Shown here: in pieces, positions 1 to 64,000 of the stretch | Position numbering within the stretch: position 1 is the first letter of the stretch | Layout: each line of letters opens with the position of its first letter | Assembly (NCBI GenBank): GCA_023061495.1 | Contig: GCA_023061495.1_3643.1 | Length of the DNA: 64,000 bases | Reading direction: 5' to 3' (one strand) | Source of the DNA: Escherichia coli | GTDB lineage: Bacteria > Pseudomonadota > Gammaproteobacteria > Enterobacterales > Enterobacteriaceae | The notes under the pieces: generated by a model | The model's database searches: none | What the model saw: the letters and a program-made list of their open reading frames with translations, nothing else | Told to the model about the DNA's origin: nothing | Made by a program: the position numbers and the translations under genes

Positions 1-3000
1 GGCTTTTGGAAGATCCGGACCTTTATTATCACTGCGGCCTGTTTAAAGCGTTGAATAAGAACCGTTTTATGCTGTTCCTTCCTCTGAATGACCGCACACA
101 CTACTCCGAGGAGGATATAGAGAAGGCTAAGAACTTTATTCTGGCAAAGAAAACTCTTTATAAGGATTTTGAAGTTCGCATAGCAGATTTTTCAGAGTTG
201 GAAGGTTGGCTTACAGGAAATTCCGATTGGTCACCAACAGCTTTGAACTGCCATAACTGCTACAGTTATGACTTTATGCTGATGGAAAGATTATCCGGTA
301 TTCATTTTGATATGTTCCGTGATCCTAAATGCATGGGGACTATCAACAACCACCAGGTTAACCTGTTTGATACGTTGGCGATGAGCCGAATCTTGTGGCC
401 TGATCGCCCTTTACCAAAAGGTTGTCCGGACGCTGTATTCAACCCGGTTACTAAGAAAATGCAGCCTGTTGGTCCTCACGGCCTTATGGCATGGGGCTAC
501 GCCCTTGGTAACCAGAAAGTTCAAATTGATGACTGGCGCGATCTTCCGTTGTGGAAGTATGTGGATCGTGTATTCGAGGACGTTATCATCCAGGAGCTGC
601 TCTGGAAAGAGTTGGTAGCGGAATCAAAAGGTGTATTCTACGGCAAATCTGACATGCAGAACTTTATGTACGATCCTGCCAAAGAGAAGCCGAAAGGCTT
701 CAAGAAGATCACCTGGAAGAATGCATTGCGCCGGGGTATGCTGCAACACTTCCTGATGGAGCTGCAGGCCCGTCAGGGTGTGTATTTTGACATAGATGGG
801 GCTATTGCTTTACGTGACCGTTGCGATGCGTGGATGAAAGAAATCGCTGATCGTGTTGAACCACAACTACCTTTAAAAGAGCTGTCAATGTCTCAGCGGC
901 CCAAGTTCCCTGAAAAGCCGTTTAACCAAGATGGGACAATCTCCAATAATGGTTGGAAATGGTTAAAAGATAAGCTTGGCTATCCTGTGGACATGAGCGC
1001 TTTAGAGTTCAAAGCCCCACCTAAGCGAGCATTTACCTCCACAGGGGATGTCAGTAAGATGGGGATAAAATGGTGTGAAGAGATGGGCTGTAAAGACCCT
1101 GATAAGATGGCTGATTTCTTGAGGGGCTATATTAAGGGCACTTCCACACCACAACCTTTACCTAAAGAGCTAATGGATCAGGCAATAAGTGATCTACAGC
1201 AGAAGCGAATGCCTGACTGCAAGATACCTATGAAAATCAGCAATCAGGACGACATTAAGCGATACCTGATTAGTGCTGGTTGGCTTCCGACAATGTGGAG
1301 AACTAAGGATGTAACTAAAGACAGCAAGAAGAAAGCTCTACCTGATGCAGATGTTGATGCACGAGTATATGCATATATGGACGAGCTTTTAGAGTCAGAG
1401 TATTGTGACCTGATTATCAACTTCTGGAACAAAACTGATGCTAAGTTCCAGACAACCGTGCACAAGTTCCGAAGCTTTCCTAACTCCGAAAGGATTAAAA
1501 AGGAAGTATTCGGGAAAATACGTAGAAAAGCTAGGGCACTTATTACTTCTCCGCAACTGAAAGATACGTTTGGACACCTATGCCCTAATCTTGAAAAATT
1601 GAACGGAGAGATGGCTAAAGATATCGTCTTGTGGTTATCATTGCGAAACCGCAGATCGGTACTTGATCCAATCAAGGAGGATAAGGTTGATACTGGTCTT
1701 CTTAATCACCCACGTTTGAAGATTGACCATAAGCTTCCTGCTAAAAGTTCTGGGTTAACAAACACTTCCCGACAGAAACACAGTATTTGTGCGAACATGC
1801 CTAAACCATCTCCTAAAGTGGTTATGGGTAAAGAGATGCGTAGTCTGTGGGGTGTTCCTCCGGGATACTTTGAGATCGGTATTGACGGGTCCAACTTAGA
1901 GCAGCTTATCGGGGCTTGGGGTGCCTTTGAGTTCGACAACGGCCTGTATTATGATGTTGTAAGTAACGGCGATGCACACTGCTATTCAGGAGATACACAA
2001 ATTCTCACAGAGAAAGGGTGGATAAGGTTTGAAGATCTTGATCAGGAAACGCAAGTGTTCCAGTACGATCACAACACCTCGTCAATGAGCCTTGTTACTC
2101 CACTAAACTACGTTAAGCGGAGTTATTGCGGGGATATGTATCATTTCCACAACAGCAGCGTGGATTTTATGGTTACAGATCAACACAGAATGCTGACTGT
2201 TGACCACAGAAGCAATAAATTGTTTGAGGATTTGGCAAAAGATCTGAAAGCAGGTAAAGGGTCTAATTCAGGAAGAAGGTTTATCCATGCGGCAGAGTTT
2301 TATGGGAATACAACCTTATCCCCTGCTCAGATTAATTTACTTATTGCTATCCACGATGACGGAAACTTGCATACAAATAAAGATGGAAGCAGCGTATGCA
2401 GGGTCCAGGTTGGAAAGGGGAGAAAAGTTGCAATGCTTTTGGATACCTTTTCTGCTCTAAATCTTGATTATACAGAGCAGTGCGGGAAAACAACCAAAGG
2501 AGGTTTGCTGGCAAGAAGATTCCAATTCCACGTGCCGTCTTGGGTGTTTAAGTTTTTGGACAGCAACAAAGATTTCACCTATAGTTTGATGGATCTTGAT
2601 AAAGAATCTAAAAACCTGTTTATAGCTTCTTTATCTAACTGGGACGGGTGGGTATCTTCCGAAGGTGGAAAAGTTATTTACTACTCCCAGGCTGAGTGCA
2701 GGAAGAAATCTGTAGAAGTGGTGTCTGCCTTGGCTACTCAGTGTGGTTTACGGAACAACACGGTGACAATTCACAGAGAGGGTCGTGCCGTGCAGCACAG
2801 AATTACAATTGGTAGCAAACAGAAAGCAGGTTTACTAACACTGGATAAAGATCTTGTCGAGGTGAGTAATTCTTTGGTTTATTGCGTCACCGTTCCCTCC
2901 GGAGCGATTATTGTAAGGAGAGGTGGCAAGGTTGCAGTGTGCGGCAATTGCAATAACGCCAAAGCCTACTCTGCTGTAGCAGGTAAGGAAATTTCCCGTA

Positions 3001-3359
3001 ACGATGGTAAACCTGTCACGTATGGGGTTATGTACGGGGCACAAAAAGATAAAGTTGCAGATATGCTAGATATCTCTCCAGAACTGGGGCAGAGAGTAAT
3101 TGACGCTCTCTGGGATGCCAACCCAGGCCTTAAGGGGCGCAAAGAGGATCTGGAGAAATTCTGGGAAGCAACAGGTAAGAAATTTATCTATTCTTTTGAC
3201 GGCCATGCCATCTGGACCCGCTCTAAACACTCTTTGCTTAATGCATATCAGCAAAATGGCGGTGCCTCGTTGTGCGACTTGGTCGGAATCCTCATGCACC
3301 ACCAGATGGTGAAGCGTGGATGGTATGATGAGGGTGTTCGTCGTATTATTTATTACCAT
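1..3359 (+). CDS. DNA polymerase family A (3'-5' exonuclease + polymerase domains), exon 1; 5' end outside window; contains an intein
   Basis: Frame open from window edge; Exo II-like LNCHNCYSYDFMLM, motif A GIDGSNLEQL, motif B RNDGKPVTYGVMYGAQ; track ORF stops at ...IIYYHK* with HDE of motif C missing, so coding is taken to end at the H codon (3357-3359). Confidence 0.85.
1980..2948 (+). mobile_element. Intein (about 323 aa) with LAGLIDADG-type homing endonuclease domain, inserted after GDAH between pol motifs A and B
   Basis: Starts CYSGDTQILTEKG (block A), TDQH/TVDH (block B), LIAIHDDGN and LSNWDGW (LAGLIDADG-like), ends ...VAVCGN followed by Cys; removal restores GDAH-CNNAKAY junction. 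Confidence 0.75.
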
Positions 3360-4202
3360 AAATAACATTGTGGCTTCGTGCAGTGATGCACGTCGAAAAC
3401 CTCTTTAATTGACGGGAAGGCTAAGTTGACTTTTACACCTAAACATGGTAAAAGCTCAATATGCTAATCCGCAGCGAAGACTAAAGGGGTGTAGTTAAAA
3501 TGGCTAGATCAGCTGATTATCACGGGTATACCGTGTTTGATGATGGAACAATACCTTTATCGAAACGTGATCATACAACAATGTTTTGTTTTGATAATGG
3601 TCGAGGTTACCTTTGCGTGACCATGTTCATAGAGGGGAAGCAGTGCACAAAAGGTGTCCACCACTTAGTTGCTGAGTGCTTTGTATCAAACCCTGATCCT
3701 GAAAGGCTCACATGGGTGAACCATAAGGATGGAAATAAGTACAACAATGCATACTGGAACCTGGAGTGGACCACCCCCTGGTGGAAATATCAAACACGCC
3801 TACGATAATGACCTCAGAGTAAGGCCAGTCGGCGAGTATAATGCCAATGCTGTGCTGACCGAGGATGAGGTAATGGAGATTTGTGAACTGTTACAGAGCG
3901 GTCTACGACAATGTGAGATTAGGGATCTTGGGTATCCTTATGAAACGGTCAGAGCCATAAAGCAAAGAAGACAGTGGAAACATATCTCTAAAAACTACAC
4001 CTGGTAGTAACGTTCAGAGACTATCGAAAGCATAGCTCCAACATAGTTTGGTGTGAAGAAGCGAGTAGAGTAGGCCAGCAAGTGCGGTCGAAATGAGAGG
4101 TGCCTTGGTAACAAGGCAGTGAGATAGTCCGATCCATGCGGGAAACTGTATGGCTATGCACGTAATGGTGCGGGGTAGCTTAACGACCTACCTGAACTAT
4201 TG
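3360..4202 (+). mobile_element. Group I self-splicing intron in DNA polymerase gene, carrying an HNH endonuclease ORF
   Basis: 5' exon ends in U (3359), intron ends in G (4202); P-like AATTGACGGGAAGG (~3408), Q-like AATCCGCAGC (~3468), R-like GTTCAGAGACTA (~4010), S-like GAGATAGTCC (~4124); candidate P1 CCAU/GUGG; splicing joins ...IIYYH to DEYQLQV. Confidence 0.75.
3500..4007 (+). CDS. Intron-encoded HNH homing endonuclease, apparent frameshift near 3775-3790 (track ORFs 3500-3808 and 3729-4007)
   Basis: HNH core HHLVAECF...VNHKDGNKYNNAYWNLEWTT in one frame; continuation GNIKHAYDND...LTEDEVMEI...RQWKHI in the next frame; shift at the CCCCC run. Confidence 0.65.
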
Positions 4203-4556
4203 GATGAGTACCAACTTCAAGTACCTGACACACCGAAGTATAAGACTGTGTACACCTTCGACACAATAGAAGAACTGGAAGCATTTAAGGCAGAGCAGGA
4301 GGCCAAACTTCATGTGTTCGACGGTCATAAGTACAAAAAGGCACGCAAGGATGAGGACGGAAACGAAGTGGTTGACAAGGACGGAAATACGGTATACGAT
4401 CCTATCTTGAACGATGACGGAAAGCTTGAACTTATCTGGAGCCCTGTGGGCGAAATGGTGGTGCATTGCTTCTGGCAAGCTTCTAAAATGATGGGCGTTC
4501 CGTTCCAGATCACAGGTGAATACTTGTGTGGTCGTAACTGGGGTGATTGTCACTAA
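4203..4556 (+). CDS. DNA polymerase family A, exon 2 (C-terminal part incl. motif C)
   Basis: Begins GAT GAG (DE of HDE) right after intron omega-G; ends ...GRNWGDCH resembling the family A C-terminus (Klenow ...GENWDQAH). Confidence 0.75.
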   Translation, partial: DEYQLQVPDTPKYKTVYTFDTIEELEAFKAEQEAKLHVFDGHKYKKARKDEDGNEVVDKDGNTVYDPILNDDGKLELIWSPVGEMVVHCFWQASKMMGVPFQITGEYLCGRNWGDCH

Positions 4557-4605
4557 TGTAAACTATCAACACACGGAAGTGTTGTTAGACAGAGAGGAGA
4601 CTTTT

Positions 4606-4890
4606 ATGGTAGTAGAACCGACAAAAACATTTACCTCCATGACTATTCCTGTTATTATGCAGGTAGAGTGCGTTCAGGTTTCCCAAGTGTGGCCCGGTAC
4701 TAAAATTCCAACAGGGCCTGATTTCTTCCAGGTTGGAAAGGTGTACAATGTATGGAAGGCACCGGATTGTTACCCTTTCATTAAAGATGACCGTGGAATG
4801 TTATGGTATCTAGGAAATGATTTGACACTGCATCTTGGAAATGCTATTATTGCAGTGTTCCGGCTCAACAAGAAGGAGACAGATCAATGA
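4606..4890 (+). CDS. Hypothetical small protein (paralog family with KDD-G...W motif)
   Basis: ATG at 4606 preceded by GAGAGGAGA; motif FIKDDRGMLWYL shared with neighbours. Confidence 0.5.
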   Translation: MVVEPTKTFTSMTIPVIMQVECVQVSQVWPGTKIPTGPDFFQVGKVYNVWKAPDCYPFIKDDRGMLWYLGNDLTLHLGNAIIAVFRLNKKETDQ

Positions 4891-5114
4891 CAACTTTGGT
4901 TAAAGCTACGTTTGTAGAAGAAAAGATGACAGGCTTGTCATTCTTTAAAGAAGGAAAGACCTACAAGGTTTATTACGACAAGGATCGCGGAAACAATATG
5001 ATCGAAGACGAGGAAGGTATTTCCTGGTATATCTCTCACCTGGCAAATGGTGAGTATCATGTTTATGGAACCACCCTACTTGCCAAGTTTGTAGCTGTTG
5101 AAGAGGATCTATGA
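4887..5114 (+). CDS. Hypothetical small protein (same paralog family)
   Basis: ATGA start/stop overlap with upstream gene, RBS AAGGAGA; motif IEDEEGISWYI. Confidence 0.55.
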   Translation: MTTLVKATFVEEKMTGLSFFKEGKTYKVYYDKDRGNNMIEDEEGISWYISHLANGEYHVYGTTLLAKFVAVEEDL

Positions 5115-5305
5115 AAGTAAAGTATCTGGCTGAAGGTATGAGTAGGTATTTTACCCTTGGAGAAGAGTATTGGCCCTTTACGGAAAATGGAGATGTATAC
5201 GTGAAGGATGACCAAGGTGTGCCGTGGTTTCTGCACCATAATGGGTTGGGGTATTCCATCTACTGCGGTGCAGTGAACAACACAACCCTTGCAGAGTTCG
5301 TATAG
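5111..5305 (+). CDS. Hypothetical small protein (same paralog family)
   Basis: ATGA overlap coupling; motif VKDDQGVPWFL. Confidence 0.55.
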   Translation: MKVKYLAEGMSRYFTLGEEYWPFTENGDVYVKDDQGVPWFLHHNGLGYSIYCGAVNNTTLAEFV

Positions 5306-5315
5306 AGGAGGTAGA

Positions 5316-5687
5316 ATGTTAGTAAAAGGTACCCACACAGTCAAGCAACGTATTGAAGTTGAGATTGATGATTGTGAGCTGAAGCATATCTTACGGTCGT
5401 GCTCCAACGTTTTGCTCCTTAGTATTCTCCAGGAGCGAGCGGAGAACGAGTTCTTAAATGCACTGGCAGGCCGTCCTGGGGACTTCTGTGTGCGTAAGCG
5501 TGAAGATCGTAAGTCATGGTTGTGGGAAATCGATGCCGACTGGGATTACCACAAAAATGAGGGTATAGATGAGCCTATTCGTGAATTGACAGACAAAGAG
5601 ATTCAGATGTACAATGAAGTTTGTCATTGGGCAAAACGCCAACAAATTTACCTCGACCCTGTGTGGATGATTGAAAATAGCCATTGA
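5316..5687 (+). CDS. Hypothetical protein
   Basis: ATG at 5316 preceded by AGAGGAGG; track ORF 5289-5687 trimmed to this start. Confidence 0.5.
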   Translation: MLVKGTHTVKQRIEVEIDDCELKHILRSCSNVLLLSILQERAENEFLNALAGRPGDFCVRKREDRKSWLWEIDADWDYHKNEGIDEPIRELTDKEIQMYNEVCHWAKRQQIYLDPVWMIENSH

Positions 5688-5764
5688 CAAGAAGTAAGAT
5701 TGGATATAAGATGCTTCACACAAACAGAGAGTTGATTTTTTAAATAATTGAGGAGACTGCTAAG

Positions 5765-6019
5765 ATGCAAATCACTTTGAAGCCAGAATGCGTTGCAAAT
5801 GACCGAGCTTTTAAAGATTGCACAATCGGTGCAATTTATGAAGCAGAGTTTTGTGAGAATCCTCTGGTAAAAGCCCTTCTGGAAGAAGGGGCACCTTTAT
5901 CACAAGAAGAACTTGATGAGTTGGAAAACTCAGCCCAATGTCTTACCTTTAAAGATGATGAAGGAGACTCTGTCTGGTGCACTGTTAATGAAGTCGTTTT
6001 TGTAAAACCTGAACATTAA
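5765..6019 (+). CDS. Hypothetical small protein (paralog of 6083-6355)
   Basis: RBS GAGGAG upstream of ATG; RAFKDCT...KDDEGDSVWCT matches neighbour. Confidence 0.55.
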   Translation: MQITLKPECVANDRAFKDCTIGAIYEAEFCENPLVKALLEEGAPLSQEELDELENSAQCLTFKDDEGDSVWCTVNEVVFVKPEH

Positions 6020-6082
6020 TACTTGACAACAGCGATAGGACCTAATACAATGGTCCTATCAAAACGAAAGGGGACCACAACA

Positions 6083-6355
6083 ATGACCAAACAATACCAA
6101 CGAATTAAAGCCAAGGTTAAGCCAGACTATCTGGAGAAGGACTCTGCTTTTCGGGACTGCACAGCTGACAAAGTTTACACAGGGGCCGTCCTGTTGAACG
6201 ATGAACTTGAAGTAGATATTCTGGGTAAAGAGGCCACTATTAAGGACGACCAAGGCGATTATGTTTGCTGCACCACACGTGAGCTAGAAATCTTAGAATA
6301 CTTCGGTGAAATCTTCACCTCTCTTGATGATTACTTAGACGACGAGGAAGCTTAA
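6083..6355 (+). CDS. Hypothetical small protein (paralog of 5765-6019)
   Basis: ATG 6083 after AAAGGGGA; SAFRDCT...KDDQGDYVCCT. Confidence 0.5.
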   Translation: MTKQYQRIKAKVKPDYLEKDSAFRDCTADKVYTGAVLLNDELEVDILGKEATIKDDQGDYVCCTTRELEILEYFGEIFTSLDDYLDDEEA

Positions 6356-6744
6356 TGAAAAATATTTGGGATATTGATATCTTTGAAGCCTCCAAGCTTG
6401 ACGGTGCTGATGGAGTGATTATGGTGTCTGATGGCAAGGCAACACTAACTTCCGGAGATATCATCTATGCCTTGGACGAGCTGGCGCTTCTGAAGTCTAC
6501 CGGTAACACTCTAGAGGAGCGTCTTCAAGGCTTCGCCTTCAAAGAAGGCACAAATACCGCCATGATGTGCACCACACGGACAGTTCAGGTGGGTAACGGT
6601 GTCTATATGATTATTGCTGTGTGTCCTAAATTCAGCAACGTCAACAAAGATGATGCTGACGCGGTAAACGATGTGGTTGTTCTCTTCGTGGGTGACGCTA
6701 TGGCAGATCTGATGAATGCAGGAGAAGCAGCAAATGAAGACTGA
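6355..6744 (+). CDS. Hypothetical protein
   Basis: ATGA overlap with upstream stop; ORF track. Confidence 0.5.
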   Translation: MKNIWDIDIFEASKLDGADGVIMVSDGKATLTSGDIIYALDELALLKSTGNTLEERLQGFAFKEGTNTAMMCTTRTVQVGNGVYMIIAVCPKFSNVNKDDADAVNDVVVLFVGDAMADLMNAGEAANED

Positions 6745-7036
6745 AAACATCACCCCAGCAGGGTTCTTAAAAGTATACCGTGAACTGCTATATACTACAG
6801 AGGACAGTGTTCTGGAGTATCCAGAATATCTTTTGCTGTATAAGTATCTACAGGAGGCTGGTGAAAATCTGCCAGTTAGTGCAGAAGGCGGTCCGAACTG
6901 GGTATACAGCGCATGGAGAAAGGTTGACATTCTCCCAGATCCAGGTAAAGATATGGTAGTTTGGCAGCTTATCAACAACATCGGGATTCCAATCTTCGAT
7001 GAAGCTGTTAAAATCTATTTTGAACTTGACGATTAA
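6734..7036 (+). CDS. Hypothetical protein
   Basis: ATG 6734 after GGAGAAG; overlaps upstream gene end by 11 nt. Confidence 0.45.
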   Translation: MKTENITPAGFLKVYRELLYTTEDSVLEYPEYLLLYKYLQEAGENLPVSAEGGPNWVYSAWRKVDILPDPGKDMVVWQLINNIGIPIFDEAVKIYFELDD

Positions 7037-7053
7037 TATCAGGAGACCTTAAG

Positions 7054-7299
7054 ATGACTGAAGTAGTTGCTCGCGTAGGACAGAAAGTACGTTGTGTTGA
7101 AGTAGGTTTTGGTGGCAAAGGGTGTCAAAACTTGACTCAAGGTAAGGAATACGCTGTTATCTCTGGTGGTGGCGACGAAAGTATTGTGTTCGAGGGCCAC
7201 ATCCTGGATGCTGAAAACTTTGAAATCTTTGACGACGATGGGGATCCGATCACCTGCCTGCTGGACGGGAATTGGGGAACTTTCGAAGTGATTGGCTAA
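7054..7299 (+). CDS. Hypothetical small protein (IFDDDGDPITC motif, likely same family as 4606-6355 genes)
   Basis: RBS AGGAGA then ATG; ORF track. Confidence 0.55.
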   Translation: MTEVVARVGQKVRCVEVGFGGKGCQNLTQGKEYAVISGGGDESIVFEGHILDAENFEIFDDDGDPITCLLDGNWGTFEVIG

Positions 7300-7382
7300 C
7301 AAATACCTATTGTAATTTACAGAAGGGGATGCTAAAATAGTGTCTCCTTCTATGTTGTTCAAATAAAATCGGAGATTCCATA

Positions 7383-7748
7383 ATGGAACAAATGAACGAT
7401 CAAGAGTCGGTTGCGATGAACGAGCAAGAACAACCTCAAGAATTTTTCTTAGGGTTAAGTAAAGATCAAGTGTCTCTTTTGCTAGTGCTTTCTTCTTTCA
7501 TGGGAAGACTTCAGGAGCTCACACAACAACCGGAGGCTGAACAATTATTTCAGGCTCTGCGTGAAGAAGAAAAATATCGTCGTTTGGACTATGCCTTAGG
7601 TTGGGTAGCTCAACAACGAGATATGCTGATGGCCCTCTCTGGGACCACAAGTTTTGCAATGGGCCTGTTGGCTCAAGTTCAGGACAAATTAATTCAAGCA
7701 GGGTTTGCACACACGGCAAACACTAACGAAGAACAAGGAGACAAATAA
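7383..7748 (+). CDS. Hypothetical protein
   Basis: RBS-like GGAGA upstream of ATG; ORF track. Confidence 0.5.
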   Translation: MEQMNDQESVAMNEQEQPQEFFLGLSKDQVSLLLVLSSFMGRLQELTQQPEAEQLFQALREEEKYRRLDYALGWVAQQRDMLMALSGTTSFAMGLLAQVQDKLIQAGFAHTANTNEEQGDK

Positions 7749-8974
7749 TGAGCGTTATTCAACAATTCGCTAACCCGATGAATCCGCGTGAAACTGTTTT
7801 GCTGGCTCACGGCATGATCAAGCGTGTTAGCATTAAACCTATTAAAGGGGCTGATCCTGCAACAGGTATTAAAACCACCGTGTGGCAAGGTAAGAAAATT
7901 GAATCCAGCCACACTATCTCTTTACTGATTTCTGAACTGGATTCCTCTGATAACCTGCTTCAAGGCGGTGAAGAAGTCTGGATCAGCATGGGTGATAAGC
8001 TGCTTAAACCGGGGCATCAAGACTCTGTCTCTGTTAAGATTGATGACAAGTGGGAAACAGTAACGCCAGGATGGATCGTAAATATTCCTTTGAAGGCAAA
8101 CGAGCATAACGGTAAGACCTATTACAAAGGCTCACTGGCTAAGATGGTTAAGCTGGGTGTAGGAGAGGCTCCAGCAGCGACTCAGCAGCAAAAACAGCAA
8201 CAAGGTGCACAATCACAAGGCCAGAAGCAGAAACCTCAGCAGAATGCCAATCAGGACGTTTTACGCATCTATGGTGATGTGACTCAGATTGTTGGCAACG
8301 TGGTTACTGTCAATGACCACAAGATTGGCGAAGGTGCTATGGTTGTCACCGATGAGCAGCTTAAAGATCTGGTGGTAGGTGGTCGTGTTGCAGCCATTGT
8401 TGACAAAGACACAGGAAACATTATCAGTGGTTTCAAAGCCTATCCCCCTAAGGCAGAGAACGGCACTCAAGGCTCCGGTGGCAAGCGTAAATCCTCTTAC
8501 GACCCTATCGGTGTGGAAACGGGGCATAGCATCAATGCGTTGCAGATCATCCTGGATCGCGGGTTTAAGGTAGACGACCCACTGGGCGTGGCTAAAACAC
8601 TGCACGTAGTCACCATTGAGCTTAAGAAAGAGTATGCTCAGGCCACCAACCGAACTGAAGATGAAGTAGGTGCCAGTGTCGGTAATGCGGTGTTGAACGC
8701 TTGTCGCCGTATTGACAAGAAAACGAAAGTTGATGATTTTGCAGCGGCAATTACTGCAGAAGCAAAAGATGTCTTGACTAATCTGGCTGAGCCGTTGTAC
8801 GATTGGATCAAGAACGGTGCTGGGTCAACTGACCATCAAGAACCTCAGGCTACCAAACAGGAAGCAGCTCCACAGCAAAACACTGTAGACGCTCCTCCTG
8901 TAGATGATGGGGAAGACGACCCGATGGATCAGAATCCGGCACAGTATGATTTCGATGACTCGATCCCCTTCTGA
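7748..8974 (+). CDS. ssb: Single-stranded DNA-binding protein (long form, Q-rich linker, acidic C-terminal tail)
   Basis: C-terminus ...DDGEDDPMDQNPAQYDFDDSIPF matches the bacterial SSB tail (E. coli ...DFDDDIPF); Q/G-rich linker before it. Confidence 0.65.
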   Translation: MSVIQQFANPMNPRETVLLAHGMIKRVSIKPIKGADPATGIKTTVWQGKKIESSHTISLLISELDSSDNLLQGGEEVWISMGDKLLKPGHQDSVSVKIDDKWETVTPGWIVNIPLKANEHNGKTYYKGSLAKMVKLGVGEAPAATQQQKQQQGAQSQGQKQKPQQNANQDVLRIYGDVTQIVGNVVTVNDHKIGEGAMVVTDEQLKDLVVGGRVAAIVDKDTGNIISGFKAYPPKAENGTQGSGGKRKSSYDPIGVETGHSINALQIILDRGFKVDDPLGVAKTLHVVTIELKKEYAQATNRTEDEVGASVGNAVLNACRRIDKKTKVDDFAAAITAEAKDVLTNLAEPLYDWIKNGAGSTDHQEPQATKQEAAPQQNTVDAPPVDDGEDDPMDQNPAQYDFDDSIPF

Positions 8975-8982
8975 GTCCAATT

Positions 8983-9561
8983 ATGAAATGCAAACGTTGT
9001 GGGGAGGACAAGGAGGCCTCCGACTTCTATACCAGCAACAAATCAACGTGCAAAGAGTGTTGCAAGAAGGCCAGTAGAGAGTCTGACCAATTTGCTAGAG
9101 ACTCTTCCGAAAAAGGTGTAATACGCGTGTTGTACAAGGCTCAAAAGTGCAACAGCAAGCAAAGAGGTCACCCTCCTCCGACTTACACCAAGAAAGAGTT
9201 TAAGGATTGGCTATACCTAAACGGTTACAAAGAGTTGTATGACCAATGGGTAGCCAGCGGATACGACAAAAGGAAAAAGCCTTCTTGTGACAGGATAGAT
9301 GATTTCAAAGGATACTCTTTTGATAATATCCGTTTAACGACTTGGGGAGAAAATAAAGACAAACAGACAGATGATATTCTGTTGCATAGGAGCACCAGTG
9401 GTAGACGGTGTAAAAACGTAAGAAGACTGGATAGGAATGGTAACATTCTCAAAGAGTGGGTATCTCACAATTCTTGTAGAAGAGAAACCGGAATATGTGT
9501 TGATTACTACATTCATGAAAAAATTCCAGCTCCAGATGGATACTTCTATGAATACTTTTAA
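8983..9561 (+). CDS. Zinc-ribbon protein with degenerate HNH-like and NUMOD-like segments (homing-endonuclease-like)
   Basis: N-terminal CxxC...CxxC; DNIRLTTWGENKDK resembles HNH_3 C-terminal strand but catalytic His pattern absent. Confidence 0.45.
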   Translation: MKCKRCGEDKEASDFYTSNKSTCKECCKKASRESDQFARDSSEKGVIRVLYKAQKCNSKQRGHPPPTYTKKEFKDWLYLNGYKELYDQWVASGYDKRKKPSCDRIDDFKGYSFDNIRLTTWGENKDKQTDDILLHRSTSGRRCKNVRRLDRNGNILKEWVSHNSCRRETGICVDYYIHEKIPAPDGYFYEYF

Positions 9562-9623
9562 TACCTAGTTAACATAGCTCTGCCCGAAAGGGTGGGGCAT
9601 TTTTGTATAAAGAGGCCTGAAAA

Positions 9624-10040
9624 ATGACATTAGAAGATATCATTGTTAAACCTGAGAACTATGATCAATACAATCTATCAACTCAGTCTGTGGACCTTGG
9701 ATGCGCCACTGTCAGTGCGTGGCTGGTTAACGGAAAAGAGCTGGATAAATGCTTAGAAGCTCACATGACTGTGAACAAGTTCCTTGATGAAAATACTCAC
9801 TGGCTGGAAGGTGCAGGTGTATACGCTTCGTGGCTGGAGAGTATGGGATTTGACTACCAATCTGAAGAGGGGTGGTGGAGCTATTTAGCTATCTGTCCAG
9901 AGACGCTGAAATGCTTCATGAAATATTCTGAAGATTTGGAGTACCGGGCGGTGGTTGACAGTGCTATTGCCCGTTATAGCCGCAAACCTTTTTCCCACGA
10001 CATTAAAACTGTGGAAGAATTTGTTGAAGTTTTCTGTTGA
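9624..10040 (+). CDS. Hypothetical protein
   Basis: RBS AAAGAGG upstream of ATG; ORF track. Confidence 0.5.
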   Translation: MTLEDIIVKPENYDQYNLSTQSVDLGCATVSAWLVNGKELDKCLEAHMTVNKFLDENTHWLEGAGVYASWLESMGFDYQSEEGWWSYLAICPETLKCFMKYSEDLEYRAVVDSAIARYSRKPFSHDIKTVEEFVEVFC

Positions 10041-10136
10041 CACAGATTGAAAGGTGTGCAATTATAACTTCATAGAACGGGAGGACGCGATGAACGAAGA
10101 AAACTGGGATGTATAACTAACAGGAGGCCACTGCCC

Positions 10137-10334
10137 ATGATTTATCGAATCCGTGTAAGAGAAGATGCACCAGGCTGTTACTTTGACTGGCGTGGGTGGT
10201 GGTTTCTCCACCCAATGGATGGACTCGCAGATAGAATGCTGGATGCTGCCCTTTATACAGATACCGATATAGAATATAATCTCTATCTGAAGGACGGTAT
10301 AGATAACGGCCTGTTTGAAGCAATTCCTGTGTAA
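10137..10334 (+). CDS. Hypothetical small protein
   Basis: RBS AGGAGG upstream of ATG. Confidence 0.5.
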   Translation: MIYRIRVREDAPGCYFDWRGWWFLHPMDGLADRMLDAALYTDTDIEYNLYLKDGIDNGLFEAIPV

Positions 10335-10402
10335 GAGACTGTGATAGCTATGTTTTATGATCTTCCTGTAGCACCACCACCTGTTGAACCCGGAGAACTA
10401 AG

Positions 10403-10828
10403 ATGATCTATGAAATGCCAAAACTGATTCGCGACGATGCCCAAAACGCTCACACCATTATTATGGGCAAACGCATGGATATTATTTGTCATAGAGATTT
10501 CTGGGAAGGAAGTTACTTCACAGAGTATTTTGGTAAACTGGACAATGGTCTGCTGATCCAGTTCTACACCGATGCGGAAAACAACATTCACTGGGAGTTC
10601 GAAACTGAAGATATTCATAAACTTTTCACCTTCCTCGGTATTAAGGTTGAGGCCAAGTTTGAAGAAGGCGAGTGCGACGATTGTGGATTCTACGAGGTAA
10701 CAGATTTCTATCTCCCAAGTGGTGAGAACCTTTACTATGAAAGCCACTTCGGCAACTCAAATATGCCACAAGGTTGGGATGAGTTTTTTGAAATTGCGGA
10801 AGAGGAGCTGGCATACCGTGATTATTGA
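10403..10828 (+). CDS. Hypothetical protein
   Basis: RBS GGAGAA upstream of ATG; ORF track. Confidence 0.5.
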   Translation: MIYEMPKLIRDDAQNAHTIIMGKRMDIICHRDFWEGSYFTEYFGKLDNGLLIQFYTDAENNIHWEFETEDIHKLFTFLGIKVEAKFEEGECDDCGFYEVTDFYLPSGENLYYESHFGNSNMPQGWDEFFEIAEEELAYRDY

Positions 10829-11276
10829 TACTGTAGAGGGAGATTTAATCTCCCTTTTTAAGAGCGGTGCTGGTCACCTGATCCACGGTTGTAACTGCTT
10901 CCACACAATGGGCAAGGGGATAGCAAAACAGATTGCCCGTGAGTTCCCTCAAGCATTGGCAGCTGACAAAGAGACCAGACACGGTTGCCTAAGTAAACTG
11001 GGTGCGTTCTCCCGATGGGAGCACTTATCTCCGAGAGGTATTGTCTACGGAATCAATCTGTATACTCAGTTCTACCCAGGACCTAATGCTGAATATTTCT
11101 CAATCCTGAAAGGCTTTGAGCTAGTCAATGAGGTATTCAGTGGATCGACTTTACCATTCTACATCCCTAAGATCGGGTGCGGCATAGGCGGTTTGAAGTG
11201 GGAGCACGTAGAGGACGTTATTAACCTTGCCACTTTTGATATGAATATTATCGTGGTGGAGTACAAAAAGTGTTGA
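10818..11276 (+). CDS. Macro-domain protein (ADP-ribose binding/processing)
   Basis: GDLISLFKSGAGHLIHGCNCFHTMGKGIAKQI and IPKIGCGIGGL fit macro-domain signature blocks; GTG at 10818 overlaps upstream stop, start uncertain. Confidence 0.6.
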   Translation: MIIDTVEGDLISLFKSGAGHLIHGCNCFHTMGKGIAKQIAREFPQALAADKETRHGCLSKLGAFSRWEHLSPRGIVYGINLYTQFYPGPNAEYFSILKGFELVNEVFSGSTLPFYIPKIGCGIGGLKWEHVEDVINLATFDMNIIVVEYKKC

Positions 11277-11329
11277 CAGCGGGTTTTTGAGATGGTATAG
11301 TCACCACAACGATTGAGAGAGGGAGCACT

Positions 11330-11500
11330 ATGGAGACTAAAATCTTAATTCTGGCTGTGATAGATACAACCGAAGGGGCTGTGTTCGAATCTGCAGGAGG
11401 GTATTTCTACCTACCCTACGGAAAAAGAACTGCTGAACCAGGTAAAGATTCAATCATCAAAGTGTCCCCGTGTGCTTTCTGGCTGGAGATTTTGGTATAA
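11330..11500 (+). CDS. Hypothetical small protein (56 aa, below track cutoff)
   Basis: TTGACA-17-TATAGT promoter at about 11273-11301, then GAGAGAGGGAG RBS and ATG at 11330. Confidence 0.4.
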   Translation: METKILILAVIDTTEGAVFESAGGYFYLPYGKRTAEPGKDSIIKVSPCAFWLEILV

Positions 11501-11526
11501 GATTGCAGAGGATTTGGGAGAGAATT

Positions 11527-11721
11527 ATGAGAAACAAGAGAGAGCTTTACTCTGGCGCGTGGATAAACGATCAACAGGTTGGAGAGGTAACCTGCTTCCG
11601 GTGTTTTACTCGGTACAATCTTAAAACTGCACCAAAAAGTGTTCCAAAGACTGATGGTTATTACATAAAAGAGCCTCATTGCCCGAAATGTAAATGCCGA
11701 GTATACTGGAGTAACCTGTAA
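11527..11721 (+). CDS. Hypothetical zinc-ribbon protein (64 aa)
   Basis: ATG 11527 after GGGAGAG; CFRCF...CPKCKC. Confidence 0.45.
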   Translation: MRNKRELYSGAWINDQQVGEVTCFRCFTRYNLKTAPKSVPKTDGYYIKEPHCPKCKCRVYWSNL

Positions 11722-11725
11722 AAGA

Positions 11726-11753
11726 TTGACATCTGAAAACTACAGTGTATAAT
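11726..11753 (+). promoter_or_regulatory. Sigma70-like promoter (TTGACA-16-TATAAT)
   Basis: Near-consensus -35 and -10 hexamers about 30 nt upstream of the 11785 gene. Confidence 0.55.
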
Positions 11754-11784
11754 ATACGCACAGACTAACAGAGAGCGACGTATT

Positions 11785-11976
11785 ATGGTAATTTTTAACC
11801 GGGATGGCATCATAGTTAGACAGCACCCCTTCCTTGAATACTATCAAATTGAGCAATGGTGCTACGGAGATTGCAGTCACTCCTATGGGCAAAGTTGGGG
11901 ATATCGCACAGTTTTTGAATCAACAGACCTTGACAAAGTAAGACAGAAAGTTTTAGAACTTATTAACAACAAGTGA
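11785..11976 (+). CDS. Hypothetical small protein
   Basis: ORF track; downstream of strong promoter. Confidence 0.5.
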   Translation: MVIFNRDGIIVRQHPFLEYYQIEQWCYGDCSHSYGQSWGYRTVFESTDLDKVRQKVLELINNK

Positions 11977-11986
11977 GTATCGTGCC

Positions 11987-12319
11987 ATGGTAACATTGGA
12001 AAGACGTAAAGCTATCGCCGCCACACTGGCAGACATCTTTTGGGATTGCAACTTAAAAGATACCCGAAATTGTGGCGCATCTGTAGATGTATTATTCCCA
12101 CGGCCCACCATTGTTGCAATGGGAAACCTGTTAAACGTAGTGTACGGAGCATGGGACAAAGAAGGTGGATTCTATATCTGGCAACCTGACTACGGAGCCT
12201 GGAAAGAGGTAAGGGGTGCGGATGACTTTGGGCCTACAGTTGCTAAGATGGATGGCTGGGAAATTTATGTTGGAAACGACATGAAGCTGAAAGGCGAGAT
12301 TGTTTACTGGTTACCTTAA
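11987..12319 (+). CDS. Hypothetical protein
   Basis: ORF track; compact spacing. Confidence 0.5.
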   Translation: MVTLERRKAIAATLADIFWDCNLKDTRNCGASVDVLFPRPTIVAMGNLLNVVYGAWDKEGGFYIWQPDYGAWKEVRGADDFGPTVAKMDGWEIYVGNDMKLKGEIVYWLP

Positions 12320-12339
12320 GAAAGTGCAGGAGATAAAGT

Positions 12340-12585
12340 ATGAACAAAGGGTGGACATTCGTAGACGGCGTTGAAAACATGCCTCTCGGAAAGTATATCG
12401 TAGCCATGGCTGACAAGAATGGCAATGTAGATTTCGGAGCTTGCGAGGTTGTTCTTGCAGGATCTGGTGGCTATGTGCACAAAACTGGGGTAATTAATGG
12501 TCAGTTCTACTTTGATCACAACCCTGTTGTAGCGTATATGGCTATGCCAGAGTTCAAGCTACCAAAGGAGGGTGCTGATGTTTAA
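12340..12585 (+). CDS. Hypothetical protein
   Basis: RBS GCAGGAG upstream of ATG. Confidence 0.5.
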   Translation: MNKGWTFVDGVENMPLGKYIVAMADKNGNVDFGACEVVLAGSGGYVHKTGVINGQFYFDHNPVVAYMAMPEFKLPKEGADV

Positions 12586-12772
12586 GCTTAAATCTGCATG
12601 GAACATTGCTGTAGGCGATGAGATCCGCATTCCGGGTGGGAAGACCGTTATGAAGATATCCCGTATTGAATACGAAGGTGACCGTGTATTCCATATTTTT
12701 GCAGAAGATGGTCGAGAAATTTATATACAGGCAGGCTCACACATCTATATTCGTAAAGGGGATGACAAATGA
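12578..12772 (+). CDS. Hypothetical small protein
   Basis: ATG 12578 after AAAGGAGGG; overlaps upstream gene end. Confidence 0.5.
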   Translation: MFKLKSAWNIAVGDEIRIPGGKTVMKISRIEYEGDRVFHIFAEDGREIYIQAGSHIYIRKGDDK

Positions 12773-13110
12773 CAGAGATCATCATTTCAACTGCAGGGTA
12801 TGTATTCCTGACAATCATTGCGCTGATCATCTTGGTGGTGGTGTATGGATTTGTTATCCTGCCTATTCTTGAGACATTTAGTTTGTGTCGGTGTTGGAGA
12901 AAGGCTTACGGACCACAGCCGTGGAAAGACTGGCCTCATCTGTTACGCATAGCGTTCTCCTATGCCTATGATCACTCCAGCAGTGCATGCATAACTGGGT
13001 ATCACGCCCACAACTGGAACTGGGAAGGGTTGGGGAGATGGAATGTTATAAAAACTATACCTCTACGCATGTACAAAGGAAAAGGAGGGATTGATGGGAA
13101 TACCTGTTAA
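12769..13110 (+). CDS. Hypothetical membrane protein
   Basis: ATGA overlap with upstream stop; N-terminal hydrophobic segment IISTAGYVFLTIIALIILVVVYGFVILPIL. Confidence 0.5.
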   Translation: MTEIIISTAGYVFLTIIALIILVVVYGFVILPILETFSLCRCWRKAYGPQPWKDWPHLLRIAFSYAYDHSSSACITGYHAHNWNWEGLGRWNVIKTIPLRMYKGKGGIDGNTC

Positions 13111-13738
13111 AGACAGAAAAGTATGTGGTCGTGGAGTAAACGATTTAAAAGACAAAGTCCCAATGTACCAATCTGTTAATGGTAAGAGAGTACCAGAACC
13201 CCACTACGCTACATGGAAAGCATTATTCCAGAGGTGCTACGGCGATAACTCAAAGTACCATACAGGTTGTGAAGTTGTAGAAGATTGGTGGTTGTTCTCA
13301 GAATTCTGGAAATGGATGGATACACAAGAGTGGAAAAGAGACTCTAAGAAGTTCACTCTTGACAAAGATCTGAAAATCCCTGGAAACAGAATATACTCCC
13401 CAGAAACATGTATGTTTGTCCCACCACAAATAAACACCTTATTTGGCATAAGACAGGCAGCACGAGGGGATTTACCTTTGGGTGTGACACTTAGAAAAGA
13501 TGTAAACAAGTATCTCGTGCATTGTCATCGAGATGGAAAAATTGTTCATGGCGGTCATTTCGATGATCCACAGACAGCACACAAGGTGTGGCAAGAAATG
13601 AAACTTGAGGAGATGAAACTTCAGGCTATTAAAAACAAAGATGAGATTTGGCTGTTCGCCATTAAACGTGCAATAACTATCCTTGAGAATGATTTGAAAA
13701 ATAATAAGGAGACTATAACATTGGTGAAATTTATTTAA
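13094..13738 (+). CDS. AP2-domain protein with degenerate HNH-like N-terminal region (homing-endonuclease-derived)
   Basis: GVTLRKDVNKYLVHCHRDGKIVHGGHFDDPQTAHKVWQE fits AP2 DNA-binding domain; RBS AAAGGAGGG before ATG 13094. Confidence 0.55.
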   Translation: MGIPVKDRKVCGRGVNDLKDKVPMYQSVNGKRVPEPHYATWKALFQRCYGDNSKYHTGCEVVEDWWLFSEFWKWMDTQEWKRDSKKFTLDKDLKIPGNRIYSPETCMFVPPQINTLFGIRQAARGDLPLGVTLRKDVNKYLVHCHRDGKIVHGGHFDDPQTAHKVWQEMKLEEMKLQAIKNKDEIWLFAIKRAITILENDLKNNKETITLVKFI

Positions 13739-13839
13739 GATATTTATGGTAGTATTTATTTTAAAATTATAAAAATTTTAGGCGATGAGGGAAAATATGT
13801 AATGGATTTTCCCTTATTTATCAGATATTTGCAGATATT

Positions 13840-14250
13840 TGGAAATCCTTAGAAAATCAGAAAATGGATCGAAAACTAAAATGGATTTTTCAGAGTAGGC
13901 GCGACAAGCTGAATAACTCATCCTACCGTTTGCACCATATTCCAGGCCACCATTATAGATTTCCCACACATGCTCACATCCTTCTACTAGAACTTCCTCC
14001 ACTTACCCTTGACCTTTTATGGTAATAATCTAACCACTATCTTGAAGTTGCAGTGCAGCTTTCCAGGTACTCGATCTGTTTTTCGTTTCAAAGATTGAAT
14101 TTTCTGAAAATTTTTCTCGATAAATTTTTCGGTACTCGATCTGTTTTTCGTTTTCTGAATCAGATTTTCTGGGAATCGTTCCGGCGCTCGACCTGAAATT
14201 TTTGGGGACGAAATCGATTTTTCGTTTTCAGAAATGGATTTTTAAAATTT
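13840..14250. repeat. AT-rich non-coding region with iterons (23-bp perfect direct repeat at 14066-14088 and 14131-14153; several AAAATGGAT and TTTTTCGTTTTC units)
   Basis: Direct repeats visible in sequence; no convincing ORF. Confidence 0.55.
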
Positions 14251-14389
14251 CTATATGGGAATATTTTAGGAGTTATTATTTTATATAGAATTGTCACGGT
14301 AGGTAATTAGCATGCTAACTAAATTTATGAAATGCGAAAAGTTCTCATTTAGAATTTTGAGTGATAATCATTCTCGTTTGCAGAATAAC

Positions 14390-14566
14390 GGGCACCCCCG
14401 GTGATTGTCTCCCGGCCCCTACTGCCCCGGCTTGTTATTATAGTAACACACAGGACAAAGAAAGCAAGAAGTTTTTGCATAAATTTTTAGACGATAATGA
14501 TAATCGTTCTCATTTCATGCAGCGCCCATCCCCGGTGGTTGTCTCCCCCGTCACCGGTGCCTGCCG
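14390..14566 (+). repeat. Two copies of a GC-rich element (core CCGGTG(A/G)TTGTCTCCC) in an AT-rich intergenic region; third copy inverted at 22498-22540
   Basis: 14390-14431 and 14525-14566 share core and upstream GATAATC(A/G)TTCTC flank; potential stem CCGGTG/CACCGG. Confidence 0.45.
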
Positions 14567-14770
14567 TCCTTTCGATATGTATATTGTGCCACCTGGCGGG
14601 GCCGCTGTCAACACTTTTCAAAAAATTTTTCTAACCTGATGCGCTAACCGCTGCAACCTGGCGGGGCCAGCCTGGCAGGACCTAACTGACCAGGTAGGGG
14701 AGAATGAAGGCTTGCAAACCTGGTAGGCCTATGCTATAGGATAAGTAACAATTGAAGAGGAGGTACAAAA

Positions 14771-14947
14771 ATGAAAGGTAATATAATCCCCCTGGAAAAT
14801 GTAGCTATTAATGACGCTGAGGCTATCGCCCTGGTTGAAAAGGCTATGGCGGGAGCGTTGGAACATAAAGAAGAGTACGAAAAAATGATGGTTAACCTGG
14901 CAGGGGCGGCGGCTGGAGAGTTCTGCCCAAAAAATAATTTTAACTAA
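14771..14947 (+). CDS. Hypothetical small protein (58 aa, below track cutoff)
   Basis: RBS GAAGAGGAGG 8 nt before ATG 14771; stop TAA 14945-14947. Confidence 0.45.
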   Translation: MKGNIIPLENVAINDAEAIALVEKAMAGALEHKEEYEKMMVNLAGAAAGEFCPKNNFN

Positions 14948-14950
14948 TGG

Positions 14951-14979
14951 TTGACAGCTCGTACAGTTCTTGTTATTCT
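14951..14979 (+). promoter_or_regulatory. Sigma70-like promoter (TTGACA-17-TATTCT)
   Basis: Hexamers upstream of gene 15035. Confidence 0.45.
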
Positions 14980-15034
14980 TATCCTCGCAAGGTGAACAAC
15001 ACCACACCAATTAACAGAGAGAGGATAAAAAATC

Positions 15035-15232
15035 ATGAACGCCTACGGAATTAAAGTACGTCGCAACACTCACCAGGTGGTCACCGATCAAATGGTTTGC
15101 CGGGTGGATGTAACTATCAACAACGGGCAAGGCCTTTATAAATTCCGTCGTGGTCAGAGCTATACCCGGCAACAGCTTAATCGTTGCGCCCTGACAAAAG
15201 GCCAGATCAACCACTGGTTTAATAAAAAATAA
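15035..15232 (+). CDS. Hypothetical small basic protein
   Basis: RBS GAGAGGATAAAAAATC-ATG; ORF track. Confidence 0.55.
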   Translation: MNAYGIKVRRNTHQVVTDQMVCRVDVTINNGQGLYKFRRGQSYTRQQLNRCALTKGQINHWFNKK

Positions 15233-15234
15233 TA

Positions 15235-15263
15235 TTGACATACGGCCTGACACCAACTACACT
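15235..15263 (+). promoter_or_regulatory. Sigma70-like promoter (TTGACA-17-TACACT)
   Basis: Hexamers upstream of gene 15297. Confidence 0.5.
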
Positions 15264-15296
15264 AAAAACCACAAAAGACACTGAGAGGATAAAATC

Positions 15297-15695
15297 ATGA
15301 AAACCACTACCTTTAATTTTGATAATGCGGACTTTTCTTTTTCTGATGTCAAGAACTGCCGCCGTGATCGTGGATTTTACAAGGCTTATAATCTGGTTGG
15401 CCTGGACGATGACAATAATTTGCACGAAGTAGCTGAGATCCGGTATTATGCCGCCGCCAGCGGGAACACTCACTACTGCGTTTTTTGGATACACGACAAC
15501 AAGAACAATAAGTACGGCTATACTGGCGGCAAGGCGAGCGGTCACGGTTATGATAAAGCCAACGCAGCACTTGAGAGCGCATTAAATGCTATGGGGATCA
15601 CTGCCGACGGCTGGATCTACGAAGAAGAGTTTTTATCGGCACTTGCTGACCGCCTGGGCTATAAAAAGCACATTGTAACATGCGCCCACGAATAA
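15297..15695 (+). CDS. Hypothetical protein
   Basis: RBS GAGAGGATAAAATC-ATG; ORF track. Confidence 0.6.
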   Translation: MKTTTFNFDNADFSFSDVKNCRRDRGFYKAYNLVGLDDDNNLHEVAEIRYYAAASGNTHYCVFWIHDNKNNKYGYTGGKASGHGYDKANAALESALNAMGITADGWIYEEEFLSALADRLGYKKHIVTCAHE

Positions 15696-15701
15696 AAATT
15701 G

Positions 15702-15729
15702 TTGACACGCTGCAAAATTCAAGTAAACT
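15702..15729 (+). promoter_or_regulatory. Sigma70-like promoter (TTGACA-16-TAAACT) followed by leader hairpin GGCGGGAA-TGTT-TCCCGCC (15740-15758)
   Basis: Hexamers and hairpin read directly from sequence. Confidence 0.5.
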
Positions 15730-15778
15730 AGGCACAAAAGGCGGGAATGTTTCCCGCCAACACAAAGGAAAAAAGATC

Positions 15779-16174
15779 ATGAATAAGAACGTACGCCGCA
15801 TCATGAACGAACTGGCAAACGATGAAAAAATTATTGATATGCATTTGGTCAACATTTGCCGCCGTTGTGTAACATACAACAACCGCGCCGCGAAAGCGCG
15901 TGAGATGAACGCAAAAGGCACCTTAAAGCCCTTTCAGGTGGTTGTAAAATCTATAACTAGCGCAGCAGGCCAGGCGCATGACCACAACAACGAGAGCGCT
16001 AATATTGATCCGTCTTACGTAATGAAACGGATCCGGACTTGCAAGAATAAAGAGCAGGTGTATAACGTCATAGATTGGCTGGACTCCCTGGGCGATGTGG
16101 TTTACAATAGGTTTTCTGCAGCTATTGAGATTCAGTTAGACAGGTTGGACGGGAAAGTACTGAAAACTTACTGA
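15779..16174 (+). CDS. Hypothetical protein
   Basis: ATG 15779 in frame with track ORF 15680-16174, preceded by AAAGGAAAAAAGATC leader. Confidence 0.55.
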   Translation: MNKNVRRIMNELANDEKIIDMHLVNICRRCVTYNNRAAKAREMNAKGTLKPFQVVVKSITSAAGQAHDHNNESANIDPSYVMKRIRTCKNKEQVYNVIDWLDSLGDVVYNRFSAAIEIQLDRLDGKVLKTY

Positions 16175-16175
16175 G

Positions 16176-16221
16176 TTTATTTTTAGATGGCCTTGACTCC
16201 AGGGCCATCAATAAAGTAAAC
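16176..16221 (+). repeat. Conserved 46-bp intergenic palindromic element, copy 1 (TTTATTTTTAGATGGCCTTGACTCCAGGGCCATCAATAAAGTAAAC)
   Basis: Near-identical copies at 16796-16842 and 20515-20560; 7-bp stem GATGGCC/GGCCATC with loop containing TTGACT. Confidence 0.6.
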
Positions 16222-16254
16222 TAACCACAGTTGAGCGGAAAGGGGGGCTTAAAG

Positions 16255-16374
16255 ATGAGCACTGCACGCCAATACACAAAGGTAACTATTATCGTTTGCG
16301 TTGTCGGTTACATCCTGGCGCAAATGTTAATGAGTAGCGCCAACAGTTTTGCAAAATTTTTCTTAAATTTTTAA
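16255..16374 (+). CDS. Possible small hydrophobic peptide (39 aa)
   Basis: RBS AAAGGGGGG before ATG 16255; hydrophobic core VTIIVCVVGYILAQML. Confidence 0.3.
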   Translation: MSTARQYTKVTIIVCVVGYILAQMLMSSANSFAKFFLNF

Positions 16375-16402
16375 TTGACAAGCTAATCCAAATCGGTATA
16401 CT
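16375..16402 (+). promoter_or_regulatory. Sigma70-like promoter (TTGACA-16-TATACT) followed by leader hairpin GGGAA-AACT-TTCCC
   Basis: Hexamers upstream of gene 16454. Confidence 0.5.
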
Positions 16403-16453
16403 TAAACACGTAAACGGGAAAACTTCCCAGAACACACAAAAGGAGAAAACACC

Positions 16454-16795
16454 ATGACTACTATGACCGCCGCAGAAAAAGCTATGCAGATCGCCGCGCT
16501 GAAAAAACAGATTGCAGACCTTGAGAACAAGATCGATAACTTTGAAATCGACGAGGACAAGTACGACGAAAACTATGATGAATGGTTAGACGAGATCTAC
16601 GGCGAAATTATGATCGGAAACATTTCTTTTCTTCCGTCGCGTATCCTCAAGGAGCTAGATCCTATCGCTTACCGCTGCGGATTTAGCGACTACATCGACA
16701 GCCTGGATATTGAGGACGATGAAGAGTACCAAGAATTGCAGACAGAGCTCGAAGAAGTGAAAGAAGAGCTTTCAGAGCTGGAAGAAAACGAGTAA
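16454..16795 (+). CDS. Hypothetical acidic coiled-coil protein
   Basis: RBS AAAAGGAGAAAACACC-ATG; highly acidic E/D-rich sequence. Confidence 0.6.
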   Translation: MTTMTAAEKAMQIAALKKQIADLENKIDNFEIDEDKYDENYDEWLDEIYGEIMIGNISFLPSRILKELDPIAYRCGFSDYIDSLDIEDDEEYQELQTELEEVKEELSELEENE

Positions 16796-16842
16796 ATTTA
16801 TTTTTAGATGGCCTTGACTCCAGGGCCATCAATAAAGTAAAC
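16796..16842 (+). repeat. Conserved intergenic palindromic element, copy 2
   Basis: Identical core to 16176-16221. Confidence 0.6.
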
Positions 16843-16881
16843 TTTACACTGTTAACACTGAACTAATGAGGAGTTAAAACC

Positions 16882-17127
16882 ATGGCAGCACTAATCACCA
16901 AATATTATGCGCCCACCAACACCAAAAGCGCCCGTATCATGGTAAAAGGCTTCGGACGTAAAAAGGTTTACGCCTGGGATTATGCCTTAGATATGGAAGA
17001 CAACTACACCAACGCAATGACCGATTTTATTAATGAACTAAATAAACAGATCTTGACAAATTATAAAGTTACCGATATTGCTTACATAGGTGAAGGCGGG
17101 ATCTGTTTTGTAGGCATTGTGAAATAG
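16882..17127 (+). CDS. Hypothetical small protein
   Basis: RBS GAGGAG before ATG; ORF track. Confidence 0.6.
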   Translation: MAALITKYYAPTNTKSARIMVKGFGRKKVYAWDYALDMEDNYTNAMTDFINELNKQILTNYKVTDIAYIGEGGICFVGIVK

Positions 17128-17175
17128 TTATTTTTTCGGTGGTCCTGGTTGCAGGGCCATCTATAAAGATAATTT
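17128..17175 (+). repeat. Degenerate copy of the intergenic palindromic element (hairpin GGTCCTG-GTTG-CAGGGCC)
   Basis: Shares TTATTTTT...GGGCCATC...ATAAAG flanks with the other copies. Confidence 0.45.
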
Positions 17176-17203
17176 ATTAACACCATGAAAGGAGAAAGTA
17201 CAC

Positions 17204-17743
17204 ATGATTAGCGGGGCTAGTTTTATTATTGGCGCTATTGCTACGGCTTTAATTGTAAATAAGATCCAGGATAAAAAGGAAAGAGGAAGTACCGCCCTTG
17301 CAGAATATCCATTTTGGGCATTCAACGATAACGAAGATTATATTATAAAGTATAAAAATAAAGAAGGCGACCAAGTAACACCGCGACCGATCCCGGCTTA
17401 CAAAATGCAGGAAACACTATACCGCCTGGAAGCGGGTGGCGCAAAAATTGTAGACTTTTGGGGATACGACCACACAGATCAGGAAGTTATAAAGCGCCGC
17501 ATCCGGGCTATTCAGGCCAATATTGAAGTTAGCAAGGGGGAAGATATGAAAATTAATTTCGAGAAAATTGTAAAGCGCCCTCATGATTCCGAAGAGCTGC
17601 CAGAACGCCGCCAGCGTAACAATAAACTGAATAAGCCAAAAAGGTTTGGGAAGATCTGGCGCAATCATTATGATCGTAAATTGCCCGGCCTACTTTTGGA
17701 ACGTGAACGACAGGCAGAACGATACCGCCATAAAGACAAATAA
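17204..17743 (+). CDS. Hypothetical protein with N-terminal transmembrane segment and basic C-terminus
   Basis: RBS AAAGGAGAAAG before ATG; hydrophobic ASFIIGAIATALIV. Confidence 0.6.
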   Translation: MISGASFIIGAIATALIVNKIQDKKERGSTALAEYPFWAFNDNEDYIIKYKNKEGDQVTPRPIPAYKMQETLYRLEAGGAKIVDFWGYDHTDQEVIKRRIRAIQANIEVSKGEDMKINFEKIVKRPHDSEELPERRQRNNKLNKPKRFGKIWRNHYDRKLPGLLLERERQAERYRHKDK

Positions 17744-17751
17744 CAACCAAC

Positions 17752-17778
17752 GCCCCGCCATTGTGCGGGGCTTTTTAT
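17752..17778 (+). terminator. Rho-independent terminator
   Basis: CCCCGC-CATTGT-GCGGGG followed by CTTTTTATTT. Confidence 0.55.
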
Positions 17779-17902
17779 TTCTATCCTACTAATAGCGCCC
17801 CTGGTTGGCCCTGTAAGCGCCAAAAAGGCCCCCACCTATGCAATCGCCCCCCTTAACCTGAAAACATCGCCCAGGGCCGTTTTATGGCGTTAAAAATATC
17901 AT

Positions 17903-17930
17903 TGACATCGTCAACAGGTTAGCTATACTA
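17903..17930 (+). promoter_or_regulatory. Sigma70-like promoter (TTGACA ... TATACT)
   Basis: Hexamers upstream of gene 17962. Confidence 0.5.
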
Positions 17931-17961
17931 ACCACATCAAAGAGAGAAAGGAGTAAACGCC

Positions 17962-18222
17962 ATGCGTAAATTAAAAAATTTTGATAAAGTTGATGTTATC
18001 CTGAATAATTTTTACTACTGCAACAACAAGGCTATTTGGTGGCGTGATAGTTCCACCGATAAAGTCAAGGCGCGCTTTCTTCAGGGGCACTGGCAAGGCC
18101 GCCCAGTGATTAAAATCATGGGGCAATTGGTAGCGTTTAAAAATTGCCGCCGTGTTGATGACGTTGAGGAGATTTTAAACATTTTGCGCCACAATAATTT
18201 AAAAAATAGTGTTGACAAGTAA
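17962..18222 (+). CDS. Hypothetical small protein
   Basis: RBS AAAGGAG before ATG; ORF track. Confidence 0.55.
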   Translation: MRKLKNFDKVDVILNNFYYCNNKAIWWRDSSTDKVKARFLQGHWQGRPVIKIMGQLVAFKNCRRVDDVEEILNILRHNNLKNSVDK

Positions 18223-18239
18223 ATCTCAATAAGTATAAT
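18212..18239 (+). promoter_or_regulatory. Sigma70-like promoter (TTGACA-16-TATAAT) followed by leader hairpin GGCGGGAA-AACT-TTCCCGCC (18250-18268)
   Basis: Consensus hexamers; hairpin sits about 10 nt after the -10 box. Confidence 0.6.
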
Positions 18240-18296
18240 TAAACACACAGGCGGGAAAACTTCCCGCCACTAACAAAGAAAACAGGAGAAAATATC

Positions 18297-18920
18297 ATGA
18301 CCACCGTTAACATTACCACAGGTTACAATTTATCTTTCGACGTGCTGACCGACGAACAAAAAGAAAAAGCCATTGAAATGGTACGCGAAAGAGAAGAACG
18401 CAGCGGGGATGATTTTTTCGCAGAAAATGTAATTGAATACTATAAAGAATATATCTTTCCAGAGTACGGCCTTGAAGATACCGAAGTACATTGGTCCGGC
18501 TTTTGGTGCCAGGGTGACGGCGCGTCAATCAGTGCCGAAAACGTGGATTTAGAAAAATTTTTGCGTAAAGTAAAGGCCCTGACCAAGTTCCGATCAATTC
18601 GTCACTTGTTCGGCACAATGCACGATGGCGAACTATCCGCCAGTGTTGAACGCGACAAGTACAGCCATTACAGCCATGAAAACACTGTAAGCGGGTACAT
18701 TGATACCACCTGGCTAGATCTGACCGCCAAACAAGAAAACAAAGTGGAAGACCTGGAAGAACTGATCACCGAGACGGTACGGGAGCTATCCCGCAAGGTT
18801 TACGTAGACCTGGAACAGGCCTATCTGGAACAGTTCACCGCAGAAAACCTGATCGGCCTTATCGAGGCCAACGACTGGCGGTTTGATGTCGATGAATATG
18901 GTGAGATGACTTTTTCATAA
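18297..18920 (+). CDS. Hypothetical protein (207 aa)
   Basis: RBS ACAGGAGAAAATATC-ATG; ORF track. Confidence 0.6.
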   Translation: MTTVNITTGYNLSFDVLTDEQKEKAIEMVREREERSGDDFFAENVIEYYKEYIFPEYGLEDTEVHWSGFWCQGDGASISAENVDLEKFLRKVKALTKFRSIRHLFGTMHDGELSASVERDKYSHYSHENTVSGYIDTTWLDLTAKQENKVEDLEELITETVRELSRKVYVDLEQAYLEQFTAENLIGLIEANDWRFDVDEYGEMTFS

Positions 18921-19011
18921 ATAAAGTGTTGCAATAATCTAAAAACCTGCTATATTAAAAACTCAAGGGGCAAGACGTTTGCCCCACACACAAAACAAAG
19001 AGGATAACATC

Positions 19012-19392
19012 ATGAAAAACACTACCAAGGCTATTGACACCGTTATGTTTAACCTGGTCACATTCCGTGAAGATATGAAAGATCTTCCGCGTGAAACAGT
19101 GTGCGACCATATCGAAAACTATCGCAAACTAATCAAAGAGTTGCCTTTAAAACGTGATCAATATGCGGCTAACGCCATGCTTAATGCCATGATCAAAAAG
19201 ATGATCCAGTGTGATTTAACCCTGGCCTATGATTATGCGGGTGGTCGTTTTGCAGTATACAATCAGCCCGTGCCCGGTATGAGCACCACCGAAGAATTGC
19301 ACGCGCTCAATCTAAAACAAGACGTGTGGGATAGTATGCCTCGCGTGGTGGTATGGGTAGAAAGCGGAAAGATTTACGGCGATAATTTTTAA
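19012..19392 (+). CDS. Hypothetical protein
   Basis: ATG 19012 after AAAGAGGATAACATC; promoter TTGCAA...TATATT and leader hairpin GGGGCAA-GACG-TTTGCCCC upstream. Confidence 0.6.
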   Translation: MKNTTKAIDTVMFNLVTFREDMKDLPRETVCDHIENYRKLIKELPLKRDQYAANAMLNAMIKKMIQCDLTLAYDYAGGRFAVYNQPVPGMSTTEELHALNLKQDVWDSMPRVVVWVESGKIYGDNF

Positions 19393-19402
19393 TCAGGTAA
19401 CA

Positions 19403-19428
19403 GGCGGCATATTTGCCGCCTTATTGTT
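19403..19428 (+). terminator. Rho-independent terminator
   Basis: GGCGGCA-TATT-TGCCGCC followed by TTATTGTT. Confidence 0.55.
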
Positions 19429-19456
19429 GATCAGAACTGTAAAAGAGGTACATAGA

Positions 19457-19828
19457 ATGGAATTTATTATTTTGGCTATATTGGTTGCCTTGTTTAACGC
19501 CTGGATCGCTGGCAAGATGGGGAGATCCGCCTTTTTATGGTTTATTATATCTATTTTCCTGGGGGTGGTTGCAACTATTGTATTGGTTATCCTTGCAATT
19601 GTTGACAAGGGGAATAATAGAAAGGGTAAAGTATTTTCAGACCTGTACGACGCTCAAACGTTTGTCAACGCCTATTATAGCGATCTTCCAGTCTCCCTAC
19701 GTTGCAGCCTTGCACAACAGGTTTTCGATGAAGCTAAAACCAGAGATCACGCCCATGAGATTTGTTTAACTGAGGCGGATCGCTTATTTGAGAGGAATAG
19801 AAAATATGTGGGCCAACCGTTTAAATAA
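19457..19828 (+). CDS. Hypothetical membrane protein (two predicted TM helices)
   Basis: ATG 19457 after AAAAGAGG; MEFIILAILVALFNAWIAG and FLWFIISIFLGVVATIVLVILAIV. Confidence 0.55.
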   Translation: MEFIILAILVALFNAWIAGKMGRSAFLWFIISIFLGVVATIVLVILAIVDKGNNRKGKVFSDLYDAQTFVNAYYSDLPVSLRCSLAQQVFDEAKTRDHAHEICLTEADRLFERNRKYVGQPFK

Positions 19829-19938
19829 TGCCACGTTAATTAATCCATTTAGTGAAGATTTGAAGCCAGCCGCCTGGCGTGACGGATTCAATAACGAAAG
19901 ATTTACTTTTAGGCCTGATCTTGAGAGGTTTTATAGCA

Positions 19939-20064
19939 ATGGATCGAACAACGGGAGAGATAATTTTTCTTGCGATGTGTGTCGTGATCGGACTACTGGG
20001 GGCCATTGCAAACCACGTAACTGCTAACAGGAGGGAAGGGGGAGACGATGACAACCAAGGATAA
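19939..20064 (+). CDS. Possible small membrane peptide (41 aa)
   Basis: ATG 19939 after GAGAGG; hydrophobic IIFLAMCVVIGLLGAIA; competes with an alternative-frame ORF. Confidence 0.3.
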   Translation: MDRTTGEIIFLAMCVVIGLLGAIANHVTANRREGGDDDNQG

Positions 20065-20170
20065 GCCCCGCACCGATAAGGCGCGCCGTGTTATGGTATG
20101 GCTTGAGATCATCGCCCTTGAAATATTGTTAGGCGTAGGGATGTATTTTATCGCTGTAAGCAACTGATAA
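20048..20170 (+). CDS. Possible small membrane peptide (39 aa)
   Basis: RBS CAGGAGGGAAGGGGGAG before ATG 20048; hydrophobic VMVWLEIIALEILLGVGMYFIAV; terminator follows. Confidence 0.4.
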
Positions 20171-20171
20171 C

Positions 20172-20202
20172 GGCCCCCGATCCCTGGGGGCCTAACTTTT
20201 TT
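20172..20202 (+). terminator. Rho-independent terminator
   Basis: GGCCCCC-GATCCCT-GGGGGCC followed by TAACTTTTTT. Confidence 0.6.
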
Positions 20203-20312
20203 CAAAAAATTTTTCTTCCTGAGTGTTGCAATCCGGTCCAGAATATGGATAATAACAATCAACGGGGAGACACTCCCCACCACACAGACAAAGTTCCAAA
20301 AGGAGAAACAAA

Positions 20313-20513
20313 ATGAGCAACAATATCCGCGTTATTAACTTCAAAAAAGAAGAAAAAATTGCTGTGCTGGTTGATGGTCAAGAAATATTCAAAGGCGACT
20401 ACGAGGACCACCAAGCGGCGATCAGTATTACCCGCGTGATTGGTTATCATAATTTCTACCCTCAAGGCGCTGAGGCAGCAGTAAAACGAATTAAAGAGAT
20501 TGTAGATCTGTAA
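20313..20513 (+). CDS. Hypothetical small protein
   Basis: RBS AAAAGGAGAAACAAA-ATG; promoter and leader hairpin GGGGAG-ACAC-TCCCC upstream. Confidence 0.55.
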   Translation: MSNNIRVINFKKEEKIAVLVDGQEIFKGDYEDHQAAISITRVIGYHNFYPQGAEAAVKRIKEIVDL

Positions 20514-20514
20514 A

Positions 20515-20560
20515 ATTTATTTTTAGATGGCCTTGACTCCAGGGCCATCAATAAAGTAAA
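20515..20560 (+). repeat. Conserved intergenic palindromic element, copy 3
   Basis: Identical core to 16176-16221. Confidence 0.6.
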
Positions 20561-20604
20561 TTTAAACCCTGTTAAAATAATCAGTGCAAAAAGGAGCAAT
20601 GATC

Positions 20605-20904
20605 ATGTTTATACCCGCCAATAATCTCTATTTCTTTGATGGTCAGATCGTAGACGGCGTGGAAGTTGAGATCACTGGATGTCAAGGCGGTCAGGTAATG
20701 ATCTTCCGCAATAGTGCCTTTAACGATCAATTTATTACAATGACTGTGGAAGTTAAAAAACTGGACGATAAGAAAACACTCATTGACTATTCCGTGAAAG
20801 ATTATCCAGACTACCACATGATCTATGGTGATTTGTGCATTGTTGACCGTGACAAGGTAGGCGGCATTGTGATCGCTATTGTGAACGATGTTTTCTCTAA
20901 ATAA
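20605..20904 (+). CDS. Hypothetical protein
   Basis: ATG 20605 with AGGAG 7 nt upstream; track ORF 20584-20904. Confidence 0.55.
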   Translation: MFIPANNLYFFDGQIVDGVEVEITGCQGGQVMIFRNSAFNDQFITMTVEVKKLDDKKTLIDYSVKDYPDYHMIYGDLCIVDRDKVGGIVIAIVNDVFSK

Positions 20905-21125
20905 TTCCGGCAAATGATGCAAAATAAGGCCCCTGGCGGGGCCTGCAGCGATATAATCACATAAAGACTATGCGGTTGCATGGCCTTTATTATTTTGGCG
21001 CTACAGCGGCCCCCAAGGCGCTTAAAAAATTTTTAAAGAAGTACTTGCATCAAGTCCGACAATATGGATAATAGGACGTATCAGGGGGCAACAAGCCCCA
21101 CCAACCACAAAGAGGATAAAAAATC

Positions 21126-21305
21126 ATGGCTATTATTGCAAAGACTGAGATCGTAGGCTTGGATTCTATTCTCCTCGCATATGAGGAAGCTATAGAAATG
21201 TATGTAGTTTCCTATGGTGAATATATCCGTGAATATAAATCTATTGATCTGGCTTTTGAATGTTATATTCGCCAGGTTAATAAAGCGTACGATGATTATC
21301 GTTAA
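21126..21305 (+). CDS. Hypothetical small protein (59 aa, below track cutoff)
   Basis: RBS AAAGAGGATAAAAAATC-ATG; promoter TTGCAT...ATAATA and hairpin GGGGGC-AACAA-GCCCC upstream. Confidence 0.45.
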   Translation: MAIIAKTEIVGLDSILLAYEEAIEMYVVSYGEYIREYKSIDLAFECYIRQVNKAYDDYR

Positions 21306-21395
21306 AACAGTTTGACAACAAACAACCATTTAACAAAGCATAATACATAAGGCGGTGGAATGGTCCGCCACCTGGAACAAGAAGAGGAAAACAAG

Positions 21396-21500
21396 ATGAA
21401 ACAGAAATTAATTGATGCGGTGATCCTGGTTATTGCCCTGGGTATTGGCCTGATTGCAACCATGGCTAATATGATCTTGTCTTCCAACGGTATCGGGTAA
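21396..21500 (+). CDS. Possible small membrane peptide (34 aa)
   Basis: RBS AAGAAGAGGAAAACAAG-ATG; hydrophobic AVILVIALGIGLIATMANMIL; hairpin GGCGGTGG...CCGCCACC upstream. Confidence 0.35.
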   Translation: MKQKLIDAVILVIALGIGLIATMANMILSSNGIG

Positions 21501-21510
21501 GGTGAAACAA

Positions 21511-21726
21511 ATGATCACGAACAAAACAGGCAAAACGGAATTTTTACGCGGCTTGCAAATAGGTAAGCCCGAGATCTGGCATTGCACTAAAACACCACGC
21601 GACGAAATGAAAGACTTTACCGCCACGCTGAAGCGGGTAAAGATATCCATTACGCAGAAAAAAGCCTTGATAGTGGTGGAAGGTGAGATCCCTCAAGCCG
21701 TTGTTATAGTTGAGCGTACAGCATAG
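21511..21726 (+). CDS. Hypothetical small protein
   Basis: ATG 21511 after AAGGTG; ORF track 21502-21726. Confidence 0.45.
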   Translation: MITNKTGKTEFLRGLQIGKPEIWHCTKTPRDEMKDFTATLKRVKISITQKKALIVVEGEIPQAVVIVERTA

Positions 21727-21815
21727 TTTAATCTATACCGTACGCCCCATTAACTAACAAAGCATAAACAGGCGGCGGTAACCGCCTTAAACGCAGCAGA
21801 AAGAGGATAGACAAC

Positions 21816-22100
21816 ATGAAAAAGATGATCGCAGTGGTTGCCCTGGTTATTGGACTTAATGCGCCTGTAATGGCCAAAGAGTTGGCAAAAGAGGTAGATC
21901 TAACTGATATCCATGCCGTCAATCAAATCGGTGTTACTTATCGGTTATGCCTTGCCGCAAAAACTTTCCAGGACGGCACAACAGAGTACTACGGATTCGA
22001 GGGCGTCCGGTGCGGTGAGCTTGCTCGCGACCTTAAAGAAGATCCAGACCTGGAGGATCTGCCGATAACCGTAAACGGGAAAACTTACGTGAACCGTTAA
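21816..22100 (+). CDS. Hypothetical secreted protein (signal peptide)
   Basis: RBS AGAAAGAGGATAGACAAC-ATG; N-terminus MKKMIAVVALVIGLNAPVMA; hairpin GGCGG-CGGTAA-CCGCC in leader. Confidence 0.55.
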   Translation: MKKMIAVVALVIGLNAPVMAKELAKEVDLTDIHAVNQIGVTYRLCLAAKTFQDGTTEYYGFEGVRCGELARDLKEDPDLEDLPITVNGKTYVNR

Positions 22101-22102
22101 CC

Positions 22103-22237
22103 ATGAGAAAGATAATTATTACCATGGGGATCATGGCGGCAATGTTGGCGATCTTTCCCTTTATGGTTAGGTATGTGCTGATTAATGTTGTCCTGGTAGT
22201 AAGCGATCTGGTGTTATATATTAACTCATTGTTTTAG
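22103..22237 (+). CDS. Possible small membrane peptide (44 aa)
   Basis: ATG 22103 overlapping upstream stop region; strongly hydrophobic; no strong RBS. Confidence 0.3.
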   Translation: MRKIIITMGIMAAMLAIFPFMVRYVLINVVLVVSDLVLYINSLF

Positions 22238-22245
22238 GCGCGATA

Positions 22246-22437
22246 ATGACAGCGGAAGAAGTTAAAAAAGTACTGGCGGTACTGCGTTATCATAATCATT
22301 GCAAGGTGAAGAATGATCCTGATTATCTTGATTCATCCCTTGAAGAGGATACACTACAAGCCATAAGCAACATGCAAGAATTGCTTAAGCGTATGACAGA
22401 GAAAAACCGACCGGACTATATAGGCGAAAAAGTATAA
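22246..22437 (+). CDS. Hypothetical small protein
   Basis: ORF track; terminator follows. Confidence 0.45.
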   Translation: MTAEEVKKVLAVLRYHNHCKVKNDPDYLDSSLEEDTLQAISNMQELLKRMTEKNRPDYIGEKV

Positions 22438-22451
22438 TCTTTATAAACCAT

Positions 22452-22483
22452 AAAACAGGGCTTGTAATGGTCCTGTTTTTTGT
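22452..22483 (+). terminator. Rho-independent terminator
   Basis: AACAGG-GCTTGTAATGGT-CCTGTT followed by TTTTTG. Confidence 0.5.
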
Positions 22484-22497
22484 TATACTTGTTTCAC

Positions 22498-22540
22498 GGG
22501 TGGCACCTGGCGACGGGGGGAGACAATCACCGGTGGTGCC
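22498..22540 (-). repeat. Inverted copy of the GC-rich CCGGTGATTGTCTCCC element
   Basis: Reverse complement reads GGCACCACCGGTGATTGTCTCCCCCCGTCGCCAGGTGCC, close to the 14525-14566 copy. Confidence 0.45.
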
Positions 22541-22566
22541 TGTTATATAAAAAACTATAAAAACCG

Positions 22567-22595
22567 TTGACATCTGCCAGGTGGTGGGGTAACAT
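22567..22595 (+). promoter_or_regulatory. Sigma70-like promoter (TTGACA-17-TAACAT) followed by leader hairpin GGGCA-AAAG-TGCCC
   Basis: Hexamers upstream of gene 22650. Confidence 0.5.
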
Positions 22596-22649
22596 TTATC
22601 TTGAAGGGGCAAAAGTGCCCACACAACAACCAGAAGAGAGGAAAACGCC

Positions 22650-22922
22650 GTGTCAAGCTGGATTAACCAAGAAGTCGAATCACGTTTTAATGCTATTTGG
22701 GATCTCATCGAAAAAGAGGACGGAACATCAAGCCCCTACCTTAATAATCTTGAATTCCATTTTGTGGAAGCGATGAACGCAGAACATGATCACGAAGGCG
22801 GCGCGGATGAGTTCGCTAAAGGGTATGGCTTCAACAATGCCAACGAAATGATCGAGGCGGTTGTACTCCAGGCTGAGGAAGATTATCAATTAAAAACACT
22901 TGAATTTTGCCGCCGTAAGTAA
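22650..22922 (+). CDS. Hypothetical acidic protein (GTG start)
   Basis: RBS AGAGAGGAAAACGCC-GTG; ORF track. Confidence 0.5.
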   Translation: MSSWINQEVESRFNAIWDLIEKEDGTSSPYLNNLEFHFVEAMNAEHDHEGGADEFAKGYGFNNANEMIEAVVLQAEEDYQLKTLEFCRRK

Positions 22923-22983
22923 TAAGATAATGACACGGGCCAAAAGGCCAACCAAACCAGAACCCCATAAAGAGGTAAACATC

Positions 22984-23247
22984 ATGAAACGTCTTGATCA
23001 GCTCAAACTAGTTCAGTACATGGCCTACAAAGTTCTTGAAGTTCAAAAAGGTAGCAAAAAAGAGGTTTGCGAGAAAGCATATAAGATCTTTACCCGTAAA
23101 AAAGATGATTGGATGTTACGCCAGACCAAAAAGGCGGACATCTTGGGGTACCTGGAAGAAGAGATCCGGCTTGAAGAACAAGAAGAGATCCGCCGCAGTG
23201 AGGCAGATTATCAGGCAGCTTGGGAAAACTGGATGAGCAACAAATAA
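22984..23247 (+). CDS. Hypothetical small charged protein
   Basis: ATG 22984 after AAAGAGGTAAACATC; leader hairpin GGCC-AAAA-GGCC. Confidence 0.55.
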   Translation: MKRLDQLKLVQYMAYKVLEVQKGSKKEVCEKAYKIFTRKKDDWMLRQTKKADILGYLEEEIRLEEQEEIRRSEADYQAAWENWMSNK

Positions 23248-23314
23248 TACAACAAGTTACGGTCAGGGGGGGTAATAAAGCCCCTTGATCACATAAAAAT
23301 TATGCTATCCCTGG

Positions 23315-23343
23315 TTGACAGGGATCGGCAGTTTTGCTATATT
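23315..23343 (+). promoter_or_regulatory. Sigma70-like promoter (TTGACA-17-TATATT)
   Basis: Hexamers upstream of gene 23393. Confidence 0.55.
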
Positions 23344-23392
23344 CTTTTTTGAAGGGAAGTTGTAAGAAAATTAACTAAGAGGTAAAAACACC

Positions 23393-23812
23393 ATGAACAT
23401 TAAATCTAATAATCCGGCATATAGCTTTGATAACGCTTTTTGTCACGGTCCGGCGGCGAAAGGATTCGAAATCGATGGTAAACTAATTATTGTCAATGTT
23501 GACGGGGAAGAGGTTGCAGTATATCCGGTGGCAGACGTTAAAAGCCGTCTACAATGCCGCATCGATGTTACCGCCTATCAGCTTGATCCGGTCCGCATAG
23601 TTGCCCTGGTCCTGGAAGAAGAAATTAAAGCAATGCACCACAGCAACAAGTTTATTGGTGACGCTCAAGATAATATGAAGGTATGCCGCCATAAAGTTAA
23701 TGAAGTGCTTAAAGAGTACGGTTATAAAGATCTGATGATCAAACGTGAGGAAAAATTCCGCTACCGTAACGACCTAGCAAATCGGATTTTTGAAATATAC
23801 GAATCATTATAA
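23393..23812 (+). CDS. Hypothetical protein
   Basis: RBS AAGAGGTAAAAACACC-ATG; ORF track. Confidence 0.6.
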   Translation: MNIKSNNPAYSFDNAFCHGPAAKGFEIDGKLIIVNVDGEEVAVYPVADVKSRLQCRIDVTAYQLDPVRIVALVLEEEIKAMHHSNKFIGDAQDNMKVCRHKVNEVLKEYGYKDLMIKREEKFRYRNDLANRIFEIYESL

Positions 23813-26410
23813 TTTTTTAACTGAATTATCAAGGGGCTTAGGCCTGTCTGCTCTTCCCCCTACCATAAACGGCCCTACCTGGCAAGTGGAATAATTGACG
23901 GGCCATCAATCCAGCACACTGTACAAATATACATATAAAAATAACTATTGCATAATCTTTCATCTTGTGGTAGCAGGGCCATTTTTACACGTTTTTCCTT
24001 CCAAAAATGCACGTAATGCAACTATTGCACAAAATTTAACCTGATACACATCTTCAGTATACTGTCAACAATTAAAAACACTTATAAGTCATACACTTAC
24101 ACCACCACAAAAGCGTGTCCTACGTGAAAAATCGGGTGTAACTATAGCCGCCAGATCTCAGAATTCACGTACGCACATCATTCTATAGCCTGCAAAGTAT
24201 TTATTCCAACCACAGAATAACGGAATAGTCAATACCTGTACAAAATAATTATTCGTACAAACTGCATAACATAAACCTGCCCAGGTGTCAACATTTTTCG
24301 TAAACAGTCCTAAATTGTCACGATAGGTTACTATAATCAGAGAAATCTTTAGTCGTCTAATGTTTACTGCACATAACTATACTGATTGGAATCATTAGAT
24401 GACTAAGAGAAAGATAAGAAATAGTTAACAATGTAATTGTTTTACCTGTAACAATAAGGCAACTATGCAAACGAATGCCATGGCGCGACGGAGTCGCGAC
24501 ATAATATAAAAGCAGTAACAATCACCCCCGTGATAGTTTGTCTGCAATCTATTAGTCAGATCATAGTTGCCTTGTATTCAGTTAATCATGACATAATAAG
24601 CAAGGCAACTATAGATCTGCTAATAGTTGCCCTGCTTTTATATTATGTCATAGAAACGCCCGAAGGGGTGACCTAGCCACCTGGCATAGCCAGCGAAAGA
24701 TTATTAGCTTGCTAGTTGTAAGCTTGTTGGCTGTTAGCTTGTCAATTGTTAACTTGCTAATTGTTAAACTCGGGAGCATAGCCCTCGTCTCAAGGGTGTT
24801 TTCATGCAAACGAATGTCATGGCTTATCATCTCTGTGTAAACAGTTTGGGCGTAAACAGTCTATGCGTAAATAGTGAGATATGGAATAGTAACAGCCGTT
24901 ATTGTGTCATATTGTGTGACATTGTGTCAAAGGTAAAAGTGTCAAAAGTGACAAAAGTGTATAAGGTGTCAGACAAGTTTTTCTCCTCTTTGTCAAGTGC
25001 TGCATGGAAAATTTACAAACTGGTATGGTAGCATTTTTGCGGCCCTGTTTACATTCAGGAGTGTATGTATAATCCTTGTGGTGTGGGCGTTTAGACGTCT
25101 AGACGGTCAGAAGTCCGCAGGTTAATAACTAATCTATTGGTTGTTAACTATATCCCCCACAAATAATAAGAAATGCAATTGTTATATGCGTAAACAGTAA
25201 CTCATGTTATCAATCCATGTATGTATCGCCAGTGGTGCGCATAATGGGTATTATGTTAAATTGCCCGTAATGATAACGATTCTCACAATGATAAGTATTC
25301 TCATTCGCCCACACAAAATAGCTTGCAAATGTTGTGCCACTGTGTGAACGGCCTCGCCTATTAATTTGCCTCACTGCCCCGATATTTGAGAATTGTTATA
25401 AGAATGAGAAGTATTCCCATTTCGTCCGCCTGGCAGCGCTCCTGTAGGTCAGGTCAAAATCGTGGCAGAACTGGACCCCCCTTCAGATATTTCTGGCTGA
25501 CTCTTCAGGTCTGTGTGGGAAAAGCCAACCTCTCCGGCGGGGCAGGGGGTCTGCAGGAAAAAAATTGCAGGTCAATTAAAAAATTTACGTGGTGTATGAA
25601 GCGCTCTTCAGGTAAGGCAGGTATTATGGGATGAAACCCTCTTCAGGCAATGATATTTGTGGGTGTGATATTTGCTGGAAAGCCAGATATGACGGGACTC
25701 CCGGCGGGGCAGGGGTAGTACAGGCAGGGAAAATGTGGAGAATGTGGTGGGTAAATTGATCAGGCAGGTAGAGTATGGAATATGTTACAGGTATGTTAAA
25801 TATGGAGGTAAGATATTTGTAAGATTTGTGTGTAAAATCAAAGACTTAAGTGGTGTTGTGGTATTTTCTATAAATAATTCAAGTTTAATAGGTAATATTT
25901 GTCTCTATCCACTTTGTGTGGTAACCAGATTCAGATGAAATTGGTTTACAAGTGTATACATAATATACAAATTAAAGATACAAGAAACCCCCCTCCCCCT
26001 TCGGCTACCATTCACCTTTTCCTCTGACTGGTACTTAAACACTTATTCAGACTCTTCAGGTTATCACCCATATACCATATGGCAGTGACTGGTGTCCTCC
26101 GGCCCCTCTTTCGTCACCCGTCCGCTTCGCCATGCTAATGCCATAGCTAACTGTTCGGTTGTTCACCCTGTTCACTCAGGTGTATCTCCATACCCCTTCA
26201 AACCGAAGAGAACAGAAAACCCGAATTACTCGGTAAAAGAAAAGAGAAGAACTTAATTTTATCAGGATAGGCAAGAATGTCAAGGAATGACTGCTCACTA
26301 AACAAGCAAACAGTCATGTGTGGGAGGTAAGTGATTGTGGTGGTAGGAAATTTAGTTGAAAGATGTGTTATAGGTGCTTCCAGCACTTTAGCCGGGCAGC
26401 TAATTGTGTG
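23813..26410. other. 2.6-kb repeat-dense non-coding region at the convergence of + and - strand transcription units
   Basis: No convincing ORF with RBS; multiple families of 10-16 bp tandem or dispersed repeats and palindromes. Confidence 0.6.
24465..24823. repeat. Nested palindrome/iteron unit flanked by 20-bp direct repeats (ATGCAAACGAATG(C/T)CATGGC at 24465-24484 and 24804-24823)
   Basis: 18-bp perfect inverted repeat GACATAATATAAAAGCAG (24498-24515 / 24632-24649); 12-bp inverted repeat ATAGTTGCCTTG/CAAGGCAACTAT (24562-24573 / 24601-24612); three 15-bp AGCTTGT..ATTGTT-type units 24721-24766. Confidence 0.55.
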
Positions 26411-26626
26411 TCAGTCCAGCGGTTCATCCTCTACTTCACTGAAATCAATGTTCATGGTCTCTTCCCAGCCATCGATCTCAGCACAAGAGTGGAGTTCTTT
26501 AGGGTTTACTCCCAAAGCCTCAGCAACAGAGTCCATATTTAACACCTCTGGCAGATAAGATTCATCAAATTCAAGGTAAATCAGGCCACGAGTGTTGTTA
26601 GCTCCACCAAATATTTCTATTTTCAT
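26411..26626 (-). CDS. Hypothetical small acidic protein (MKIE... family)
   Basis: ORF track; N-terminus MKIEIF and acidic C-terminus like neighbouring paralogs. Confidence 0.5.
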   Translation of the reverse strand: MKIEIFGGANNTRGLIYLEFDESYLPEVLNMDSVAEALGVNPKELHSCAEIDGWEETMNIDFSEVEDEPLD

Positions 26627-26745
26627 GAAATCTCCTCTGGAAATGAGAGTGTGAACAGGGTTATACGTTCCAATGCGCAGGAATTATGCTCGTTTGCCTC
26701 TTCAGGCCATGCTTTAGCATGATAAACTTATGTGGGCTCGGTGCT

Positions 26746-27135
26746 TCATAGTCTCCCACCCCTGAACTCTTCGTGCTCAGGCATGATAGAGAACCAGATG
26801 TATACGATGTCCTCCCACGTCAGGTCATCAGCCTCAGGATCCACCTGAGACGAAGATAAAGAATCCTCAGAATTGAAGTTTTCCTCTGTAGTCACTTCTT
26901 CAGATGACTCTTTAGGTGCATGTGTGTTGGTCATGTTCCACCCGTTAGTATTCCGGCAACAGCTGCTATGGACGTAATGATCATCAGGATCACCACTAAA
27001 ACCTCGGATAATGTTTTCATTGCGTATTCCATATTCTCCAAACGATGTGAGGATACTATCACAGGAGCGGTAATGTGTCAACAGAAACGCCGCGAGGGTT
27101 TGGTTAAAATCCGAGCGTATGGTGATTTGGGTCAA
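26746..27135 (-). CDS. Hypothetical acidic protein
   Basis: ORF track; start uncertain. Confidence 0.4.
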   Translation of the reverse strand: MTQITIRSDFNQTLAAFLLTHYRSCDSILTSFGEYGIRNENIIRGFSGDPDDHYVHSSCCRNTNGWNMTNTHAPKESSEEVTTEENFNSEDSLSSSQVDPEADDLTWEDIVYIWFSIMPEHEEFRGGRL

Positions 27136-27294
27136 AACGGACGTGCGTTCTCGCTACGCTCGAAATAGAGAGTTGTTTGTAAGCGGCTCTTAAACGCTCT
27201 GTAGTGAGATTATTCATCTAAGGTATGCAATCGTGCACCAGATAAAGAAAAGGACGCCACAGAGCGTCCTAGGTGCCTTAAATTTGATATTTTG

Positions 27295-27606
27295 CTATAC
27301 CCATGAGGGCTTGTCCAGATTGGAGTAGCTGAAAGGGGTCAAAAGGTGATTGTCAAAATCTTTCAAACTATCCAAATCTTTTTCCTCGTCCTGACACCAT
27401 CTGTGCCTACATTTATTGTTGTAGTGCATAGAATGCATAGCGTTCTGCAACTTAACAGGCACAAGTGATTCAGGAGTAGATAGTATTGTCGGGTATGCCA
27501 GAACCACCTCAAACAGTGGAAACACATCGAAACTAAAGTCTACCTCTGCAGAGGTTGATGGCATATAGGAGTATTTAGCCGCCCTTGTAGACATAATCCA
27601 CCTCAC
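27295..27606 (-). CDS. Hypothetical protein
   Basis: ORF track; start uncertain. Confidence 0.4.
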   Translation of the reverse strand: MRWIMSTRAAKYSYMPSTSAEVDFSFDVFPLFEVVLAYPTILSTPESLVPVKLQNAMHSMHYNNKCRHRWCQDEEKDLDSLKDFDNHLLTPFSYSNLDKPSWV

Positions 27607-27929
27607 ACAGGTTTGATAATACCTTTACCGAATAACTCTTCGTATCTAATCTTATCCGGATCCCACTCCTGGATAATTTCGAAGACAATATCCAACCCTG
27701 GGATAATCACTTCTCCAGTGTCAAGTTTGGCAAGAACAAAACCAGAAGGCTGAATGGTTTCCCAGTTGCGACGATTGGAATAGAAGACCTCAAAAATATC
27801 ACCGACCCCGATCTGTTGATCAAGATGTTCAAGATTCTCTTTCATACGGACGCAGCGTATTTTTCGTGCAGGCCATAGACCGCCTGCATCACGTTCATTT
27901 AGCTCTTTTACAGTGATCGGTATACCCAT
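27603..27929 (-). CDS. Hypothetical protein
   Basis: ORF track; 4-nt overlap with downstream gene. Confidence 0.5.
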   Translation of the reverse strand: MGIPITVKELNERDAGGLWPARKIRCVRMKENLEHLDQQIGVGDIFEVFYSNRRNWETIQPSGFVLAKLDTGEVIIPGLDIVFEIIQEWDPDKIRYEELFGKGIIKPV

Positions 27930-27949
27930 CTCAAATCTCCTTCATAGAT

Positions 27950-27977
27950 AGTAAAAAGAGGGGCCCAAGCCCCCTCT
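27950..27977 (-). terminator. Rho-independent terminator (minus strand)
   Basis: AGAGGGG-loop-CCCCTCT hairpin followed on the minus strand by TTTTTAC. Confidence 0.5.
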
Positions 27978-27983
27978 TTGTCA

Positions 27984-28289
27984 TTATTCTACAGAGCGTT
28001 TGAACAGAATGTCTGCCTCGGACATGTGTTCAACCTCTTCTTCGATTTTAGCTCGACGTTTTTCAGCCTCATAGCGAATATCGAACTCGGTAGCCACCAG
28101 AGATTTGATGAATTTAGGAGAATACAGATGATCCTGCTTCTCAACAAGAATGATATCCTTGATGGCATCTTTCAGATCTTTAATCTGAAGCTGGAGTTCC
28201 ACCAGTTCTTCGATTGTTTTGCGAAGGCGATCACGTTCTGCAGTGTCAGAAGGAAGAGAGGTGAACAGTTCAACTTTAGATTTAGCCAT
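27984..28289 (-). CDS. Hypothetical coiled-coil protein
   Basis: ORF track; charged heptad-like sequence. Confidence 0.5.
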   Translation of the reverse strand: MAKSKVELFTSLPSDTAERDRLRKTIEELVELQLQIKDLKDAIKDIILVEKQDHLYSPKFIKSLVATEFDIRYEAEKRRAKIEEEVEHMSEADILFKRSVE

Positions 28290-28317
28290 AGTAAGAGTCT
28301 CCTTATGTTGTTTTAAA

Positions 28318-28569
28318 TTAACGTTCTACAAAAATACCGTTCAGTTCAATAACCAGAAATTTCTGGTCTTCACTATCGTCTCGTGCCAGCACCTCACAGA
28401 CGTATCGGTCATCCCCATCATCATCGCAGTCAAATACAAGACTGAGGACTTTATCATGGTAAACCTTCGCCACTACCGCCTCGTAAGTATTGCCGATTGT
28501 GAATCCAAGATAATCCCCGATGCATTTGACAACAACATGGTCGCCAGCATTTAAGTCAATCTTCGTCAT
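28318..28569 (-). CDS. Hypothetical small acidic protein
   Basis: ATG at 28569 (MTKIDLN...) preceded by AAGGAG; track ORF 28318-28635 trimmed. Confidence 0.5.
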   Translation of the reverse strand: MTKIDLNAGDHVVVKCIGDYLGFTIGNTYEAVVAKVYHDKVLSLVFDCDDDGDDRYVCEVLARDDSEDQKFLVIELNGIFVER

Positions 28570-28724
28570 TACTGTGCTCCTTGGGTGATAATATGGTATG
28601 TAAAACTTTAACCAGAGATGTGAATAACGCCCCAAAACACACCGACAGCGCTAAAACAGATAAGGCCATCATTAAAGCTTCAGTAAAATCAGTCATTCCT
28701 CACCTCTTGTTAGTAACTATACTA

Positions 28725-28988
28725 TCATTTATCTTCGCCGTCAAGAACTTTTTTAAATCTCTCAGGAATATCTCCTGTTCTTAGATAGCTCATGACCTCC
28801 CAAGGTTTCCACTTGAACTTCTTGCACAGTAAGGCAGCCGAGATCGTCTCGTTGCGAAAAGAAAGGATATTAATATCCCACTCTGAGAACCCCAATTTCC
28901 GAAGGGTAGCTACAGAAATCCTCACCGCAACCCAGCAGCAAAAACATGCAACAAACGCCACTGCTACAACCCACATCAGGATGTTCAT
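28725..28988 (-). CDS. Hypothetical membrane protein
   Basis: N-terminal hydrophobic MNILMWVVAVAFVACFCCWVAV. Confidence 0.5.
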   Translation of the reverse strand: MNILMWVVAVAFVACFCCWVAVRISVATLRKLGFSEWDINILSFRNETISAALLCKKFKWKPWEVMSYLRTGDIPERFKKVLDGEDK

Positions 28989-29077
28989 ACAGCCACCTTA
29001 ATGAAATACAAGGCATAGTGTTAAGGTTGCTACCCAGCAAATAATTAACAGTGCCGTTGCAACCTTGGCAAGATTTA

Positions 29078-29365
29078 TCATAGTGTCTCTAAAATTTCAT
29101 ACCCTTCGGGTCGGAAAACAAGCCACTCAGGTGCTCCATTTGGTCGATACGCTTTATACAGAACAACCTGATCTCGGCACATGCACATGGCTACATAGTT
29201 TTCATCAACACCTGCCTCCTGCATTGCATCTTCTTCTCCGGCAACAGCCTTGCTTACAACTTCCTTGGTAGGCAGGTGGGCGATCAGCTCGTCACCATCG
29301 TTAATTCCAAAATGACTGAGTTCTCCATTGGTATCTTTAATCTTGATCTTAACCAAATCTTTCAT
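29078..29365 (-). CDS. Hypothetical small acidic protein
   Basis: ORF track; ATGA-type overlap with upstream gene. Confidence 0.55.
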   Translation of the reverse strand: MKDLVKIKIKDTNGELSHFGINDGDELIAHLPTKEVVSKAVAGEEDAMQEAGVDENYVAMCMCRDQVVLYKAYRPNGAPEWLVFRPEGYEILETL

Positions 29366-29694
29366 TAGTCTTCCTCCAGGTTCAAAGGTCCTAAGATTTC
29401 ATATGCTAGATTAGAAGTTACCAGAGGGTCTTCTGCATCTTTAGTATTATACCATCCGTGAATAACCAGAGTCCCGCTGTGTTGCATGTCTAACTGGAAC
29501 TGCTCTGCCGTTTCCTCATCCATCTCCAAGATCTCCATGAGGTATTTGATGTTAGGGAGATATGCGGTTGTTACAGTCCCCTCTACCAGACCTTCAGGCC
29601 AACCTACATCCGGATGACAAGTAGGAACCAGAGAGGTCAGTTTAATAATGTATGCTTTTTCTGCACGAGCCTTCAGTAACGGATCAATTTTCAT
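29365..29694 (-). CDS. Hypothetical small acidic protein
   Basis: ORF track; overlapping start/stop with neighbours. Confidence 0.55.
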   Translation of the reverse strand: MKIDPLLKARAEKAYIIKLTSLVPTCHPDVGWPEGLVEGTVTTAYLPNIKYLMEILEMDEETAEQFQLDMQHSGTLVIHGWYNTKDAEDPLVTSNLAYEILGPLNLEED

Positions 29695-30044
29695 TATTCT
29701 TCCTCCTCTTCGGTGCCTGCTTCCAGTAGTAAGTTAAGAACATCTTCAGCAGAAGGTTCGTAGAACTCTTGGCCTTCGTTGTCGATGATGCGATAGTCAT
29801 CACCACGAATAATCAGAGGATCGTCATCAAAACCTTCAAGACCTTTAACAACGACAACACGATCGATTGCCATCATTGTAAGAACTTTATCGACATCTTC
29901 CTCTGCTACACCATACTGCAGCAGAATGTTTTTGGTAGGAGGAACAGCATCCACCACAACGCCGTTACCAAAACCTTCTGGAAGTTTAGCTAAAATATCT
30001 TCCGGAACCACATTCACATCAAAACCGGTAATTTCTACTTTCAT
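29694..30044 (-). CDS. Hypothetical small acidic protein (MKVEITG N-terminus, poly-E tail)
   Basis: ORF track; C-terminus ...EAGTEEEEE. Confidence 0.55.
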   Translation of the reverse strand: MKVEITGFDVNVVPEDILAKLPEGFGNGVVVDAVPPTKNILLQYGVAEEDVDKVLTMMAIDRVVVVKGLEGFDDDPLIIRGDDYRIIDNEGQEFYEPSAEDVLNLLLEAGTEEEEE

Positions 30045-30302
30045 TTACAGCACCTCTTCGTCAACTACTTCATAAAAATGGCCTGGGATTGCAATAGCGT
30101 TCTCACCTTCACCTACAAACACAGTTCCGTCAAGAATCAACATCATAAGAATTTCTTGAATATCCTCTTCCGGAACGTTGCCAAAACCTTTAATCAGCTC
30201 GTAGGTTGGAAGATTTACCTCTAAGATGTCACCATCTTTAGAGCGGAAATCAACACCATCCTGAATCTCTGCCGTTTCAAGGTTTTTCAATTTAATCTTC
30301 AT
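30045..30302 (-). CDS. Hypothetical small acidic protein (MKIKLKN...; paralog family)
   Basis: ATG at 30302; the track start at 30305 is a TTG codon. Confidence 0.55.
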   Translation of the reverse strand: MKIKLKNLETAEIQDGVDFRSKDGDILEVNLPTYELIKGFGNVPEEDIQEILMMLILDGTVFVGEGENAIAIPGHFYEVVDEEVL

Positions 30303-30381
30303 CAATCAGTCTCCTGTCTTGTTAAGATGAAGGTATTATTGCACACAGGGTTGGTGTTTTCAACACCTGTGTGGGATAAAA

Positions 30382-30777
30382 TTACTGGAACAGTGCAGAT
30401 AAATTACCTTCTGGTGGGAACTTATCCGCCAAGAATGGAGTCAGAACAGTGGCCTTCTGAAGATCTGGAGTCCACTCGTTGTTCAGAACATCCCAGTAGT
30501 ACGCAATGTTGCTGTGTGGGTGCCGCATTACGAACTTTTTCCCTTCGTAGTCAGTTGAAACCTCTACAGAAGAAATAACAACAGAATCTTCAAGAGTTTC
30601 TTCATAGAAAGATCCACCCTCGAATTTCCAACGAGATGCAAGAGCCCCTGCCTTAAACGCTGCAGATAACGGACTGTCGGCAAGAACATACATTTCTTGC
30701 ACTCTGTCGCTGCGATCTTTGCTTCTTACGTTGTATACAGTATCTGAGCTATACTCAACACGGTATAGACTTACCAT
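30382..30777 (-). CDS. Hypothetical protein (paralog of 32593-32991)
   Basis: Shared HP-S...YW...W-TP block (HPHSNIAYYWDVLNNEWTP vs HPDSRVKHYWNARTKTWTP). Confidence 0.5.
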   Translation of the reverse strand: MVSLYRVEYSSDTVYNVRSKDRSDRVQEMYVLADSPLSAAFKAGALASRWKFEGGSFYEETLEDSVVISSVEVSTDYEGKKFVMRHPHSNIAYYWDVLNNEWTPDLQKATVLTPFLADKFPPEGNLSALFQ

Positions 30778-31109
30778 TACCGCACCTCCTCAATAACTTC
30801 CACATCTGAACCTACCACAAATGCAAAAGGGCAGGTTTCATGAAAGACATCCGGATCGCCACCAAGCTTGCTAACTATTTCTCCACCACTAATAAACACA
30901 AGCTCACCGATATTCATCAGATTGCTGAAATAGTATCCATAATGATTAAAGAATGCAGCAGGGTCAGGCAGACTGGTAGCCTCAAGCTCTACATCGGTTG
31001 AGATTACTTTCTTATCATACCCTCTGGCCTTTTGAGATGCAAGATCTGCAGAATCCTCAGGCGACCGGAGATGCACAGGAATTGTTTCACCAATAAAGCG
31101 TACTTTCAT
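30777..31109 (-). CDS. Hypothetical small acidic protein (MKVRF...; ...DVEVIEEVR; paralog family)
   Basis: ATG at 31109 four nt after upstream stop; track start at 31136 is an in-gene TTG. Confidence 0.5.
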   Translation of the reverse strand: MKVRFIGETIPVHLRSPEDSADLASQKARGYDKKVISTDVELEATSLPDPAAFFNHYGYYFSNLMNIGELVFISGGEIVSKLGGDPDVFHETCPFAFVVGSDVEVIEEVR

Positions 31110-31113
31110 ATTC

Positions 31114-31377
31114 TCACCCAACAACCATAGCTTCAAAAGGAGTCATGAACGAATAAACGGCATCATCATCTGCTTCAGGGAATGCTCCCAAAGACTTCAT
31201 GTCTGAGCCCTTGACAAATACAAGGTTTTGATCAAAGGCTTCTTGGGGGTCAATCCGATACATATTTCGTAGAATATCACTTACCTCCTCATCAAGAGGT
31301 GAGTATGCTGTGCACGTTTTTCCGATCAAGCTTTGAGAATCAGGATATCCACCTGAAGTTTTAAAATAAACAATCAT
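31114..31377 (-). CDS. Hypothetical small acidic protein
   Basis: ORF track. Confidence 0.5.
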   Translation of the reverse strand: MIVYFKTSGGYPDSQSLIGKTCTAYSPLDEEVSDILRNMYRIDPQEAFDQNLVFVKGSDMKSLGAFPEADDDAVYSFMTPFEAMVVG

Positions 31378-31472
31378 ATAGTATCACCTCTAGTAAGAGA
31401 TTGGGATTCCTTTCCCACAAATAATTACAAACTTTTCTTTTTATTGAGAGAAGTATGCTAATCCAAGCAGGA

Positions 31473-31742
31473 TTACTCTTCTACAATCTCATACACATCA
31501 GGGGTTACAATCAACTCTTCTCCGTTACCTGGAGCAACAAACACTACCAAGCCTTCAGGTGTGTGCTTTTTAGCCATCTCGATAACATCTTCTCGCATAG
31601 CTGGCTCCATCAGATCAAAACCTTCACCCAGAGCATCACGAACCACCTTCATGTAGTCCACTGGTTGTGCTTCAACGATCATGCCTTCAACCAGTCCGCA
31701 GTTTTTGTCTGCCAGCTCAGTTTTGAATAATTTAATTTTCAT
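31473..31742 (-). CDS. Hypothetical small acidic protein (MKIKLFK...; ...DVYEIVEE; paralog family)
   Basis: ORF track; shared terminal motifs. Confidence 0.55.
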   Translation of the reverse strand: MKIKLFKTELADKNCGLVEGMIVEAQPVDYMKVVRDALGEGFDLMEPAMREDVIEMAKKHTPEGLVVFVAPGNGEELIVTPDVYEIVEE

Positions 31743-31879
31743 TTAGAGGTCTCCTCAATTATTTGATATTAATAGCCGTAACCTAACACATTAACTACAA
31801 CTGCGATTGCAAACATAATTTCAAAGCATGCAATCTCTACATTTGGGACTAATTTCTTAATCACACCCATTGTAGCACC

Positions 31880-32197
31880 TCATTCTCCAAAGTCAATCTT
31901 TACTTTGCCTTTCCCCTTACCTTTCTTTCCACCGCATTTAGCCAGCTGACGTGCTGCAACATCTACCATACGGTCAGTTGCCTCGTAAGCATCACTGCCT
32001 TTAGCCTTGGCAATAACTTCTTTTCCAGAATTGTCAAAAATGAACGCCATAACTTCCTGATGATCATTTTCAACTTTTACACTAACACGTGCATAGTTGG
32101 CAGATGGGTGCAAACGCTCCAGCTTAGACATTTTGTGGGAAATGAAAGACACCATACCTTCAGTGATTTCTACGTTGCCAGTGATTTCAATTTGCAT
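31880..32197 (-). CDS. Ribosome hibernation/translation inhibitor homolog (HPF/RaiA/YfiA family)
   Basis: MQIEITGNVEITEGM...KLERL...YARVSVKVEN...GKEVIAKAKGSDAYEATDRMVDVAARQLAK aligns along its length with E. coli HPF as recalled (MQLNITGNNVEITEAL...YVVLKVEK...GGEIHASAEGQDMYAAIDGLIDKLARQLTK). Confidence 0.7.
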   Translation of the reverse strand: MQIEITGNVEITEGMVSFISHKMSKLERLHPSANYARVSVKVENDHQEVMAFIFDNSGKEVIAKAKGSDAYEATDRMVDVAARQLAKCGGKKGKGKGKVKIDFGE

Positions 32198-32284
32198 AAC
32201 GTGCTCCTTTTAAGGAAGAGAGAATAACAACCATCTCTCTTTGAAAACAATAATACTATAGCTGAAGCGTTGTGTCAACAGTTT

Positions 32285-32575
32285 TTACAGCTTATTATCG
32301 ATAGTATCTAAAATATCTACAGCAAGATCTGCCATTTTTCTAACATACTCTGCAAACTCAACAGGATCCTTGATCAAAGAATTCACAGGGTCGTACCCTA
32401 GAGCGTTCAAAATGGCTGCAGCATCTACAACCTTCTCATCATTTGCGGAGATCTCACCGTCAAACTTGTGGGTCCATTTTGAGTCAATCTTGGCATGGCA
32501 GAATTGGTCCATGCTTATTACACCATCTTTTTTAAACGATTCGGTGTTATCAGTATCCAAAACTAAATCCATCAT
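32285..32575 (-). CDS. Hypothetical acidic protein
   Basis: ORF track; start may be second Met. Confidence 0.5.
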   Translation of the reverse strand: MMDLVLDTDNTESFKKDGVISMDQFCHAKIDSKWTHKFDGEISANDEKVVDAAAILNALGYDPVNSLIKDPVEFAEYVRKMADLAVDILDTIDNKL

Positions 32576-32592
32576 AGTGGCACCTCACTGTT

Positions 32593-32991
32593 TCAGTCTA
32601 GCTTTTCTTCAACAACCCCGTAGCTCGGGGCAGAGTCAAGAGCTTTTTGGTTTAAAAGTGGTGTAGCAGAATCTGCAAACGGTGTCCAAGTTTTTGTTCT
32701 GGCATTCCAGTAATGCTTCACTCTGGAATCTGGATGCACTATAACAAAAACTTTTTCACTTGTCAACACATTAATTTCTTCCACACCCTTGCTGACAATT
32801 TCTCCGTCATAGCCCCCAGTCTGGTACCCTTCGTACCAGGTTCTTGCATAGGCATAGCCAGCCTGCCAGCATGCAGCCTCCTCCGAGGTGGAGACTACGT
32901 AGAAGTCTTTCTCAAATTCTGGGATACGTCCTTGCTTTACGCTCCAAGCTCCGCGAATTTTCATTGTTACTTTGAAAAGCTTGTTCTTCAT
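32593..32991 (-). CDS. Hypothetical protein (paralog of 30382-30777)
   Basis: ATG start verified (MKNKLFK); shared block with 30382-30777. Confidence 0.5.
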   Translation of the reverse strand: MKNKLFKVTMKIRGAWSVKQGRIPEFEKDFYVVSTSEEAACWQAGYAYARTWYEGYQTGGYDGEIVSKGVEEINVLTSEKVFVIVHPDSRVKHYWNARTKTWTPFADSATPLLNQKALDSAPSYGVVEEKLD

Positions 32992-32992
32992 A

Positions 32993-33247
32993 CTACCGCT
33001 CTACAATCTCTACGTCTGTTCCTACACCGAAGGCATAGTAATGTTCTTCCCCAAAGTAATACTTGGGGACACCAGCTTTGATCAGGTCTAACCCGCGAAT
33101 AAATACCACACCGTGTGATACAGTGGAATGCTTCTGACGCACAGGATCGTTGTCAGGCAACCATTCAAAGTACACCGCAGGTACAACCTTCCCTTTAAGA
33201 AAGGATTGCCCCAAGTAGACGTTAGAATCAAGAATTTTGACCTTCAT
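32993..33247 (-). CDS. Hypothetical small protein (MKVKILDSN...; ...TDVEIVER; paralog family)
   Basis: ORF track; near-identical N-terminus to 33228-33461. Confidence 0.55.
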   Translation of the reverse strand: MKVKILDSNVYLGQSFLKGKVVPAVYFEWLPDNDPVRQKHSTVSHGVVFIRGLDLIKAGVPKYYFGEEHYYAFGVGTDVEIVER

Positions 33248-33461
33248 GATCGTCCTCCACTATCTCCACATCCTCCCCTAGGGCAAAGTTGTAGGCCCAC
33301 TGACTGTCAAAGCATTCCTGAGACGCGCCAGCGGCAATAAGATCTGCCCCTTTTATTTTTAAAAGGTCAGGATAATCTTCGTTAGGGATAGCGGTAAACA
33401 CTTTTCCAACTAAAGGCTCTTGACCAATATAGAAGTTTGAATCTAAAACTTTCACTTTCAT
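33228..33461 (-). CDS. Hypothetical small acidic protein (MKVKVLDSN...; ...EDVEIVEDD; paralog family)
   Basis: ORF track; 20-nt overlap with downstream paralog. Confidence 0.55.
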   Translation of the reverse strand: MKVKVLDSNFYIGQEPLVGKVFTAIPNEDYPDLLKIKGADLIAAGASQECFDSQWAYNFALGEDVEIVEDDHEGQNS

Positions 33462-33745
33462 CAGAGGTCTCCATCGGGCGGTTGTGGAACGTAAACACTG
33501 TTACGAATCTCGTCAGCAGTGTAGTAACAAGTTTTTCCCTCTCTGTCCCTGGCAGCAATGTATTCAGCTATACCAATAAGTGCCATAGCCTTGGTGGCGT
33601 ATCTCTTAAGCTCGTTAGCTCCCCAGCAAAATCTCTGCCAAAACGGTATGAAACCGAATAGGTACACCTTCTGTTTCACTATCCAATAAGTTCCTTTACA
33701 GATCACTTTAAACTCTGCAGCACTGTTACTGACACCATTGCTCAT
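33461..33745 (-). CDS. Hypothetical protein
   Basis: ORF track. Confidence 0.5.
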   Translation of the reverse strand: MSNGVSNSAAEFKVICKGTYWIVKQKVYLFGFIPFWQRFCWGANELKRYATKAMALIGIAEYIAARDREGKTCYYTADEIRNSVYVPQPPDGDL

Positions 33746-33757
33746 TATCTTCTCCTT

Positions 33758-34042
33758 TTATTTTTCTGGGTTTGGCAGATATTGCACATTGGCGGGAGGA
33801 ACACCGGATAGCTCCCAAACAACCATAGTGCTGTACCCTGGCACACTTCTAACATTTAAAAGAGTAGGAGCACCAACACATTTAAACTTCCTTTTCCCGA
33901 ATCCGTTCTCCATCATAACCCAGTATCCGGTATCCTGATCACCTGGAATTTGTGTTCCATCATCGTCCACCCAGCGGACGGTCCATTTCGATACAGCAAC
34001 GGCTCGGTATTTAAACTTTTTAAACCACTCAAACAGTTTCAT
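33758..34042 (-). CDS. Hypothetical protein
   Basis: ORF track. Confidence 0.5.
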   Translation of the reverse strand: MKLFEWFKKFKYRAVAVSKWTVRWVDDDGTQIPGDQDTGYWVMMENGFGKRKFKCVGAPTLLNVRSVPGYSTMVVWELSGVPPANVQYLPNPEK

Positions 34043-34137
34043 AATTCAGCCTCGCATAGCCATAATAACTATAAACAGACAAATAATGAATCCGAATGCC
34101 ACGCCACCCATAAACGTTAATATTGATGCGACCATAA

Positions 34138-34323
34138 TCAATCATCCTCGTTTGGCAGCTCTTCCATTTTGACATACCGGAAAGTGTTGCCGTAATAGTT
34201 GATCCATGACATCAACTCGTTTTCTTGCTCTTCCTCTGGGATTGACTCTCGGATGCTGACAAGTTTTAAGAAAATCCAATCACAATCTACACCCATCCTA
34301 CCGGACAGGCAATAGTGCTTCAT
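34138..34323 (-). CDS. Hypothetical small protein
   Basis: ORF track. Confidence 0.4.
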   Translation of the reverse strand: MKHYCLSGRMGVDCDWIFLKLVSIRESIPEEEQENELMSWINYYGNTFRYVKMEELPNEDD

Positions 34324-34341
34324 AGAACCCTCCCGACTGGT

Positions 34342-34536
34342 TTAAAATATTGCTTCTTCCATTGCACCTGAGAGCAACAAAGAGGTAATATGGCTAACAT
34401 TCATCTCAGACTCTACTTCCTCCCCTTTGAAAGGTTCGCGGCAGAATAGAACTGTTTCAGGACTTTTACTTCGAACAATATAATACAAATCATTCAAGGT
34501 GTTGTAGTAATAAGTGTTAAAACGTAAGTTTTTCAT
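34342..34536 (-). CDS. Hypothetical small protein
   Basis: ORF track. Confidence 0.4.
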   Translation of the reverse strand: MKNLRFNTYYYNTLNDLYYIVRSKSPETVLFCREPFKGEEVESEMNVSHITSLLLSGAMEEAIF

Positions 34537-34820
34537 TTTCTAGTCCCCTTCTTAGATTTTTGTGCAGAAACGCTTTCTGCAATACGAGACAGGCGTTCTT
34601 CTGAAGCTTTACCTACCCCAGGTTTCTTGAGCGGGTTATCTTTATGACCGCAATCCAATTGGATGCTAGATACCTCCCCAACCTTGTAAGTCAATTCTAA
34701 CAAAAGGTTGTCGTCCTTGTCAAATGTTTTTACGATAAATTTTTTATCGTCCTCCTGAACTTCATACCTAGTACCTGCAGTATACAGCATGGTGCCATCA
34801 GTGTAGGATATCCAAATCAT
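34533..34820 (-). CDS. Hypothetical protein
   Basis: ORF track; 4-nt overlaps with neighbours. Confidence 0.45.
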   Translation of the reverse strand: MIWISYTDGTMLYTAGTRYEVQEDDKKFIVKTFDKDDNLLLELTYKVGEVSSIQLDCGHKDNPLKKPGVGKASEERLSRIAESVSAQKSKKGTRK

Positions 34821-35164
34821 TGCACCTCCTTCTGCTGCAACAGCATTAACTCTTTGTTGGAAATCTTTACTGCTGTCTTTATTGTTCCATCTTCACGGAA
34901 CCACGACCAGAATTCTACAGTGTCGCCACTATCAAGCAAGGCATGACCGTGGTAAAAATCCTTGTCCTTAGACAGTTTCTCATCTATATCTGCATCGACA
35001 CATTCGTGATCCATAGCATTTTGCCTGAATGCATCGGTTATGCCAAGGCATGCCTTGCTCTCAAGACTGGTATATCCGATATCTTTTAATTCAGTTTCCC
35101 AAGTCCAGTAGCCTACAAAAGCCACAACAGCTGCCCACATCAATATCGACTTAATCTTTGGCAT
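34817..35164 (-). CDS. Hypothetical protein with N-terminal signal/TM segment
   Basis: MPKIKSILMWAAVVAFVGYW hydrophobic N-terminus. Confidence 0.5.
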   Translation of the reverse strand: MPKIKSILMWAAVVAFVGYWTWETELKDIGYTSLESKACLGITDAFRQNAMDHECVDADIDEKLSKDKDFYHGHALLDSGDTVEFWSWFREDGTIKTAVKISNKELMLLQQKEVQ

Positions 35165-35224
35165 TCTCTCTACCTCTTTCTTAGTTTATTTAATTATGGC
35201 ACATCCTTTGTGCCTTGTTGCACA

Positions 35225-35686
35225 CTACTTGAACAACAGTTCAAGATAGTGCAAAATTAACAGAAGTTGAATTACGCCTAGCACAACGGCGAGTATATTA
35301 ATCTTAGAATCAAAAAACTTCTTAACTTTTACCCAAAAAGGCTCCTTAATGTCCTTCACGATCCTATTTATAGATGATTTCATATCTCTGATTACCATCC
35401 TAAACATTAGAGACGGATCTTCCTTCTCTGTAACAGAATCGAAAACATACTCTCTTCGATCACAAGGACCTCCAGATCTGCGTATTAACCTCTCCACAGA
35501 GACCTCGTACGACACACCTGTAACGTAATCATCTATGACAAGTAGTGACGGGTCTTTATCATCCAAAGGTATCAGAGTTATCTTTCCAGATTTTGTTAAA
35601 ATTTCTCCTTTTTCAAGCAAGGTGTACCAATGCTCTCTACCAAGATTGTTGAGGCACGTTTTTACATATTTAACAAACATCGTCAC
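35225..35686 (-). CDS. Hypothetical protein with C-terminal TM segment
   Basis: C-terminal ILAVVLGVIQLLLILHYL. Confidence 0.5.
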   Translation of the reverse strand: MTMFVKYVKTCLNNLGREHWYTLLEKGEILTKSGKITLIPLDDKDPSLLVIDDYVTGVSYEVSVERLIRRSGGPCDRREYVFDSVTEKEDPSLMFRMVIRDMKSSINRIVKDIKEPFWVKVKKFFDSKINILAVVLGVIQLLLILHYLELLFK

Positions 35687-35886
35687 CCCTCATCGCACGT
35701 CTGATATAACCATTCTATAAAATCTTGATACCACTCTCCCTCTGAACGCTCCGTAGGCCAATAATCTTCCCCATCTCTTGCATTAAAATCCGAGTATTCA
35801 ACTTTCCACTCCTTTACCAGCTCGTGGAGAAGGTTTTCAGCCTGTTCTAAGGATTTATTTTTTGTCATCACTGTCCCCTTTTTCAA
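35683..35886 (-). CDS. Hypothetical small acidic protein
   Basis: ORF track; start uncertain. Confidence 0.45.
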   Translation of the reverse strand: MKKGTVMTKNKSLEQAENLLHELVKEWKVEYSDFNARDGEDYWPTERSEGEWYQDFIEWLYQTCDEG

Positions 35887-36088
35887 GATAATTATACATC
35901 AGTGCCGCGCCACCCAAAATGGCTACCAGCAGTAATACTCCAGAGAGCATTTCAATAAACATGGCTTGAAACATTAGAAGGCCCCCTCTAATTTCACGCA
36001 CCATTTTAAATACACACTCTTTTCCCATGAAGATGCTGAACTAAGTTCTGCATAGAATGCAATCTCCCTAAGAATAGTATAAACAGTT

Positions 36089-36325
36089 TCAGGCACTGTT
36101 ACCATTCTTATCTACCTCCTTCATTTTCCTGACGGTTTTACAGTGATCTACCAAGCACATAACAACAATGAAGAGAACGACAGGCCAAAAAGGTGCGGCA
36201 GTGATTATAGTTATAAAGTCGTCAAACTTAATTTTTCTACAAGATATGATGCAAAGAGTTGCTAAAACAACCATTGTCAGAAAGGTCAATGCGCAATACC
36301 AAACCAGCACAGTGTCTATAGTCAT
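36089..36325 (-). CDS. Hypothetical membrane protein
   Basis: Two hydrophobic segments. Confidence 0.45.
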   Translation of the reverse strand: MTIDTVLVWYCALTFLTMVVLATLCIISCRKIKFDDFITIITAAPFWPVVLFIVVMCLVDHCKTVRKMKEVDKNGNSA

Positions 36326-36326
36326 A

Positions 36327-36854
36327 CTACATCTCCTGGTTCAAACTGTTAAGAAAGGATACCCTGTCTTCGCTATTTTTCTCTGTGATATACCCTCCAA
36401 ACATGGAAAGAATCACATGCTTCAAGTAATCTTTTTCTGGATCGCTTAGATGATTGCGTGGCTTTATTTCCACATCATGATAGTCGTACAATCCACAATC
36501 ATGATACCCCCAGTATCGACACACCTCAATACTGATCGGGAGTTTTTTGTCACACGAAACTTTCCAACGGGTTACGTTGTTACCAGGGGATAAATCCTCG
36601 CCCACCTTCACGAATGACAGATCGTAACTCATAAACTTTTCGTACAGTTTAAGCACAAAACTCTCGACCTGTGGAGAAACACCAGCCACTAGCTGAGCGT
36701 ATCTATACTTACTTTCGATAATTTTTCGGCGCTTTGCTGTAAGGTTTATTGCAGCAATTTGACTTTCTGAGTATCTCCAAGGCTTATATATAAATGCTTT
36801 CGGGTCTTTGTCGCCATAAAAATCTTTCCAATCAACTAGCAGCATACCTGTCAC
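36327..36854 (-). CDS. Hypothetical protein
   Basis: ORF track. Confidence 0.5.
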   Translation of the reverse strand: MTGMLLVDWKDFYGDKDPKAFIYKPWRYSESQIAAINLTAKRRKIIESKYRYAQLVAGVSPQVESFVLKLYEKFMSYDLSFVKVGEDLSPGNNVTRWKVSCDKKLPISIEVCRYWGYHDCGLYDYHDVEIKPRNHLSDPEKDYLKHVILSMFGGYITEKNSEDRVSFLNSLNQEM

Positions 36855-37084
36855 TCCTCCACAACTTCAAGGCCTTTGCCGCCTCGTTCTGGTAGATTAC
36901 TTAAAGACAGGTAATACGTATAGTAAGGAGAGATCCTGCCAGACTCTGCACCTGCAGATAGTAAATCTTTTCCCTTAACCATGACAACATTATCGTTTGC
37001 AGATAGTCGTTTTGCTTCCACAATTTTACCAACGCAGTCAACCAAGGAAGGGTACCCTAAATCTGTAAGAAATTTAACTTTCAT
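36851..37084 (-). CDS. Hypothetical small protein (MKVKFLTD...; ...GLEVVEE; paralog family)
   Basis: ORF track; shared terminal motifs. Confidence 0.55.
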   Translation of the reverse strand: MKVKFLTDLGYPSLVDCVGKIVEAKRLSANDNVVMVKGKDLLSAGAESGRISPYYTYYLSLSNLPERGGKGLEVVEE

Positions 37085-37123
37085 GCTACCTCCTACTTCT
37101 ACCGTCCCTGGTAAGATAAATTA

Positions 37124-37522
37124 TTACTGAACAGAGCGCGGAGCTGGGAAGGATAACTCTTCTAAAGAGAAGATTTCATTTCCCACAATCCATGTTGCCG
37201 GATCATCTGGGTTGACCGGATAGATAATCATCACCTCGTCCGTGTTACATACCCGCTTTTTACCTGTGGAGTCATCAGCAACCAGCATACGCGGTTCTTC
37301 AGAAATGCACAGGTAGCCTCCTCGGCCCACTGTTCCTTCCACAGGGTCTTGTCCTTTGATCACGATGATTATCTTCTCCCCTGAGGCGATATTACCTTGC
37401 ACACTCACCGTTTGACCAACCTTGGATGTGCCAATCTTAGTGACTTCGAACATTACATCCCGAATTACCGTTGCATAATCGCCAGACACTTTCTTACCTT
37501 CTTTAGTGATCTCAATCTTCAT
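37124..37522 (-). CDS. Hypothetical protein (MKIEITKEG... N-terminus)
   Basis: ORF track. Confidence 0.55.
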   Translation of the reverse strand: MKIEITKEGKKVSGDYATVIRDVMFEVTKIGTSKVGQTVSVQGNIASGEKIIIVIKGQDPVEGTVGRGGYLCISEEPRMLVADDSTGKKRVCNTDEVMIIYPVNPDDPATWIVGNEIFSLEELSFPAPRSVQ

Positions 37523-37758
37523 ACACTGTGCTCCTTAAATGAATCTATGTAATCAATTAAATCCCAAGCATCCCTATGACCTGTCAGAGGGTATACTTCT
37601 CCAAGAGGGATCATAGCAGTAAGTCTATCAAAAACCCAATCCGGACGCAACATCTTATGGTGATATTCCCACTCACCTTCTACAGACTTTTTCTGAGTGA
37701 TCAGAATCTCTGTGTAGTGTTTTGCCTGTCTTGAGTAAATTGAAAATGACTTATACAT
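37519..37758 (-). CDS. Hypothetical small protein
   Basis: ORF track. Confidence 0.5.
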   Translation of the reverse strand: MYKSFSIYSRQAKHYTEILITQKKSVEGEWEYHHKMLRPDWVFDRLTAMIPLGEVYPLTGHRDAWDLIDYIDSFKEHSV

Positions 37759-37795
37759 AGATGACCCTCCCTCTTGTTGAAAACAAAATACACTA

Positions 37796-38080
37796 CTACC
37801 AAGTCACTGTCAAGTAGGCAACCGTGTTATTTTTCTCCGGAGAGATGCCAACAACATCCACCTGCAGACCTCCTGCCCTCAAATCTCCAACGATGTGTGG
37901 AAAGTAGTCTGAGAGGTGTGATGGGAGATTTATCGAAAATCCACATCCCAGAAAGCCTGCTAACGCTTTATTTTGTATCTCCCCTACAATCGCATCATAA
38001 ATAGAGTTAAGCTCGTCAGGAAGCGTTACAGGACGTTTTAGAGCTAACTGGTGCAACTTGTCCTTAGCACTCATTTTCAT
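37796..38080 (-). CDS. Hypothetical protein
   Basis: ATG at 38080 overlapping the methyltransferase stop (ATGA); track ORF 37796-38149 trimmed. Confidence 0.45.
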   Translation of the reverse strand: MKMSAKDKLHQLALKRPVTLPDELNSIYDAIVGEIQNKALAGFLGCGFSINLPSHLSDYFPHIVGDLRAGGLQVDVVGISPEKNNTVAYLTVTW

Positions 38081-38610
38081 TTCAAGTCTGCCTCTGGTGG
38101 TGCCAACCACATAAATGGCGGCAAGTCTAGACGGTTTTTCTTGTCCCATACAAAATATGCATATGCCTGCCCATCCGTTCTACCATTGGATTGGAATGAC
38201 GGACGCTTAGATATTGTGATCACGGTGGTAGGTGCATTATCAAGCCACCATTCAAATCTGGCCTTGCTTTCCAGAAAATTAAGACGCAAAAGCATAATAA
38301 CTACGTCAGCATCTTTCAACGCCTTGTCTACAAACTCACGAGCCAGGCTGTACGGTGGGTTGGTGATAATACAGTCAACATGGTTGTATTCTGTATTCAG
38401 ATAGTCAACACCTTCTTGGATTTCTCCCCATGCAGATCCTAACGGCATACGGGAGTAGAACACACCTGAGGCACTATTCCTGCAAGGCTCTAAGTAAGTC
38501 CAGTCTTCTGGGAACGGAATAAGGTCATACAGCCCTTCTGCACACCACTCCGGTGTCACATACTCATCGTAAGCGTTACGTTGTTCATCAGGTTTTCTAG
38601 CACAAGTCAT
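38077..38610 (-). CDS. DNA N6-adenine methyltransferase (NPPY motif)
   Basis: Motif IV DCIITNPPY; motif I-like LEPCRNSASGVF. Confidence 0.65.
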   Translation of the reverse strand: MTCARKPDEQRNAYDEYVTPEWCAEGLYDLIPFPEDWTYLEPCRNSASGVFYSRMPLGSAWGEIQEGVDYLNTEYNHVDCIITNPPYSLAREFVDKALKDADVVIMLLRLNFLESKARFEWWLDNAPTTVITISKRPSFQSNGRTDGQAYAYFVWDKKNRLDLPPFMWLAPPEADLK

Positions 38611-38620
38611 GCAAATCTCC

Positions 38621-38649
38621 AGATCATAAAAGCCCTCCGAAGAGGGCTT
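38621..38649 (-). terminator. Rho-independent terminator after ClpP-like gene
   Basis: AAAGCCCTC-TTCG-GAGGGCTTT followed by T-rich tract on minus strand. Confidence 0.55.
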
Positions 38650-38661
38650 TAGAATTAATGT

Positions 38662-39711
38662 TTAAGCTTCTTCGACAATTCCTGCGCCCAGGATTTTTTC
38701 ATTGAGCTCTTTTGCTGTTTTAATAATATTGTCCACCAGACGCTTACGGGTCTTATCTTTCACCTGAACTTCTTCGCCGCCGTTCAGGGTGGTTTTCAAT
38801 TGGGACAAAATGTCCTGAAGCTCTACCACAGAGAATCGCTGCAGATCTTCCGAGGTAATCTCCCCCAGTGCAATCTTAACGGTCTCACCACTCTCCATCT
38901 GCAGATTCAGGAACACAGTGTGAACATCACCTTTCATACCATTTTCTTTTGCAGACTCAACAGCATGAACCAGCTCGTCCAAAGATGTGCATTGGTGAAT
39001 CTCTGGCAGGCCTGCTTCGCCTAGCACACCTTCTTCATCACTTTTTGCCAAAAGCTTTTTCGGTTTCTGTCCATTCTGAATGCGCTGAATGTTTTCATCG
39101 TCCAGAATGATAGCACCAGTTCTAGATGCCAGCTCTTCTCCATCTAACCACACTTCACCGCCAGCTGTGATGGATGCGATCTCATCTTCTGTTAACACCC
39201 CACCGTAGTATTTTTCGATCAGGCGTTCAAAACGTTTCTTCCAGTAGTTGATCTGGGTATTCATGTTCACACCGTTACCATAGGTGCCACCTTGATAGTA
39301 GTGGAACATAAATTCTGTGTCCGGAGCCACAGTTCGTTCTTTGCAACCCAGCCATAAGATTGTTCCTGCCGAGCAGCACATCCCTTCAGCGTGTACAACA
39401 ACGCTTGCCTGAGACTCGCGGAATGCCTGCAAATACGCCATAGCAATGTGAACGCAACCACCAGGACTGTTAATGATTACACGGATACTTTCTTCTGGCT
39501 GAGCCATACGGATCGTCTGTAGACGAGACATGTGATCTTGTAGGTCGTCCAAATCGTCGATATAAAGAACGTGGTCAACAACAGGTGTTGGGTAGCTGTA
39601 TGTTTCCATAATACCACCAGGCATACCGAACATTTTGTTACTCATAGGTTCGAAACCGTTCTGTTTTTCTTTCATGCCGTGTACCATGGTGCTGCGAGGT
39701 GTTAAATTCAT
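38662..39711 (-). CDS. ClpP-family serine protease with C-terminal extension
   Basis: INSPGG, GMCCSAG (Ser) and FHYYQGG (His) match ClpP catalytic-region blocks; ATG start verified. Confidence 0.65.
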   Translation of the reverse strand: MNLTPRSTMVHGMKEKQNGFEPMSNKMFGMPGGIMETYSYPTPVVDHVLYIDDLDDLQDHMSRLQTIRMAQPEESIRVIINSPGGCVHIAMAYLQAFRESQASVVVHAEGMCCSAGTILWLGCKERTVAPDTEFMFHYYQGGTYGNGVNMNTQINYWKKRFERLIEKYYGGVLTEDEIASITAGGEVWLDGEELASRTGAIILDDENIQRIQNGQKPKKLLAKSDEEGVLGEAGLPEIHQCTSLDELVHAVESAKENGMKGDVHTVFLNLQMESGETVKIALGEITSEDLQRFSVVELQDILSQLKTTLNGGEEVQVKDKTRKRLVDNIIKTAKELNEKILGAGIVEEA

Positions 39712-39771
39712 GAGAAATCCTTAATATTGGAAGTTGAAAGCTATTTATTTAAACCTGATTCACATTTACCT

Positions 39772-40083
39772 TTATTTAGCAATCACTATAGAATACTTAC
39801 GATTGTCAGAAGCATCACAGCTCAACGATTGCCAGTCTACCACATACCACGTATCATTGTCAACAATTACTTTGTCGCCTGTTCTGTAGCAGGTGCTGCT
39901 TTCAATAATTCGAGACTCGATAAAGAATCTGTGTCTGCGCTCACGTAACAACGCTAAGTTGATTATATTACCACCGCTGTCCTTGGTCCACACATTCTTG
40001 GATCCCTTATTTGCCAAAATTGTCTCACCGTTATAGACAAATAGGCAGTATATTTTATTCAGTCTCTCTTGTATTGTAGCCAT
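39772..40083 (-). CDS. Hypothetical protein
   Basis: ORF track. Confidence 0.45.
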   Translation of the reverse strand: MATIQERLNKIYCLFVYNGETILANKGSKNVWTKDSGGNIINLALLRERRHRFFIESRIIESSTCYRTGDKVIVDNDTWYVVDWQSLSCDASDNRKYSIVIAK

Positions 40084-40186
40084 ACTGTGCCCTTCTCCTT
40101 GTTTTGTCCAATAATAATATCTAAAGCTTACCTGTTTGTCAACAACTGTTTTAGATATTTAAGGGTGGAATAACCACCCTTCTGTA

Positions 40187-40975
40187 TTACTCGGAAACAG
40201 GAGTCCAAATATGATTTGCACGATCCTCAATAAGATTAAGTGCAATCTGACGGCCCAACCCGGAACGAACAACATCGTCCGGGCTATCAAAGCTAATCAT
40301 TCCAACCTCAGGATCTGGATGACGCGTAAAGAAATCTGTCACCCATGCAAGGCCAGACTTACCGGGGATGTCACGTTGGCTGTTATCACCCATAATTACA
40401 AGGGTGGCCTGATCAGAGATCCTTGTGATAATTGACAACATTTCTTCAGGGTTAGTTTGCTGTGCCTCGTCAATCAGGACAAAGCATCGCTCATCGAAAC
40501 TACGACCACGAATGCTTTCAACTTCACAAATCTCTATACGGCTGTTCTGACCGTCTCCCAGCATTGCGGCAAAAGCACCTTTGCCAACACGACGACAAAT
40601 CGTGTCCATCATACTACGAAGGTAAGGCCAAAGCTTCTGCATTGACGTTCCCGGTTTGTATCCGCTTGATTTCCCGGTCTGTACATAAGGACGTGCAACA
40701 ATGATCTTATCAATCTCATTCTTACGCAGAAGATCACCTGCATATGCAGATGCCAGGAATGTCTTACCAGATCCAAACACACCGTTTACAATAATAATCT
40801 TACGTGACCCTAGATAATCAAGATACTTTTGCTGCTTTTTATTCATTGGTCGGAGAGCTGGAGCGGTGTGCTCTCGTTCGTCAGCAAATTTCTCAGCAGC
40901 CTTACGCAGGCGATCAGATTTGCGAGCCTCTCTAGCTTCATCACGCATGCGTTTTGTTTCTTTAGCTCGACCCAT
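40187..40975 (-). CDS. phoH: PhoH-like ATPase
   Basis: Walker A GVFGSGKTF, downstream LVIMGDNSQRDIP block; ATG start verified. Confidence 0.7.
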   Translation of the reverse strand: MGRAKETKRMRDEAREARKSDRLRKAAEKFADEREHTAPALRPMNKKQQKYLDYLGSRKIIIVNGVFGSGKTFLASAYAGDLLRKNEIDKIIVARPYVQTGKSSGYKPGTSMQKLWPYLRSMMDTICRRVGKGAFAAMLGDGQNSRIEICEVESIRGRSFDERCFVLIDEAQQTNPEEMLSIITRISDQATLVIMGDNSQRDIPGKSGLAWVTDFFTRHPDPEVGMISFDSPDDVVRSGLGRQIALNLIEDRANHIWTPVSE

Positions 40976-41013
40976 GTTGGGACTCCTTTCAGATTGAGAT
41001 GTGCCAAGTACTT

Positions 41014-41364
41014 TTACTGCAACAGTTTTTCAATAGCCGCTTCCATGCTGCTTGCAACAGCCTGAACTCGGATATTCATCTCTTCTTGGTGGATCAGCTC
41101 CTTAAGCTCTTTAATGGTAAATTCTTTAGAGAAACCTTCCACCATAATCTTGTGCAAGGCTTCTTGCGTGTCCACTTGCAAGAACTTTTCCAGTTTGTTG
41201 GCAGAGGCTTCTAAATCAGCCCGAATACGAGGGTCATCTGTGCGATTCAGCATCAGGCGTAAGCCATCAAGATTAGTAGAAATAGCGTCTGCATGTTGAG
41301 TAACTAACCGTGGCAAAATGAGATCTACAAACTTATTAGCCAAATCGATACGTTCTTGTGTCAC
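41014..41364 (-). CDS. Hypothetical protein (GTG start)
   Basis: ORF track. Confidence 0.5.
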   Translation of the reverse strand: MTQERIDLANKFVDLILPRLVTQHADAISTNLDGLRLMLNRTDDPRIRADLEASANKLEKFLQVDTQEALHKIMVEGFSKEFTIKELKELIHQEEMNIRVQAVASSMEAAIEKLLQ

Positions 41365-41474
41365 TGTTGCACCCCCTCTTCATCCTCATGATGTTTCTTT
41401 TCACGCTTGTGTTTTTTCTTAAGCTCAAGCGCAATCTCTTTTTTGTACGCCTTCTTCAAGGCCTTTTTAGCCAT
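41361..41474 (-). CDS. Possible small lysine-rich basic protein (37 aa)
   Basis: GAGGAGG RBS then ATG at 41474; MAKKALKKAYKKEIALELKKKHKREKK... Confidence 0.3.
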   Translation of the reverse strand: MAKKALKKAYKKEIALELKKKHKREKKHHEDEEGVQQ

Positions 41475-41503
41475 TTGGCACCTCCTCTGCTTTCATTACG
41501 CTA

Positions 41504-41533
41504 ATTATAACCAACTTAACAAGACTTTGTCAA
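41504..41533 (-). promoter_or_regulatory. Sigma70-like promoter on minus strand (TTGACA-17-TTATAAT)
   Basis: Reverse complement of 41504-41533 reads TTGACAAAGTCTTGTTAAGTTGGTTATAAT. Confidence 0.5.
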
Positions 41534-41536
41534 CAA

Positions 41537-42028
41537 TTAGTCAACCTGAACCCAACCTCCTGCTACCTTTTTAAACATTCTTTGGTTATCGCTGCCTCGG
41601 AATGGTTTCTTGGTTGGTAAATCTTTTACATACTTTCCATCAATGACGATATCAGCCAGTTTAAGAACATCACTAGAGATATGCTCAAATGTGAACCCAG
41701 TATACACAAGAATAGTTTTCTTGTCACCAAACTTTTCCTTAATTCTCCTCATAAGGTCAATAATACCTGGCTCATTATAAGTAGCCAAAGGCTCTCCACC
41801 TAGTAAAGAAATACCGCATACAGAGTCATTGTCTAAATCCGACAAAATTTTCTGCAAATCTTCTTCGGTGAACTCTCTTCCTTTATCTTTTGACCAAAAT
41901 GCTTGATTAAAGCAACCAGGACAAGCATGTGGGCACCCAGATACCCACAAAGCTATCCTAATACCTGGTCCCTCGGTGTAAGATATCTCTGTATACCCGG
42001 CAATATTCATACATACTCCGCGTCGCAT
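41537..42028 (-). CDS. nrdG: Anaerobic ribonucleotide reductase activating protein (radical SAM)
   Basis: GPGIRIALWVSGCPHACPGCFN cysteine motif; ATG start verified. Confidence 0.7.
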   Translation of the reverse strand: MRRGVCMNIAGYTEISYTEGPGIRIALWVSGCPHACPGCFNQAFWSKDKGREFTEEDLQKILSDLDNDSVCGISLLGGEPLATYNEPGIIDLMRRIKEKFGDKKTILVYTGFTFEHISSDVLKLADIVIDGKYVKDLPTKKPFRGSDNQRMFKKVAGGWVQVD

Positions 42029-42186
42029 TTAGGACAATGCCAAATAAAATCGTCCAGTGCCTTACACCAACGAAGATTGCAATGACAACCACACTTGCAA
42101 ATTTTATAAATACCTGATGACATACTGCACCTCCTAGCTCACTGTGTGTCAATAATATGCCACATCCTTGTGGCTTTTGTCAAGAA

Positions 42187-43446
42187 TCAGCAACCACAAC
42201 TTCCGTAGTGCTTAACTCGCTCGATAACTTCCGCTTGCTTACCTTTATTGTAAGGACGGGAGTTAGGGCTGGAAAGGTATCCAGACACACGTCGAATTAC
42301 ACTGATCGTTCCCTCTTCATGGTTTCCACACCCTGGGCATACAAAGCCTTTAGCTGTTGCACTGAACTCACCAGAGAAACCGCACTTGAGACATTTATCT
42401 ACAGGTTGGTTAATACCAAAATACATAATGTGTTTATATCCGAAATCAACAAGAGCTTCCAAAGCATCTAAGTTGTTTTTCAGATTTGGTGTCTCTATGT
42501 ACCCAATGTTGCCACCAGAGGAGATCATAGCAAAACCTTCCTCATACTTCCACTTATCAAAAGGCGAGCTATTGATCCATACTGGCTGATGGAAACTGTT
42601 GGTGAGGTATTCATGCTCGTGCTTCAACACTTCTGGGTATTCACGATCCAGACAGGTTGCAGCTTTATAGCATAAACTCTCAGAAGGTGTGCCGTACAAG
42701 CTAAATGCTAGTCCACTTTCCTTCTTGTATCGCTCACAAGCATCTTTCATGTGCTGAAGGATTCCAAGAGCTAAAGCCTTGTCACCCTCTCTGCCCAAAA
42801 TCTGACAGGTTTCATACACACCAATATACCCAATACTGATGGAAGCGTACCCGTCATAGAAGAGTTTATCGATACTCTCTTCAGGATCCAGGCGAGCAAG
42901 AGCTCCTTCACACCACATGATAGGGTTCTGCCCTGCCTTTGTTCCTTTTAGACGGTTAACCCTTACAAGGTGAGCCTCGTATGCAAGATCCAAGTATTCG
43001 TCAAGAACTGCAAAGAAATCAATACCTTCCGTCTTAGCTTTTGCCGCAATCATTGGTAGGTTAAGGCTAACAACACCCAAGTTGAATCTGCCAAGGTATT
43101 TTTCATCACCCTCCGGTGTAACATATTTGCCAAGGAACGACCTACATCCCATGCTTGTTACTTTGCCGTCTGTTGAACCTGTCACTTTACGATTTAGCGG
43201 AACAGAAACAAAGTCAGGATAAATCCGCTCTGCAGAGCATTCTAGGGCTAATCGTTTCAAATCGTAGTTAGGATCCCCAGGGTTCATGTTGACACCCTCC
43301 TCTAAGAAGAACAGCACTTTAGGGAACACAGGTGTGATCCGTTCTTCACCAAGACCCATTTTGTGAACTTTCAAGTAGTTTTTGGTAATCATTCTACCAA
43401 AGACCGAAGTATCCAGCCCTAAACTTAATGTGATGAATGGAGTCTG
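42187..43446 (-). CDS. nrdD: Anaerobic ribonucleotide reductase NrdD, exon 2 (C-terminal part)
   Basis: YLGRFNLGVVSLNLP core block and C-terminal RVSGYLSS glycine-radical-like region; predicted to begin QTPFITL after the intron. Confidence 0.65.
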   Translation of the reverse strand, partial: QTPFITLSLGLDTSVFGRMITKNYLKVHKMGLGEERITPVFPKVLFFLEEGVNMNPGDPNYDLKRLALECSAERIYPDFVSVPLNRKVTGSTDGKVTSMGCRSFLGKYVTPEGDEKYLGRFNLGVVSLNLPMIAAKAKTEGIDFFAVLDEYLDLAYEAHLVRVNRLKGTKAGQNPIMWCEGALARLDPEESIDKLFYDGYASISIGYIGVYETCQILGREGDKALALGILQHMKDACERYKKESGLAFSLYGTPSESLCYKAATCLDREYPEVLKHEHEYLTNSFHQPVWINSSPFDKWKYEEGFAMISSGGNIGYIETPNLKNNLDALEALVDFGYKHIMYFGINQPVDKCLKCGFSGEFSATAKGFVCPGCGNHEEGTISVIRRVSGYLSSPNSRPYNKGKQAEVIERVKHYGSCGC

Positions 43447-44244
43447 CTGTCTCCACCCCTGTGTTTCCACAGGGCCAGACTATCTCTTACTCTACTTCAA
43501 TAAGATAATAACCCTTTATTGTGAGATGCTTACCTTCGGCATTTCCTTCGATAGCCCTGTGGACGTTTCCTACGTTCAAATTTAAGGCTTTTGCACAGGC
43601 ATAGAGTGAAGGATATTCACCCACCAAGGTTTTCCCTTGGTATGCCTGCACTTTCCTGTAGCACTTGCCTGGACAAAGCCCTGTTCGGAAAGCATGTCTC
43701 TTATTATCTTCCGGCAAAACCCACTCTAGGTTAGACGGATGATCATTCAATGTATTGCCATCTTTATGATTCACTTCCCAGTTTTCAGGGTCTTCTGGGA
43801 CATCTGGCAAACAATACAAGGCAACAACCCTTGAAGTTTGGATTCGAATCTTTTTACCTTTGTGGTTGAAAGAATACATATAGCGGCGTTTAACATGCTT
43901 GTTACCTTTTCCATAACCTCCCCACAATATGGGGTGCAGCATTCCACGTTTTCCGTATACGTTTCCCACCTCATCAATCACATAGTTTGATTCTTCACCA
44001 TTAAGAATGATCTTTTTCATAGAGTCTCTCCCTTTCGAAGTTAGTATTTCAACTAACCCCTACACTACTCGGTTCAGAAATGTTTGTCAAGCATCTCTGC
44101 CTTTCGTTAGTCGTTACAACCGTTCCAACTCCTGTAAGAACTAGTCACGGGATTGGCATAGCTTTCGCCTTAGCGTTCCCCGTTAGCCGGATTCACCGAC
44201 CCCTCTTATGAGGTTAGGAGAGTTTTACAACGGCCAGTTTGTTA
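43447..44244 (-). mobile_element. Group I intron in nrdD carrying an HNH endonuclease ORF
   Basis: Minus strand: exon ends AACGGU, intron has GCCGUU for P1; P-like AACGGGGAAC, Q-like CAATCCCGTG, R-like GACTAG, S-like AAGAGATAGTCT; intron ends ...GACAG; boundaries inferred. Confidence 0.6.
43487..44020 (-). CDS. HNH homing endonuclease (intron-encoded)
   Basis: VNHKDGNTLNDHPSNLEWV core; sits inside the nrdD intron. Confidence 0.75.
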   Translation of the reverse strand: MKKIILNGEESNYVIDEVGNVYGKRGMLHPILWGGYGKGNKHVKRRYMYSFNHKGKKIRIQTSRVVALYCLPDVPEDPENWEVNHKDGNTLNDHPSNLEWVLPEDNKRHAFRTGLCPGKCYRKVQAYQGKTLVGEYPSLYACAKALNLNVGNVHRAIEGNAEGKHLTIKGYYLIEVE

Positions 44245-45105
44245 ACCGTTGACAGAAGTTAACGTATTGATTTGGTAGAGCAAAGTTTGCATACTATCAA
44301 ACACGTCTTTATCTGTCATTTGCATTGCAACAGTCTCAGCATCTGGCAACCAATGTTCCTGACAAAATTTAAGGTTCTTCTCATAGGTTGCTTCAGCATA
44401 CTGTGCCAGATAATGATCAATATGGCTCATGGTCTGACCACCATATTGAGCACTAGCTACTGCACTAGAGATTTGGCTAAGGATTGTTGTTGCAACCCCT
44501 ATTGACTTCGGCTTACTGACATGGGCGTTACCAATGTTGAATCCGTTTTCCAGCATATCAGGATAATTTACCAAACAACAGTTTGTTAACGGACTGATCA
44601 GGTAGTCAAGATCATGCACATGGATGAAGCCTTTGTTGTGCTCTTCGGAGACACGGTCTGGCAGGATCTGTGTTGATGCAAGATGTTTGCTAAGGATGCC
44701 TGCAAGCAGGTCACGATGAGTATGAACATGATTAGTAGGCTTATTTGCGTTTTCTTTTGTAAATTCATCACAAGTGCGATCCAAGAAGCCGCTAATATCT
44801 GCAAGCAGTTTTCCACCTGCCTCTCTGTTATTATCTCTTGTCTGTCTATACTGGATGTATTCTCTGGCTGCACATTTTAAACCCATATCCATAAGAGCAT
44901 CTTCAACAAGGATATGGATATTTTTTACAGAGATCGTGCACTGGTCGGTTGGCAGATTGTTGGCAACAACTTCATTAACCGCGCAGGCAATCCGGTAAGC
45001 TTCTTCTTCAGTATGTCCAGACTCAAGTAAGGCGGACTCTGCCGCCTTGATCACCTTAATTCCGTTATAAAACTCTTCTCTACCGTCCCGTTTTACAACT
45101 TTCAC
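44245..45105 (-). CDS. nrdD: Anaerobic ribonucleotide reductase NrdD, exon 1 (N-terminal part with ATP cone)
   Basis: VVKRDGREEFYNGIKVIKA (ATP-cone-like) and FIHVHDLDY; stop codon lies immediately after predicted 5' splice site. Confidence 0.7.
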
Positions 45106-45380
45106 TTTTTCTCTCCAAAACCATTCTTAACAAAAGAGATAAAATCGTCAGCACCACCTATGTGGATACTGTCAAGGTTGCTTTCCAAGAAGATCTGAGG
45201 CAACGTTCTGGGAACAAATGGGCTACACTTCTCGATAAGCTCTTCTTTTGTGTATCCTTCACCTAGCGTCTTGTATACGAAAGGTATGCCTTTGCTGACT
45301 GCAAATTCTTTTGCTCTTACACAATGTGGGCAGTTATCCTTACCGTAAATGATGATGAAAAAAGATTTTTCGCAGCTCAT
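45102..45380 (-). CDS. Glutaredoxin/thioredoxin-like redoxin
   Basis: Active-site-like CPHC in IIYGKDNCPHCVRAKEF; located beside nrd genes. Confidence 0.65.
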   Translation of the reverse strand: MSCEKSFFIIIYGKDNCPHCVRAKEFAVSKGIPFVYKTLGEGYTKEELIEKCSPFVPRTLPQIFLESNLDSIHIGGADDFISFVKNGFGEKK

Positions 45381-45383
45381 ATA

Positions 45384-46472
45384 TTAAAACTCCCAAATTT
45401 CTTCTTCAGCGTCGTTAACAGTTGTGTTGACGCGGTAGTCAGTGTTCGACATTTCTTGGTTCGCCGTCTGTTGCAATGAAGGTTTCATCCACACCTGCAT
45501 AAACGGTAGCGGGTCCTTTGTTGGCGGCACAAAGTCTTTGTCGATGTCGTAATAATCATAAATCGGTGAGCAGTTATAGTCAACCCATTCTTTAAGCAAC
45601 GGTGAATTAAGACCTATAATCGCTCTTCCTTCGCTGAAAATATAGTCACTCCAACCGTACTCCTTGGTCCGCACTTCGTCAAGAATTTCTTTTAACTCAC
45701 CCTTAATCTCAAGAAAGCTTTGCTCCCATGCAGGATCATCAAGCAGGATATCGATGATAGCAAAATCACCTTTCGAATGCAGCATTTCATCAAGCATAAT
45801 TTTTTGAACAAGTTGTGCCACTTGAACAAAAATACCTTGCTCAGCTACTGCGAACGTACATGCAAAACTTGCAATAAACTCAATACTTTCTAGGGCTAAA
45901 AGTGCAAAAAGTGCTCTAAGGATACATTTCCGTACAACATCTTCTTCAACACTGGAAGGATCCAGTCGGTATTTTGCACCAATAACCTCAAGCTCTTGCA
46001 TATATTTGACAATAACTCCAGATCTGCTCAGCACGTTCTGGTTTTCCTGAATCTCTTCTATAATCTCGCGAGCATTAGGAAGGCATTGTCTAACAATCTC
46101 TGAGTAAGTTAGTGCATGAAGAACCTCAATCTCAGACTGCTTCATCAACAAGGTGAAAAGTTCACTGTTGGTGATAAATGGTGAAAACAGACAAATGATA
46201 GACCTTGCTGCAACACTGTCTGCCTCCCATTGCCACATCAGTGTCTGCACCATCACATCGTAAGTTGACTTTGAGCATGTTACGAAATCAGAAATAGACT
46301 GTGACAAATCTACTTCGTCCTCTGCCCAATCTTGTTCTTTTTGTTTTTTGTATAGTTCAAACAGCTGTGGGTACTTTTTGTTAATAGAGTCGTACATCCC
46401 CATCTGCTGTCCTAAAAACAGCGGATAATCACCAGTTTTATGAGCAGTGTTCTCAGTATTAAATACAGCCAT
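45384..46472 (-). CDS. nrdB: Ribonucleotide reductase small subunit (class I)
   Basis: Iron-ligand-like E..H blocks (EIEVLHALTYSE; DEMLH); size and position next to nrdA. Confidence 0.75.
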   Translation of the reverse strand: MAVFNTENTAHKTGDYPLFLGQQMGMYDSINKKYPQLFELYKKQKEQDWAEDEVDLSQSISDFVTCSKSTYDVMVQTLMWQWEADSVAARSIICLFSPFITNSELFTLLMKQSEIEVLHALTYSEIVRQCLPNAREIIEEIQENQNVLSRSGVIVKYMQELEVIGAKYRLDPSSVEEDVVRKCILRALFALLALESIEFIASFACTFAVAEQGIFVQVAQLVQKIMLDEMLHSKGDFAIIDILLDDPAWEQSFLEIKGELKEILDEVRTKEYGWSDYIFSEGRAIIGLNSPLLKEWVDYNCSPIYDYYDIDKDFVPPTKDPLPFMQVWMKPSLQQTANQEMSNTDYRVNTTVNDAEEEIWEF

Positions 46473-46480
46473 TATTCTAC

Positions 46481-46506
46481 CTCTAAAATGGGGCCGAAGC
46501 CCCTTT
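46481..46506 (-). terminator. Hairpin plus U-tract between nrdA and nrdB (terminator or attenuator)
   Basis: GGGGC-TTCG-GCCCC followed by ATTTT on minus strand. Confidence 0.4.
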
Positions 46507-46510
46507 TAAA

Positions 46511-48826
46511 TTACAGTGCACAACTTTCGCAATACGGATCTTCAACTGAACTATCTGCAATCAAAGGATAGTTCTTTCTGGTTTCATCTTCAGCCTGTTT
46601 CTTCGCGTGAAGCTCCTCTGTCAAAGAGTCACCAGCACCAACCCGAGAGTTTAAGTAATACCATGTCTTCATCCCGAATTTAGTAGCACGGATAAGATAC
46701 CCAAGCTGCTCCTTCATTGAAATTTTACCATCTTTCAACTTGGTGTAATCAATATATAGGTCAGCACTGATTGCCTGTCCTGTGAATTTTTGAATCACAG
46801 CATACATATCAATCATGTCGTTAGTATCAACGTCCCAAGCCGAGGTATAATACTCTTTCAGTTCATCATATTCAGGAACGATAAACAGCACCTGCCCTTG
46901 TGGCGACTTTTTAAAGATAATGTGCTCACGGACAGGATAAACCCCGTTAGTTGTGTTTGTTGCCAACGAGGAGCTTTCATTAGGCATATATGCTTCAAGA
47001 ACGCTATTACGTAGTCCACCGTTTTCAATAATTTCTTTACGTAACCCTTCCCAATCCTGCTTAAGAGAAGGATCTTTCACCACACTATCGACCTCTTTGT
47101 TATAAGTGTCGATTGGTAACCAACCCTCTGGGTATTTTGTTTTATGCATCCACTCGCAGACACCACGCTCTTTTGCCAATCGTAAACTTGCCTTATGCAA
47201 GCTGTAGCTGTGAAGCTCTGCAAGATCGTGAACAAGCTGTTTACTTTCAGGAGACCCGTAAGCAACCTTGTGGCTGGCAATAAAATGTGCAATATTGGTA
47301 AGGCCAACCCCGATGGATCTGCGTTTTTTAACAGTGCTCTCCATATTTTCATACGGATATGTCATGATTTCCATAACATTGTCAATCATAAGCACAGTGT
47401 AGTATGCAACATCCTCATACTCCTCTGGGGTAACCCTTCCAGCTACAAGGGATGATAGGAAGCACAATGCAACCTCACCATCATCAGCATCGTACTTGAA
47501 GATATTACGCATATCTGAATAGCCTTTTGTCGGAAGGGCTATCTCTGCACACAGATTACTTGAATAGATTACATCTTTAAAAGGTGTATGCCTATTCATC
47601 TCATCTGTCCAGTACACATACAGCCTGCCTACCTCGGTACGCTGCGTGATCAGTTCAACAGCAAGGTCTCTAGCACGGATCCATGTTTTAGGAATGCTGT
47701 CATCTTTAGCGATACGATCAACCTCTGCATCAAACTCCTCCATAGACATGGTGAAGATACCCTCGTGCAGTTGAGGTGCGTGCTTATAAGAAACAAGCAT
47801 CCAATCTAAATTCTTAGCCACACGGTTGATAAATGATCTATTAATACCTATAGAGTAGTCCATAGTGTTGATTCTTTTTGAAGCAACAGTCATAGGGTTT
47901 CTCAAACGGATCAGTTCATCAATCTGTGGATCTAGCGCAAGGAATGATACCGTTGCCGAACCTCCGCGTGATTGTTGTCTATTCTCCTTAACCCCAGCAT
48001 CAATGCCTCGATAATATGGAAGCTTACCCATATGTTTAATAGTGTTACCACGAACACCATCACCTGCAGATCTTGATGATAGATAGTAGCCAATACCTGC
48101 TTGGTTAACCGTCATTGTGTACGCAACTTCACGTGCCACACCAATAGATTTTGCTGTATCGTCCGCTCTTATTACGCAACAAGATGCATACCCTGTCTTA
48201 CCTGTGCGTAGACCGTTTAAGTACGGTGTCGGGGCATTAATCTTCAAGTCCGACAGATAAGTGTATAATTTTACAACATCGTTGATACGACGTTCTTTCG
48301 GCATATTCTTCATGACAGCCATTGCTATCCCCATAAACATCATCTGGGGAGATTCAAACAGGGTGTCTTTAAGAGTATCCTTGATCCCGTATTTGTCGCG
48401 AAACTGTTTAAGGACTGCATAGCCATAACCGAGATCTTTACTGTGATCAATAACAGCGTCTAAAGTGTTTAACTCGGTAAAGCTATAACCCATATCCTCC
48501 CAATACCCTTTATCAACCATGGTATTGTAAAATGAGGGTAAGGAAGGGATCTTTGTAAATCCTCCAAAAGCCTCTTTATAAATCTGACCGATAAGAACAC
48601 GACCAGCCATACGAGAATGGGCTTCGTCTTTACGGCTAACACAGGAGTCTATGATAGCTTGGTTAACTTCTTTGGTTGTACACCCATCATACAGCCGTTT
48701 GTATGCATCAAGTGCAATATGTGACCAATTGCCGTTACCGTCGTCACCGAAAATAGCTGCCTTATTTAAACGTTCTGGATCGAATGCCGCTTCACATCCG
48801 TTGCTTTTAATTACCTTGGTGATCAA
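46511..48826 (-). CDS. nrdA: Ribonucleotide reductase large subunit (class I)
   Basis: ATP-cone-like N-terminus VIKSNGCEAAFDPERL; active-site block SSNLCAEIALP; TTG start preceded by GGAGG. Confidence 0.85.
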   Translation of the reverse strand: MITKVIKSNGCEAAFDPERLNKAAIFGDDGNGNWSHIALDAYKRLYDGCTTKEVNQAIIDSCVSRKDEAHSRMAGRVLIGQIYKEAFGGFTKIPSLPSFYNTMVDKGYWEDMGYSFTELNTLDAVIDHSKDLGYGYAVLKQFRDKYGIKDTLKDTLFESPQMMFMGIAMAVMKNMPKERRINDVVKLYTYLSDLKINAPTPYLNGLRTGKTGYASCCVIRADDTAKSIGVAREVAYTMTVNQAGIGYYLSSRSAGDGVRGNTIKHMGKLPYYRGIDAGVKENRQQSRGGSATVSFLALDPQIDELIRLRNPMTVASKRINTMDYSIGINRSFINRVAKNLDWMLVSYKHAPQLHEGIFTMSMEEFDAEVDRIAKDDSIPKTWIRARDLAVELITQRTEVGRLYVYWTDEMNRHTPFKDVIYSSNLCAEIALPTKGYSDMRNIFKYDADDGEVALCFLSSLVAGRVTPEEYEDVAYYTVLMIDNVMEIMTYPYENMESTVKKRRSIGVGLTNIAHFIASHKVAYGSPESKQLVHDLAELHSYSLHKASLRLAKERGVCEWMHKTKYPEGWLPIDTYNKEVDSVVKDPSLKQDWEGLRKEIIENGGLRNSVLEAYMPNESSSLATNTTNGVYPVREHIIFKKSPQGQVLFIVPEYDELKEYYTSAWDVDTNDMIDMYAVIQKFTGQAISADLYIDYTKLKDGKISMKEQLGYLIRATKFGMKTWYYLNSRVGAGDSLTEELHAKKQAEDETRKNYPLIADSSVEDPYCESCAL

Positions 48827-49131
48827 TTTGCTTCCTCCACTTCATCAACGTATTTATCAAGGCAGGTATCAGTGTCTTGTTGGATAAAAGTATCCTCTTC
48901 TACAGAGATATTTATAATTTTACCTGTATATTCATCATAATAAACATCATCATACATTTTAATATCGTTTGTCAGACCGTTGAACCAAAGCCAACCAACA
49001 TACTCTGCCCGACTTGCAAAACCAAGATCCTTCCACTTGGAGTTATGACTCATCTTCACCACCTTAGCTTTCAATACCGAATAATTTTTCCAGGCGATGC
49101 AGATCTTCAAAATTGAAAGGTTCATCAACAA
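48823..49131 (-). CDS. Hypothetical protein
   Basis: ORF track. Confidence 0.45.
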   Translation of the reverse strand: MLMNLSILKICIAWKNYSVLKAKVVKMSHNSKWKDLGFASRAEYVGWLWFNGLTNDIKMYDDVYYDEYTGKIINISVEEDTFIQQDTDTCLDKYVDEVEEAN

Positions 49132-49564
49132 TATGAATATCTTCAGCCTTTTCAGATTGTTTTGTATACTTTCTCACATTAACACGATCTTCTACGGGGA
49201 TATCATACGGAAGATCTTGAACAAGCATTGCCTCACCGGGTGCTTTATCTACATCTAAAATATCTACACCGTTATACATCTGCGGGTATCTAAAGTCTGC
49301 ACGCATGACACCAGCAAATACATCTGCCTTTCGATAATGGGTTGGCTTATTTTTGCATCGAACGTTTTTTCCACGAAGAACATCAATATTTTTTAAATCA
49401 AACCCTACAGCAAAGAGTGCAGCTCGGAGACCGTTTCGTGTGCGAACGTTAAATCCGGGAACAGTAGATAGGAAGTCTAAAGTAACTGAAATAAATGTCT
49501 TTTTAGGAATCATAACATTACTCATATCTGTCTCCATTTCTGGCTCACCAACAAAGTGAGCCAT
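49064..49564 (-). CDS. Hypothetical protein (weak dUTPase/dCTP-deaminase-like resemblance, unverified)
   Basis: ORF track; only weak motif similarity. Confidence 0.4.
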   Translation of the reverse strand: MAHFVGEPEMETDMSNVMIPKKTFISVTLDFLSTVPGFNVRTRNGLRAALFAVGFDLKNIDVLRGKNVRCKNKPTHYRKADVFAGVMRADFRYPQMYNGVDILDVDKAPGEAMLVQDLPYDIPVEDRVNVRKYTKQSEKAEDIHIVDEPFNFEDLHRLEKLFGIES

Positions 49565-49623
49565 TATTATAGACTATCTAATACTATTAGTCAACACAAA
49601 AGTTACCTATCGCTGTGATAGGA

Positions 49624-50607
49624 TTAACCTTTCATGAAGTGGTTATTAAGCAGCTGTCTGTGCTGAACCCACCCACAAAAGTTGGCAGACCAGAATTTAC
49701 CATCACGGTCTTGATGGGTTACACCTTCCTGCCAAACACAGCTGTCCTGTGTGATTTCACATGAAGACAGGTAGTAGTTTAAACGTTCCATCGCGTTATC
49801 GTGATCCATAGGTGTTGCCTGGTGCTCGTAAGGGCTTGCATGAATACGATCCCCACCAATCAATTTTTTAGCCACACTGTCTGCCTTTTCAAACGTGCTG
49901 TCAATATTTCGATAAGATACTTGTGCACAGCAACTAGCACTAATAGACAGAGCTTCTTTAGTATCGAGAATGCAGAGCTTTCCTTCTGTGTCACGTACAG
50001 CGTAGTTAAACTCTCCGTCCAAATAAACATGCTCTACATATGGGGTGTGCCATTGACCCGGTTTAAGGATTTCAGGAGTGCTATTCATAATAGCATCCTG
50101 CATGCAATTAGCCAACATCTGAATCGTAGGATCCGCATCGTGCCAGCAACGCAGGTGGAAAAAATTATTCCACTCGGTGCTTGTTACAACTGTTTTCATG
50201 CGCTGAAACGGCTCTACTAAGCGGTTACATACTTGCTTATGGTAACCAGCAAGGGCGAACTTCTCTGCATGCCAAGCGGCGTTTTTTGCAGCTTCTTTCC
50301 AAAACTCTTCAGGGGTCATCTCCATGTCAGTGTATTCTACACGGATCTTTTGATCGTGTTCCCCTCCATCTTCCATTCCTCGCTTATTTACACCGAAGCG
50401 AACTGGCATTGCCGGATTCTCCACAATTTGCTGCAGCATCTTGCTGACAGGTACTGCACGAGAAGACATAGCGTTTCGGCTGAACATTCGATGTGTCATA
50501 AGCTCTGAGTGAATAATTCGAGGATATTCTAGCTCAAAAGTAGTGATACGCTTACCTTTCTCGGAAATGCTGTCGGCAATAATCTTTGCAGTGCACAGTT
50601 TTAGCAT
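49624..50607 (-). CDS. thyX: Flavin-dependent thymidylate synthase
   Basis: ELMTHRMFSRNAMSSRA fits the ThyX RHR...S signature region; ATG start verified. Confidence 0.65.
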   Translation of the reverse strand: MLKLCTAKIIADSISEKGKRITTFELEYPRIIHSELMTHRMFSRNAMSSRAVPVSKMLQQIVENPAMPVRFGVNKRGMEDGGEHDQKIRVEYTDMEMTPEEFWKEAAKNAAWHAEKFALAGYHKQVCNRLVEPFQRMKTVVTSTEWNNFFHLRCWHDADPTIQMLANCMQDAIMNSTPEILKPGQWHTPYVEHVYLDGEFNYAVRDTEGKLCILDTKEALSISASCCAQVSYRNIDSTFEKADSVAKKLIGGDRIHASPYEHQATPMDHDNAMERLNYYLSSCEITQDSCVWQEGVTHQDRDGKFWSANFCGWVQHRQLLNNHFMKG

Positions 50608-50807
50608 TATTTAGCTCTCCTTGTTTTAATTTTGGAAATTTCGTCTGGGTTTATGTTGGCCTTAAATGCAAGGTATCTGTTAAACATATCGGAGCACATA
50701 TCTTGGGTGATCCTAGAGGCGTACACCAGCTTACCACCCAGATCATACACCTCTAGCCAGTCACCGTATCTGACTACAGGATCGCCACCTTTAGAACATC
50801 TGCCCAT
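50607..50807 (-). CDS. Hypothetical small protein
   Basis: ORF track. Confidence 0.45.
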   Translation of the reverse strand: MGRCSKGGDPVVRYGDWLEVYDLGGKLVYASRITQDMCSDMFNRYLAFKANINPDEISKIKTRRAK

Positions 50808-50808
50808 T

Positions 50809-51402
50809 TCAAATACCTTCTAAAAACTTCCCTATTTTATACCAGCTGTTAGCGGTATAGTCAACACTAACCTTCAACTCCTCGAATTGTTCATAAGGAG
50901 TGTCTTTTAAGATTTTAATAACTTCAGGGCGTGAAGCGAATTGGTTCAGGTATTCATGCCTGTCGTCAATTATAACATCTACAGCCACATTACCTTTGAA
51001 ATGTGTGGCGTAGAAGCCGTGACCCTGGGTGTGATCGTCAAGATCCATAAAATCGCTGGTCCAACGCTTTAAGAACCTTGATTTAGATGCAAGGTGACCT
51101 TTCTTGCATACAGAGATAAACGCAAGCTTGTGACCACGAGCCACCAAATCTTTCATAACCTCAATAGCCCCCTCTTCAGGCTTAAGAAAGTCGTAGAGGA
51201 ACGGGTCACTCCAGAAATCAAAAGGCCCTATGATGTTTTCTTTGGGGCGATCAGGCCAATACTTTGACAGATCGTAATACATCAGTCCGTTAGAAGGTTT
51301 AGCGACTGTCTTGCTGGCTGGACCATATAAACGCTCTAGCCACTCCCACCATGCTGTTCCTGAGTCTACCAGTGTTAAATCTACATCAATTCCGATCAGC
51401 AT
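50809..51402 (-). CDS. HAD-family phosphatase (deoxynucleotidase-like)
   Basis: N-terminal motif GIDVDLTLVD (DxDxT). Confidence 0.55.
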   Translation of the reverse strand: MLIGIDVDLTLVDSGTAWWEWLERLYGPASKTVAKPSNGLMYYDLSKYWPDRPKENIIGPFDFWSDPFLYDFLKPEEGAIEVMKDLVARGHKLAFISVCKKGHLASKSRFLKRWTSDFMDLDDHTQGHGFYATHFKGNVAVDVIIDDRHEYLNQFASRPEVIKILKDTPYEQFEELKVSVDYTANSWYKIGKFLEGI

Positions 51403-51407
51403 TGTTC

Positions 51408-52010
51408 TCAGCCCTCTTTAGCATCAATATACTTGCACACAATCTCAGATGCGCACTCCCAAGGAGCTCCCTCGGGGTTAACAACATCAAACTCAATACC
51501 TTTTATCCCGTTCTTCTCTAGGCTAAGGTAAGTTCTGGAATCATTTCCCCAATCATATCCTGCACGGTGGATACGGAACAGTAGAAGATCGCCACCTGTG
51601 ATGGATGCGTACTCGCCAAGGCATGCCAGCTCCTCTTTGAAGCCACCATCGGAGTAAACAACAACCCCTTTACCTTCAGGGAAATCTTTCTTCAAGGATG
51701 CGACTGCGGCCTTACCGAAAGCATCTTCACCAAAGATAGGTTTGATCAGATTTTCACTACAATGGATCATCCATTCTCGCGGAGAAACATGCTTGCCGTC
51801 TATCATTAAGAACGGGCACGGTTCTTCTTTGTAGCGGCGATCATAGAGTGCATTCCACAACTGTGGTGAAATACCAGCTGCCTTAATTGCCACACTGAAT
51901 AGCATTTCCTTTACCTCGCGGTGATGCGAGTTTGGAATGGCTTCCAACAAAAGATCTGCGATATGGTCTTTTCCAGAACTTGGTGGAGCATTAAGAACAA
52001 TAATATCCAT
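51408..52010 (-). CDS. Deoxynucleoside monophosphate kinase-like protein
   Basis: P-loop-like LNAPPSSGKDHIAD resembling the T4 gp1-type SGKD motif. Confidence 0.5.
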   Translation of the reverse strand: MDIIVLNAPPSSGKDHIADLLLEAIPNSHHREVKEMLFSVAIKAAGISPQLWNALYDRRYKEEPCPFLMIDGKHVSPREWMIHCSENLIKPIFGEDAFGKAAVASLKKDFPEGKGVVVYSDGGFKEELACLGEYASITGGDLLLFRIHRAGYDWGNDSRTYLSLEKNGIKGIEFDVVNPEGAPWECASEIVCKYIDAKEG

Positions 52011-52213
52011 TAAAAACCTCCGTGGTATTCTTCAACTGCATCAATAATACTTTTACACTTATCTACCAGTTCGTTAGCTACTACGGCATCGTCTTCCCAA
52101 ACAGCCTCCTCAATCTGATCAAGCAATGATCGCATCTTATTCATCATTTCTGGGATAAAGCTTTCTGAAAAGCTGTCTGGAATTGTTAACTCTGGTGTCA
52201 TTGCGGTCTCCAA
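52010..52213 (-). CDS. Hypothetical small acidic protein
   Basis: ORF track. Confidence 0.45.
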   Translation of the reverse strand: METAMTPELTIPDSFSESFIPEMMNKMRSLLDQIEEAVWEDDAVVANELVDKCKSIIDAVEEYHGGF

Positions 52214-52228
52214 TCATACTGCACGTTA

Positions 52229-52687
52229 TTAGAAGTTTGTTTTTACACGTCCCTTTTCATCTACTTCGTTGTTAGCTAAAAGCGTTACAAAGTCTGTAAA
52301 ACGAACATGAAGAACTCTTTTCTTATCCAGGTATCCCAAAGCCACGCCTGAGAAATTTAGCATCAAAGGGGCCAAAGAAGCTCTAGCACTGAGATGCTGC
52401 TGCTCCACTCTTCCAACACCCTTAGTATAAGAAGGGTTGAGATTGTAAGTTCTGAATCCAAGTTTTGTTGGAGCTTTAGAATTAAAAACAACTTTATAAC
52501 GTTTCTTACTCAGCTTATGTTCCAGAATAAGCATTCCCTTTTCGCCCCGGATAAGCTGAAAATCTGTAAAATGCTCTTTTAAGACAAAAGGTAGTGCCAG
52601 CCCCATAGCCTGCCCCCTTTGCACGGCTGTCTCACCAAAAGCTTTTGCATCAGTAAGCTCTTTAGTCAAGTCTATACTTTTGATCAT
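52229..52687 (-). CDS. Hypothetical protein
   Basis: ORF track. Confidence 0.5.
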   Translation of the reverse strand: MIKSIDLTKELTDAKAFGETAVQRGQAMGLALPFVLKEHFTDFQLIRGEKGMLILEHKLSKKRYKVVFNSKAPTKLGFRTYNLNPSYTKGVGRVEQQHLSARASLAPLMLNFSGVALGYLDKKRVLHVRFTDFVTLLANNEVDEKGRVKTNF

Positions 52688-53498
52688 ACCTAGTCTCCAA
52701 AATGTATTGTAGTTCTTTCTTGCCTATACTCTTCATTCCAGCAGTCTTACCTGCTTCTTCTTGAAAAGAAGAATAGCATTCAGCAAACACTCTGTCAACA
52801 CCATCAACTAAAGATTTTATGAAATATGTTGATTCTTCAGATTTTGGGTCATCATCTCCCAATACTTTTCCAGCATTATATCCAACACGTCTTATGCAGA
52901 AGTCGTAGTCATCCGGTGTGCTAAAAGAAAATAGCTTATTCTCTCCAATCTCTACAGGATCCCTATTGCACACCTTTTTCTCCCAAATTTGGAAAACACA
53001 TGGCACGTCATAAGGTTTGTCGTTAAGTAAAAACGAGTTCTTGGGGCACCTTTCGCTGTAGATAAGGTGCATTGACATGTCCAGCTTGTTTGCAAAAAAT
53101 ATTTTTTCAAATGTCCGTGGCAAGATGAAGGCTATAGCCCCGCCAGGCTCTAGCAATGATGCACAGTGGTTAAAGAACTTGCAAGCTAAAGACGAATTTT
53201 TGCCGAATGGAGGATTACCTATGAAGACATCAGCCTTAGGGTACACCTCTAAGAAGTTTGCCTTAATACACGGTGTTGGGCCTTCAAACTCAGGATCTGG
53301 TACCAAATCGTACGACAGTATCTCTGAAAATAGTTTTGAAAAAGAACCTTTTCCAGCAGAAGGCTCAACGTATGCACAATTCCCATACCTACCTTTTACT
53401 TTACCAACAAGATATTCTGCATACTCAGGGTCTGTGTAATATTTGTCGTTGGACTCTTTCTTGCTCAAAGTGCCTCCAAAATGAAAAGGGAGGCGCAA
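52662..53498 (-). CDS. DNA N6-adenine methyltransferase (NPPF motif)
   Basis: VEPSAGKGSF (motif I-like) and FIGNPPFG (motif IV); TTG start preceded by AGGGAGG. Confidence 0.6.
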   Translation of the reverse strand: MRLPFHFGGTLSKKESNDKYYTDPEYAEYLVGKVKGRYGNCAYVEPSAGKGSFSKLFSEILSYDLVPDPEFEGPTPCIKANFLEVYPKADVFIGNPPFGKNSSLACKFFNHCASLLEPGGAIAFILPRTFEKIFFANKLDMSMHLIYSERCPKNSFLLNDKPYDVPCVFQIWEKKVCNRDPVEIGENKLFSFSTPDDYDFCIRRVGYNAGKVLGDDDPKSEESTYFIKSLVDGVDRVFAECYSSFQEEAGKTAGMKSIGKKELQYILETRYDQKYRLD

Positions 53499-53513
53499 GC
53501 CTCCCTCTACTTG

Positions 53514-54497
53514 TCAGATTATCTGAATCAGGGTGTTTTTCATCTCTTCTCGGGTACGGATGTTGTTACGATCACGAACAACAGATCCACAACCTTCGCA
53601 GCGGTAGGTTTTAAATGCACTCAGCTGAGTATACGCCAAAGCCTCTTCCTCGTGAAGGTGTTCTCCACCACAACGTGGGCAACGAACTTTTGACTCCTCA
53701 TCTTGGTAGTACAACGACATGTTGGGGTGCTGCTTAGCAAACGGACGCGCCAGCAAATATAGGCCTTCCAGAGACAAGATGTCCCCAACATTATACTCCC
53801 GCATCTGTTTAAACGCCTCAAGATCACCATGAACACACTTGATCCACATTTCAAATGTGTGGTCAATTAGTTTCTGTCGGGCCAGTTGGAAGTATTTACA
53901 TGCATACTCTAACGTGTTTGCATTCAAACGGAATGCCTTTTTAATCATCTTGAGGGTGTCAACCTCTTTGTATGGGCTTGTTGGCGGCAAACCGTGAAAT
54001 GCAAATCGTTGGTTGGCCCACCCACAGTCAAAACCAGAGTTGTGTGCTACTGCTACATCACATTTATCCAGATAATACCACAAATCTTGAATCAGCTCAA
54101 GATCGTTGTGGATATCCTCGCCCCACATTTTGTAATCAGGAAGAGCACAGTCAACCACACTGGGGCTGTCTAACCATTTACCTGCGAAAGTTAGCATATA
54201 GGGCATAATTTCAATACCGCAGGTTTGAATGTTGGTCTTATAATGCCCAAAGAACCAGCCGTTTGTTGGGGATGTCTCTGTATCATACACCCAAACTTTA
54301 GCACCTTTGTGTTCTTCAAGGAAGCGCTCCGTTGCCTCTCCTACAATCTCTGACATATTCTCTTGTGCACGTTTAAGCTGTAGCCGGATCCAGCTCTCAC
54401 GTGACTCACGACCTAGAAATTCACGAGCAATTTGTCTATTGGTGTATCCCTGTTGCTTTAGTGTTAAAATTTGCTCAAGAGTTAACTTTGTCATCAT
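53514..54497 (-). CDS. DEDD-family 3'-5' exonuclease with C-terminal zinc ribbon
   Basis: Exo I-like VYDTETS, Exo II-like AHNSGFD, CPRCGG...CEGCG. Confidence 0.55.
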   Translation of the reverse strand: MMTKLTLEQILTLKQQGYTNRQIAREFLGRESRESWIRLQLKRAQENMSEIVGEATERFLEEHKGAKVWVYDTETSPTNGWFFGHYKTNIQTCGIEIMPYMLTFAGKWLDSPSVVDCALPDYKMWGEDIHNDLELIQDLWYYLDKCDVAVAHNSGFDCGWANQRFAFHGLPPTSPYKEVDTLKMIKKAFRLNANTLEYACKYFQLARQKLIDHTFEMWIKCVHGDLEAFKQMREYNVGDILSLEGLYLLARPFAKQHPNMSLYYQDEESKVRCPRCGGEHLHEEEALAYTQLSAFKTYRCEGCGSVVRDRNNIRTREEMKNTLIQII

Positions 54498-54509
54498 CGT
54501 TAAGATTCC

Positions 54510-54731
54510 TTAGTAAAACTGAAGAATGTCTTTTAAAGCGAAGTCACGATATTCGCCCTTGTCTACATCAAATGCATGCATCAACCACTGATCTTCTTTA
54601 TGATAATCTGTAGAGCCAAACCATAAACTAGGCTCAGTAACGCAGCGATCTGCAACAACACCTTTCCAGTTACGGTATTTCATCCTGATCAGAACTGAAT
54701 CACAAGGATTGAATACCTTTTTCGTCTCCAT
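54510..54731 (-). CDS. Hypothetical small protein
   Basis: ORF track. Confidence 0.45.
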   Translation of the reverse strand: METKKVFNPCDSVLIRMKYRNWKGVVADRCVTEPSLWFGSTDYHKEDQWLMHAFDVDKGEYRDFALKDILQFY

Positions 54732-55275
54732 AGAAATCTCTCTCCTCAGTTTTCTTTATAAACTCCTGCATGTAGGCCTCAATAGCCTCATGCTTGGTGT
54801 ACTCTGAATTAATGACAAGATCGAGATCCGATTCTGCCCGTGCAATAATCGTAGCTTTAGAGCATCTCCTCAAGAACTTTGTCATATCGTCCCTGTAGTT
54901 TTTGTGGAGCGGGAAGTCGCTGTAGTCTTTCTCCAGATAGTCAGCCATCCGGCGCAACGCCTCTGATAAACTGCAATCTGTGTACTCGTTACAGTATTTC
55001 ATCCAGTATTTAAGCACATACCCCTCGAAGGTATTAGTGCATTGGGACAAAACACCCCTGCAACGACCAGTTAGATGATCATGATCTAAACAAGGCTTAC
55101 GAAGTGGTTCACACAAGATCGGATCAAGACCATCCTGCTCTTCTGACAATTCTTTTCGAAAGTTGGCTATGTCCTTAGAATCTTTTAGCCACCCGCTATG
55201 AACGGGGGCCTTGACAGCTTTCTTTCTTATTTTACGCTTTGCGATAATCCCTCCAGATGCGCCCTGCCTATCCAA
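54700..55275 (-). CDS. Endonuclease VII-like recombination endonuclease (no in-frame ATG; TTG at track start)
   Basis: CLDHDHLTGRCRGVLSQCTNTFEG matches the endo VII zinc/HNH-like core. Confidence 0.6.
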   Translation of the reverse strand: MDRQGASGGIIAKRKIRKKAVKAPVHSGWLKDSKDIANFRKELSEEQDGLDPILCEPLRKPCLDHDHLTGRCRGVLSQCTNTFEGYVLKYWMKYCNEYTDCSLSEALRRMADYLEKDYSDFPLHKNYRDDMTKFLRRCSKATIIARAESDLDLVINSEYTKHEAIEAYMQEFIKKTEERDFYGDEKGIQSL

Positions 55276-55856
55276 TAAGCATCTGCGAGATCGGCCTTAC
55301 CTTGTACCAAATTGATCCCATCTAGGAACCCAGGTTCAGATACTTCGCAGGCCTTAACCATCAACTTTTTATCCATTGTAACAGGTTTCTTCACAGCATG
55401 CTCTTTACCTGTCTTTTTGTCAAGCTTTTTCTTCTCCTCGAAAGCAAGTTCCTCAGGAAGATGACTACGAGCAAACTTTTTGGCAGTTGTTGGTGTCACT
55501 GTGTGGACCTTAAACAGGCCGTCATTTTCACAATCAGCTAAGGCATCCCAAAGCATAACTTCAAGACCGTAAAACAACCCAGCCAGTTCACGTGTGGCAT
55601 CACCGCGTGATCCAAAGGAAAGCCCTTCCATAACTACGGTGTCAACGCCGTGCGTGTGGATATAATATCTGACCTGTTTGCAGATCCAGTCAATACGCTC
55701 AGCAGCTGTTGCAAAAGAAACCGTCCCTGGTTTCTTCTCTTTTGCAGATGAGCTTTGAGTTCGTAACACAACCTTATGAACAGGCTTTCCATCGTCCCAT
55801 ACAACGCAAGCTGTGTGTGTCAACGACTGGTCTATGGATAATAGACGCTCTCTCAT
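55227..55856 (-). CDS. RuvC-like Holliday junction resolvase
   Basis: N-terminal LSIDQSLTHTACVV and VVMEGLSFGSRGD blocks. Confidence 0.5.
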   Translation of the reverse strand: MRERLLSIDQSLTHTACVVWDDGKPVHKVVLRTQSSSAKEKKPGTVSFATAAERIDWICKQVRYYIHTHGVDTVVMEGLSFGSRGDATRELAGLFYGLEVMLWDALADCENDGLFKVHTVTPTTAKKFARSHLPEELAFEEKKKLDKKTGKEHAVKKPVTMDKKLMVKACEVSEPGFLDGINLVQGKADLADAYWIGRAHLEGLSQSVK

Positions 55857-56188
55857 GCTTCCTCATCCTCCTCTCCTTCATCAGGAGCATAAGCCTTATC
55901 TTTGAACAAGACGAGAGAGCAAAGCTTAACATCTGTTTCCACACTGGTGAACATGCATAACCGCTCGCCCTCAATCAGCTCACAATCCTCTTTTAAAACA
56001 GCAGACCATACACGGTCATCTGCGTAATCATCCGTGTACAGGATGTATGAAATGGTGTCATCTTCATACAACCGCCACATACCTGTGGCAACAACGAATG
56101 TGTTTTTTGTTTTAAGTGTCCCTGTTGTATGATCATCCTCAAAAACAGCTTCCATAATTGCGTTATCTACAGCATTTTTAGTCATCAA
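55853..56188 (-). CDS. Hypothetical acidic protein
   Basis: ORF track. Confidence 0.45.
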   Translation of the reverse strand: MMTKNAVDNAIMEAVFEDDHTTGTLKTKNTFVVATGMWRLYEDDTISYILYTDDYADDRVWSAVLKEDCELIEGERLCMFTSVETDVKLCSLVLFKDKAYAPDEGEEDEEA

Positions 56189-57324
56189 ATTGCTCCAACA
56201 TTTCTAAGAACGTTAACAAGTTTTGTTTGATCATTGAATGTTCGCTTCATATACAAACAGTCAAAAATTATACTCATCCATTGACCTACGGAAATTCTGC
56301 GATCAATACCATTGAAGTCAGTATACTTAACAACACCTTTCGGGAACCACTTCTTGTACTGATCAATAATAGCCACCCACATCTCCTTTGGAGTGCTGCA
56401 CTGAGACAGTAGGTAGAATGCTGAGGCATCCCCGAACTTACCCTTACCGATAAGTCCTTGATACGGCTTGATATTGTCAGCAGAGTCACCACACAGCATT
56501 TGGTATCCGAAGAACAGCATCCCGTAACCACCAACCTCTCCATTAGGCTTCATGAAGATGTTCCCCATACCGTTATCGATCAGCATAGGGGTTTCCCTTA
56601 CAAAATCTCCCTTATCGTTTCGCATGGGATCGAACACAAGCCCCGGTAGTGTTCTTTGGTCCTTATCAATAGAGATAATAAACTTGTTGAACTTACCTGT
56701 TTTTTGGTAGTGGTTCCAACCTTCAAATTGCTGGATAGCTAACCAGTCGTCAGCCTCGATACCGTTGATCACTTGAGCATTATACTGCTTTTGGAGATAC
56801 TGTCTTGCATCTCCAAGCAGCAGTGGTCGAAGAGTATTGTTACGGTTGGCTTTATATCTTTCCGGCATGGGAAGATCTAGTCTGAAATTACCTGTTCCTC
56901 CAAGCACTCCTACGCACCGATCTTCAGGAATACCAAGATAGTTAAGGACTGCATTAGCTTTACACTTAATTGTGTGCAAGCAGTTCTCTACAGGATCAGG
57001 GGTTTGGATATCCAAGACATCGAAATCTTCGCGTGTCCACGGAATAAACTCCTTGCCAGCTTTTTTACATGCAGCTTCACGGTTGGTGTTCTCAGCCTTT
57101 AACCAACCGCCAACTGCGTTCTTCTGCCTCCCCCAAAACTCTGTTCGTGTTTTGAACACCTTCTTACGTCCGGAGGCTTTATGTGTTACCTCAATTGTCC
57201 TTTTTTCACAACTTGCTGCAGCTTGATATGCAACCTGATCGAAGTCATAATAGACTATAGCGTCAGGTTCAAGAAGATCGGCAAGACAATCTATGGACTC
57301 AATAAGTGGATATTCTCTACTCAA
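56185..57324 (-). CDS. 5'-3' exonuclease / flap endonuclease (RNase H-like)
   Basis: GIEADDW and LCGDSADNIKPY blocks; TTG start preceded by AGGAGG. Confidence 0.65.
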   Translation of the reverse strand: MSREYPLIESIDCLADLLEPDAIVYYDFDQVAYQAAASCEKRTIEVTHKASGRKKVFKTRTEFWGRQKNAVGGWLKAENTNREAACKKAGKEFIPWTREDFDVLDIQTPDPVENCLHTIKCKANAVLNYLGIPEDRCVGVLGGTGNFRLDLPMPERYKANRNNTLRPLLLGDARQYLQKQYNAQVINGIEADDWLAIQQFEGWNHYQKTGKFNKFIISIDKDQRTLPGLVFDPMRNDKGDFVRETPMLIDNGMGNIFMKPNGEVGGYGMLFFGYQMLCGDSADNIKPYQGLIGKGKFGDASAFYLLSQCSTPKEMWVAIIDQYKKWFPKGVVKYTDFNGIDRRISVGQWMSIIFDCLYMKRTFNDQTKLVNVLRNVGAI

Positions 57325-57625
57325 AGACCCTCCTGTTAGTTATTCTGCAAGATGGTTGGATGCTGTAATGGAATGCATCCTCACTTTCTGCAATAAGTGA
57401 CTCAACATCCCAATACTTTTCAAAAAGGAACGGATTGGAACCCCAATGATGAGTTATTTTCATCAAGGAGTCTGGTATCAGATAACCAGAGATCTTAATT
57501 ACATCGCCAGGTTGAATTGTGTTTTCATGAAGGTTGCTTGCCTTCTTCAGGATCATACCTTTATGATTCTCGTTTGCATACAACTGGACAATATCTTTAT
57601 CTTCAACAATAAAAATTTTAAGCAT
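57317..57625 (-). CDS. Hypothetical protein
   Basis: ATG start verified; promoter upstream. Confidence 0.5.
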   Translation of the reverse strand: MLKIFIVEDKDIVQLYANENHKGMILKKASNLHENTIQPGDVIKISGYLIPDSLMKITHHWGSNPFLFEKYWDVESLIAESEDAFHYSIQPSCRITNRRVFE

Positions 57626-57658
57626 ATCTAGTTCTCCTAGTTTATAAATACCTGAACG

Positions 57659-57688
57659 ATAATATCAGATTAATAACACTTTTGTCAA
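57659..57688 (-). promoter_or_regulatory. Sigma70-like promoter on minus strand (TTGACA-18-TATTAT)
   Basis: Reverse complement read directly from sequence. Confidence 0.45.
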
Positions 57689-57978
57689 GACTTTTTAGTC
57701 TTCCTTGGGGAGCTTTTTGTTGATTTTTTCCTTTTGTGGTAGATTCCAAGTGCAGCGTTTTCTTGGGCGCACGTTTTAACAGTTCTCAGACAAGAACTTT
57801 CAGCTTTAGGCAGGTTTAACTCCCACCAACCAAGCCAGTAAAGTTCTGATTCAGACAACTGCTCAGATTCAGCCTTCCGATACAATGATTGCATACCCCT
57901 AATAATATCGTCCAGAGGTGTATCGAATACAAAAGCTGTCTTATCAAATTTCTCTTTTACAGGTTTCTTAGCCATCAA
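57685..57978 (-). CDS. Hypothetical basic protein
   Basis: ORF track. Confidence 0.45.
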   Translation of the reverse strand: MMAKKPVKEKFDKTAFVFDTPLDDIIRGMQSLYRKAESEQLSESELYWLGWWELNLPKAESSCLRTVKTCAQENAALGIYHKRKKSTKSSPRKTKKS

Positions 57979-58432
57979 GGTAACCCTCTATCCACGAAAA
58001 GTCGGTCTTCCATTCCGGAACTTTACTAAGCTCCCGCCACTCTGCAAAGCAGTCTCGGTAATAAGCTTCAGCCATGCCCTTAGTGATCTTATTTACCTTA
58101 GCCAACTGATTAACTGCCTGAGCATATTTCCCACGGATATTTGCTAACCCAGGATGCACCGATGTGTGACAATCTGGGCACAGGGCTATCAGTCCGACAA
58201 GCCGGATCACCCCCTCTTCGAAGGTGTAAAGTTCATGACACTCCACAGGGTGTTTGCTACCTTTGCCACCACACACCTCGCAAGTGTAGTTGGCTTCTCT
58301 GTAGCACTTCTTACGGATCTTATCCCACTCACTCTTCTTCACAGCGTTTCGGAGGTTATTATACCAAGCTGTTTCTGGGATCAGTTGCACAATAAGCCTG
58401 CGTTCAGACTTCATTAAACGTCCGTCTTCCAC
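57968..58432 (-). CDS. HNH-like zinc-finger nuclease-fold protein
   Basis: CEVCGG...ECHELY...LCPDCH. Confidence 0.5.
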   Translation of the reverse strand: MEDGRLMKSERRLIVQLIPETAWYNNLRNAVKKSEWDKIRKKCYREANYTCEVCGGKGSKHPVECHELYTFEEGVIRLVGLIALCPDCHTSVHPGLANIRGKYAQAVNQLAKVNKITKGMAEAYYRDCFAEWRELSKVPEWKTDFSWIEGYLDG

Positions 58433-58441
58433 GTATCCTCC

Positions 58442-58648
58442 TCATTCAAAGAAATGGGTGCGAGGGCAGGAACCTGCCTCACCTTGTTTCACAAGCTCAT
58501 ATAGCTCACCTTGGCTTGTCTCATAAAGGCAAATACGTTTACCATTGTCCCGATATACATCTACAAGGTACGCTGTCTCACCTGCAAACACGACACCACA
58601 GACAAGGCATGCTGCCATGAACAAAATTGCCAACAGAAAATCTTTCAT
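58442..58648 (-). CDS. Small secreted/lipoprotein-like protein next to endolysin (spanin-like candidate)
   Basis: Hydrophobic N-terminus MKDFLLAILFMAACLVCG; position downstream of endolysin. Confidence 0.4.
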   Translation of the reverse strand: MKDFLLAILFMAACLVCGVVFAGETAYLVDVYRDNGKRICLYETSQGELYELVKQGEAGSCPRTHFFE

Positions 58649-58711
58649 GGTTAAACCCTACCAAACATTTTATGAGGTGACAATACCACGTCCGTGTGGT
58701 TATGTCAACCA

Positions 58712-59191
58712 TTAATCCAGTACTGTGCCTCCGGCTTTTCGGAAGACGTCCAGCATCTTCTCTATGTTTTCTACACGCTGATCATACAGTTTACCAGCCC
58801 CCGGTGGTGGTGGGAAACTTGCCCAACGGCTACGGCATTTATAGATAGCTGAACGGATCCTTCCTTCATAAATGTCATCAAGGGCTTTACATTCGCGGAT
58901 CAACTGTTTTGCTATGGCATCCTGACTTGCCGGACCAAAATCTCTTAAGCCAAGCTGCTTCATGTAATGCTTAGCGTATTTCTCCAGAATTTGGTATCTG
59001 CCAAATGCTGAAGAGGTAAGGCCCGGTCTTAATTTGACATAAATACCGGGATGCCTGCTGAGATCCTCTATGTATTTTCCACCAACAAGGATGTGGTACG
59101 AAGCATCTTCGCCACCATACCTGTCAGTACCTTCTGAGTGTGAAATCATCGAAAAAAATGCTCTCAATTGTACATTTTTATCTAGCTTCAT
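58712..59191 (-). CDS. Endolysin, lambda R-type lytic transglycosylase
   Basis: SEGTD...GRYQ...KQLGL...DF.P.SQDA...WAS.PGAG...AGGTV blocks collinear with lambda R as recalled. Confidence 0.75.
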   Translation of the reverse strand: MKLDKNVQLRAFFSMISHSEGTDRYGGEDASYHILVGGKYIEDLSRHPGIYVKLRPGLTSSAFGRYQILEKYAKHYMKQLGLRDFGPASQDAIAKQLIRECKALDDIYEGRIRSAIYKCRSRWASFPPPPGAGKLYDQRVENIEKMLDVFRKAGGTVLD

Positions 59192-59904
59192 TTAAACCTC
59201 CGATTAAACCACTCTTCCAACGAATCATCATGTTTTGCATATTCTGCGGATTTTCTGACGCATACAGCATCCCACCACTCCGTGTATTGCCCCAAATGAT
59301 ACCTTTTGCTGTTTTCAGCAATCTGAACTTGCCACTTGTCAGTATCGTGTCTCCATTTAACACCTGTACACCCAGATGTGTTATTAAGTTTTAGTATTTT
59401 GCCTTTATAAGTACCTGAAACTAGCTGTTTTCTTGCCTCTACAGCCTCATCTTTGGTCTTAAAGTACCCAGCAAACCTATCTCCTTCGAGGGTGTTATAT
59501 ACTGCATACCATAAACCACATTTCTTATAAACTCCTAAGTTACCGTGCGGGTTATTTTTCGGGAGTAAATTATTTCTTATACGGTCCTTGTTGTTATCAC
59601 TGTAGGTGCCCATAGAAAGATTTTCTATATTATCCTGGCCTTTTATATCATTTAAATGCCTGACAAGAAAGTTTTTTGTTAAAGAGTTATAAAACATGTC
59701 GTAAATAATTCTATGACGCTTCTTATCACCACCTTTATGAGAGTTGATTATAACATACCCTTGTGCATCATTACAACCAGCTTTTGTGCCAGCTTTTATG
59801 AAGAGTTGATTTTTACCTCGGCCTCTATAATGATTCTTTGTCCAAACTAGCTCCCCATCTTTGTACCAAAATGCAAAATTATCATTGAAGAAGAAATTAA
59901 TCAT
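59188..59904 (-). CDS. Free-standing HNH homing endonuclease with AP2 domain
   Basis: HNH-like DNIENLSMGTYSDNNKDRI; AP2-like GDRFAGYFKTKDEAVEARKQ. Confidence 0.65.
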   Translation of the reverse strand: MINFFFNDNFAFWYKDGELVWTKNHYRGRGKNQLFIKAGTKAGCNDAQGYVIINSHKGGDKKRHRIIYDMFYNSLTKNFLVRHLNDIKGQDNIENLSMGTYSDNNKDRIRNNLLPKNNPHGNLGVYKKCGLWYAVYNTLEGDRFAGYFKTKDEAVEARKQLVSGTYKGKILKLNNTSGCTGVKWRHDTDKWQVQIAENSKRYHLGQYTEWWDAVCVRKSAEYAKHDDSLEEWFNRRFK

Positions 59905-59925
59905 TTTTTTTTTANNNNNNNNNNN

Positions 59926-60011
59926 NNNNNNNNNNNNNNNNNNNNNNNNNNNNNNNNNNNNNNNNNNNNNNNNNNNNNNNNNNNNNNNNNNNNNNNNNNN
60001 NNNNNNNNNNN
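59926..60011. other. Assembly gap (run of N)
   Basis: 86 consecutive n characters. Confidence 0.95.
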
Positions 60012-60167
60012 TATTTTTTTTTTACTCTCCAATCTACTTATAGCATATCCGATCAACAACACTGTACAGCATGGTTATATTGCACAGTGCGAATATCAGG
60101 GCATATGCAGGTGCCAATTGAAAACACTCATTCAATTGGCTACCGTTATCTACTAAACATACCTAAA

Positions 60168-61451
60168 TTATTCCAGCACCTCCCAAGTGTCTGGGTTAAC
60201 ATTTCGGACGCAGATACCGACAGGGAATTGGTAGTTGTTGTCTTCTGTCCTTGCTTGATATTTGAAGGTGACAAACTTGCCGATCATTTCCTGCATCCTG
60301 TCATAGCTACGCTCCTCGTGCGTACCTTTCATCTTCATTTTAACAACAATACCTTCCTTGTCAACACAGATAAGAACACCTTCATCATTCTTATCTTTCT
60401 CAACGTCAATAACTTTCACCTCAGCATCGTTGAACTTTTTCCATTTCAATGCTTCAGATGTTCGCTGACCGTATTCGTATTTACCACAGAAGTTACGCAT
60501 GATAGTACCTTCATACCCTTCGGACATGAATACACCGACAGATTCTTCGCAATGATCAACTGTGTACGCAAGCTCTGCGTCAACAACCTTGATATGGTCA
60601 AGCATCAGAGTGGTAATGGTATCTTCTACATCCATAAGATCCTTGCAGCGTCCAGATTCTGTTTCTGGATCCCACCACACCTTGTCACTAGGAATATCAA
60701 AAATGTGATACTCTAGATCGTAGCTACAGTACCCACCGTAACGCAAATCATCACGAACAGGCTCAACATCAACAGGAATATCTACCTTGTTGAAGTTTTT
60801 GTATGTTGATAAGCCTGCCTTAATTGCGGCATGACGTCGTTTTTTATCTGCCTCGTAGTCTTTATCGATCTCGGCCTGAATCTCTTCCTGTGTGCGCCAC
60901 CGTTTAGCAAGAGACACTATTTTCTGCAGAGGCAGACCATGAATATAGATCTCTCCGTCGAGCTGTTTAATCCCGGTGGTGAAGTGGAAAGAACGAAGTT
61001 GCTCCAGAAGCTTTCCTTGAATAGGGTAGGACTTATTACCACGGGAAATAAATTTAGGCTCACCATTTTGGAAAACAACAAGTAGACGAAGGCCATCTAA
61101 CTTACGCAAGATCCAGCAAGGTAATTTAAGTGCCTTTCCACGCTTCAGGTAGTCATGCACCAGCATGGGTAAAAGGTCAACACCCTGCTCGCAATCTTCC
61201 ATATTTTCAACATACCCCAGACGGACTTGTTTTTCCCACTTACTGATCGCTTCCAGCTCAGCCTGTTGCTCAGCTGTAGTTTCATTGGCACGACCCACAT
61301 TCTTAGGTGTGCAGATCGTCTCTTTGTATTGCAGTTTACCATCAAGCTTGCCAAACTCTACGATAACCTTATCACCATCCGTGAATACTTTCCACTGTTG
61401 GTAGCTGCCATCTTTGTTCAGTGCGTACAGTGTTGTTTTGATCTGATGCAT
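60168..61451 (-). CDS. ATP-dependent DNA ligase
   Basis: Motif I RKLDGLRL (KxDGxR), motif IV-like SEGYEGTIMR, motif V-like LKWKKF. Confidence 0.65.
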   Translation of the reverse strand: MHQIKTTLYALNKDGSYQQWKVFTDGDKVIVEFGKLDGKLQYKETICTPKNVGRANETTAEQQAELEAISKWEKQVRLGYVENMEDCEQGVDLLPMLVHDYLKRGKALKLPCWILRKLDGLRLLVVFQNGEPKFISRGNKSYPIQGKLLEQLRSFHFTTGIKQLDGEIYIHGLPLQKIVSLAKRWRTQEEIQAEIDKDYEADKKRRHAAIKAGLSTYKNFNKVDIPVDVEPVRDDLRYGGYCSYDLEYHIFDIPSDKVWWDPETESGRCKDLMDVEDTITTLMLDHIKVVDAELAYTVDHCEESVGVFMSEGYEGTIMRNFCGKYEYGQRTSEALKWKKFNDAEVKVIDVEKDKNDEGVLICVDKEGIVVKMKMKGTHEERSYDRMQEMIGKFVTFKYQARTEDNNYQFPVGICVRNVNPDTWEVLE

Positions 61452-61720
61452 TACTCAGCCTCTTCCTTAAAAATTTTAAACATCTCTTCTTTGCTCATTA
61501 CCAACCAGTCTCCCATAAAGTCAACTAACCAATCCCCTTGGTACAAGACCAGGTTACCAAACGGCTCGACAAGCTCACACATGCGAAGAATATCTCTGGT
61601 TCGAACAGGTGACGATGTAAACACACCTGTATCAATCCACCGTTGCAGATCAGATACTGATGAAGAGCTTCCGTCAAACTGGTGTGCTTCTACAGGTTTA
61701 GCAAGATTAAATAACGGCAT
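61451..61720 (-). CDS. Hypothetical protein
   Basis: ORF track. Confidence 0.45.
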   Translation of the reverse strand: MPLFNLAKPVEAHQFDGSSSSVSDLQRWIDTGVFTSSPVRTRDILRMCELVEPFGNLVLYQGDWLVDFMGDWLVMSKEEMFKIFKEEAE

Positions 61721-62015
61721 TGCAGTCCTCCTTCTCTAATAGGTCTTTTATCGGGTAAACAAGCAGGTGCGGATCGTAATAACTTATAGTCTTATTCTGC
61801 CACACTATGAACTTAATTACAACTAAATTTACCACATCTTTATCCCCATGTAGTCCAACACACAAATTTGTCCATATTTTGTGGTTGAATACTTTGCTGT
61901 CGATGTAGATCTTAGTGTCAAACTTATCCTCTATCCTACCTATAAGTTTAACCAATTCTTTCATCTGATCACCAAACACAGCATCGTTTTCAAGATCTCT
62001 GGAGTGCTTGTACAT
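61707..62015 (-). CDS. Hypothetical protein
   Basis: ORF track. Confidence 0.45.
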   Translation of the reverse strand: MYKHSRDLENDAVFGDQMKELVKLIGRIEDKFDTKIYIDSKVFNHKIWTNLCVGLHGDKDVVNLVVIKFIVWQNKTISYYDPHLLVYPIKDLLEKEDCNAVI

Positions 62016-62043
62016 AACTTTCTACCTCACTTGCATACTTTCC

Positions 62044-62072
62044 GAAACAAGTAAAGCCGGGATCGCCCCGGC
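62044..62072 (-). terminator. Rho-independent terminator (minus strand)
   Basis: GCCGGG-GATCGC-CCCGGC followed by T-rich tract. Confidence 0.45.
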
Positions 62073-62079
62073 TATGTTA

Positions 62080-62793
62080 TTAAATATATTCTGTTACATC
62101 CTTGAAGCTTGAAGGCTTCATAATCTTACCTTTACTGTCGAGGAATATGATAACTTTATTTCCGTTGTAGAATTCTTCTTTAGCAACAAAACCTTCATAG
62201 CGACCATCAAAGCGTCGCTCAAGATCTTTAATCTCCAACTCGATGAGTTGTTCAGCAGGCATATCTGCACTGGCACCGTGTGAATACCGCAGATGGTTGA
62301 CGCGTGCAAACTTGCTGTCATTAGATTTTAGAACTTTCCGCATCATCCCGCACACATCACCGCGAAGCTGGAACAGCAAAGCTGTTGACAACTCTGCTAA
62401 GCGGTAAGCAGACGCTCTTTGCTTAGAGGTATTTTTAGCAGCGATCAGTGTATCATAAAATTCACCGATCTTAAACTTAAGACCTCGCGGATTATCAAAC
62501 AGGTTTGACCACTTTTCATGGTTATCGTTAACAAGATAGGCGGCATAACTTGTGACAACGTGAAGATCGCAGGCCTCTTTTAGGAGATGATCCCCACCAT
62601 CACCTTTCTCCAACTCTTCCAAAACTTCATTGAACTCTTCCTCAATGAAACTAAGTTGGAGTTCGAATGGTGTGTATGATTTTTTCACTTTAGCTGCTAC
62701 ACGGTTCCAATTTTCCACCCAGTTGGCAGACCAAAGGTAGTTTTCAGGTTGAGACAGTTTTTCCAGGTTGTCGATCAGTTTAGTATTCAGCAT
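62080..62793 (-). CDS. Hypothetical protein (possible MazG-like all-alpha NTP pyrophosphohydrolase)
   Basis: E-rich block LSFIEEEFNEVLEELEKGD; assignment tentative. Confidence 0.45.
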   Translation of the reverse strand: MLNTKLIDNLEKLSQPENYLWSANWVENWNRVAAKVKKSYTPFELQLSFIEEEFNEVLEELEKGDGGDHLLKEACDLHVVTSYAAYLVNDNHEKWSNLFDNPRGLKFKIGEFYDTLIAAKNTSKQRASAYRLAELSTALLFQLRGDVCGMMRKVLKSNDSKFARVNHLRYSHGASADMPAEQLIELEIKDLERRFDGRYEGFVAKEEFYNGNKVIIFLDSKGKIMKPSSFKDVTEYI

Positions 62794-62807
62794 TAGAAGG
62801 CCTCCGC

Positions 62808-63569
62808 TTACAGTTCCATAAAGTTTTCTACGATGTCAATAAATGTTTTATCAGAGAAAGCATCAACCGCCCCGTTAAACCAAACTGGGATGCCGCGATC
62901 CTCGTACTGGTAAATGTCACTACGTGAAATGCCATTCTCCCATAAATGCTGTGAGTCGTATTTGTTAACGATCAGTAGTTTAGTCCCATTATTACAGGCA
63001 GGGAATAGCTCCCAGTTAAAATTGATAACTGTGTTGGAACACCCTACAAGGATAACCATATCATTGCTCGTCAGAGAAGTCAACAGGTCATACATGTCTG
63101 TATATTTTGGAGCTACTTCTCCGAAGAACACTACATTAGGCTTGACCCAAGTATACTCGCTTGCATCTACCTCAGAGTATCCAATGTCTTTAATGACGTC
63201 ACTCCCTTCATCATCCTCATAGACTATTTCTGGCAAATATCCGTGGACATGTAAAATATCTTCATGTTTTACACCAGCACGCTCCAGCAAATCATCTACA
63301 TTGGTGGTCAGGTTGATCACACGACCAGACCAGCGGGAATACCACTCAGCGATCCGGAGATGTGCAAGGTTAGGCTCAACACTCCCCAAAGCTACACGAC
63401 GTGCATTGTAAAAGTCATGCACCTTATAGTAGTTCTTGGTAAAGGTGTGGATGTTACACACCTCATCGATGCTGAAATTCTCCCACATTGCAGTGCCACC
63501 AGATCGGAAAGTGGGGATACCAGATTCAGCGCTCAAACCAGCACCGGAGATAATGATCAGTCGTCGCAT
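62808..63569 (-). CDS. Sir2-family NAD-dependent protein (deacylase/ADP-ribosyltransferase-like)
   Basis: IIISGAGLSAESGIPTFRSGG matches the sirtuin NAD-binding signature; ATG start with GAGGA RBS. Confidence 0.65.
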   Translation of the reverse strand: MRRLIIISGAGLSAESGIPTFRSGGTAMWENFSIDEVCNIHTFTKNYYKVHDFYNARRVALGSVEPNLAHLRIAEWYSRWSGRVINLTTNVDDLLERAGVKHEDILHVHGYLPEIVYEDDEGSDVIKDIGYSEVDASEYTWVKPNVVFFGEVAPKYTDMYDLLTSLTSNDMVILVGCSNTVINFNWELFPACNNGTKLLIVNKYDSQHLWENGISRSDIYQYEDRGIPVWFNGAVDAFSDKTFIDIVENFMEL

Positions 63570-63577
63570 AAGTGTCC

Positions 63578-63928
63578 TCAGTAGATGTTTTGTTTAATCT
63601 CTATTCCAAACTTTTTAAACGAGTCAGCAGCAAGCATGAATTTACGAGCCGCTGATGGGTTAGAAGTATGCACGAAAATCTTCACGTTGTCAACTACAGG
63701 AGGCTTACCAAATACAAATTTTTCCTCCAGCATGGATAGGCAATCGTACCCTTCAAATACCTCTCCGAGATCGTTGTCCATGTGCCACTCAGAAACGCGC
63801 CTGTAGAGCTTTCCCTTATCGTTAATAAAATCCATAAACTCGGAGGAATTCTTTAGCCAAAGAGCATCTGGGAGCCCATAATTTGACGGATCTCTCAAGT
63901 CATCCAGCCACACAATCAACTTCTTCAT
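63578..63928 (-). CDS. Hypothetical protein
   Basis: ATG start with GAGGA RBS; ORF track. Confidence 0.5.
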   Translation of the reverse strand: MKKLIVWLDDLRDPSNYGLPDALWLKNSSEFMDFINDKGKLYRRVSEWHMDNDLGEVFEGYDCLSMLEEKFVFGKPPVVDNVKIFVHTSNPSAARKFMLAADSFKKFGIEIKQNIY

Positions 63929-64000
63929 TGCATATAGTCCTCGTTGTAGAAATAGCAGTCAAGTATCTCACGGCGTTCCTGTTCCAGGAGGCAATTCCAC

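Follow-up and report, generated by a model that had tools for sequence, protein, structure and literature searches.

Intercistronic hairpins in Vequintavirus DNA closely resemble the RNase III sites of phage T7

The repeated element and its surroundings

The window analysed here is a 64-kb stretch of Vequintavirus (rV5-like coliphage) DNA. It carries a repeated intergenic element, recognised by the exact 24-mer GATGGCCTTGACTCCAGGGCCATC at 16186, 16807 and 20526 on the + strand; 0 occurrences are expected by chance (100 shuffles). A repeat search extends this to a 57-nt family at 16176, 16797, 17128 and 20516, in which the 17128 member is 63% identical. The original prediction of three near-identical copies and one diverged copy is thus borne out; the former are numbered copies 1 to 3 and the latter copy 4 (Table 1). 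A family covariance model (R1), run with filters off, finds only these four copies in the window, and no further copy in the other 76 kb of a sister genome.

All four copies lie on the + strand and begin within 0-2 nt of stop codons, which are at 16174, 16795, 17127 and 20513; the predicted placement after the first, second and fourth of these stop codons was correct. In copy 1, the stop codon UGA (16172-16174) abuts the stem. Copy 2 lies between a 113-aa gene (16454-16795) and an 81-aa gene (16882-17127); copy 3 lies between a 66-aa gene (20313-20513) and a 99-aa gene (20605-20904). Between the end of the element and the following RBS there are some 20-30 nt, fewer than the 30-40 nt first proposed.

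Each copy is intercistronic, with a sigma-70 promoter upstream and no terminator between the two according to consensus and terminator scans; for copy 1, the terminator scan lists no terminator-like site between the promoter at 15702..15729 and the element. These scans place the copies inside polycistronic transcripts which end in canonical terminators, and the element is probably transcribed as part of early operons, judging from the sequence. The promoter at 16375..16402 has an orthologue annotated as P192 in the rV5 RefSeq record. GenBank labels for the element itself are inconsistent; it appears as either "terminator" or "promoter".

Table 1. Features of the repeated element and its operons in the 64-kb window. 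E-values are rough, as calibration was shortened.
Feature	Position	Strand	Details
Putative sigma-70-type early promoter	15702..15729	+	TTGACA-16-TAAACT; consensus scan 10/12; predicted to drive the copy 1 operon
5' stem-loop	15740-15758	+	After the 15702..15729 promoter
Copy 1 hairpin	16174..16222	+	-25.1 kcal/mol, z -6.7; R1 80.9 bits; R2 26.5 bits, E 1.2e-3
Copy 1 lower stem	16174-16183 with 16213-16222	+	
Copy 1 internal loop	16184-16185, 16210-16212	+	UA, AAU
Copy 1 upper stem	16186-16195 with 16200-16209	+	
Copy 1 tetraloop	16196-16199	+	ACUC
Copy 1 predicted RNase III cut	16212/16213	+	3' side
Inter-copy stretch	16223..16794	+	39-aa membrane ORF, promoter, 113-aa gene; part of ~620-bp module
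Strong sigma-70-type early promoter	16375..16402	+	TTGACA-16-TATACT; consensus scan 11/12; predicted to drive the operon of copies 2 and 4
Copy 2 hairpin	16795..16843	+	Layout as copy 1; -24.3 kcal/mol, z -6.2; R1 79.7 bits; R2 24.0 bits, E 5e-3
Copy 2 predicted cut	16833/16834	+	
Copy 4 hairpin (diverged paralogue)	17126..17174	+	-22.4 kcal/mol, z -5.9; R2 25.9 bits
Copy 4 structure			Upper stem GGUGGUCCUG/CAGGGCCAUC; loop GUUG; internal loop UC/UAU
Copy 4 predicted cut	17164/17165	+	
Canonical terminator	17752-17771		Ends the operon of copies 2 and 4
Terminator	20172-20192		Just before the 20226..20253 promoter
Putative sigma-70-type promoter	20226..20253	+	TTGCAA-16-GATAAT; consensus scan 9/12; upstream of the gene preceding copy 3
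Copy 3 hairpin	20514..20562	+	-23.6 kcal/mol, z -5.5; R1 82.4 bits; R2 28.9 bits, E 2.9e-4
Copy 3 predicted cut	20552/20553	+	

Structure and conservation of the RNA

The sense RNA of the element folds into a hairpin of about 22 bp, not the 7-bp stem that had been predicted. A 10-bp A/U-rich lower stem and a 10-bp upper stem, which includes a U.G pair, are separated by a small asymmetric internal loop (2/3 nt), and the upper stem is closed by a tetraloop. The TTGACT motif, which had been placed in the loop, is only half in the tetraloop; the other half is in the stem. Fold energies of the four + strand RNAs are -22 to -25 kcal/mol (z -5.5 to -6.7), among the most stable 60-nt folds of the window. 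Copy 4 had been called degenerate. This holds for its sequence but not for its structure, which is intact; in other genomes, its orthologues reach fold energies of -30 to -32 kcal/mol.

No Rfam 15 family reaches its threshold on the element. The sole match, a snoRNA family overlapping copy 3, is at chance level (26.7 bits, where the gathering score is 50; E 0.71).

Related genomes also carry the element: 49 copies were found at 14 related loci, with the fold kept. Across these copies 98.1% of cells are paired, against 34-56% in slid controls. Four pairs show changes on both sides (GC/AU/GU, UA/CG, UA/GU/AU/GC and AU/UA), and the covariation score of the alignment is reached by 0 of 500 shuffles, although the independent events are few and all fall within one genus. 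Within the window, copy 4 departs from copies 1-3 at two lower-stem pairs, where both bases have changed in a compensatory way, and by three upper-stem changes which wobble pairing accommodates. The internal loop has the same 2/3-nt asymmetry in all four copies, the 5' side being the shorter, and the loop letters U.. /.AU are unchanged between the diverged paralogues.

The fold favours one strand. The mean fold energy is -23.1 kcal/mol for the sense RNA and -14.3 kcal/mol for the antisense RNA, with the sense fold better in all 31 distinct copies; these contain about 2.5 G.U pairs each. R1 scores are 72-82 bits for the sense strand and 30-41 bits for the antisense strand. The sense-strand RNA structure of the element is kept through compensatory and wobble changes.

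Promoter and terminator functions

The element could be read as a sigma-70 promoter for the downstream gene (TTGACT, 18 bp, TAAACT/TAAATT), with the palindrome as a possible operator for a repressor of the phage or the host, or with promoter and RNA hairpin coexisting. The consensus scan does list the three main copies (9/12), an A/T-rich tract lies upstream, and two copies are annotated as promoters in phage Gotham by PhagePromoter. TTGAC is largely kept in the main copies, TTGACA variants exist, and the short spacers of the downstream genes hold no other promoter. However, 9/12 with an 18-bp spacer is a common score: a scan of 14 kb gives 52 such sites where about 33 would arise by chance, and the true early promoters nearby score 10-12/12 with spacers of 16-17 bp. 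Copy 4 has CTGGTT instead of TTGACT while its fold is intact, and one diverged genome has 1-nt insertions in both loops which stretch the spacer to 20 bp but preserve the hairpin. Since variants in the 14 related genomes keep the fold yet lose the -35-like hexamer or extend the spacer, the promoter/operator reading is weak. From the sequences, the copies do not appear to share a conserved -35/-10 pair at 16-18 bp.

Two further observations bear on this reading. Firstly, the '-10' bases show covariation with positions some 45 nt upstream (pairs 4-50 and 5-49), which promoter function does not predict. Secondly, the differences between the palindrome arms are all of the G.U type and strand-specific; a DNA-binding dimer does not explain them. 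TTGACT begins with the very bases that form the conserved U.G and U-A pairs, so the conservation of these pairs alone cannot separate an RNA function from a promoter. Taken with the other evidence, a promoter or operator is distinctly unlikely.

An unusual terminator or attenuator which works without a U-tract is extremely improbable. The GC-rich 10-bp upper stem sits just past stop codons, and two copies are labelled 'terminator' in phage Murica; against this, the upper stem is followed by AAUAAAG and the full hairpin by no U-run. The terminator scan omits the copies, yet within the same operons it does list canonical terminators, at 17752, 19402 and 20172, which agrees with the earlier statement that the element lacks a downstream U-tract and is not a canonical terminator. 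An intrinsic terminator was rejected on these grounds. Efficient termination at the element would silence the downstream genes, which lack promoters of their own.

Similarity to RNase III sites of phage T7

The nearest known counterparts of the element are the early RNase III sites of T7, R1 especially. These sites are likewise a family of similar hairpins of about 55 nt located between the cistrons of a polycistronic early RNA made by the host polymerase. When folded, R0.3, R0.5, R1, R1.1 and R1.3 have a 9-10-bp upper stem, a loop of 4-5 nt and, below an asymmetric internal loop, a lower stem of 5-10 bp; the element shares this plan, with a lower stem of about 10 bp. The phage carrying the element is an unrelated myovirus, and blastn detects no similarity.

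Covariance models match in both directions. When the R1 family model is run on 8.2 kb of T7, the top match is the T7 R1 site (18.2 bits, with a roughly calibrated E of 0.03). This site has the same UA/AAU internal loop as the Vequintavirus element and is cut after AAU. In the opposite direction, a model (R2) was built from the five T7 early sites alone. On the 64-kb window, the four copies take ranks 1-4, on the + strand and at full length, with copy 3 at the top (24.0-28.9 bits; E 3e-4 to 5e-3, also rough values); the fifth-ranked match has 15.1 bits. On the negative controls, R2 goes no higher than 13.9 bits (76 kb of the sister genome) and 13.5 bits (50 kb of phi92), while T7 late sites outside the training set score 47.4, 47.2, 25.1 and 14.1 bits. 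The R2 matches in T7 coincide with the cut coordinates of Dunn and Studier (1983); these coordinates are absent from the annotation tables.

E. coli RNase III requires at least 11 helix positions between the cut and the terminal loop (PMC1540722). In the element, the 10-bp upper stem and one non-canonical position form an 11-position helix from the predicted cut to the loop. Together with the 10-bp lower stem, this gives the two-turn helix of about 20-22 bp found in T7-type hairpins, with an asymmetric internal loop at the predicted cut site. The distal box is present in copies 1-3 as U25-A32 and U24.G33, the second and third pairs from the tetraloop. This U-A/U.G distal box and the A-U of the proximal box are in the same register in T7 R1.1.

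The optimal proximal box has G-C at position 1, A-U or U-A but not G-C at position 2, A-U at position 3 and a weak or non-Watson-Crick pair at position 4 (PMC1540722). Positions 2 (A-U) and 4 (A.A) of the element agree with this, and natural R1.1 also has a non-Watson-Crick pair at position 4; positions 1 (U-A) and 3 (G-C) deviate from the optimum and differ from the T7 sites, and cleavage of the element is a prediction. In copy 4, proximal position 2 is G.U and the second distal position is C-G, changes of a type which reduce the reactivity of a minimal T7 substrate (PMC1540722). There are other differences. The lower stem of the element is almost pure A/U and starts from the stop codon, whereas T7 hairpins begin 30-45 nt past the stop; the internal loop is 2/3 nt, compared with 4/5 nt in T7 R0.3, R0.5 and R1.1.

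REP/BIME elements of E. coli are intercistronic imperfect palindromes which can protect upstream mRNA from 3' exonucleases. The Vequintavirus element could similarly be a stability barrier which, once decay has begun downstream, stalls 3'-to-5' exonucleases and protects the upstream cistron, with no RNase III cut. A stable, conserved sense hairpin right after stop codons within operons is consistent with this, as are the two proximal-box positions that are off the RNase III optimum. For a pure barrier, however, an internal loop and a helix of two turns would be superfluous. The diverged paralogues nevertheless keep the asymmetric loop, letters included, and the alignment with T7 cleavage sites, at 24-29 bits, spans the element from one end to the other. 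An uncut barrier is therefore unlikely. As for kinship with REP/BIME, the element differs in length, in its internal loop and in its match to T7 sites. Identity with these host elements would require many copies on the host chromosome and was rejected, since blastn finds no copy in 5,426 complete E. coli genomes.

Recombination between copies

A module of about 620 bp between copies 1 and 2 is missing from three related genomes. These carry hybrid copies, with the 5' flank of copy 1 and the 3' flank of copy 2: magaca (L022:6008), ECP32 (L026:6008) and an IMG/VR contig (L011:214). The copies thus recombine with each other, deleting the module.

Similar behaviour is known for the promoter-early stem-loops (PeSLs) of the T4-type phages RB49 and phi1, which consist of a terminator stem-loop with a G-run and a C-run, an AT-rich tract and a near-perfect sigma-70 promoter (PMC2839356, PMC4122927). 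Both PeSLs and the element are repeated intergenic stem-loop cassettes, some 50 bp long, within a variable early region, and in both, recombination between copies removes or swaps small genes. PeSL identity was nevertheless rejected, as the published cassettes have their parts in another order and a better promoter: the promoter-like hexamers of the element are weak and lie inside the hairpin, and the terminator tail is absent.

The element might still act mainly at the DNA level, as a PeSL-like recombination linker for the shuffling or deletion of early genes or as a binding site for a recombination or regulatory protein. The three genomes with a hybrid copy, the location of the copies in a variable region with many genes whose function is unknown, and the PeSL precedent (PMC2839356) speak for this. 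It is nonetheless very improbable. Recombination between any 50-bp repeats is expected in a recombination-proficient phage, so selection is unnecessary; the compensatory changes, the strand asymmetry and the T7-site match are left unexplained, and the order of stem-loop, AT-rich tract and near-perfect promoter in PeSLs is a different one.

Predicted processing of early mRNA

The original prediction left the choice between a regulated promoter or operator, an RNase III or E processing site, and a binding site for a phage regulator. The promoter/operator option is weak, given the 9/12 score and the loss of the -35 hexamer in the fourth copy. RNase III is singled out by the sense RNA structure kept through compensatory and wobble changes, by the T7 dimensions and register, and by the two-way model matches. 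The element is probably a T7-type RNase III processing site, and as such an mRNA processing and stability signal rather than a promoter or terminator. RNase III cuts in E. coli are enriched at intergenic positions within transcripts (PMC6212723). In the literature, no transcript-end mapping for any Vequintavirus and no rnc-dependent cleavage data were found.

In the proposed mechanism, host RNA polymerase would make polycistronic early mRNA carrying each copy, and the irregular hairpin of about 22 bp would be a substrate for host RNase III. The predicted cut lies on the 3' side of the internal loop (...GGCCAUCAAU^AAAGUAAAC) and would split upstream from downstream cistrons.

Because the internal loop is smaller than that of most T7 sites, the enzyme might cut both strands or merely bind. 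At lambda sib, RNase III cuts both strands, which takes away the protective hairpin and leaves the upstream message less stable (retroregulation). Like sib and other double-cut hairpins, the element lies 3' of a coding region and would govern how stable the upstream message is; if the 3' side alone is cut, the prediction for the element is the reverse of the outcome at sib. The choice between cutting one strand and cutting both would therefore determine whether the upstream message is stabilised or destabilised.

With a cut on the 3' side, the upstream message would end in a stable hairpin and be shielded from 3' exonucleases, and the downstream message would gain a new 5' end 40-50 nt ahead of its start codon. 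Since the hairpins closely match the RNase III cutting sites of T7, they most likely serve this phage as mRNA processing and stability signals.

Distribution of the repeat family

The hairpin copies are located in the early region of the phage, a series of small + strand genes of unknown function through which near-consensus sigma-70 promoters and canonical terminators are interspersed (consensus scans). By megablast, 162 phage records match 15000-21500 at 90-97% identity; nearly all are Escherichia phages of the genus Vequintavirus (rV5, FV3, Murica, ECP2303 and others). About 20 GenBank 'Campylobacter phage' records (MG065677, MG065666 etc.; several UNVERIFIED) share 92-95% identity with this E. 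coli Vequintavirus. Their host label looks unreliable because their own taxonomy lines say Vequintavirus.

The core 24-mer of the element occurs exactly three times, on the + strand, against none expected, and the repeat finder returns a family of four. The covariance model of the Vequintavirus family (model R1) finds these four copies as well; the repeat family in the original prediction is real. Its placement after stop codons also holds; all four copies start 0-2 nt from one. With filters off, model R1 finds no further copies in the window, and it finds none in the other 76 kb of the sister genome ECP2303.

By blastn, 121 phage records contain the element; every one is a Vequintavirus, and three places per record are typical. 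A host origin is rejected, as the same kind of search gives no matches among 5,426 E. coli genomes. A metagenome scan recovers Vequintavirus contigs only, and an exact-pattern scan of IMG/VR gives three Vequintavirus loci together with chance matches. Searches with neighbouring proteins lead elsewhere: tblastn with the flanking 81-aa protein reaches unrelated siphoviruses in which the element is absent, and a related-locus search with the 207-aa neighbour protein returns only unrelated contigs. An Rfam scan of 12-26 kb identifies no family for the element. What is confirmed is a family restricted to one genus, whose four copies lie within 4.4 kb.

RNA structure and covariation

All four copies fold identically as + strand RNA. 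An A/U-rich lower stem of 10 bp starts in or beside the stop codon; it is followed by an internal loop (2 nt on the 5' side, 3 nt on the 3' side) and an upper stem of 10 bp (GAUGGCCUUG/CAGGGCCAUC, one U.G included) with a tetraloop on top. The predicted 7-bp stem is present but makes up only the core of a longer helix (about 22 bp). Fold energies of -22.4 to -25.1 kcal/mol (z-scores -5.5 to -6.7) place the copies among the most stable 60-nt folds of the whole window. The antisense strand folds far more weakly (mean -14.3 vs -23.1 kcal/mol for sense; sense is better in 31 of 31 distinct copies), because about 2.5 G.U pairs per copy turn into A.C on the other strand. A DNA operator does not explain the element, since it leaves these strand-specific wobble pairs unaccounted for.

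Copy 4, described as degenerate, differs from the other copies at 13 of 53 positions and keeps all 20 pairs. Three of its changes fall in the 5' arm of the upper stem, each exchanging a Watson-Crick pair and a wobble pair; in the lower stem, two both-sided swaps replace A-U with U-A and U-A with A-U. From 14 related loci, 52 sense copies were gathered, and covariation was assessed on the 49 gap-free copies (31 distinct). In these 49, 98.1% of cells are paired vs 34-56% with slid partners, and both-sided changes occur at four pairs, including the path U-A, G.U, G-C. The observed covariation score is reached by 0 of 500 shuffles. Among the main copies, variation falls chiefly in the tetraloop; the letters of the internal loop do not vary, not even across the diverged paralogues. 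In a distant genome (83% identical in the region), copy 1 has 1-nt insertions in the terminal loop and the 3' internal loop as well as two pair-preserving substitutions, and folds at -22.6 kcal/mol (z -6.0). For copy 4, the folds of orthologues from other genomes reach -30 to -32 kcal/mol. The covariation is supportive rather than overwhelming, as the events are few and come from one genus; its direction is consistent with a sense-strand RNA hairpin being kept, including the A/U lower stem and the loop. This hairpin is very probably the selected feature.

TTGACT, originally read as a -35-like hexamer, spans the top of the stem and the loop. As a sigma-70 promoter for the downstream gene, the element scores 9/12 with an 18-bp spacer in the consensus scan, but 52 such sites are found vs 33 expected by chance, and the true early promoters nearby score 10-12/12 with spacers of 16-17 bp. 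In addition, copy 4 has no -35, the spacer in the distant variant is 20 bp, and the '-10' bases show covariation with positions 45 nt upstream. The promoter reading is downgraded; there may be weak promoter activity in addition to an RNA function. A terminator is rejected by the terminator scan, which agrees with the original prediction that the element, having no U-tract, is not a canonical terminator.

Comparison with T7 RNase III sites

RNase III sites in T7 follow a common design: a two-turn hairpin with an asymmetric internal loop, repeated between the cistrons of an early transcript made by the host polymerase. The element is alike. For the five T7 early sites (R0.3, R0.5, R1, R1.1 and R1.3), the same folding tool gives a lower stem of 5-10 bp beneath an asymmetric internal loop, and above that loop an upper stem of 9-10 bp capped by 4-5 unpaired nt.

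Two blind reciprocal tests were made. On 8.2 kb of T7 early DNA, the best match of model R1 is T7 site R1 (18.2 bits, E 0.03; model E-values are rough because calibration was shortened), and R0.5 is the third match. T7 site R1 has a 10-bp lower stem, an internal loop (5' UA/3' AAU) identical to that of the element, a 9-bp upper stem and a tetraloop; its cut is located after AAU. For the reverse test, a model of the five T7 early sites only (model R2) was searched unfiltered against both strands of the whole 64-kb window. Ranks 1-4 are the four copies (28.9, 26.5, 25.9 and 24.0 bits; approximate E 3e-4 to 5e-3), all on the + strand and aligned end to end, while rank 5 reaches 15.1 bits (approximate E 0.9). 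Control searches peak at 13.9 bits in the sister genome (76 kb) and at 13.5 bits in phi92 (first 50 kb). In the remainder of T7, model R2 recovers late sites on which it was not trained (R18.5, 47.4 bits; R4.7, 47.2; R6.5, 25.1; R3.8, 14.1) and misses late site R13. The Vequintavirus copies score like genuine independent T7 sites, well above background; the ranking and the controls are independent of E-values. RNase III sites are not listed among the entries shown of the T7 and phiA1122 annotation tables. The T7 cut coordinates agree with where the model R2 matches fall.

The most serious alternative is a REP-like barrier that works without cleavage, but this leaves both the conserved internal loop and the end-to-end T7 match unexplained. 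Among the options in the original prediction, an RNase III site is favoured over the downgraded promoter and over the operator, which fails on the wobble pairs. The reading that best accounts for the element is a family of RNase III processing hairpins of the T7 type, carried by the early polycistronic mRNAs of rV5-like phages.

Predicted cleavage and its consequences

The minimal T7 R1.1 substrate requires an 11-bp helix between the cut and the tetraloop; its distal box is U-A followed by a stringently required U.G, and the proximal box preference is G-C, A-U or U-A, A-U and a weak pair beside the cut (Pertzev and Nicholson, PMC1540722). Natural R1.1 has a U.C mismatch at the last proximal-box position (PMC1540722). 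Counted from the loop, copies 1-3 have a closing G-C, then U-A and U.G in the exact distal-box positions. Their proximal position 2 is A-U and position 4 an A.A mismatch; they deviate at positions 1 (U-A) and 3 (G-C). With the 3'-side cut placed two nucleotides past the position-4 nucleotide, cleavage would fall at CAUCAAU^AAAG, which both model alignments place in one column with the T7 cut. Judged from sequence, RNase III probably cuts the copies. Copy 4 may be a poorer substrate, because position 2 of its proximal box is G.U and the second position of its distal box is C-G.

Coordinates of element copies, predicted RNase III cuts, hybrid copies and promoter + stem-loop cassettes
Feature	Location	Predicted cut	Strand	Basis
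Copy 1	16176	16212/16213	+	repeat finder; cut by register with PMC1540722 rules
Copy 2	16797	16833/16834	+	repeat finder; cut by register with PMC1540722 rules
Copy 4	17128	17164/17165	+	repeat finder; cut by register with PMC1540722 rules
Copy 3	20516	20552/20553	+	repeat finder; cut by register with PMC1540722 rules
Hybrid copy, magaca	L022:6008-6060			
Hybrid copy, ECP32	L026:6008-6060			
Hybrid copy, IMG/VR contig	L011:214-266			
Promoter + stem-loop cassette	16375-16440			repeat finder, consensus scan
Promoter + stem-loop cassette	18212-18277			repeat finder, consensus scan
Promoter + stem-loop cassette	22070-22094			repeat finder, consensus scan
Promoter + stem-loop cassette (also)	15702-15758			repeat finder, consensus scan
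Promoter + stem-loop cassette (also)	18929-18985			repeat finder, consensus scan
Promoter + stem-loop cassette (also)	20226-20282			repeat finder, consensus scan

Each copy sits between two cistrons, with a sigma-70 promoter upstream (15702, 16375, 20226) and no terminator-like site between; the operons end in canonical terminators (17752, 20172 and others; terminator scan). In E. coli, intergenic regions inside transcripts are enriched for RNase III cuts (PMC6212723). After a single cut at an internal loop, the 3' hairpin that is left behind acts as a stability determinant (PMC3867540). The internal loop of the element is small (one way to draw it is A.A, a U-A pair and a single bulged U); for this reason both strands might be cut. 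With a double-strand cut the hairpin would be lost, and the upstream message would be destabilised rather than protected.

Recombination and neighbouring genes

A hybrid copy, joining the left flank of copy 1 to the right flank of copy 2, is present in phages magaca and ECP32 and in an IMG/VR contig; all three are missing the 620-bp module that separates copies 1 and 2. Such recombination between copies is a PeSL-like behaviour that the element really shows. Membership of the PeSLs is rejected by comparison with two PeSL papers; PeSLs of T4-type phages differ in part order and have near-perfect promoters. In phage Gotham (L024:6008-6055), a 5-nt deletion (GGGCC) destroys the copy-1 hairpin (fold -8.9 kcal/mol), so that single copies appear dispensable; the deletion could be an assembly error.

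The one informative domain in the flanking proteins is T7 gp1.1-like, and the gp1.1-like gene is located some 350 nt 3' of copy 4; in T7, gene 1.1 follows RNase III site R1.1. At 17204-17743 there is one 179-aa ORF, with the gp1.1-like domain (PF08200, E 1.6e-9) in its C-terminal part, where Murica, EdH4, rV5 and others have two overlapping ORFs (354 + 198 nt). The apparent fusion may reflect either a genuine frameshift fusion or a difference in sequence.

A broader, rather improbable view is that the element is a three-in-one early-gene boundary cassette. As RNA, an RNase III site would separate the cistrons; as DNA, the same 50 bp would include a weak sigma-70 promoter from which the downstream gene is transcribed anew; and the repeated copies would act as linkers for deletion, duplication or exchange of small early-gene modules. 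It would then be a PeSL-like shuffling cassette based on a processing site instead of a terminator, possibly acquired from a T7-like phage along with the adjoining gp1.1-like gene.

Other features of the early region

A second class of repeated cassette consists of a near-consensus sigma-70 promoter, about 8 nt, a short G-run/C-run stem-loop (e.g. CGGGAAAACUUCCCG), then CACACAAA and an RBS. It resembles PeSL parts, but in a different order, and probably forms a 5'-terminal stem-loop on early mRNAs.

The ~1 kb at 13740-14770 has no convincing ORFs. It contains three 51-nt direct repeats (14066-14255; spacing 65 and 74 nt) in which GATTTTTC/GAAAATC motifs are abundant, and two alike blocks of ~120 nt (~14360-14440 and ~14495-14600) with GATAATC...CTC followed by a C/G-rich segment. 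Possible identities of the region are an origin, small RNA genes, or the box marked 'non-coding' on the rV5 map. Two very stable hairpins are unrelated to the family: a long near-perfect palindrome at 24591-24650 (AAGCAAGGCAACTATAG...CTAATAGTTGCCCTGCTT; -23 to -26 kcal/mol on either strand) and a 15-bp stem on the - strand at 21701-21760 (-26.5 kcal/mol).

Annotation and significance

Public annotation of the element is inconsistent. Two copies are labelled 'terminator' in the Murica record (L001 2629-2673, 6016-6060) and two are labelled 'promoter predicted by PhagePromoter' in the Gotham record (L024 6646-6675, 10389-10418); in rV5 RefSeq, EdH4 and others the element is unannotated. The rV5 genome paper proposes that the early block is a single leftward transcription unit read by the host polymerase, and lists 33 promoters and 20 terminators; the element is absent from its text and supplementary table. 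A literature search found no transcript-mapping study of Vequintavirus and no report of such RNase III sites in rV5-like phages.

RNase III hairpins are known from T7, and a family in rV5-like phages would be an addition rather than something categorically new. Regulation in rV5-like myoviruses, a large group that includes therapeutic and typing phages, is almost unstudied, and we know of no RNA-level control in them. The four predicted cut sites are precise and cheaply testable. The copies also mark natural breakpoints for deletion of gene modules, which is relevant for comparing and engineering rV5-like phages. If cleavage is confirmed, the present reading would correct the automatic annotation, and a small covariance model of T7 sites would prove able to detect RNase III sites even in phages unrelated to T7; the processing of early operons known from T7, with transcription by the host polymerase and cutting by RNase III, would then extend to rV5-like myoviruses.

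Follow-up and report, generated by a model that had tools for sequence, protein, structure and literature searches.

Two convergent arms of genes in the window (the whole stretch of 64,000 nucleotides analysed here) are separated by 2.6 kb of DNA without genes, which raises the question of what this repeat-dense gap is. The limits first assigned to it (23813-26410) were found to hold. Our answer is that the gap is very probably a T7-type concatemer junction and packaging region, that is, the genome-end region of a Vequintavirus. Judged from sequence comparison, the source of the window is a member of this genus (an rV5-like myovirus of E. coli). The locus was 92-97% identical to that of Vequintavirus members, and the gap region was 87-95% identical to 122 Vequintavirus records, in which it is mostly unannotated. 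In the rV5 paper, a "non-coding" box is drawn at the homologous position, and in AlexBoehm, which has a curated BASEL annotation, the homologous 2.5 kb was left empty between convergent arms.

Coding content of the gap and its flanks

The gap is bounded and partly filled by the following features.

23393-23812, plus strand: last ORF of the plus-strand arm, 139 aa
23813-24497, no strand: left non-coding spacer, AT-rich, 81-95% conserved (50-nt bins), with scattered GCAACTAT and GTAAACAGT units
25960-26410, minus strand: block with the highest local conservation (97-100% among genus members), with the motif GTGAACA twice
26411-26626, minus strand: last ORF of the minus-strand arm

The first-pass annotation had described the interval as gene-free, and the alignment of relatives bore this out for DNA lying between convergent arms. 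In the flanking genes, the variable alignment columns were strongly codon-periodic (e.g., 11/6/52, p = 1e-12), and this was the case for all flanking ORFs tested except 26746-27135, which is probably not one gene. In contrast, no codon periodicity was found in any 240-nt window of the gap (all p > 0.16), a test whose power was low only at 25973-26330, where few columns vary; it was likewise absent from the left spacer. Small ORFs are annotated in the homologous region of NHEP1, Mangalyan, JEP1, and Murica, and some records carry up to 16 small CDSs there, as would be expected if the gap held unannotated small protein genes. However, we consider this very improbable, given that the substitutions in the gap lack the periodicity that marks every flanking ORF tested except one, that most gap ORFs would begin at GTG or TTG and lack a ribosome-binding site, and that the ORF spanning the conserved block 25960-26410 is not kept in the diverged IMG/VR contig L002. 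Hidden genes were rejected on the periodicity test together with this loss of the ORF in L002.

Most of the gap was conserved as much as, or more than, the neighbouring genes. The flanking proteins contained no Pfam domains, and their PHROG matches were families of unknown function; the labels "DNA translocase FtsK" and "Rel homology" that some records attach to them were unsupported. The 71-aa flanking protein was restricted to the genus, with no reach to other genera, and the IMG/VR search with the 139-aa flanking protein returned only three loci, with L004 laid out differently. A tRNA/tmRNA scan of the whole 64-kb window found none.

Direct terminal repeat and genome ends

Three cis-acting roles had been offered for the interval at first pass, namely a replication origin, a packaging or terminal-repeat junction, and a non-coding RNA locus. 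The junction was supported, in that the 458/459-bp direct terminal repeat (DTR) of relatives maps to the middle of the gap and records open at its edges; the origin and the non-coding RNA were unsupported in this window.

24972-25430, no strand: DTR, 459 bp; left edge GGTGTCA^GACAAG, right edge GTCCGCC^TGGCAGC (the caret marks the edge)

The HdK5 and YN3 records carry an identical 459/458 bp at both ends, which maps to 24972-25430. At least nine deposited records from independent laboratories, these two included, open exactly at 24972 or 25430; the others include bov11CS3, bov10K2, bov22_2, Aya, Pr121LW, and ECP2309. Because the edge positions were taken from deposited records, they may be 1 nt off (458 versus 459). 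Terminal redundancies of 458 bp have been reported for EdH4 and HdK5 (PMC6563267), and 459-bp repeats with one fixed packaging start for Gotham (PMC7471380). In the Klebsiella phage KPP-1, which belongs to the same subfamily, a 514-bp DTR was classified by PhageTerm as T7-type, with two-fold coverage (PMC9862379). A contrary Vequintavirus report gives headful, permuted packaging by PhageTerm (PMC13211470). The virion DNA of relatives has been shown or reported to start at 24972 and end at 25430, with the repeat at both ends, and for the source phage we infer the same termini from these relatives, which are 92-97% identical. The window and most records hold a single internal copy of the DTR; for the window, the reason is that its sequence represents the genome in collapsed or circularised form.

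The DTR makes up just 18% of the gap. It was conserved, whereas its immediate outer flanks were hypervariable. Two diverged lineages, KPP-1 and L002, were used for comparison. In KPP-1, the DTR likewise lies in a gene-poor gap between convergent arms; it aligns with the DTR of the window in reverse orientation only, with homologous ends. The motif TGYYA^RRC (outside^inside), which was derived after the fact from the four known edges (window and KPP-1), is present at all four and stands in inverted orientation at the two edges of the window. The natural edge variant of Mangalyan, TGCTA, still fits TGYYA.

Repeats, palindrome, and predicted promoter around the terminal repeat

The DTR is embedded in further elements, listed here from left to right.

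24465-24484 and 24804-24823, plus strand: direct repeat ATGCAAACGAATGCCATGGC, 20 nt, 95% identity
24498-24649, no strand: long imperfect palindrome, ~150 nt, GGCAACTAT/ATAGTTGCC units, 18-nt perfect outer arms, hairpin- or cruciform-capable
24700-24766, plus strand: tandem array 1, period of 15 nt, 4.5 copies of TTAGCTTGY/ATTGTT units; relatives have between 0 and 4.5 copies
24837-24875, plus strand: tandem array 2, 15-nt period, GTAAACAGT units, 2.6 copies; 2 to 7 copies in relatives
24900-24971, plus strand: tandem arrays 3 and 4, 9-10-nt period, (T/A)TGTGTCA and AAAGTGTCA units
25269-25305, no strand: two adjacent 19-bp dyad sites, AATGAKAA-N3-TTCTCATT, Fur-box-like with 7-1-7 shape, inside the DTR
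25385-25421, no strand: another pair of these dyad sites, whose end is 9 bp short of the right DTR edge
25431-25600, no strand: indel hotspot directly outside the right DTR edge, with short repeated CTCCTGTAGGTC/GCAGCACTCCAGT units
25499-25724, plus strand: module CTCTTCAGG ... GGAAAGCCA ... CTCCCGGCGGGGCAGGGG, two copies plus an extra CTCTTCAGG, highly conserved
26256-26283, minus strand: predicted sigma-70-type promoter TTGACA-16-TAAAAT, TG-extended, 11/12 match

All of the short-repeat families listed at first pass were present and were enriched in the gap relative to the rest of the 64-kb window, although the single CGTCTAGACG palindrome (one copy, at 25096; p = 0.04) was not significant alone. 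Five of the seven copies of GCAACTAT in the window fall in the gap (p = 2e-6), as do four of the eight copies of CTCTTCAGG (p = 2e-4), 5/9 copies of CGTAAACAGT with at most one mismatch (p = 1e-5), and both copies of CCGGCGGGGCAGGGG and of AAAGTGTCAAA. CTTCAGG copies were found in the L002 and KPP-1 gaps too. The GTAAACAGT units of array 2 are also dispersed through the gap on both strands (8 copies versus 1.1 expected).

The four adjacent arrays at 24700-24971 were delimited with Tandem Repeats Finder. Array 3 comprises three copies of a 10-mer (24900-24929) and array 4 comprises 5.7 copies of a 9-mer (24924-24971), the last unit of which adjoins the left genome terminus. GTGTCA occurs four times in the 330 bp outside End A, versus 0.19 expected. 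In each of the three lineages, the repeated unit equals the cut flank (GTGTCA, TATGCCT, and ATTGCTA), and each unit was enriched (p <= 2e-4). KPP-1 has no true tandem arrays beside its DTR, only dispersed copies of the flank motif; therefore, arrays are not universally required. Phages with ~92% identity differ in how many array units they carry and in the sequence of these units, a hypervariability that could equally reflect neutral slippage. At the indel hotspot outside the right edge, some relatives have a ~50-nt insertion.

The palindrome is the largest feature of the gap and was absent from the first-pass annotation. It ends 323 bp outside the left DTR edge and folds strongly (z = -9.5 as DNA, -10.6 as plus-strand RNA, and -9.8 as minus-strand RNA). 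Its 61 pairs were almost invariant in 12 distinct relatives, so a covariation test was uninformative within the genus. The distance from End A to the palindrome is 323 bp in the window, 328 bp in L002, and 309 bp in KPP-1; fold scores cover the window and KPP-1 elements, with z = -11.1 for the latter. The ATGCAAACGAATGCCATGGC pair brackets the palindrome and array 1, and L002 has the same bracket. The half-sites of the dyads were invariant across relatives with a variable spacer, and the gaps of KPP-1 and L002 contain the motif as well. At the right, the predicted promoter is directed leftwards to the DTR, ~820 bp away. L002 keeps it as TTGCAA-17-TATAAT with a diverged spacer, and in this lineage the block 25960-26410 is conserved in islands.

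These elements suggest how the junction could work. The terminase would recognise it in replicated concatemers and cut at both repeat edges during packaging. The inverted TGYYA^RRC edges would fit nicking of opposite strands at staggered positions, with strand-displacement synthesis then duplicating the repeat, a scheme proposed for T7-type phages. The arrays outside the left edge, whose unit is the outer cut flank, are most likely reiterated recognition or positioning sites. The ~10-bp phasing of their TGTCA units suggests, from spacing in the sequence, that a protein may bind on one helix face. The palindrome, ~320 bp outside the left edge, would be a conserved structural element, perhaps a hairpin or cruciform in end processing. 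It may also stop transcription from both directions and so shield the junction from the convergent arms. A DNA-binding factor or transcription is probably brought to the junction by the dyad sites in the DTR and by the inward promoter at the right. The roles given to the palindrome, dyad boxes, and promoter are ones that we only infer.

The same elements bear on three other explanations. In one, the locus is a replication origin in which iteron-like arrays, AT-rich stretches, and the palindrome bind an initiator, either host DnaA or a phage protein, so that the DNA opens, with the DTR merely co-located. This would be compatible with a packaging role, and the four adjacent arrays beside a large palindrome, together with three perfect tandem DnaA boxes inside the DTR equivalent of L002, point towards it. 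GC skew changes sign at the gap and the cumulative curve turns there, but according to the rV5 authors skew shifts simply track the direction of transcription. Moreover, the 64-kb window contains no perfect DnaA box, and the strict consensus with one mismatch was observed once in the gap (1.2 expected). GATC was depleted in the gap rather than clustered (4 versus 14.7 expected), and no Rep, helicase, or DNA-binding domains were found in the products of the flanking genes. The arrays also vary among closely related phages, unlike iterons matched to a conserved initiator. AT-rich 40-mers were present in the gap but unremarkable, as were IHF counts. An origin is therefore regarded as unlikely.

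We consider it somewhat less likely still that the locus encodes a non-coding RNA, either a regulatory RNA, especially from 25960-26250 downstream of the minus-strand promoter, or the palindrome acting as a long RNA hairpin. The strong sigma-70-type promoter (26283 to 26256) is kept in L002, where its hexamers and spacer have changed, the block downstream of it is locally the most conserved, with island-like rather than codon-like conservation, and the palindrome gives a strong RNA fold on each strand. However, the Rfam scan of 23000-27500 returned no family at E <= 1, folding of 25960-26255 was not significant on either strand (z = -1.0 and -0.2), and in the sliding-window z-score scan the palindrome was the only structured segment. 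Its score was just as good for DNA and did not depend on the strand, as predicted for a DNA-level inverted repeat, and no clear intrinsic terminator but only a weak 5-bp hairpin follows the promoter. With the conserved promoter in place, the right-hand part could still yield an unstructured transcript. The remaining explanation, a passive termination or spacer zone between convergent units with slippage-prone repeats that have no specific function and the DTR as the sole functional element, appears slightly more doubtful again. It would account for the convergent arms, the hypervariable arrays, the palindrome arms that end in CTGCTTTTATATT on both strands, and the labelling of the palindrome as a terminator in the Murica record, where a terminator is placed directly 3' of the last gene. 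It does not sit well with a gap mostly conserved at or above the level of neighbouring genes, or with features that recur in lineages whose gap has otherwise diverged, namely where the palindrome lies, how the array unit matches the flank of the cut, the dyad boxes, and the CTCTTCAGG copies. In addition, the KPP-1 palindrome has no U-tract and therefore is not a simple terminator.

Comparison with known systems

The preferred reading, a concatemer junction with packaging signals, was compared with known phage systems. In other Vequintavirinae (the rV5 box, the HdK5, EdH4, and Gotham repeats, and the KPP-1 DTR), the same locus was found with nothing different in kind, and the repeat length and edges are the same in Vequintavirus genus members. 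The existence of a non-coding terminal-repeat region is thus already known in close relatives. The fine anatomy of the region appears to be undescribed: the palindrome, the relation of array and cut flank, the inverted edge motif, the dyad boxes, and the inward promoter were not found in the accounts of rV5, EdH4/HdK5 (PMC6563267), Gotham (PMC7471380), or KPP-1 (PMC9862379).

The concatemer junction of T7 and T3 has a 160-bp terminal repetition flanked by the short-repeat arrays SRL and SRR, an inverted repeat near the junction forms a hairpin intermediate, and phiOR transcription enters the junction. Pausing of RNA polymerase at the junction starts packaging (PMC3276506). The gap resembles this arrangement in its short exact DTR with unique ends, the reiterated short sequences beside the repeat, the palindrome close to one edge, and the promoter aimed at the junction. 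It differs in belonging to a 137-kb myovirus rather than a 40-kb podovirus, in a repeat three times longer within a far larger non-coding region (2.6 kb), and in flanking arms that are both transcribed towards the ends, not away from the left end. Unlike T7 and T3, the rV5-like phage lacks an RNA polymerase of its own, and its promoter is of the host sigma-70 type.

At the pac sites of P1 and SPP1, which package by headful and have permuted ends, clusters of short repeats flank the terminase cleavage site. The gap is similar in its reiterated short motifs directly beside the cut but has fixed ends with an exact repeat, and the depletion of GATC makes P1-type Dam control unlikely. The injection-stop-signal region of T5 is non-coding, is rich in repeats, palindromes, and DnaA boxes, and lies inside a terminal repeat of ~10 kb that codes for pre-early genes. 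Repeat-dense non-coding DNA tied to the terminal repeat is common to both, as are predicted host-factor boxes in or near the repeat (Fur-like in the window, DnaA in L002), whereas the repeat described here is 459 bp and non-coding. Two-step injection is not known for rV5-like phages.

The gap findings open no new biological category. The true ends matter in practice, as these phages are a widely isolated therapeutic and typing group in which most of the ~120 deposited genomes were opened arbitrarily and several carry spurious small genes in this region. The edge motif, flank-matching arrays, palindrome, dyad boxes, and inward promoter are candidate packaging signals for a large myovirus with T7-style ends, and signals of this kind are a prerequisite for engineering, packaging in vitro, and the rebooting of genomes.

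Compared with the 19-bp Fur consensus GATAATGATAATCATTATC, the dyad sites in the DTR match at 14/19 positions, and compared with the 7-1-7 form TGATAAT-N-ATTATCA they match at 12/14; the phage half-site is often TGAGAA, not TGATAA. A literature search for a link to Fur, an origin, or the transcriptome in this phage group gave nothing relevant. It is conceivable, though on balance improbable, that the DTR serves as a docking platform for host DNA-binding proteins (through Fur-like boxes in the vequintaviruses of Escherichia and Klebsiella, and through DnaA boxes in the diverged relative), with the palindrome at its fixed distance (~320 bp) as a hairpin primer or processing structure and lineage-specific arrays co-evolving with the terminase cut site. 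End processing, or end protection and injection, might then be coupled to host physiology, such as iron status. Such coupling was not found described for this group in the literature consulted on rV5-like phages. Among E. coli genomes, the DTR gave only a weak 46-nt match, in an unrelated accessory island. The best match to the Fur consensus in the 64-kb window (17/19) lies at 14493, and the dyad boxes were the sole homology shared between the gap and a second non-coding stretch at 13.7-14.8 kb.

The non-coding gap between convergent gene arms

A database search with the 2.6-kb gap (window 23813-26410) returned 122 phage records that matched it full-length at 87-95% identity, nearly all from Escherichia phages of the genus Vequintavirus, and the gap was mostly without annotation in these records. 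Vequintaviruses are rV5-like myoviruses of ~137 kb. The gap coordinates and flanking genes proposed in the first-pass annotation agreed with the ORF map and with the GC-skew sign change, and all of its named repeat motifs were found and were significantly concentrated in the gap compared with the remainder of the 64 kb. In the curated BASEL record AlexBoehm, the plus-strand arm of small genes stops at the 23812 homolog and the minus-strand arm at the 26411 homolog, and the space between the two arms is empty. The rV5 genome paper draws a grey "non-coding" box without ORFs at the position of the gap, with the proposed transcription units converging on it and skew shifts that merely follow transcription direction (PMC3606486). 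The identity of the gap in close relatives is already in the literature; its fine anatomy appears undescribed. Approximately 19 "Campylobacter phage" records (MG0656xx, marked UNVERIFIED) proved to be typical Vequintavirus genomes with ~92% identity to this E. coli phage, which suggests mislabelling or contamination of that data set.

Fourteen relatives were aligned to the window, and variable columns were tallied per codon position. In five of six flanking ORFs tested, a single position of the codon took the overwhelming share of these columns (e.g., 11/6/52, p = 1e-12). Because the sixth, a mechanical ORF of 129 aa at 26746-27135, showed no substitution periodicity (58/45/60, p = 0.29), it is probably not a single gene; AlexBoehm has several smaller genes annotated at the equivalent position. 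Codon periodicity was absent in every 240-nt window across the whole length of the gap (all p > 0.16), in keeping with the earlier description of the gap as gene-free, and because of this absence the small CDSs annotated there by some records are very probably spurious. The 139-aa gene bordering the gap (23393-23812) varies in presence: it is absent from pangalan, A142, and HdK5, and is found at 84-92% identity in IMG/VR contigs that are otherwise diverged.

The terminal repeat and its surroundings

Several database matches started or stopped within the gap. In the HdK5 record, the first 459 bp equal the last 459 bp and correspond to window 24972-25430, here called the direct terminal repeat (DTR), and the YN3 record carries 458 bp at both ends that map to the same region. 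The records of bov11CS3, bov10K2, bov22_2, Aya, Pr121LW, and ECP2309 each begin precisely at either the left or the right DTR edge, and that of EdH4 begins at roughly this place, as judged by its distance from the 71-aa flanking gene. For Gotham, terminal repeats of 459 bp and one fixed packaging start have been reported (Dias et al., PMC7471380). The mapping of the relatives' terminal repeats and record openings to this place indicates that the window holds a collapsed concatemer junction and that in phages of this type the virion DNA starts at 24972 and continues round to 25430. Counter to fixed ends, one paper published a headful PhageTerm call for another Vequintavirus, which we regard as a minority view. 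In ON286975.1 (phage I29), the 459-bp DTR query aligned at 104224-105275 in two joined pieces spanning ~1.05 kb, which may mean that the assembly kept two repeat copies at the concatemer junction.

Conservation was profiled in an alignment of 10 sequences in 50-nt bins, and three regimes were distinguished. The DTR was conserved (~0.88-0.97 per bin), and its immediate outer flanks were the least conserved DNA of the neighbourhood.

Elements of the gap and related sites (window coordinates unless stated; KPP-1, a Klebsiella phage; L002, an IMG/VR contig)
24498-24649: long palindrome, ~150 nt; z = -9.5 as DNA, about -10 as RNA of either strand
24645-24990: tandem arrays, left flank; unit sequence and copy number variable, unit types kept (10-sequence alignment)
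25445-25595: indel hotspot with short repeats, right flank (10-sequence alignment)
25995-26400: nearly invariant block (10-sequence alignment)
26283->26256, minus strand: strong predicted sigma-70-type promoter, pointing at the DTR
Right half of DTR: dyad motif, two double sites
14331-14514: dyad motif, three sites
KPP-1 gap: dyad motif, five sites
KPP-1, 309 bp outside the homologous edge: palindrome, 206 nt, z = -11.1
L002, 328 bp outside the predicted edge: palindrome, bracketed by the same direct repeat as that of the window

Tandem Repeats Finder resolved four adjacent arrays at 24700-24971, and the final GTGTCA unit directly abuts the left terminus. On the other side, rV5_ev158, EduardKellenberger, A142, and bov11CS3 carry a ~50-nt insertion near window ~25445, some 15 nt beyond the right DTR edge, with two small hairpins and CTCCTGTAGGTC direct repeats on both sides. 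The palindrome at 24498-24649, absent from the first-pass list, was the sole strongly structured element in the gap. Its 61 pairs were almost invariant in relatives and substitutions fell in bulges and loops, a pattern compatible with constraint, with too little variation for a covariation test.

The 19-bp dyad motif AATGAKAA-N3-TTCTCATT had 18 matches in the window vs 3.3 expected. Its half-sites were invariant across relatives while the spacer varied, which is the signature of a dyad bound by a protein; the binder may be Fur or a phage protein. The motif is shaped like the E. coli Fur box, and the match to the Fur-box consensus was 14/19 in the DTR. In the plus-strand arm, 13740-14770 is another stretch, of ~1 kb, that lacks convincing ORFs and is conserved in ~117 relatives; of its three Fur-box-like dyad sites, GATAATGATAATCGTTCTC at 14493 matched the classical consensus at 17/19, and the C-rich module CAYCCCCGGTGRTTGTCTCCC follows two. 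L002 keeps the minus-strand promoter, with altered hexamers and a spacer that has diverged. The sequence downstream of it showed island-like conservation; coding signal and RNA structure were looked for there, and neither was detected.

Diverged lineages and the packaging reading

For KPP-1 (genus Mydovirus), a 514-bp DTR of "T7 type" has been reported, backed by coverage and PhageTerm (PMC9862379). It likewise sits in a gene-poor gap between convergent arms, and it aligned with the window DTR in reverse orientation only, with homologous ends. All four edges of the two repeats read TGYYA|RRC from outside to inside (GGTGTCA|GAC, GCTGCCA|GGC, GGTGCTA|GAC, and ATTGCTA|AAC); the motif is therefore inverted between the two edges of the repeat. 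L002 has a flanking gene in common with the window and weak but colinear gap homology, and its GTATGCCTA array terminates at the predicted cut. In each of the three lineages, the 330 bp outside End A (the edge with the palindrome outside it, the left one in the window) were enriched in the cut-flanking motif (p <= 2e-4), and CTTCAGG copies occurred in all three gaps. Inserted within the otherwise gene-free terminal region of L002 (IMGVR_UViG_3300045988_159287) is a 256-aa ORF (8716-9486) that contains an HNH motif (EIDHIDRDPSNNHLDNL) as well as an AP2-like segment and presumably encodes a homing endonuclease.

The repeat with its two edges, the fixed ends of relatives, the absence of coding in the gap, and its conserved architecture are each shown here or reported. 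Beyond these, we infer that terminase would cut at the inverted edge motifs and that the repeat would be duplicated via staggered nicks and strand-displacement synthesis. The arrays may be reiterated recognition sites co-evolving with the cut flank, the palindrome may be a hairpin used in processing, a bidirectional terminator, or both, and the dyad boxes and the inward-pointing promoter could draw factors or transcription towards the junction. These putative roles of the arrays, palindrome, and promoter resemble junction features of T7, where short-repeat arrays lie beside the terminal repeat, a hairpin intermediate forms, and transcription enters the junction. The last of these is touched on in PMC3276506.

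The first-pass observation of the gap is real, and of the cis-acting roles it offered, the packaging/terminal-repeat junction is correct. A classical origin is not supported in the window: a perfect DnaA box is absent throughout it, the "iterons" are hypervariable among relatives, no initiator gene was found adjoining the gap, and the gap has far fewer GATC sites than expected (4 observed vs 14.7 expected) in a window rich in this site (361 in 64 kb). A dual origin and packaging role is possible, since L002 carries three perfect tandem DnaA boxes (TGTGGATAA, 7845-7884) inside its DTR equivalent. A structured RNA locus is likewise unsupported, with no Rfam match and no strongly structured gap element besides the palindrome; an unstructured transcript from the conserved minus-strand promoter is possible. 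The gap architecture is conserved across lineages, which contradicts a reading of the gap as mere "junk spacer".

Follow-up and report, generated by a model that had tools for sequence, protein, structure and literature searches.

A conserved, single-copy nested palindrome in the gene-free hub of Vequintavirinae phages

Among the described systems closest to the element reported here are replication origins. The HSV origins oriL and oriS and the iteron plasmids pSC101 and R6K share with it a long imperfect palindrome with an AT-rich center, and a motif that is inverted on the two arms and repeated in direct, phased copies nearby; the HSV origins are, in addition, individually dispensable when redundant and prone to deletion, as is the case here. 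It differs from these origins in having no initiator gene or known origin-binding protein and no DnaA or IHF sites associated with it, in lying where transcription and GC skew converge, and in an interior that is far more branched, and it is known from its sequence. Single-strand initiation signals, the ssoA and ssoU origins of rolling-circle plasmids and the minus-strand origins of M13 and G4 resemble it as non-coding imperfect palindromes of 150-250 nt with a fixed orientation. These origins work as folded single-stranded DNA, are dispensable with a quantitative phenotype only, and diverge in sequence while the fold is kept. However, those replicons pass through a single-stranded stage, whereas the present element is carried by a 137-kb double-stranded myovirus with a gp4-like primase-helicase, and the conserved motifs RSB and CS-6 are not evident in it.

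Bidirectional terminators and REP/BIME sequences are similar to it in their position between convergent units, in having A-rich 5' and U-rich 3' arms, in GC-rich modules that are gained and lost, and in that one inner hairpin with its T-tract has the canonical terminator shape. Unlike them, its basal stem encloses 63-210 nt rather than a short loop, several genera have no U-tract, it is a single copy and not a dispersed family, and the last gene has a terminator of its own 690 bp before it. The RNase III hairpins of the T7 early mRNA are likewise long, near-perfect duplexes with internal asymmetric loops in intergenic positions of a lytic coliphage, but they are ~60 nt long and lie within one operon, whereas here G.U pairs are almost absent and the element is known as DNA. 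MITEs and foldback elements also have a short non-coding interior between perfect terminal inverted repeats, and direct repeats nearby; in contrast, the present element is a single syntenic copy with no adjoining target duplication, no copies in hosts or at other loci and no transposase.

The window, which is the whole 64-kb stretch (64,000 nt) that was analyzed, is from a Vequintavirus (rV5-like, ~137 kb). Its + strand genes stop at 23812 and its - strand genes start at 26411-26626, and between these convergent gene blocks is an ORF-free, non-coding hub of ~2.6 kb (23813..26410), inside which the maximum of the cumulative GC skew falls. No CDS is annotated in the hub of relatives, and it corresponds to the "non-coding" box of the rV5 map (PMC3606486), a gene-free region of 2-2.6 kb that has been drawn empty since 2013. 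The gene-164 terminator is degenerate in the window, so that read-through is possible. No tRNAs or known RNA families were found, there being no Rfam match at E<=1 in positions 22500-27500 of the window or in the PVP-SE1, Av-05 and A7_1 loci, and neither side of the element has a conserved sigma-70 promoter. The 2.6 kb of the hub contain one DnaA-like 9-mer and one IHF-like site, neither near the element and without any cluster; the hub has no excess of GATC sites, and there is no AT-rich unwinding element, the AT-rich center of the palindrome being only ~25 bp. No initiator gene adjoins the element, no recombinase or invertase was seen near it, the neighboring small proteins have no Pfam domain, and we found no description of the nested palindrome in the literature.

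An earlier, sequence-only reading of this locus had named direct repeats, an 18-bp inverted repeat, inner repeats and a 15-mer array, all of which are present at the coordinates given, although it had not recognized that the inverted repeats are parts of one hairpin or that three further arrays follow to the right. The 18-bp inverted repeat is the foot of a single interrupted palindrome of 152 bp (24498-24649). The left (forward) arm of the basal stem, GACATAATATAAAAGCAG (24498..24515, + strand), is matched by a right (reverse) arm (24632..24649, - strand) that is its exact complement (18/18), and there are no other copies of this repeat in the window. A conserved asymmetric box leads into the arm tip, TGGCGCGA-CGGAGTC-GCGACAT-A-ATA (24481..24506, + strand), and contains a mini-hairpin, CGCGAC-GGA-GTCGCG (24484-24498). 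The left half of the palindrome has an asymmetric insert with the side hairpin ATCAC-CCCC-GTGAT (24521..24534, + strand), a C-rich tract after the forward arm being found in most genera. Further in is an inner imperfect palindrome with a ~35-bp stem (24544..24630; stems 24544-24580 and 24594-24630, apical loop 24581-24593), in which GATC at 24559 and 24614 is placed symmetrically. Two inner repeats are built on GGCAACTAT, one of 12 bp (I13, 24563-74 / 24601-12) and one of 15 nt (I5, 24598-612 / 24623-37); four of the five window copies of GGCAACTAT fall at 24458-24631, within 175 bp (0.4 expected), three of them in the inner palindrome at 24563(-), 24604(+) and 24623(-) and one outside it at 24458(+). 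An alternative local hairpin, 24598-24612 / 24623-24637 followed by TTTTATATTAT (24598..24648, + strand), has the look of an intrinsic terminator and carries a "terminator" annotation in phage Murica. The folding z-scores of 24498-24649 were -10.6 for the + strand RNA, -9.8 for the - strand RNA and -9.5 for single-stranded DNA.

To the right of the palindrome is a module of small GC-rich hairpins (24652..24703, + strand; CGCCC-GAAG-GGGTG, GGTGAC-CTA-GCCACC and CTGGC-ATA-GCCAG), which is missing in about half of the relatives. It is followed by a 15-bp tandem array of TTARCTTGYTAATTG (24700..24766, + strand; period 15 and 4.5 copies by Tandem Repeats Finder, 0-5 in relatives), a terminator-like hairpin module, AAACTCGGGAGCATAGCCCTCGTCTCAAGGGTGTTTTC (24766..24803, + strand), and a second 15-bp tandem array, GTRAACAGT (24837..24875, + strand), which has 2.6 copies here, up to ~10 in relatives, and is lost in V18. 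The last arrays (24900..24971, - strand), of 10 bp (TATTGTGTCA x3, 24900-24929) and 9 bp (AAAGTGTCA x5.7, 24924-24971), supply extra reverse-oriented copies of the arm tip GACAYWAT. This motif occurs as an inverted pair at the palindrome foot and as 10-bp-phased copies ~250 bp downstream; five of its ten window copies, including a 10-bp-phased triplet, are within 24498-24921 (0.4 expected). As read from the sequences, most of the small hairpins have 3-nt loops, and none has a GNRA or UNCG loop. Bracketing the locus are the direct repeats, copy 1, ATGCAAACGAATGCCATGGC (24465..24484, + strand), the last 4 bases of which are inside the conserved box, and copy 2, ATGCAAACGAATGTCATGGC (24804..24823, + strand). 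The two are identical at 19/20 positions and are the sole two matches in the 64 kb with <=3 mismatches (0.01 expected); copy 1 is kept in all members of the genus and missing in other genera. The earlier description of a symmetric, foldback-capable, non-coding cis element with short repeated motifs of the kind bound by proteins is borne out.

Within the genus, the core of the palindrome is near-invariant across 21 members, while the tandem arrays on the right are free in copy number. Mean pairwise identity is 0.97-1.00 in the 24480-24640 bins, ~0.90-0.95 in the bins flanking the core and 0.10-0.59 in the arrays rightward, and the left arm of the basal stem is invariant in 22 sequences. In the genus alignment, insertions are tolerated in the apical loop only: in rV5, phita32, C7 and A135 a 33-nt module, the same as the hairpin module at 24766..24803, is inserted exactly there. 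In a metagenomic Vequintavirus contig (L024), an additional T pairs with the bulged A24613. Stem transitions within the genus yield G.T and A.C about equally, with no strand bias for wobble pairs, and two wobble-preserving changes on the + strand were seen in the CACCC-GAAG-GGGTG hairpin.

Among the 60 of 120 matching records that were listed, the element is lost only in phage FV3, which lacks precisely the DNA between the two 20-bp direct repeats and retains one repeat copy. FV3 groups within the carriers, one of which is a second isolate of the same species, and since the flanks in FV3 are 97% identical to those of same-species carriers, its "empty" state is, on this comparison, a derived repeat-to-repeat deletion in which copy 2 was the partner of copy 1. 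The direct repeats are a genus-specific secondary duplication, and their sole demonstrated effect is to permit the precise loss of the element. The sequence-only reading had counted absence from close relatives, along with a lack of protein binding, against its own interpretation; the first half of this was found, in that FV3 is a viable close relative without the element. It follows that the element is dispensable and that its function is either non-essential or redundant.

Seunavirus, Avunavirus and unclassified Vequintavirinae each carry a homologous nested palindrome, with one copy per genome and no change of gap or orientation; A7_1/LTH01, Av-05/TH18 and PVP-SE1/EspYZU15 have it in this convergent ORF-free gap. 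The shared box, TGGCGCGA..GCGACAY..ATA, which is common to Seunavirus, Avunavirus and the A7_1-type phages, is present exactly once per hub in 42/54 loci, and the window has no second copy of it (0 expected). The hub DNA surrounding it gave no significant alignment with that of A7_1, and the score of a local alignment of the window's box to those of other genera is not significant alone; the best local-alignment match of the box is nonetheless the right site in Av-05, TH18 and PVP-SE1. Based on the short motif and its position, the Vequintavirus box is probably homologous to that of the other genera. The arms vary by lineage (AAAAGCAG, AAAACGAG, AACACGAG, AACGCAG), yet both arms of each element still match, with pure Watson-Crick pairing over 16-18 bp in every lineage, the sole G.T being the 19th and innermost pair of the Seunavirus basal stem. 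In six Seunavirus-type sequences, 10/67 pairs have changed on both sides, four of them in the basal stem, and the variable positions include zero one-sided or broken pairs. These comparisons suggest that it is the structure, and not the sequence, that is conserved. Across genera, inverted repeats of 16-21 bp enclose a segment of 63-210 bp, and the interiors, although wholly different, fold in every case into several hairpins whose stems are compensated. The other genera have one forward and one to four reverse arm copies; the reverse copies number two to four in Avunavirus, TH18 and PVP-SE1, where they are identical over 12-18 bp within a genome, and some of these (PVP-SE1, TH18, Av-05) come directly after small GC hairpins in the manner of a terminator tail. 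The asymmetric interior has one orientation in ~29 distinct genomes, with its C-rich side by the forward arm. Of ~1000 predicted pairs, 14 on the + strand and 24 on the - strand are G.U (2-5%). We describe the locus as a conserved, single-copy, structure-forming cis element of the Vequintavirinae hub, of which the Vequintavirus version was the one found here. In Phapecoctavirus (phAPEC8), a nested palindrome of similar architecture, without the conserved box, is situated downstream of a homologous 139-aa gene.

As to what the element does, we tentatively favor, at somewhat less than an even chance, a DNA-level hairpin or cruciform with iteron-like GACAY-WAT sites that has an accessory role in replication or recombination. 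The 152-bp palindrome would fold back when the duplex is unwound during replication or recombination, or is negatively supercoiled, giving a hairpin or cruciform with the perfect 18-bp stem as its foot. A phage-encoded, sequence-specific protein would bind the arm tip GACAY-WAT and may also bind the adjacent unique GC-rich box, TGGCGCGA..GCGAC, and the resulting complex would mark an accessory, redundant site for DNA transactions where two transcription units converge. The most plausible roles would be the initiation or priming of replication, or the processing of forks or recombination intermediates. The sequence-only reading had proposed an origin core or a binding site for a dimeric initiator or terminase; of these, a redundant origin or priming site is possible, and given the viability of FV3 any origin here must be redundant. 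As in iteron-type origins, one short motif is present in phased direct and inverted copies, whereas the AT-rich unwinding element, the DnaA/IHF sites and the neighboring initiator gene of such origins are absent. We found no replication mapping data for these phages in the literature. Several observations count against the DNA hairpin: no protein partner was found, and the neighboring small proteins have no Pfam domain; templated correction can by itself keep the arms perfectly complementary; the polarity of the hub, on which genes and GC skew converge, is like that of a terminus and not of an origin; positive supercoiling between convergent units would oppose cruciform extrusion; FV3 is viable without it; compensatory changes and small hairpins are equally expected of a structured RNA; and the reverse arm copies after small GC hairpins resemble terminator tails. 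It is also a possibility, albeit a rather doubtful one, that the element represents a new class of phage cis element, a protein-recognized DNA foldback with a GC-rich entry box and GTC-ending arm tips, on whose hairpin an accessory origin or priming site shared by the Vequintavirinae would depend, or else the first member of a new family of structured non-coding RNAs of large lytic coliphages. In connection with such priming, GTGTC and TGTC resemble the recognition sites of T7-type primases, and these phages encode a gp4-like primase-helicase.

The DNA hairpin has a close competitor in a structured RNA or terminator module, though we regard the latter as unlikely in itself. Transcribed by read-through from the converging units or from an unrecognized promoter, the palindrome would be a long multibranch hairpin. 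It would act as a 3'-end, terminator or processing element, for instance as a duplex of the RNase III type or a terminator working in both directions, or else it would be an accessory non-coding RNA. The degenerate gene-164 terminator permits read-through; the 24598-24637 hairpin followed by UUUUAUAUUAU has the canonical terminator shape, as annotated in Murica; and the A-rich 5' and U-rich 3' arms have the layout of a bidirectional terminator. On the + strand there is a short hairpin with a U-tract (24598-24637 and then TTTTAT), but not on the - strand, where the U-tract is 10 nt away from the nearest small hairpin. An RNA is also consistent with interiors that are replaced between genera and still form several hairpins with compensated stems, with the conserved asymmetric flank and C-rich tract, with the reverse arm copies after small GC hairpins in PVP-SE1, TH18 and Av-05, with the - strand fold, which is the more stable in 8/10 cases and has the more G.U pairs (24 versus 14), and with the two wobble-preserving + strand changes. 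Accessory RNAs are typically dispensable in the laboratory, as the element is in FV3, but conserved in nature. The covariation expected of a structured RNA was found (10/67 pairs changed on both sides, arms compensated between genera), but a DNA hairpin predicts the same signal. What argues against an RNA is that no conserved promoter exists on either side and no Rfam match at E<=1 was obtained in four hubs, that the basal stems of 16-18 bp are without G.U in any lineage and G.U is at 2-5% overall, that wobble-compatible substitutions have no strand bias within the genus, and that 3-nt loops prevail while stable RNA tetraloops are absent. Moreover, the basal stem has no following U-tract in Seunavirus and Avunavirus, and it is hard to see what the 10-bp-phased tandem arm-tip copies would do in an RNA. 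Because of the Watson-Crick arms, the rarity of G.U, the equal folding of both strands, the 3-nt loops, the about equal yield of G.T and A.C from stem transitions and the lack of promoter and Rfam matches, we tentatively favor DNA over RNA.

It is improbable that the locus is a functionless, palindrome-rich spacer, in which hairpins arise and perfect themselves by template switching and conservation reflects low divergence and mechanical self-correction. Templated "quasipalindrome correction" can keep arms complementary without selection for protein binding, and it yields perfect Watson-Crick arms such as those observed. The free gain and loss of arrays and hairpin modules, the presence of one 33-nt hairpin module at two different places in different phages, and the large losses tolerated by FV3 and V18 would all fit a spacer. 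However, the core is conserved above the flanking genes, and the box, orientation and position persist across genera despite surrounding hub DNA that gave no significant alignment (as seen with A7_1). Palindrome correction cannot maintain an asymmetric, unique box, and among the 60 of 120 matching records listed only FV3 has lost the element.

The sequence-only reading had also raised a small inserted or foldback mobile element bounded by direct repeats, and we reject this suggestion, which would make the locus a MITE-like element with 18-bp terminal inverted repeats and a 20-bp target duplication and which we judge very improbable. Its appeal is in the perfect terminal inverted repeats around a non-coding interior, the direct repeats at a distance, and the single repeat copy without an interior in FV3, which looks like an empty site. 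The ends of Tn7 and Mu are multi-site transposon ends, and one forward with several reverse arm-tip copies recalls them. Nevertheless, the element is present as one copy per genome at a constant syntenic site in four Vequintavirinae lineages, and searches of the rest of the window, of 5,426 E. coli genomes and, with the box pattern, of 185,579 bacterial and archaeal species genomes gave no further copies; the sole match in the plasmid collection is a mislabelled vequintavirus. The direct repeats do not abut the arms, from which 13 bp separate them on the left and 154 bp on the right, and because TGGC|GCGCGA is continuous in genera without the direct repeat, these repeats cannot be a target-site duplication. 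The empty state of FV3, given its flanks, is derived and not ancestral, and a transposase is absent. The element is thus a conserved, unexplained accessory element and not a jumping gene.

Equally improbable is an invertible DNA switch of the shufflon kind, in which a site-specific recombinase would invert the DNA that lies between the two 18-bp arms, or between the forward arm and one of several reverse copies. Perfect inverted repeats of 16-21 bp do flank a segment of 63-210 bp, and in some genera several reverse copies accompany the single forward one, but the interior had the same orientation in each of the ~29 distinct genomes examined, an invertase is neither known nor was it seen in the neighborhood, and a flip of the palindromic interior would alter little. 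The least credible explanation is a pac site or sole replication origin. The pac sites of P1 and SPP1 have phased short repeats flanking a special site, which the arrays here recall. Packaging is of the headful type with a permuted genome, and the pac site is unmapped (PMC3606486; PMC13211470). However, FV3 is a propagated isolate without the whole element, which makes an essential sole origin or pac site unlikely, the terminase genes are distant, lying in rV5 within the morphogenesis block (genes 27-81; PMC3606486), and the start points of records near the hub are scattered and do not coincide.

Several further candidates were considered and set aside. The direct repeats start with ATG and give ORFs of 14 codons (24465) and 75 codons (24804), but coding was ruled out: after copy 2, relatives have indels whose lengths are not divisible by three, most relatives lack a ribosome-binding site for copy 2, and the - strand ORF is not preserved in A7_1. 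A leader-peptide attenuator, suggested by four mutually exclusive GGCAACTAT segments and an Arg-rich mini-ORF, was set aside; the arrangement is missing in other genera and the sequence is invariant within the genus. The sequence GACACTATA in A7_1 and PVP-SE1 matches the core of an SP6 promoter; we treat this as a coincidence because the upstream half is mismatched, the motif is not kept in Vequintavirus, and the genome paper on rV5 has its genes transcribed from promoters of the host type. Eight other viral contigs have palindromes of the form GGCAACTAT-N(8-12)-ATAGTTGCC, but these hairpins are unrelated and about as many as estimated by hand for a pattern of such length, and a metagenome match (L048) is a GC-rich chance match.

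Phages of the rV5 type are isolated in many places and have found use in therapy and typing sets, and the box drawn as empty in their maps holds a discrete, structure-constrained element common to several genera, which offers a target for the mapping of replication, transcript ends or anti-defense functions. FV3 has lost the element naturally, and SYGMH1, which belongs to the same species and is near-isogenic, carries it; the two form a ready comparison pair. The palindrome and its hypervariable arrays may explain why the assemblies of several such phages break or open in or near the hub.

A 1.7-kb query around the element matched 120 phage records at 88–95% identity, essentially all of them Vequintavirus, the rV5-like myoviruses of ~137 kb. 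In annotated relatives ~2.5 kb without called genes surrounds the element, and in the window this non-coding hub lies between a left block of small genes on the + strand that ends at 23812 and a right gene block on the - strand that begins at 26411–26626. On the published rV5 map genes 163 and 164 flank a grey "non-coding" box that corresponds to this stretch, at which a change of skew was noted and no function was given; the same paper termed the genome circularly permuted, and its promoter and terminator table has no entry within the box, only t164, directly after gene 164 (PMC3606486). Headful packaging was inferred for the genus in a later paper (PMC13211470). Across the window, cumulative GC skew is maximal at ~25–26 kb because the converging gene blocks have opposite skew. 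The counterpart of t164 (in rV5, GGGGCTTTAAAAGGCCCCTTTCTTTT) is degenerate at 23840–23880 and was not picked up in the terminator scan. The window's phage may have more read-through into the hub. In the literature searched, the region features only as a non-coding box without explanation, and the element, its conserved box, their cross-genus conservation and a natural deletion in phage FV3 appear to be undescribed there.

The sequence-only reading had described a nested palindrome bounded by direct repeats. All of its repeats were found at the positions it gave, and are unique to the locus within the 64 kb, including the 20-bp direct repeats (24465–24484 and 24804–24823) and the 18-bp inverted pair (24498–24515 and 24632–24649). 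Folding showed, however, that the nested repeats are not separate but parts of one interrupted hairpin (24498–24649), with a perfect basal stem of 18 bp at its foot, an asymmetric insert of 27 nt on the left side that carries a small hairpin (ATCAC-CCCC-GTGAT), an imperfect inner stem of ~35 bp and an AT-rich apical loop of 13 nt. The folding z-score of the palindrome was ~ -10 on both strands, with RNA and DNA models alike. Segment 24598–24612 has alternative partners, 24563–74 leftward or 24623–37 rightward, and the rightward hairpin followed by TTTTAT is an annotated terminator in phage Murica. The palindrome is followed on its right by small GC-rich hairpin modules and by four tandem arrays whose periods are 15, 15, 10 and 9. 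A further imperfect inverted repeat, invariant in 22 genomes, sits ~100 bp left of the element at 24348–24407 (TTTAGTCGTCTAATG / CATTAGATGACTAA; 14-bp stem, one G.T pair, 24-nt loop).

When the homologous region of 20 GenBank phage records and two metagenomic viral contigs was aligned within the genus, the core (~24440–24651) was almost invariant, at a mean pairwise identity of 0.97–1.00 per 40-nt bin, compared to 0.90–0.95 in the non-coding and coding flanks. At 24640–24960, turnover of modules and array units by gain and loss lowered identity to 0.10–0.59. One hairpin module of 33–38 nt (TAAACTCRGG..CATAGCC..TCGTCTCRAGGRTGT) is at 24766–24803 in the window, before direct repeat 2, and its 33-nt form is exactly in the palindrome's apical loop in rV5, phita32, C7 and A135 (apical-loop copies in loci L007, L008, L011 and L017, at the equivalent of window 24593). 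In Vequintavirus genomes this module is a small cassette that duplicates or relocates. Both direct-repeat copies were present in all genomes examined apart from V18, which has lost ~24690–24925 including copy 2, and FV3, which has one copy and lacks precisely the inter-copy DNA, such that window segments 23825–24484 and 24804–26700 overlap on a common 20 bp of FV3. The FV3 flanks match both the window and SYGMH1, a phage of the same species as FV3 that carries the element, at ~97% identity, so that FV3 represents a recent repeat-to-repeat deletion and not an ancestral empty site. It follows from FV3 that propagation does not require the element.

Counterparts were found in other genera. Phapecoctavirus and unclassified Vequintavirinae encode homologues, at ~85–90% protein identity, of the 139-aa gene to the left of the hub. 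The gaps downstream of these homologues contain nested palindromes, even though blastn did not align them significantly to the hub of the window. In A7_1 (unclassified Vequintavirinae) the arms are GACACTATAAAACGAG / CTCGTTTTATAGTGTC, preceded by GGTGGCGCGACCGTAGGGAGC, the window equivalents being GACATAATATAAAAGCAG and CATGGCGCGACGGAGTCGC. With the A7_1 element as blastn query, the flank-plus-arm segment was detected at ~92% identity in Seunavirus (PVP-SE1 and many Salmonella and Cronobacter phages) and at 86–97% in Avunavirus (Av-05) and TH18; in all of these the element is ~450 bp past the last + strand gene, in an ORF-free gap of ~2 kb between convergent blocks. The box pattern TGGCGCGA-N4-10-GCGACAY-N0-2-ATA, is unique in the window, where chance would give none, and 42 of the 54 loci scanned have it exactly once; FV3 and the phAPEC8-type loci are among those in which it was not found. 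Plain local alignment of the window's box to other hubs did not give a significant score, and the best match was the correct site in Av-05, TH18 and PVP-SE1. Taking motif, position, orientation and architecture jointly, homology of the element across genera is probable.

Pairing is the conserved property of the element. Arm sequences vary by lineage, but within each element the arms are perfectly complementary over 16–18 bp, and the interiors, unalignable across genera, each refold into several hairpins. Among six Seunavirus-type sequences, 10 of 67 consensus pairs were changed on both sides. Four of the pairs so changed belong to the basal stem (AU/UA, GC/UA and, twice, AU/GC), and neither one-sided changes nor broken pairs were seen at variable positions. 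Within Vequintavirus, substitutions in predicted pairs gave G.T-type and A.C-type outcomes about equally, with no strand bias and one double compensatory change; in a metagenomic relative (L024) an additional T pairs with the otherwise bulged A24613. Five of the ten window copies of the arm tip, GACAY-WAT, are within 24498–24921, also outside the stem, and the copies include a 10-bp-phased array (TATTGTGTCA x3). In the genomes of Av-05, TH18 and PVP-SE1 the arm tip occurs once in forward and two to four times in reverse orientation, the copies within a genome having 12–18 bp in common.

We tentatively favor a DNA-level foldback with iteron-like sites, itself less likely than not, over a structured RNA or terminator module, which we consider only slightly less likely. 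The many small compensated hairpins, the terminator-shaped hairpin on the + strand, the A-rich and U-rich arms and the dispensability of the element in culture would suit an RNA, as would reverse arm copies that in some cases come after small GC hairpins and resemble terminator tails, and a - strand that is slightly more stable and has slightly more G.U pairs. On the side of DNA, no G.U pair occurs within the 16–18 bp of the arms in any lineage, such pairs are very few overall (14 and 24 among ~1000 pairs), and the two strands fold equally well. Loops of 3 nt predominate and none is of the GNRA or UNCG type, neither a conserved promoter nor an Rfam match was found, and the phased extra arm-tip copies resemble protein-binding sites.

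An essential pac site or sole origin is unlikely given that FV3 is viable without the element and that the locus has terminus-like polarity; host-factor sites and an initiator gene were not found at the locus. The reading as a mobile element with target duplication did not hold, as the palindrome occurs in single copy at a syntenic site, dispersed copies being absent, the direct repeats do not abut the arms, and TGGC|GCGCGA is continuous in genera without the repeat. An inverton was disfavored because orientation was the same in all genomes inspected, and the indel pattern excluded protein coding. Among known kinds, the element is reminiscent of palindromic origins whose two arms both carry sites, of single-strand initiation signals, and of palindromes of the terminator or REP-like type, but by their defining tests it does not fully qualify as any of them.

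Fur-box-like sequences recur in the hub of several genera: at 25266–25308 and 25387–25421 in the window (AATGATAACGATTCTCA and AATGATAAGTATTCTCA, each 14/19 to GATAATGATAATCATTATC), at 5925–5942 and 6104–6121 in phAPEC8 (L021), at ~2546–2566 in PVP-SE1 (L036) and at ~2610–2625 in EspYZU15 (L038). A 22-nt stretch is 95% identical between the window and phAPEC8, the hubs of which are otherwise unalignable. These sequences may represent either a promoter responsive to iron or a decoy for Fur, although part of the resemblance may be incidental because the equivalent hairpin differs in sequence in Seunavirus relatives. At 26000–26340 lies a second ultra-conserved non-coding block (pairwise identity 0.99–1.00 in 15 genomes), a possible small RNA gene. 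Its - strand carries the best sigma-70-like promoter in the hub (TTGACA at 26283, 16-nt spacer, TAAAAT ending at 26256; 11/12 matches, upstream TG), and the block has a small terminator-like hairpin at 26233–26221. Additional repeat families occupy the right half of the hub (25425–25724 and 25499–26061): CCGGCGGGGCAGGGG at 25534 and 25701 with a weaker copy at 25425, (G/C)(A/G)CTCTTCAGGT at 25499, 25602, 25637 and 26050, and CTCTTCAG, also present in the A7_1 hub (L022 6397 and 6742).

The arm tip GACACTATA of A7_1 (L022 5501–5509) and PVP-SE1 (L036 2521–2529) is the SP6 RNA polymerase promoter core, -9 to -1, and the A7_1 element contains TATCTGTT, the T7 class II termination signal; both likenesses were judged coincidence, as only host-type promoters are described in the rV5 genome paper (PMC3606486) and the motifs are not kept in the window. 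Among database records, the 137.5-kb "E. coli plasmid" CP057073.1 is a Vequintavirus genome, and eighteen "Campylobacter phage" records (MG0656xx) are E. coli-type Vequintavirus genomes, those inspected being marked UNVERIFIED. The hub of phage EC22.5-2 was deposited as separate contigs of 1.4 kb and 2.1 kb (OR845197/OR845217), and several complete genomes were opened within or beside the hub, as would be consistent with difficulties in assembling the palindrome and arrays.
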